Source of the DNA: an uncultured Nitrososphaerota archaeon
GTDB taxonomy: Archaea; Asgardarchaeota; Njordarchaeia; Njordarchaeales; Njordarchaeaceae
Reading direction: 5' to 3'
DNA length: 14,434 bases
NCBI GenBank assembly: GCA_964518475.1
Contig: CAZFGR010000034.1
Span: forward strand, 1 to 14,434
Shown piece after piece: positions 1 through 14,434 of the stretch. Made by a program: the position numbers and the translations under genes. The stretch's first letter is position 1. Each line of letters opens with the position of its first letter. The notes below the pieces were generated by a model, which saw only the letters and a list, made by a program, of their open reading frames with translations, made no database searches and was not told the DNA's origin.

Positions 1-411
1 ACCTAACCGAACAATGGTAAAGTACCCATAAGCAATACCAGAAACCTTCCACAATGATGCACCAGAGGAATCATAGCAATATAGGGTACTACCAGCTGAA
101 GCAAATATATAGTTCTTATGGATGATAAATTGAAAGACATTCGATAAGGATATCTTAGTGAGTAAAGATTTATTGCTACCATTTAAAGCAAAGATCCTAG
201 ATGAATTAGATATCCATACAAGTAGTCCGTTATTGGAGCTATGAACTACAGCGTATCGCGGAGGACCATGCAGATCAAAAAGCAGACTAAGATTGGACAC
301 TACTTTGACACTATGAAAAATGGAAGAGTAGTTCCGAGCATCAAGACAACCTGCACTCAACAATAATAAAAGAATTATTGAAAAAACATAGAAATCTCTA
401 GTAGCGACCAT
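1..411 (-). CDS. 5' part of a putative secreted lipoprotein, possibly with PQQ-like beta-propeller repeats (runs off the window)
   Basis: Not in the ORF track. Open frame from ATG 411 to the edge (137 codons): MVATRDFYVFSIILLLLLSAGCLDARNYSS...YIFASAGSTLYCYDSSGASLWKV.... It has a hydrophobic signal with a lipobox-like LSAGC, a propeller-like LYCYDxxGxxLW motif and five N-x-S sequons. Confidence 0.75.
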   Translation of the reverse strand, partial: MVATRDFYVFSIILLLLLSAGCLDARNYSSIFHSVKVVSNLSLLFDLHGPPRYAVVHSSNNGLLVWISNSSRIFALNGSNKSLLTKISLSNVFQFIIHKNYIFASAGSTLYCYDSSGASLWKVSGIAYGYFTIVRLG

Positions 412-575
412 TAACCTCAACCCAGAAATCTAATAGCAGAAATCTGATAGATAACTATAAATGATTACTCTTCAATTCCAAACTTAAAATGGCTTATTAA
501 GATTTATCAAGAATTATCAAAATTAAAATTATAAGTTACAGCTATGACGAGACCAGACCTATGCTCTTTTAGATT

Positions 576-1724
576 TTAAGATCTACTTATAGATTTTCGA
601 TTTATACCTAAATATATGGCTTGAATTGCTTGGGCGATGATAAAGGCAAGGGCTAAGCCTAGTTCGCCTATAATGCTTCTCATGATTACTAGTCCAGTTA
701 TTAGCGAGACTATGTAGATTACGCCTGCGATGAAGACAGCTCTGCTTTTCCCATTTGCTAGGAGGCTGGCAGTTAGCATAGCTACGGCTGTTGATGGTAT
801 GACAGCTAGACTCATGAGTTGTACGATTGGAATGGAGTCAGCGAAGGATGGGAATAGGGTTTGTATTATGTGTGGACTTACTATATAGAAGGCGAGGGCG
901 AGGACTACGGCGAAGATCAGGCTGACTAATTTAAGTTCTTTCTTGCTTTTCCCGCTGGATTCTTCTGGTAGCAGATACCCGTATAGGCTACCAGATATTA
1001 TGCTTAGGAACATGAAGAATTGAAAGCCCAACTGGTACAGTCCTAGAGTATAATAGCCGAATAAGGAGCCTACGATGATTTTATCAAGGAAGTTTGGAAG
1101 GGTTTTTCCGATGAGATTATAGCCATAGGCGTGGAGGGCGAAACTCCATTTTTCTTTCAAGCTTTTGATTTTAAGGGTGAGGTTTCTAAGGGAAAGAAAG
1201 TATTTGTAGCTGAAGGCTAGGTAGCCTAAGAAGTAGCCCAGTATTATACCCGTTAAACCCGTGTGGAAGTAGAGGAGAAGCGAGGAGGTTATTTGGAGAA
1301 GCCTTGCTCCGATAGATAACAGGGCGTATTCTCGGTACATTTTTCTGCTCAGTAGTTCTGCCTGCGTCATGGTGAAGAAGAGCATGGTGGCTGAGAGAAT
1401 GCCTAAGCTCCAGTGGAAAATGGAGAGGCTGAAGGCTAAGATCAAGCCAGATATGAGGATTAGGGAATTTGCCTCGTAAAGAACTTCTTCCTCTCCTTTG
1501 GGCAGAAAAGCGATTACTGTGGTGTTCAACCCTATAGCACCTAAGGCTGTGAAAATAGAGGCTAAAGACAAGTAATAGTTCACTAAGCCATAACTGCTTA
1601 CTTCAAGAATAGTGGCTAGGATGAACCAGAAGAAAGCGCCCAAGACCGCTGAACCCATATTGCCTAAGGTAACGTAAACTAGGCCTATGTCCTCTTTCAA
1701 TAGCCTCTTGATCAATCCTCTCAT
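576..1724 (-). CDS. Oligosaccharide flippase (Wzx/AglR-like, MOP superfamily)
   Basis: 382 aa with ~11-12 hydrophobic segments. Motifs GNMGSAVLGAFFWFILATIL..SSYG and LDKIIVGSLFGYYTLGLYQLG are typical of polysaccharide-biosynthesis flippases. Glycosyltransferase context. Confidence 0.85.
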   Translation of the reverse strand: MRGLIKRLLKEDIGLVYVTLGNMGSAVLGAFFWFILATILEVSSYGLVNYYLSLASIFTALGAIGLNTTVIAFLPKGEEEVLYEANSLILISGLILAFSLSIFHWSLGILSATMLFFTMTQAELLSRKMYREYALLSIGARLLQITSSLLLYFHTGLTGIILGYFLGYLAFSYKYFLSLRNLTLKIKSLKEKWSFALHAYGYNLIGKTLPNFLDKIIVGSLFGYYTLGLYQLGFQFFMFLSIISGSLYGYLLPEESSGKSKKELKLVSLIFAVVLALAFYIVSPHIIQTLFPSFADSIPIVQLMSLAVIPSTAVAMLTASLLANGKSRAVFIAGVIYIVSLITGLVIMRSIIGELGLALAFIIAQAIQAIYLGINRKSISRS

Positions 1725-1988
1725 TATTTAACACCCTTGTCTTTGTTTTTCCTCTGCTTTATCCTTTCCTCTTTCAAGAAGCCTATAAATTGCAAAGCAA
1801 CGCCTACTACGAGCATGTAGTAAGTACATTCCGCAACCCTATCGGCTTGTACCGAGTAACTAATAGATAAGAGAACCGCGTAAGATAAAAGAAGAACATA
1901 AACTTAATAATAAAAGGGCTCTTGGGTCCTTCTTCATGTATTCCTCGGCTCTATGGAGGAGGATTTTTTACTTTAATCTTTTTTCCAC
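1724..1988 (-). pseudogene. Disrupted small two-TM membrane protein gene
   Basis: Start-less open frame 1903->1724 reads VYVLLLSYAVLLSISYSVQADRVAECTYYMLVVGVALQFIGFLKEERIKQRKNKDKGVK*, and its TAA overlaps the flippase ATG (TAATG). Upstream pieces (GTG 1988 EKRLK*KILLHRAEEYMKKDP; SPFIIKFM) lie in two other frames. Confidence 0.55.
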
Positions 1989-2133
1989 CCATTCAGTACA
2001 CCCTTACTCTTTACTTAGCCATAAATCGGCATGTAATACAGGCGATTGAGATGGTAATCAATATTATTGAGCCGTAGTAGAACTACATGCTACTTGTAAG
2101 GTTTTGGGTAAAGCTTGGTTCAAATTAGTATTC

Positions 2134-5100
2134 CTACTTAGAGACTCTAAACCGCCTTCGTTTAAAGAATCTTTTGAGTCTTCTCTCAATCTCTAGCACC
2201 CAAGTATCCCCCTTCTCCCTCCTCCAGTCGTAGAATAAGTAGACTATACAGCCTACATGCGTTGCAAGGGATACTCTCAAGCCGATTTTAAACCAATCCT
2301 GAGGCTTATATCGGATCACAATTTCAAGCTCACCAGTCTCATTTACCCAAAAACTATTGATAATCGAATATAGCGGAATGGGCTCAACAATTCCGACTTC
2401 TTTGCCATTCTTGTATACTCTAGCCTCCCAAAGCGGATCGTAGGTCATGGCAAATGAGAGCATGAATGGTCTCGTTGCGTTGACCCTAACTTTCCAAAGG
2501 GTAGGATTAATTTTCTGGTAGTCTATTATCTCAGCATATTCTTCCTTAGCTTCAAATAATTGATCTATCGTTCGATTGGTTTTGGTGGAGTATAGCCATA
2601 TGTTAAGGATGTAAGCTCGCGATAGCAAGTAAATAGTGATGTTACCAAACCACGTAGTAGCATTTCCTTTACTTGGATCGAGTACCCAACCAGCATTAAG
2701 GGCAGGTCTTATTTTAGTTATGTTCTCCGGGATTACGATTACAGCCTTATATTCTTTCCAATCCGAAGTGCCATCTTGCCCTGGAGGTACCTGTACTAGC
2801 TGCAAGGACTTACTCCATTTCTTTGTCACGTTGTCGAAGCCTAATATAGATATGTGACTTTGTTTAACGTTTTCATATCTCATGTGTGTGACGATCAAGT
2901 ATGCATTTCCGGGATTAACGTCTATAGGCTCCCCAAGTATCCAACTCCAATCTCGTTTATTTCTGCTCGTTACGACCTTCAACACATGTTCTTCATTAGG
3001 TCCTTCACGTGTGATATTGAGAACGTAACCTTTGGATATAGCCTCTTTGATATCCCATTCACGCAGATCTTTAAATGAATACTCCTTTAAAACTATAATG
3101 GGTGTTGTAATGGTCAAATTATACATTCCTTTCGATAAAAAGAGGGGTCCAAAATATTTGTAACTAAAATCAATGCTGCTGAATTTAAATCTCTGATTCG
3201 CGATCCTCGCCTCAAAGTAGCCTTTCCCATAGATAACTAGCGTATATCTGCCGCTTTTAGGAACATAAATATTTTCATTAACAGTTTTTCCCGACTTTAC
3301 GTAAAAAGTCTCTCCAGAATCGCCAACTATAATCATCTGTGGCATAGCCTCTACTATCTTATTCGGTTCTTCGTTAATCTCATATATTATTATGTCTCTG
3401 TTTTCAAAAATCTTTGTTATTAAACCTTCTTTTTCGAGGTTCTTTACGAATTTTATTGTTAATGGTGCAATTCTTATGTAGTATGGAAAATTTTCGTACT
3501 TCAGCGAGAAATCTTTATGTAAGACTATATATTTTATGCTTACAATCTTTAATAAATTCAAGAATGCCGAATAATCATTTGCTTCTATGTATCTAGACAA
3601 ATAATCTATAAATACTCTATCTGCCGGTGAGAAATGAGCGAACTGAATAACTGTGCTATGCGGCACAAATGCCCAGACTAATGACTTGAGAGCTACGCGG
3701 TTAACTTTTCCTGAAATATTATAAGAGTACGTTGCTGTAGGTGAGTATGGGACGACCAAAAGTCTGTAACTCGTTAAATCACTTAGATTTTTTCCTAATT
3801 GTTTTTCCAAGCGGAGATAATCTGTTGAGGATAGATCTATTTTATCAGTAGGGTGAACTATATTGCCCGTAAAGAAAGGGTAACCTAAGAAAGAAAACAG
3901 TATAAAAATTAACAACAAAATTGCATAAAAATGTTTAGATTTGAGCAGCATGTACATTCTTCTAAATAAAAATAGTAAGATTAGGCTATAAATAAGGATA
4001 AAAGAATAGATAAATCTATCATGGGGATGTCTAAAGAAGATTTCATGTATTTTTAGCAAATATATGCCTATTTCACTAAAGGGGTCTGCAGTACCCTTCA
4101 TAACTATGGGGAATAATATGAAAAAGGCGACTAAAATGAGGAATAATTTTTTTAAAGTTTTATCTTTTTCTTCGCTGTATAAGACTATTGAAAGGGCGAA
4201 TAATATTGGATGAATAAACAGCAAACTTGTGACTAAATTATTATTTAGATAAGATTCCGCCCAAGCAAAGGGATAGCTGTCCATATAAGTACTATGGAGA
4301 ACCCAATAACCAATAAATCGATAGATGTTTGCAATTGTGGTGAATTTAGATGCGTACTGGAGAATCTCTACTGTAGGCGTGTATGCTCTTGGTTTTGCAT
4401 TAAGAGCAGTGTATTTGCTTCCGATGATTTGTGGAGTAAAGGCCCAAAATATTAGTAATGTGAATACGGCAATGAATGTTAATGCTTTTAGTGCTAGAGC
4501 TTTTATGGTATAGTTTTTCTGCTTCACATACACTAAAGTAGTTATAAGAAAATACATAAAGAATAAATTAAAGAATCCAACTTGAGAAAATCCAGCCCCA
4601 AGGGGCGTCAAAAACGTCAATGCAGAAAGTAGAATGAACTTGAAGTTTGATGTGCATAGATACCGTAGATAAAAGTAGCAGAGTAGCGGGGTCGCCGCCA
4701 AAAACGGTGCCCAGCTCATATATCTGCCAAAAGACATGCTCATCGTGATTGGATTCACAACATAGAAGAATGAGACTACTATTAACGCTATTTTAACTTC
4801 ATTTTTCTCAACGTTTAAGCCGAGTAAAACTTTCCCTATTTCTCTGAAAAATAGCCATGAAAATGCAAATGCGGTGAATACGGTTAGATAATACATTATG
4901 AATTGAGATATAACTAACGCTTGCCAATAGTCAAGAAATATTGAGAAGAATTTTAATAAAAGTGTCTGGAAAAAGTAAAATGGAATTAAATTAAAACCAA
5001 ACCCTACTGTACCTAATGAGATCGAATCTCGCCAAGAATACATAACTACTTCATATAACATTCTTTCTGGGTTCAATGAGAATAATCCGTCTATTTGATG

Positions 5101-5235
5101 TATATAGTTCCATCCATCAAACCAGTTTATAACAGCTAAAGAAACAGAGAAGAATATAAGAATTTCGTACTTTATACTTATTATCTTATCGTAGATGCTT
5201 CTAATGATTCCTTTAATGGTTCGTCCTCTTCTCAT
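2134..5235 (-). CDS. Large GT-C-fold-like membrane glycosyltransferase (AftD/DUF3367/YfhO-like) with an extracellular CBM-like domain and a C-terminal TM anchor
   Basis: About 460-aa polytopic N-terminus (QIDG after TM1, FFYVVNP, FRHPHDRF, YPFFTG), then YRLLVVP and IKYIVLHKD. A CBM4/9-like segment follows (PIDVNPGNAY...GTSDWKEY...TWFGNITIY), then a YfhO-like tail (FMLSFAMTYDPLWEA...INSFWV), a final TM and a basic tail. Confidence 0.7.
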   Translation of the reverse strand: MRRGRTIKGIIRSIYDKIISIKYEILIFFSVSLAVINWFDGWNYIHQIDGLFSLNPERMLYEVVMYSWRDSISLGTVGFGFNLIPFYFFQTLLLKFFSIFLDYWQALVISQFIMYYLTVFTAFAFSWLFFREIGKVLLGLNVEKNEVKIALIVVSFFYVVNPITMSMSFGRYMSWAPFLAATPLLCYFYLRYLCTSNFKFILLSALTFLTPLGAGFSQVGFFNLFFMYFLITTLVYVKQKNYTIKALALKALTFIAVFTLLIFWAFTPQIIGSKYTALNAKPRAYTPTVEILQYASKFTTIANIYRFIGYWVLHSTYMDSYPFAWAESYLNNNLVTSLLFIHPILFALSIVLYSEEKDKTLKKLFLILVAFFILFPIVMKGTADPFSEIGIYLLKIHEIFFRHPHDRFIYSFILIYSLILLFLFRRMYMLLKSKHFYAILLLIFILFSFLGYPFFTGNIVHPTDKIDLSSTDYLRLEKQLGKNLSDLTSYRLLVVPYSPTATYSYNISGKVNRVALKSLVWAFVPHSTVIQFAHFSPADRVFIDYLSRYIEANDYSAFLNLLKIVSIKYIVLHKDFSLKYENFPYYIRIAPLTIKFVKNLEKEGLITKIFENRDIIIYEINEEPNKIVEAMPQMIIVGDSGETFYVKSGKTVNENIYVPKSGRYTLVIYGKGYFEARIANQRFKFSSIDFSYKYFGPLFLSKGMYNLTITTPIIVLKEYSFKDLREWDIKEAISKGYVLNITREGPNEEHVLKVVTSRNKRDWSWILGEPIDVNPGNAYLIVTHMRYENVKQSHISILGFDNVTKKWSKSLQLVQVPPGQDGTSDWKEYKAVIVIPENITKIRPALNAGWVLDPSKGNATTWFGNITIYLLSRAYILNIWLYSTKTNRTIDQLFEAKEEYAEIIDYQKINPTLWKVRVNATRPFMLSFAMTYDPLWEARVYKNGKEVGIVEPIPLYSIINSFWVNETGELEIVIRYKPQDWFKIGLRVSLATHVGCIVYLFYDWRREKGDTWVLEIERRLKRFFKRRRFRVSK

Positions 5236-5320
5236 TGGTTAGTAACCCCCCTAACCATCGATTTTAGCCCCTTACATTTGTCTCCACTCATCGAGCCCCA
5301 ATAGTCTATCACTCAAAAAA

Positions 5321-5337
5321 GTTTTAAAGTTTATTTC
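5321..5337 (-). promoter_or_regulatory. Possible BRE-TATA promoter for the 1033-aa gene
   Basis: Minus strand reads GAAATAAACTTTAAAAC about 85 nt upstream of ATG 5235. Motif resemblance only. Confidence 0.3.
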
Positions 5338-5415
5338 TAATAGGGATTGCACACCTTATCTATACTCTCTTTAACATCTGGAGGCTTATTAATGCCTCTT
5401 TAAAATCTCCTAGCC

Positions 5416-6747
5416 TCAAAGACATCGCTCTCGGAAAATTTTCATGACTATTTTAGAAATTTCCCAAATTTTTCGGTTCTTACTTATAAAGTCTTTTATT
5501 TTGTCTTCATTATTCTTGCTGTATATTAAGTATACTCCATCTAGTGTATGAGTACCATTGTGTGAGGGATCGACGGGAAGTCCAATTATTTCGTCTCTAC
5601 CAAACTTCGCTCCACTAAGTGGGTAGAATCCGTAGTTTGGTATGAGAAATATATCAGGTAGTTTAACATTCGTGTTTCTATATAGCTCTTTACTATCAAA
5701 TACGTACAGAAACACTTTTTTTCCATTGACTTTAAAGTTTTTAAGCATATCAATTATCATTCTCTTTAGATCTTCATCTTGAACGCTTATACTCCAAGAA
5801 TCAGAGTTATAAATGAGCCTCTCCGACACCTTAGATGTTATGACTTCTTTATCTTCGATGGAGAATACTTTCTTAGCGCATTGCACGACTCTTCTAAAAG
5901 GAGTATACCTCCAAGCGAGACGAATCAATACATTCAGAATCCTTCTCTTGAGATTATTTGAATTTCTACCGAAAACTTTTTTTAGTAAATTATCAACGTA
6001 GATAACCGCTTTTACCGTATTATGACCATGATCCGAAGCAACAATAAGCCAATCATCGCTTTCCATTTCTCTTAAAAATTTTGATAGTATCTCGTCAACT
6101 TTTTTATAAATGCTAAGTATTTTCGCTTCATCCCTGTAAAAATGCTGAGCAACATCGGTTTCTCTAAAAACAAACCAGAAAACGTCAAATTCACTAAGTT
6201 TCAATAGTCTTAAATATGCCTCGGTTCTTTTATCCATCAAATCCAATAGATACTCAAAGGCTTCTTCCTTGTTCCTATGGTATTTCTTCCTAAACTCCAC
6301 TATATCTATATCTTTAGGCAGACCAATTCTATTCGCTAGAATATATGCCCATTCTTGCGGATATACTATCCTTTTGAAGTCATTGGTGGGCGTCGGGAAA
6401 CCAGAGACAATTAATCCATTGATGCTTTTATCAGGGGGGTAGGTCATAGGCACATTAACTACGCAGAATCTAAGATCTTTGAGATAATCCCACAGCTTCT
6501 TTACTTTTATATTATTGTAATTCATTACCTTGCGGGTTTCTACATTGATAAACCCATATATCCCATGCTCAGCTGGCGTTTTGCCAGTAAACATCGAAAC
6601 CCAAGCCGGAGCCGTCGATGGCGGAATCGTGCTTTCTAATTTACCGATAAAATTTCTGAGCTTTCTAAAAGCGGGTAAAGCACCTATATATTTTTGAATT
6701 CTATTATAATCCAATCCATCAAATCCTAGAATTGTTATCCTCATCAT
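5416..6747 (-). CDS. Alkaline phosphatase superfamily protein (type I phosphodiesterase/nucleotide pyrophosphatase family)
   Basis: Metal and nucleophile motifs ILGFDG, STIPPSTAPAWVSMFTGKTPAEHGIYGF, ETDVAQH, IVASDHGH, NGTHTLDG. No signal peptide. Overlaps the GT4 3' end; the start may be ATG 6744. Confidence 0.88.
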   Translation of the reverse strand: MMRITILGFDGLDYNRIQKYIGALPAFRKLRNFIGKLESTIPPSTAPAWVSMFTGKTPAEHGIYGFINVETRKVMNYNNIKVKKLWDYLKDLRFCVVNVPMTYPPDKSINGLIVSGFPTPTNDFKRIVYPQEWAYILANRIGLPKDIDIVEFRKKYHRNKEEAFEYLLDLMDKRTEAYLRLLKLSEFDVFWFVFRETDVAQHFYRDEAKILSIYKKVDEILSKFLREMESDDWLIVASDHGHNTVKAVIYVDNLLKKVFGRNSNNLKRRILNVLIRLAWRYTPFRRVVQCAKKVFSIEDKEVITSKVSERLIYNSDSWSISVQDEDLKRMIIDMLKNFKVNGKKVFLYVFDSKELYRNTNVKLPDIFLIPNYGFYPLSGAKFGRDEIIGLPVDPSHNGTHTLDGVYLIYSKNNEDKIKDFISKNRKIWEISKIVMKIFRERCL

Positions 6748-7873
6748 CCCGCCCCCAATATACTTTTAAGATCTTATCGCACACTTTTTCCCATCTCCAT
6801 TCCTGGGCTTTAGCTTTATTGTTCTCAGACATCTTGTTTACCAAATCTTCATTATTTAGTAGAGATATTACAGCATTCATAAATCCTTTCTCATTTGCCA
6901 CTACAAACCCATTCTCTTCATTCTCAACTAAATACTCTAAGGGAGTAATATTGCTGACGATTACGGGCTTACCTCTTGCCATGGCTTCTTTTACTATTAA
7001 TGGCTCTGTTTCGAAATGAGATACTAAGACCACAGCCAAAGCATTGTCTATAAGTTCATACTTTGATTCTCCGTAGACCTCTCCTAGGAATATCACTCTA
7101 TCTTGAAGTTTAAATTCTAAAATCAAATTGTTTAAGTACTTATAGTACTCTTTATCCTGTATGGAACCTGCTATGAGAAAGTTAATTCTAACCCTATCTT
7201 TTATTTTTCCAAGATTCCTGATTACGAACTCTAAATTCTTAATTCGCGAAATTCTGCCAATAAACAATAGGTATGGTGTATACACCTCTAAGTCAACACT
7301 TTCTTTCTTTGGTAAACTGTATGCTAATTTCTCAACAGCATTTGTAATCACAACTATTTTTCTAGCATTAACGTCCTCCCTGATTAATTGTTCTCTTTCC
7401 CATTCACTTACTGCTATAATTTTGTCTACCACGTGGTTTAAGAAGAATTTTCCTAAGGTTTTATGATATATTTGCTTAATAAACCCGCCAAAACTAGAAA
7501 AACCTTTCCACCATGGCGTAAATCCGCCGTGTAGAGTGATAACTAGCTTCGGAGTTCTCATTTTAAATAGTCTTCTGATGAATATTTTCAGGAAAATCCA
7601 GAAATGTGGGAAGACATTAAAATTATGAAGATGAATAACATCGACATCGTTGTCCTTAGGAACGTATCTCCAGAAATCCTTGTATCTGAATACTTTGATA
7701 CCATCTATAATTTCATAATCCTCTAAGATGCCCCGCTCTGTAAGGGTGTCCTTAGATGTGTGTATTTCGACGTCTATGTCTCTTTTTAGTAGCTCCTTAG
7801 CTAAATTGTAGCAATGGTTCTCTATCCCACCTTTTACGGGCAAGAAATATCTTGTTATAATAACAACCTTCAT
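6719..7873 (-). CDS. Glycosyltransferase family 4 (GT-B)
   Basis: FLPVKGGIE, DVIHLHN, LFIGRISRIKN, and the E-x7-E motif ETEPLIVKEAMARGKPVI; C-terminal W..WEKV. Confidence 0.93.
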   Translation of the reverse strand: MKVVIITRYFLPVKGGIENHCYNLAKELLKRDIDVEIHTSKDTLTERGILEDYEIIDGIKVFRYKDFWRYVPKDNDVDVIHLHNFNVFPHFWIFLKIFIRRLFKMRTPKLVITLHGGFTPWWKGFSSFGGFIKQIYHKTLGKFFLNHVVDKIIAVSEWEREQLIREDVNARKIVVITNAVEKLAYSLPKKESVDLEVYTPYLLFIGRISRIKNLEFVIRNLGKIKDRVRINFLIAGSIQDKEYYKYLNNLILEFKLQDRVIFLGEVYGESKYELIDNALAVVLVSHFETEPLIVKEAMARGKPVIVSNITPLEYLVENEENGFVVANEKGFMNAVISLLNNEDLVNKMSENNKAKAQEWRWEKVCDKILKVYWGRDDEDNNSRI

Positions 7874-8079
7874 TTTCTCACCACAGCATAAATGTTACAA
7901 CCCGGTCTAGGGATGATCTTCGAAATCATAAGATCAATGAGTTTCAACTGTCTCGGAACAATTCTGGTTTGAACAGTTTTATACTTCAGGATTTTGAATC
8001 CATAGTCTAATAACATTTCACGTAGACTTAGATAAGTAAACACCCTTAGATGCGCCACAACCTTCCCCTTCTCTTTCAT
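7870..8079 (-). pseudogene. C-terminal remnant of a probable class I SAM-dependent methyltransferase
   Basis: HLRVFTYLSLREMLLDYGFKI...IYAVVRK resembles the C-terminus of methyltransferases found in glycan loci. No SAM-binding motif is present. The stop overlaps the GT4 start (ATGA) and the 5' side lies ~60 bp from an IS end. Confidence 0.6.
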
Positions 8080-8137
8080 AAATTCTTAATTTATGATTTT
8101 TGATGAATGTACAACTTTTTCTAATATACTTCTTTTC

Positions 8138-9171
8138 GGCTTTGTTTCAAATTTCTCTTTTTGCCCCTTGTCTCGTTCAGCCTTCTAAGCCTCTCTCAGC
8201 CGTTTAATTAGGACTTAATGCGACGATCCTGGCCACGTTATAGGCTAGGACTACGATGAAGACGTCACAGACTCTTGCCTCCCAAGATCTACTATAGAAC
8301 ATATCCCTAACCATAGCCTTTGGAGAGGAAAATGCGTCCTCTATGAGACTCCTAACATTACCAACCAAGTCTCGGAAAGTCTCATAGTTTATCCAAGCCT
8401 TGAGTCTAGATCCGCCTTTGAGTGTCAACTTCCCCGGCCTAGTTGAGATAATCGGAACAAGTCCACATCTTTCTAAGCTCTCTACGACGTCGGCTATATT
8501 ATACCTCTTGTTTGCGAGAGCTCCTCAGAAAATCCCAGTACTCATTAAGGCTTTGAGGAGGTAGTTTCTGAAGGCATCGATCTCCAGAGCGTACAGAGCA
8601 GTCAACAACAAGCATTCCCGTTGCTTTCTCATTCGCTTTAGATAATGACTTGACGTCCTCCCGAGCCTGATACCAGTTCTGTCCACAATGCTAATAATTT
8701 TCCACAGATCCTCGTTCTTGCCAGTTCATGGAAGAATGAGCCTTATCAACAGAGCTACTGTTGCTAGGAGATCAGTCTTCCACCTATGCACGGATGCTAG
8801 GCTCGGCACTCTTTCCAAGCCAATTCTCCCGCATGTGTTGAAGTCTCTTGAGGTCGTCTAATGCTCGTCTATAGTTCCGGTTGTTAAGGAGTATCCATGC
8901 CAGAACAGCTATCTTAGAGGCTATGGAGTACCCCTTCGGTCTCTTCTCTTTCTCTGGCTGGGTAGGCTTTTCTTAGCTAGTTTATAAATGGCCCTAATAA
9001 TTATAAACTTGCCGAGCCAACATATTTTCGTTGGGACGCCCCTTTTTTTCTCGTGGGGTCGCAGGCAATACGTTTATAATACCTATAAAGGCGCCCCACC
9101 ACAAAGCCACTACAAAGCCATTAACTGGCAAGAACTAGGCTGAGAAAAGAGATAAATTTGAAAACACAGCC
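8138..9171 (-). mobile_element. Degenerate IS5-family insertion sequence (~1034 bp)
   Basis: Imperfect terminal inverted repeats: GGCTTTGTTTCAAATTT at 8138 versus reverse complement GGCTGTGTTTTCAAATTT ending at 9171. The GGCTTTG start resembles IS903-type ends. Encloses a broken DDE transposase. Confidence 0.82.
8204..9031 (-). pseudogene. IS5-family DDE transposase pseudogene
   Basis: Stitched across frameshifts: RPKGYS...NYRRALDDL; GLERVPSLASVHRW; SIVDRTGIRLGRTSSHY (first Asp); LANKRYN (decayed ADKGYD); RSLIEDAFS (Glu); VLAYN. Has an in-frame TGA, and ACG at 9031 where the second copy has ATG. The 74-aa ORF 8204..8428 is its tail. Confidence 0.82.
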
Positions 9172-9222
9172 TTTCTTTAGAGAATTTTCCATATCACTTT
9201 ATCGTAGATAATACTGAGGATC

Positions 9223-10155
9223 CTAGCGACTCATCATCTTCTTCATCAATCTAAAGCCGTCGATAACACCCTTAATAATCGCTTTAAGCACCTCGCATCT
9301 ACGGGCAGAGATCTCTTTGAGAGACAAGATCATATAGTAGGCTGTTACCGCGAGAGAGGCTAGTAATGCTACGGATCTCTGCAATGCGCTCTTGCTCCAC
9401 AGGGCGTGGAAGAGTATGCGGTTTCTGATAGTGTAGTATGCCCGAAGGGGGTTCCTTAGGCGGAAAAACCCTGCTCTATTCTCTTTTGGTAATGGTACGT
9501 CATGCCATACTTTTGCTGTTGGTACAACCATTACCTTATACCCAGCTTTTCTAACCCGTTGACAGAAGTCCGCTTCATCATAATGTATGGGGAATATCTT
9601 TGAATTAAATAGGCCAACTTTTTCGAATATCTTCCTCCGAACCATGAAGGCGTTTGGGAAATCCTCAGACTCGTAGGGCTCCCTATACTGACCGATATCT
9701 CTAGTGTTGTGCCCTACGTATTTTGTTATTGTGGTCCAGTAGTTTCGCTTAATACCAGCACACCCTATCCTTGTTGGGTCCTTTAAGAAGTACATTATTG
9801 GCCCCGTGACGCCTACTTCGGGGTGTTTCTCCATAAACTCTACGAGCTCCCTTATGGTGTTCTTATCCACAACATTATCATCGTCTATCAAGAAGATGTA
9901 CTCGCCCTTAGAAGCTCTTATACCTATGTTCCGTGACTCAGCTAAAAGCTTCTCTTCATTATTGCGTATAACCTTCACCCGAGGGAACAGCCTCTTGATG
10001 TATTCATGCGTACCATCGGTTGAAGCGTCATCAACAACGATGATCTCCAGCCTGTCTCTCGGGTAGTTGCTTTCAAGAATAGACCTAATCAGGCGTGCTA
10101 GTTTCCTCTTCCTATTATATGTGGGGATTACTACTGATACCACTGGTCTATCCAT
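9223..10155 (-). CDS. Glycosyltransferase family 2 (GT-A)
   Basis: VSVVIPTYNR, IIVVDDASTDGT, SRNIGI, FLIDDD (DxD), YDEADFCQR..GYKV..P.AKVWH; C-terminal hydrophobic helix. Confidence 0.93.
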   Translation of the reverse strand: MDRPVVSVVIPTYNRKRKLARLIRSILESNYPRDRLEIIVVDDASTDGTHEYIKRLFPRVKVIRNNEEKLLAESRNIGIRASKGEYIFLIDDDNVVDKNTIRELVEFMEKHPEVGVTGPIMYFLKDPTRIGCAGIKRNYWTTITKYVGHNTRDIGQYREPYESEDFPNAFMVRRKIFEKVGLFNSKIFPIHYDEADFCQRVRKAGYKVMVVPTAKVWHDVPLPKENRAGFFRLRNPLRAYYTIRNRILFHALWSKSALQRSVALLASLAVTAYYMILSLKEISARRCEVLKAIIKGVIDGFRLMKKMMSR

Positions 10156-10431
10156 GAGTATCCCTCTATACCCCCAATATCCTCCAAACTAAGTATTCAT
10201 TAAGACCTCGTTAGTCCATATTAATATCAGACTCGATGTTAAGCAGGATCGCCAAACCTCTGGAGTTGGGAATTGCCCCTTTGTCGCTTTTTGGCAAAGA
10301 TCTAGTTGTTGCGTGTAATTACTTTTGGTAATTTCCATCTTATGTTTACAAACTTTATTTTTAACAGTATGGTAAACCAAAAACTGTAATTAATTTTTTT
10401 CAAATTTAAATCACTACTACACTGTTAACGG

Positions 10432-10570
10432 TTACTTACGAGTTACTTATCAGTACCCCTATTACGTTTAATTGAGCATATATCGAGATCTCTTGGATAC
10501 ACATCATGAAGAGCTCTTAACATAATTAGTACCATCCTCTGGTGATATTGCCTCTCCACTCACCCCTTAT
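10432..10570. repeat. Copy 1 of a diverged ~140-bp direct repeat (partner 13472..13612)
   Basis: By-eye alignment gives ~68-70% identity with one 2-nt gap, mostly transitions. Shared blocks include TTACGAG, GTACCC, TATCGA, ACATAATT, TACCAT, CACTC. Confidence 0.8.
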
Positions 10571-10571
10571 A

Positions 10572-10807
10572 TTCGGTCACTTCCTCCTTCTTCGGCTTGG
10601 TAGACTTTTCCTGACCAGTTTATAAATAATCATAATAACAATTATAAATCTGCCTAGTTGACATATCTTCATTGGGCATCTCTTTTATAGTATGCGTCGC
10701 AAGTAATACGGTTATAATACCTATAAAGGCGCCCCACCATAAAGCCACTACAAAGCCATTAATTATCGAGAACTAGGTTGAGAAAGTAGAAAAATTTGAA
10801 ACACAGC
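10572..10807 (-). mobile_element. Truncated second copy of the IS5-family element (one end plus the transposase 5' end)
   Basis: 10696..10807 is ~88% identical to 9058..9170, and weaker similarity continues to ~10572 (vs ~8935). The end AAATTTGAAACACAGC is a 15/16 inverted match to the IR at 8139. ATG 10672 gives MKICQLGRFIIVIMIIYKLVRKSLPSRRRRK*. Confidence 0.85.
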
Positions 10808-10817
10808 TGTTTAAAGT

Positions 10818-10830
10818 AAAACTTTTTATC
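10818..10830 (+). promoter_or_regulatory. Possible BRE-TATA promoter for the UbiA-HAD cassette
   Basis: AAAACTTTTTATC just outside the IS end. If real, it favours ATG 10879 or 10909 over GTG 10843. Confidence 0.3.
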
Positions 10831-10842
10831 AGGCGATATACA

Positions 10843-11808
10843 GTGAAAAATAGATGGGGAAAAGGGATATTTAAAGTGATGCTTTTAATCTTTTACAACA
10901 CAAACACAATGATTGTAAATCCCATTATTTATCTAAGATTTTTAATTCCATATTTACTATATCTGACTTTATTACACAACGATATAATCAACTTTCATAC
11001 GGTTCTACACTCTATTTTCATTATGGTTGCTCTTCTGTTGTTATATAACGTCACATATATAATCAATGATTATTACGACTACGAGAAAGATCTACTTATA
11101 GGGAGGCGTAAAAGGAGCTTTGTCTATATAATATCTGCCGAATTCAAGTCCATCTTCATAATCCATTTCCTAGAAATAGCAAGCCTATTAATGATATGTA
11201 TGGCTCTTTATGACCATACCGTAGCTGATATGCTGTTAATCCTATACTTGGTTCTAATTATTCTTTCAATAATTCACTCAAAGATTTATCCAGCTAAGTG
11301 TTTTACTTTCCTAGTGCTTAGGTATATCAGAGTGTTTTCTCTGCCTTTTTTTCTTTGTCTCCTTGACTATCCTTTTTCTAAAGAATTTTTGATAGAGACT
11401 CTTATTATTTTTCCCCTATGGAATTATGGAAGTTATTTGGACTATTTACGGACAAAGAACCTAATAGGTAATATTAATGGTATTATCAGATTTCTGTCTC
11501 TCCTTTTTTTAATCAGCCCTTTACTTCTCGCACTTTATGAGGTATTACTGTTTCATTTAAACATATATACTTTAATAACTTTAACTATATTAACAATAGC
11601 ATTAGCGTTTTCACTAAATATTATCAAGCGTTACAATCCTCTAAGGGGTTCCAAAATAATACGTAGACTTTTAAGCTCATTTGGATATCCCGAGCAAGTT
11701 ATAGATGAAAAAGTGGATCTTATCTTAGAGTATTTCATATACTTCCTAGTTTTAGTTGGGATCTTTTTTGCTGAGGTAACCTGTTATGCTAATAGTACTA
11801 GACTTTGA
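10843..11808 (+). CDS. Divergent UbiA-superfamily membrane protein (candidate polyprenyl-phosphate phosphoribosyltransferase)
   Basis: About 8-9 hydrophobic segments. YIINDYYDYEKD is the first Asp-rich NDxxDxxxD motif, followed by basic RRKRS. The start may be ATG 10879 or 10909. Overlaps the downstream HAD gene by 23 nt. Confidence 0.7.
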   Translation: MKNRWGKGIFKVMLLIFYNTNTMIVNPIIYLRFLIPYLLYLTLLHNDIINFHTVLHSIFIMVALLLLYNVTYIINDYYDYEKDLLIGRRKRSFVYIISAEFKSIFIIHFLEIASLLMICMALYDHTVADMLLILYLVLIILSIIHSKIYPAKCFTFLVLRYIRVFSLPFFLCLLDYPFSKEFLIETLIIFPLWNYGSYLDYLRTKNLIGNINGIIRFLSLLFLISPLLLALYEVLLFHLNIYTLITLTILTIALAFSLNIIKRYNPLRGSKIIRRLLSSFGYPEQVIDEKVDLILEYFIYFLVLVGIFFAEVTCYANSTRL

Positions 11809-12397
11809 CGGAACATTAGTTGAAGAAAATTCATCCAGATTATTTGAAAAGCAATTATTGGAAAGAGATCAACCTTCAATATTAAAACATCTTCTTCTCT
11901 TAGTATTCTTCTCAAGATTATCATATTTCGTAGATTTTGTATTAACTATAATTTCGAAAATTACCAATGGTTACGATTTACGGAGAAGAATCATTATAAA
12001 AAATGTCAGCAGACACATTGATGTTCAAAAAATTTGTGAATGTATAGAACTAACTGCCAAAAGTTTAAGCTTTAATAAGTCACTTTCTTCTCTCGTTAGT
12101 TCCTACCAGAATAAGCTTTTAATTCTTTCTAGTGGTCTCGATGTGATTATACGTAAGTTTTTAGAAATAAGAGGAATAAGAGTGAAAGCAGTTATTGCGA
12201 GCAAGCTAACTATTGATCAGAATAGTATAAAACTTTTATACGAAATCAGACCGAAAGACAAAGTGAAAATTTTATGTAGGTTGTCGCATCGTTTCGGGAA
12301 ACTGATCTATATAACTGATGATATGAGGGAATATTACGTTCTAAGAGCAATGTTAATAAGAAATAGTTGTGAAAAAGTAGTCTTAGTCTTGATATAG
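11786..12397 (+). CDS. HAD-superfamily phosphatase (HAD-IB-like)
   Basis: Motif I IVLDFDGTL, motif II ILSSGLD, motif III lysine (PKDKVK), atypical motif IV YITDD. GAGGT lies upstream of the ATG. Confidence 0.82.
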   Translation: MLIVLDFDGTLVEENSSRLFEKQLLERDQPSILKHLLLLVFFSRLSYFVDFVLTIISKITNGYDLRRRIIIKNVSRHIDVQKICECIELTAKSLSFNKSLSSLVSSYQNKLLILSSGLDVIIRKFLEIRGIRVKAVIASKLTIDQNSIKLLYEIRPKDKVKILCRLSHRFGKLIYITDDMREYYVLRAMLIRNSCEKVVLVLI

Positions 12398-12423
12398 TGA
12401 ATACTTAAGCCGGAGGAAAGTCC

Positions 12424-12603
12424 ATGCCCAACGAGGATCCTTTGGCGTCAGTAGTTATACCTACATACAATTCGGAGAATACACTATCACCGCACCTAGA
12501 ATCAATAAAGAGACACAAAAGCATATATAAGAGTATATTGTTTGAGATAATCATAGTTACTAGTATGAATTTTACAGATGATATTGTTGGAACCCGATTG
12601 TAA
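12424..12603 (+). pseudogene. Truncated GT2 N-terminal stub (59 aa)
   Basis: GGAGG then ATG: MPNEDPLASVVIPTYNSENTLSPHLESIKRHKSIYKSILFEIIIVTSMNFTDDIVGTRL*. It parallels the next gene's N-terminus (PLVSVIIPTYNSE...IEIIVVD) but lacks the conserved Asp and the rest of the fold. Confidence 0.75.
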
Positions 12604-12633
12604 AATGGCGGAGATCAAGAACTGCTGGAGAGT

Positions 12634-13467
12634 TTGGTTGGTATGAGGGGCTCTCCGTTAGTTTCTGTGATAATCCCAACTTATAATTCTGAAAAATTTA
12701 TTGAATTGTGCTTGCAGTCGATTAGAAAGCAAACCTATAAAAATATAGAAATCATAGTAGTTGATAAAGGTTCAAAGGATCGTACAACTTCTATCGCTAA
12801 GAAATATACAGATAAGGTTTTCGTTATTCCAGCCAAGGAGAGAAGTGAACAGAAGAATTTTGGAGCGAAAAAAGCTAAAGGTAAGTACTTGTATTTCGTA
12901 GATTCTGATTTCATCTTAGAGCCGACGGTTATTGAAGAAGCTGTTAGTAAATGTGAGAAATACGGTTATGACGCTGTATGCGTTCACAATACATCGGACC
13001 CCCATATAAGCTTCTGGTCAAAAGTTAGAAAATTAGAGAGAGATTGCTACGGGGATGATGAACTAAATGTTGCTGCTAGATTTATTAGAAAAAATGTTTT
13101 TGAGAGCATTGGTGGATTCGATGAAGAACTAGTCGCTGGAGAAGATTATGATTTCCACAACAGATTGCTGAAAGCGGGGTACAAAGTTGGTAGAATCAAG
13201 GCTAAGGAAATACATGTTGGAGAACCAAGATCCTTATGGGAAATAGCTAAGAAACACTATTATTACGGAAAAACACTACCAAGATTCTTAAAAAAGAATA
13301 AGAAACGCGGGATAAAACAGCTAAGCCCCTTAAGACCAGCATATTTGAAACATTGGAAGGAATTCGCCAAACACCCCATTCTAACACTGGGTTTTATCAT
13401 CTACCAAATAGTTCGGTACACTTCGGCGGGACTGGGATATTTAGTTGGAATGGTAAAAAAAGAATAA
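12634..13467 (+). CDS. Glycosyltransferase family 2 (GT-A)
   Basis: VSVIIPTYNS, IIVVDKGSKDRT, FVDSD (DxD), GGFDEELVAGEDYDF; C-terminal hydrophobic helix. The start may be ATG 12643. Confidence 0.93.
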   Translation: MVGMRGSPLVSVIIPTYNSEKFIELCLQSIRKQTYKNIEIIVVDKGSKDRTTSIAKKYTDKVFVIPAKERSEQKNFGAKKAKGKYLYFVDSDFILEPTVIEEAVSKCEKYGYDAVCVHNTSDPHISFWSKVRKLERDCYGDDELNVAARFIRKNVFESIGGFDEELVAGEDYDFHNRLLKAGYKVGRIKAKEIHVGEPRSLWEIAKKHYYYGKTLPRFLKKNKKRGIKQLSPLRPAYLKHWKEFAKHPILTLGFIIYQIVRYTSAGLGYLVGMVKKE

Positions 13468-13471
13468 AAGT

Positions 13472-13612
13472 TTATTTACGAGCCGCTTACCGGTACCCTA
13501 ATTATATCTAATTAAGCAGATTTATCGAAATCTTATGGATCCATGCTTTGAGGAACTCTCGACATAATTGATACCATACCCTACTAATGTTGGCTCCTCA
13601 CTCTTTTCCCAT
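13472..13612. repeat. Copy 2 of the ~140-bp direct repeat
   Basis: Aligns with 10432..10570 and begins 4 nt after the GT2 stop. Confidence 0.8.
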
Positions 13613-13950
13613 TGGATCTTCACAAATGTGCTTCAGCGCAATGTACTTCGTCGCCTCATTCAGCACTAGCGCTAACTGCTTGACCTCTTTGATGCCCTGA
13701 AGACTATCCAGTAGTCTCTCAAGAATTTTCTAGGAGGCATTATCGGTACCCGCGGATCAATGTATGTTAGGAACTTGTGCTTCTCAATATTCTTCCAGCT
13801 AAGGCCTTCGCCAAACTCCCTCCTCAAGACTTCTTAGGTGGCTCTAAGGGTCAAGCCGCTCAATAACTCCCTAAGCTTAGGAATCTTACGCAATGTAACT
13901 CCTTAGCACCAAGGCCCAGCAACTTTGCCAGAGTCTTGGGACGCTCGGGG
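13475..13950 (-). pseudogene. Decayed gene of unknown family
   Basis: Protein-like pieces across frameshifts and stops: KTLAKLLGLGAKE / LRKIPKLRELLSGLTLRAT*EVLRREFGEGLSWKNIEKHKFLTYIDPRVP / KILERLLDSLQGIKEVKQLALVLNEATKYIALKHICEDPMGKE*GANISRVWYQLCREFLKAWIHKIS. Repeat copy 1 has TGG where this copy has TGA. Boundaries are approximate. Confidence 0.5.
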
Positions 13951-14319
13951 CTCGAAAACTGTAACAACTCAGATACAGAAACGTTTCGAAACAGTAACGG
14001 ATAATACTATCCCGCCCATCTTCATTGAGGTTCTTTGGGGGCAAGATCTCCCTCTTCAGAATTCTTAGACAAGAGAAAAATCGAACTTAGTTATCTCCAT
14101 ATTGGGTATCGTTCTGATTGCAATTATTATACTACGGAAAACTTTAACCCATTGAGGAAGTACTCCTCGTTTTTTAGAGGAAGATTTTCATAATATATTA
14201 GCTATTATTTGCGATAAAACCTTTCCTTTTTAGTTCATTTTTATTCTTACTCGCCTTTTATTTACTAAACACTTTCCTTTAAATCCTTATCGAAATGTCC
14301 TAAAATCTCTTGGTATACT

Positions 14320-14433
14320 CTATGACCCTCTTAGGAGGATTCTGGATAATACCTTCTTAAAGTCCTCTGCACTTTTGTCCCAGTTGAATTGTTTTGCCCA
14401 ATTTAGAGCGTTCTCTGCTAGTTCTCTCCATAG
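14320..14433 (-). CDS. C-terminal end of a GT4 glycosyltransferase (enters from beyond the window)
   Basis: LWRELAENALNWAKQFNWDKSAEDFKKVLSRILLRGS* matches the terminal helices of GT4 enzymes; compare MSENNKAKAQEWRWEKV in 6719..7873. Confidence 0.8.
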   Translation of the reverse strand, partial: LWRELAENALNWAKQFNWDKSAEDFKKVLSRILLRGS

Positions 14434-14434
14434 T

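Follow-up and report, generated by a model that had tools for sequence, protein, structure and literature searches.

A UbiA-like membrane protein gene overlapped by a HAD phosphatase gene in an archaeal surface-sugar locus: probable synthesis of a lipid-linked ribose donor

Overview

In an archaeal surface-sugar locus, a gene for a UbiA-like polytopic membrane protein is overlapped by a gene for a HAD-type phosphatase, and this pair, as we infer for its chemistry, probably makes a lipid-linked ribose donor. Its closest precedent, which the first-pass annotation did not cite, is not mycobacterial. It is the three-component pentofuranose system of Citrobacter youngae O1/O2, which comprises ORF15, the MATE flippase ORF14 and the GT-C ORF12 (GT136), and in which ORF15 is a HAD-type PRP fused to a UbiA-family PPPRS, with proven activity and an essential NDxxDxxxD motif (Kelly et al., PNAS 2024, PMC11127046). 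By analogy, the archaeal pair may be a split, highly divergent counterpart of this bacterial PPPRS-PRP, a reading about as apt to be right as wrong. The kind of system is already published and the pair is a plausible split, divergent form of it, the route from PRPP through lipid-P-ribose to a GT-C being proven in bacteria only.

Organization of the locus

The window, i.e. the whole stretch of 14,434 nucleotides that was analysed, contains the following features:

576..1724, minus strand: candidate flippase of the MOP superfamily (Wzx-like), 382 aa, with about 9-10 TM helices (PF13440, 23.1 bits, cut-off 23; PF01943, 26.5 bits, cut-off 28.2; hydropathy)
2134..5235, minus strand: AftD/YfhO-like GT-C, 1033 aa (Foldseek, Atlas neighbours, hydropathy)
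5416..6747, minus strand: alkaline-phosphatase-superfamily enzyme (Phosphodiest), 443 aa, without TM helix (PF01663, E=6.6e-29)
6719..7873, minus strand: GT4 glycosyltransferase, 384 aa (PF00534, E=9.6e-32)
9223..10155, minus strand: GT2 glycosyltransferase, 310 aa, a single hydrophobic helix at its C-terminus, part of the older core locus (PF00535, E=3.6e-37)
10156..14364, no strand: cassette of low GC content, for the most part about 0.31-0.37 (blastn synteny with the related locus L042; GC profile)
10843..11808, plus strand: UbiA-like polytopic membrane enzyme, 321 aa, GTG start (ORF; Pfam UbiA below cut-off; AF2 model)
11786..12397, plus strand: HAD-IB phosphatase, 203 aa, ATG start (PF12710, TIGR01488, invariant motif columns)
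12424..12603, plus strand: stub of a GT2 N-terminus, 59 aa, duplicating in part the beginning of the gene that follows (PF00535, E=3.8e-5, residues 9-49)
12634..13467, plus strand: GT2 glycosyltransferase, 277 aa, last gene of the inserted cassette (PF00535, E=4.9e-32)

From the perspective of gene content, the glycosylation surroundings described in the first-pass annotation are borne out, with GT2 and GT4 genes, a weak MOP/Polysacc_synt flippase and the 1033-aa membrane protein, and none of the annotated ORFs of the window is a quinone, haem or ether-lipid gene, as it had also stated. The canonical CyoE, DGGGP synthase (DGGGPS) and MenA genes of the genome are located on other contigs; the housekeeping UbiA roles are filled by these other genes, which is counted in favour of a PPPRS-type activity for the 321-aa protein. 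Rfam and tRNA scans of the window returned nothing. A look at sequencing runs gave a single DNA run, a sediment metagenome that is perhaps the sample of origin, and no RNA run. The Phosphodiest gene always adjoins the GT-C gene (loci L042, L043 and L004), and its product has zero matches among PDB sequences. The 310-aa GT2 was considered as a rival source of donor, in the form of a lipid-P-sugar synthase of the DPMS/GtrB type, and is not supported as such: among PDB sequences it matches GT2 enzymes of a generic kind, and DPMS (E=4e-8) ranks below chondroitin synthase and others.

The membrane protein with an NDxxDxxxD motif and the overlapping HAD gene are both present as first annotated, the motif reading NDYYDYEKD and PF12710 lying above its cut-off. 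The two ORFs share 23 nt, the HAD gene is intact and both frames are open. A homologous HAD gene is found directly downstream of the UbiA-like gene in six of the eight loci examined, mostly overlapping it. The six comprise the window, P0006, P0007 (which belongs to a Candidatus Baldrarchaeia MAG), P0011, P0014, which is distant at 23% identity, and P0008, whose HAD is a 66-aa stub. Gene order and overlap are kept across distant lineages, and the view of the pair as a conserved, translationally coupled module is supported. Complex prediction for the UbiA-like and HAD families gave a score of 0.00, which speaks neither for nor against binding.

The 203-aa protein matches the HAD family PF12710 with 32.1 bits (cut-off 27), and its best NCBIfam match is the HAD-IB model TIGR01488 (E=4.6e-9, 36.5 bits, under the cut-off of 45); NF006088 does not match it at E<=0.1. 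It carries motif I as DFDGT (D6, D8, T10), motif II at S115, motif III at K157/K159 and motif IV at D178, all four of which are invariant in six relatives (alignment A2). The hydropathy scan places a hydrophobic segment in the cap, at about residues 33-60, and the nearest solved relative is the phosphoserine-phosphatase-like 3kd3 (E=0.002). The mycobacterial analogy drawn earlier for the phosphatase holds by function only, since the mycobacterial Rv3807c is a PAP2 protein and not a HAD. The mycobacterial pathway also differs by its epimerase, which has no counterpart here. No DprE1-like ALO domain was detected anywhere in the genome (91% complete), in line with the earlier remark that, with no dprE1/E2 in the window, the product could be ribofuranose; if the ribose donor reading is right, the product would therefore be ribose and not arabinose.

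Conserved motifs of the UbiA-like family

Judged by its sequence, the 321-aa protein bears the UbiA label only remotely, at the superfamily level. The Pfam UbiA model (PF01040) reaches E=0.025 and 14.3 bits, under the gathering cut-off of 34.2, and matches only five of 19 family members (best E=1.4e-4), while NCBIfam models, including the DPPRS models NF008976/7/8 and NF006088, do not match the protein at E<=0.1. Exhaustive search among 1.84 billion proteins recovers 22 representatives of the family. With the single protein as query, a word-indexed homologue search returns only the self-match, a search of genome contigs finds no relatives and phmmer gives zero matches among PDB sequences; the family profile has 8j8j as its sole PDB sequence match (E=0.005).

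The motif NDYYDYEKD occupies residues 75-83 and is followed by LLIGRRKRS where HPxKxxRP is expected, a replacement that the first reading had noticed. It does not represent a chance match, because N75, D76, D79 and D83 are invariant in 19 of 19 aligned relatives that share 19-53% identity. Further conserved residues are Y18, N19, T20, N21, N26, Y68, Y72, K90, H145, S146 and K152, followed by T155, R160, R163, P191, Y198, Y201 and K205. Among the 16 full-length members, D76, D79 and D83 are the only conserved acidic residues, K90, K152, R160, R/K163 and K/R205 are basic in 94-100%, and Y72 and H145 are kept. Six basic positions are mostly conserved in the family, and K152 and K205, which are fully basic, stand in the loops after TM4 and TM6. 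A second Asp-rich motif (DxxxD after TM6) is absent, the family alignment having no conserved acidic residue beyond D83; P191, Y198, Y201 and K205 occupy the region where it would stand. The family is marked as a distinct clade by an N-terminal FYNTN, the single NDxxDxxxD, HS(x5)KxxT, (E/L)RxxR and YxxYLxxK.

This pattern resembles, at the level of sequence, the one-Mg2+, Lys/Arg-lined site of the M. tuberculosis DPPRS Rv3806c and not the two-Mg2+ site of the prenyltransferases. In Rv3806c (8J8J/8J8K), one Mg2+ is held by N73 and D77, with Tyr70 and Tyr138, and Lys87, Arg90, Lys143 and Lys208 replace the second acidic pocket (PMC10994848). Both proteins share the fold class, and both appear to have a single-Mg2+ site made of the Asn and an Asp of the first motif, to lack a second Asp-rich motif, to keep a Tyr at the third position ahead of the motif Asn, and to carry Lys/Arg in the loops that follow the first motif, TM4 and TM6, with the equivalence of K152 to K143 and of K205 to K208 drawn by numbering and loop position and not by superposition. 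They differ in that identity in the structural alignment is 11% and that Arg22, Lys28 and HPxKxxRP are not kept in the window protein. Arg22 and Lys28 of TM1 correspond at best, in a low-confidence alignment, to YNTN without a basic residue, and the global hhalign alignment, intended to map the C-terminal residues, is too low in confidence to be read beyond this YNTN/YKN hint. After the first motif only K90 is kept basic in the family, and FYNTN in TM1 contains no basic residue. Judging from these alignments, key PRPP-binding residues of Rv3806c are not conserved in the UbiA-like family; archaeal DPPRS-like proteins keep R16, Y21, K22, N23, H74, K77 and P81.

Fold and relation to UbiA subfamilies

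The AF2 model of the 321-aa protein (pLDDT 88, pTM 0.88) places NDxxDxxxD at the end of helix 51-86, i.e. at the cytoplasmic end of TM2, and matches UbiA-family and isoprenoid-synthase folds only, with Rv3806c (8j8j) nominally first. In Foldseek, the first 13 matches are all UbiA-family chains (E=0.09-0.7, TM about 0.4). The VIA Z-scores are 9.8 for 8j8j, 9.7 for 4tq3, 9.3 for 4od4, 8.6 for 6m31 and 8.0 for 8djm, of which those for 8j8j, AfUbiA and ApUbiA are tied and all of which lie under the safe level of the tool for helical bundles; soluble trans-prenyl synthases of related fold tie with the UbiA enzymes in this comparison. The best Atlas shape match is a cluster of actinobacterial DPPRS (TM 0.58/0.60 over 249 residues); fusions of PAS and UbiA were also seen in the Atlas.

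Profile comparison by hhalign assigns the family a probability of 93% to a DPPRS-like set (17 archaeal sequences, columns 49-174) and of 95.5% to a DGGGPS-seeded set into which three DPPRS-like sequences had also been drawn. In each case it is mainly the region of the first motif that aligns; the CyoE set aligns poorly. As a sorter of subfamilies hhalign was abandoned, DPPRS and DGGGPS not being separated. The idea that the UbiA-like profile prefers DPPRS paralogues in other genomes was likewise rejected, its matches being a mixture of DGGGPS-like, DPPRS-like, other and unclassified UbiA proteins. In sequence, the 321-aa protein is not nearer to PPPRS than it is to DGGGP synthase. Of the checks proposed earlier, structure prediction upheld a UbiA-type fold and profile comparison gave no preference for DPPRS over DGGGPS; membership of the Rv3806c clade had to be given up, and NF008977, NF008978 and NF006088 do not match.

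A rival reading is a true prenyltransferase, in which a prenyl diphosphate would alkylate a phosphorylated acceptor (a glycerol, sugar or cyclitol phosphate) and the HAD would remove the phosphate to yield a lipid anchor or a modified carrier. UbiA prenyltransferases such as AfUbiA (4TQ3), ApUbiA (4OD4) and MjDGGGPS (6M31) have nine helices in the same fold as the window protein and share its first Asp-rich motif, with profile and fold scores on a par with those for DPPRS, and the profile match to DGGGP-synthase-like proteins is at least as good as that to DPPRS-like ones. The top Foldseek matches are prenyltransferases, DGGGPS works on a phosphorylated acceptor, and the N-terminal PRPP-binding basic residues of Rv3806c are not conserved. 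Such an enzyme is nevertheless unlikely, given that the second Asp-rich motif and the two-Mg2+ acidic pocket that distinguish these prenyltransferases are absent, with Tyr and Lys at those positions, and that UbiA enzymes which use prenyl diphosphates depend on an acidic pocket with a second Mg2+ (PMC10994848). Additionally, DGGGPS and the UbiA prenyltransferases are encoded by housekeeping lipid or quinone genes outside glycan islands and without a phosphatase partner, whereas no isoprenoid or lipid-synthesis gene lies beside the pair in any locus and its linkage is to the GT-C and other GT genes.

Proposed mechanism and precedents

According to the reading preferred here, synthesis of a lipid-linked ribose, the UbiA-like enzyme would bind a diphosphate donor, most likely PRPP, at the cytoplasmic face of the membrane, by means of one Mg2+ held by N75/D79 and a Lys/Arg ring formed by K90, K152, R160, R163 and K205. 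It would then move ribose-5-phosphate to dolichyl or polyprenyl phosphate, and the co-translated HAD-IB phosphatase, with its hydrophobic cap segment, would strip the 5-phosphate to give lipid-P-ribofuranose. This donor would be flipped outward, the MOP flippase being the candidate for this step, and the AftD-like GT-C would decorate the surface glycan with it. PRPP as the donor, the lipid acceptor, the substrate of the phosphatase and the link to this particular GT-C are what we infer. If the mechanism is true, a one-metal, Lys/Arg-lined site can persist even when the PRPP pocket is otherwise remodelled.

A head group other than ribose is improbable. The 321-aa protein would in that case found an unnamed UbiA clade and would transfer part of a diphosphate or phosphoanhydride donor other than PRPP to a lipid phosphate; the HAD would trim the phosphate, and the resulting non-ribose lipid-phosphate compound would be a new donor for AftD-like GT-Cs, which would amount to a new membrane transferase chemistry and not to a diverged PPPRS. 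The separate clade with its FYNTN, HS(x5)KxxT and (E/L)RxxR is compatible with this, as are the ribose/5-phosphate contacts Lys28, Gln135 and Tyr157 of Rv3806c, which lack clear equivalents, and coupling to a HAD and linkage to a GT-C would suit any phosphorylated lipid-linked intermediate. To our knowledge, however, there is no common sugar 1-diphosphate besides PRPP, and no gene for the synthesis of an unusual donor travels with the pair. All characterised UbiA-family enzymes that have a phosphatase partner use PRPP (PMC11127046, PMC10994848).

Returning to the lipid-linked ribose donor, the likeness to the C. youngae system extends over several components. In both, a UbiA-fold enzyme with NDxxDxxxD is coupled to a HAD phosphatase, and the glycan locus also encodes a flippase of the MOP/MATE kind, in the window a candidate that scores at or below cut-offs, and a GT-C whose outer domains are CBM-like; both are devoid of DprE1/E2, which fits ribofuranose. 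The P. syringae homologue of ORF15 has the HAD at the C-terminus (PMC11127046), i.e. after the UbiA domain, in the same order as in the window pair. The systems differ in that ORF15 is a fused protein whereas the window has two separate overlapping genes, in that the window enzyme shows no significant PPPRS similarity beyond the first motif, and in that the GT-C here is AftD/YfhO-like. The host, moreover, is an archaeon, so that the carrier would be dolichyl phosphate.

Canonical DPPRS-like genes occur in other archaea of the same phylum, where, like the window pair, they stand beside genes for a phosphatase and a membrane protein; they are flanked by genes for DUF362, a PHP phosphoesterase (downstream) and LPG_synthase_TM. 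Because these genes precede a PHP phosphoesterase, the placing of a phosphatase next to a PRTase is an arrangement that recurs. Unlike the window family, which is not among them, they match NF008977 strongly (about 150-236 bits), and none were found in the order to which the window belongs. The literature search found no report of an archaeal surface glycan with a pentofuranose that stems from a lipid-linked donor. If the pair makes dolichyl-P-ribose, the three-component logic extends to archaea, and a function is gained for a clade of the UbiA superfamily that family models miss. In practice, a UbiA-like gene overlapped by a HAD gene beside an AftD-like GT-C gene serves as a search marker.

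The GT-C partner and the inserted cassette

The 1033-aa protein, which had been annotated as GT-C-like, is confirmed, as far as its predicted structure goes, as an AftD-like GT-C. The GT-C fold is recovered with mycobacterial AftD (6w98, E=4.9e-10) as the best Foldseek match, followed by DPY19, STT3 and EmbA/B/C, and the protein is composed of about ten N-terminal TM helices, beta-rich CBM-like outer domains, for which Foldseek finds CBM4/16/22 matches (model pLDDT 70), and a C-terminal TM helix. Its Atlas feature neighbours are the GT-C_AftD and YfhO clusters (0.96-0.99). Pfam does not match the protein itself, and PF11847 is carried by its homologue P0034. Another homologue, P0031, occurs in Thermococcus litoralis. 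AftD uses a lipid-P-pentofuranose. The lipid-linked donor may be used by the 1033-aa protein, and an AftD-like GT-C as the downstream user would be a trait shared with mycobacteria.

The GT-C family is present in 11 of 400 genomes of the phylum, and a GT-C of this same family lies within about 6 kb of the pair in all four loci that have several kb of flank on both sides. Every locus of a UbiA-like homologue is a GT2/GT4/methyltransferase glycan locus, so that the association with glycan loci on which the first-pass annotation had staked its reading was recovered throughout, the GT-C included in the four well-flanked loci.

Relative to the locus of the closest relative (L042), the cassette sits between the 310-aa GT2 gene and a GT4 gene, and contains the UbiA-like gene, the HAD gene, the GT2 stub, a GT2 gene and about 900 nt without an ORF. 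In blastn, window positions 9193-10155 correspond to L042 3388-2426 and positions 14365-14434 to L042 2216-2147, with nothing between. The earlier suggestion that the pair is a separately acquired block is confirmed by this insertion, yet the linkage of the pair to a GT-C recurs elsewhere. The closest relatives of the GT-C (75% and 50% identity) are found on contigs without the pair, and this GT-C therefore does not need it. A pair without any role in making a donor, in which the membrane protein would simply anchor or feed a HAD that acts on lipid (pyro)phosphates or sugar phosphates (e.g. in carrier recycling), or in which both genes would belong to a decaying hitch-hiker cassette, would accord with an insertion that holds a GT2 stub and a long ORF-free segment, with the HAD stub of one relative and with a GT-C whose orthologue works without the pair. 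It is very unlikely, however, as N75, D76, D79, D83 and five basic residues vary little or not at all among members down to 19% identity, the HAD has kept its catalytic motifs, neither reading frame is broken, and distant lineages retain the gene order and the overlap, all of which indicates selection on catalysis.

Diverged direct repeats bracketing the cassette were sought and dismissed, the matches being only 18-26 nt long with 69-85% identity, as chance expects. Finally, the GT4 gene that follows the cassette continues in L055.

Gene content and proposed function

The UbiA-HAD pair is read here as a split, very divergent analogue of the PPPRS-PRP couple (polyprenyl-phosphate phosphoribosyltransferase and phosphoribose phosphatase), located on a mobile cassette; this is the most probable reading, to which we give an even chance. 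Such a pair would make dolichyl- or polyprenyl-phosphate-ribofuranose as the donor for an AftD-like GT-C, and the cassette carrying it would plug into archaeal surface-glycan loci. If true, lipid-linked pentofuranose glycosylation would be extended to archaea, through a chemistry that we infer throughout. The window is an entire contig (C34, 14,434 bp) of an archaeal genome bin of 2.33 Mb, 91% complete, with the following features:

10843-11808, + strand: UbiA-like membrane protein, 321 aa, GTG start (ORF)
11786-12397, + strand: HAD phosphatase, 203 aa (Pfam PF12710)
576-1724: weak MOP/Polysacc_synt flippase
2134-5235: membrane protein of 1033 aa, without Pfam match
5416-6747: Phosphodiest/alkaline-phosphatase-superfamily enzyme
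6719-7873: GT4
9223-10155: GT2
12424-12603: GT2 stub, 59 aa
12634-13467: GT2

The ORFs of the pair overlap by 23 nt, in agreement with the first-pass annotation, which had described an NDxxDxxxD membrane protein overlapping a HAD gene among GT2 and GT4 genes. Since the canonical haem O synthase, DGGGP synthase (DGGGPS) and MenA genes of the genome lie on other contigs, the UbiA-like gene is a fourth, non-housekeeping one.

The UbiA-like membrane protein

Judged from its sequence, the 321-aa protein has only a remote place in the UbiA superfamily (14.3 bits against Pfam UbiA, cut-off 34.2; no match in an NCBIfam search). It defines an unnamed clade of this superfamily, to which exhaustive HMMER searching across 1.84 billion representatives assigned just 22 proteins at E<=1e-3, and which is present in one of 400 genomes of the phylum and in none of six congeners. 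Residues 75-83 read NDYYDYEKD and are followed by LLIGRRKRS, so that the caveat that IGRRKRS replaces the usual HPxKxxRP holds. In the family alignment, N75, D76, D79, D83, H145, K152, T155 and R160 are invariant and an N-terminal FYNTN is conserved. Across the 16 full-length members, D76, D79 and D83 are the only conserved acidic residues and a second Asp-rich motif is absent, while Y72, Y198 and Y201 are conserved and a basic residue occupies K90, K152, R160 and K/R205 in 100%, and R/K163 in 94%.

In the secondary-structure map of the AF2 model (pLDDT 88, pTM 0.88), the first Asp-rich motif lies at the end of helix 51-86 and H145/S146 at the end of helix 125-147, K152-R163 start the helix that follows, and P191-K205 end helices 179-204. 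We take the regions 75-83, 145-163 and 191-205 to be the three loops that line the active site of UbiA enzymes on the cytoplasmic side. The structural comparison proposed earlier upheld a UbiA-family fold, the first 13 Foldseek matches in the PDB all being UbiA-family chains, albeit weak (E=0.09-0.7, TM about 0.4). It did not single out Rv3806c: VIA-align Z scores (Rv3806c 8j8j 9.8, AfUbiA 9.7, ApUbiA 9.3, DGGGPS 8.6, UBIAD1 8.0) are tied among UbiA enzymes and with soluble trans-prenyl synthases of related fold. Apart from DPPRS clusters, the predicted structures closest to it in the Atlas are bacterial proteins that fuse a PAS domain to UbiA (Fidelibacterota and others; TM 0.43-0.56), an architecture not yet characterised.

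Evidence for a phosphoribosyltransferase

Four weak signals favour the branch of the decaprenyl-phosphate phosphoribosyltransferases (DPPRS): 8j8j is the only PDB sequence matched by the family profile (E=0.005), it is nominally first by VIA Z, in the Atlas an archaeal cluster annotated DPPRS ranks first by features (0.87, a lead only), and an actinobacterial DPPRS cluster ranks first by shape (TM 0.58/0.60, 249 residues). The Rv3806c structure holds a single Mg2+ on Asn73 and Asp77, with Tyr70 and Tyr138 close to the reaction centre and diphosphate contacts from Arg22, Lys87, Arg90, Lys143 and Lys208, basic residues in place of which prenyltransferases have a second acidic, Mg2+-binding pocket (PMC10994848). 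Y72, N75, D79, K90, H145, K152 and K205 of the UbiA-like family are at positions similar to those of Rv3806c, and this pattern fits an Rv3806c-type site.

Specific DPPRS kinship, the other part of the proposed checks, was not recovered by profile comparison: hhalign gave 93% against 17 archaeal DPPRS-like sequences and 95.5% against a DGGGPS-seeded set, both alignments chiefly spanning the first-motif region, and remote matches of the profile in 400 genomes are mixed UbiA subfamilies. Moreover, archaeal DPPRS-like proteins keep a TM1 Arg/Lys and HPxKxxRP, whereas the UbiA-like family lacks both. By sequence, therefore, the 321-aa protein does not qualify as a member of the DPPRS family; it is proposed to work like a DPPRS. 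A true prenyltransferase on a phosphorylated acceptor, for which the DGGGPS-seeded value has to be weighed against the conserved basic residues and the single Asp-rich motif, is unlikely.

In mycobacteria, the precedent that had been suggested, the phosphatase (Rv3807c) is a PAP2 enzyme; a closer precedent is ORF15 of C. youngae. In this protein, a phosphoribose phosphatase of HAD type is joined to a PPPRS of the UbiA family. It makes farnesyl-phosphate-ribose from PRPP in vitro and has a MATE flippase and a GT-C as partners, and its P. syringae homologue has the HAD at the C-terminus (PMC11127046), the same UbiA-then-HAD order as the two genes of the window. Other families of the phylum commonly have canonical DPPRS-like genes (183 of 301 genomes at E<=1e-10), the window's own order has none, and a PHP phosphoesterase follows the canonical archaeal gene in both loci scanned. 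Given the ORF15 fusion and these PHP neighbours, a UbiA-type phosphoribosyltransferase adjoining a phosphatase of varying superfamily is a recurring design. A two-step scheme of this kind that handles another head group is as unlikely as a true prenyltransferase.

In L013 (333-3873) and L014 (3-3495), from other families of the phylum, the canonical DPPRS-like genes (NF008977, about 230 bits) are flanked by genes for DUF362, a PHP-domain phosphoesterase and a membrane protein of the LPG_synthase_TM type. As far as annotation by sequence goes, this is an archaeal phosphoribosyltransferase module in which the phosphatase is of a third kind.

The HAD partner

The 203-aa HAD protein matches PF12710 (32.1 bits, cut-off 27), with HAD-IB as the nearest subfamily and a phosphoserine-phosphatase-like protein as the nearest solved relative. 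Because D6, D8, T10, S115, K157/K159 and D178 are invariant among its aligned relatives, it looks like an active phosphatase. The cap contains a hydrophobic stretch (residues about 33-60, LLLLVFFSRLSYFVDFVLTIIS) that a hydropathy scan rates as a TM helix. Most relatives retain this stretch, and the 173-aa homologue of L004 has lost most of it; such a segment would suit a membrane-bound substrate. The expected co-occurrence was found, a HAD homologue lying directly downstream of the UbiA-like gene, mostly overlapping, in six of the eight loci surveyed; the distant members P0013 and P0016 have other downstream genes.

HAD genes at loci of the UbiA-like family (P numbers, relatives of the 321-aa protein)
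Window: reference itself
P0006: 34% identity to window HAD, E=8e-22
P0007: 31% identity; true start upstream of called start
P0011: 34% identity
P0008: 66-aa stub beginning DFDGT (L008 6360-6560)
P0014: profile E=1.6e-25; UbiA-like gene only 23% identical

Judging from the P0008 locus, an intact phosphatase is apparently dispensable for retention of the membrane enzyme.

The AftD-like GT-C

The assignment of the 1033-aa protein as a GT-C was confirmed. Its model, built from a 12-sequence alignment (pLDDT 70), has the arabinofuranosyltransferase AftD as top Foldseek match (6w98, E=4.9e-10); DPY19, STT3 and EmbA/B/C come next, and the outer part matches CBMs. In the Atlas the protein neighbours GT-C_AftD and YfhO clusters, and one homologue contains PF11847. 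L004, L007 and L009 have large membrane proteins homologous to the 1033-aa protein close to the pair, and in the survey for GT-C co-occurrence each of the four loci with flanks of several kb on either side had a member of this family no more than about 6 kb from the pair. Of 400 genomes of the phylum, only 11 contain the family. The link to the pair is not obligatory, since the pair is missing from the syntenic GT2-GT4-Phosphodiest-GT-C loci of the nearest GT-C relatives (75% and 50% identity). Beyond the window, which has no dprE1, no ALO/DprE1-like domain was found in the genome (91% complete bin).

A cytoplasmic alkaline-phosphatase-superfamily enzyme adjoins the GT-C, or lies one gene away, in every locus seen: Phosphodiest in the window (5416-6747), in L042, the locus of the closest relative (6267-7592 and 11362-12882), and in L043 (2535-3944), and Sulfatase in its place in L004 (5880-7304). 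This constant proximity suggests a functional partnership.

An inserted cassette and possible scars

The pair had been suspected to lie in a block acquired separately from the GT-C, and comparison with L042 (blastn, GC profile) bears this out: 10156-14364 is a low-GC insertion between the 310-aa GT2 and a GT4, containing the UbiA-like, HAD, GT2 stub and GT2 genes and about 900 nt without ORF. Genes shared with L042 have 77-80% nucleotide identity, and the final 70 nt of the window match the 3' end of the L042 GT4, which continues in L055. That the pair lacks a donor-making role, or that the cassette is decaying, is quite improbable, with stubs in the window and at P0008 to be set against the invariant catalytic residues of the HAD.

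The 59-aa GT2 N-terminal stub (VVIPTYNSE..., 12424-12603) immediately precedes the full GT2, resembles its start and looks like a partial duplication scar. Elsewhere, a 69-aa ORF (7870-8079) is what remains of the C-terminus of a methyltransferase, intact in L042 (4421-5119), and the 1.1 kb at 8088-9192 (GC about 0.44), with no ORF >80 aa, Rfam match or L042 match, may be degraded or replaced. Loci L005/L006 and L055/L056 come from the metagenome assemblies ERZ1742239 and ERZ27227320; the same two assemblies contain both the window locus and the P0006 locus, whose UbiA-like genes are 36% identical. The UbiA-HAD module is present in two distinct organisms from a single community.
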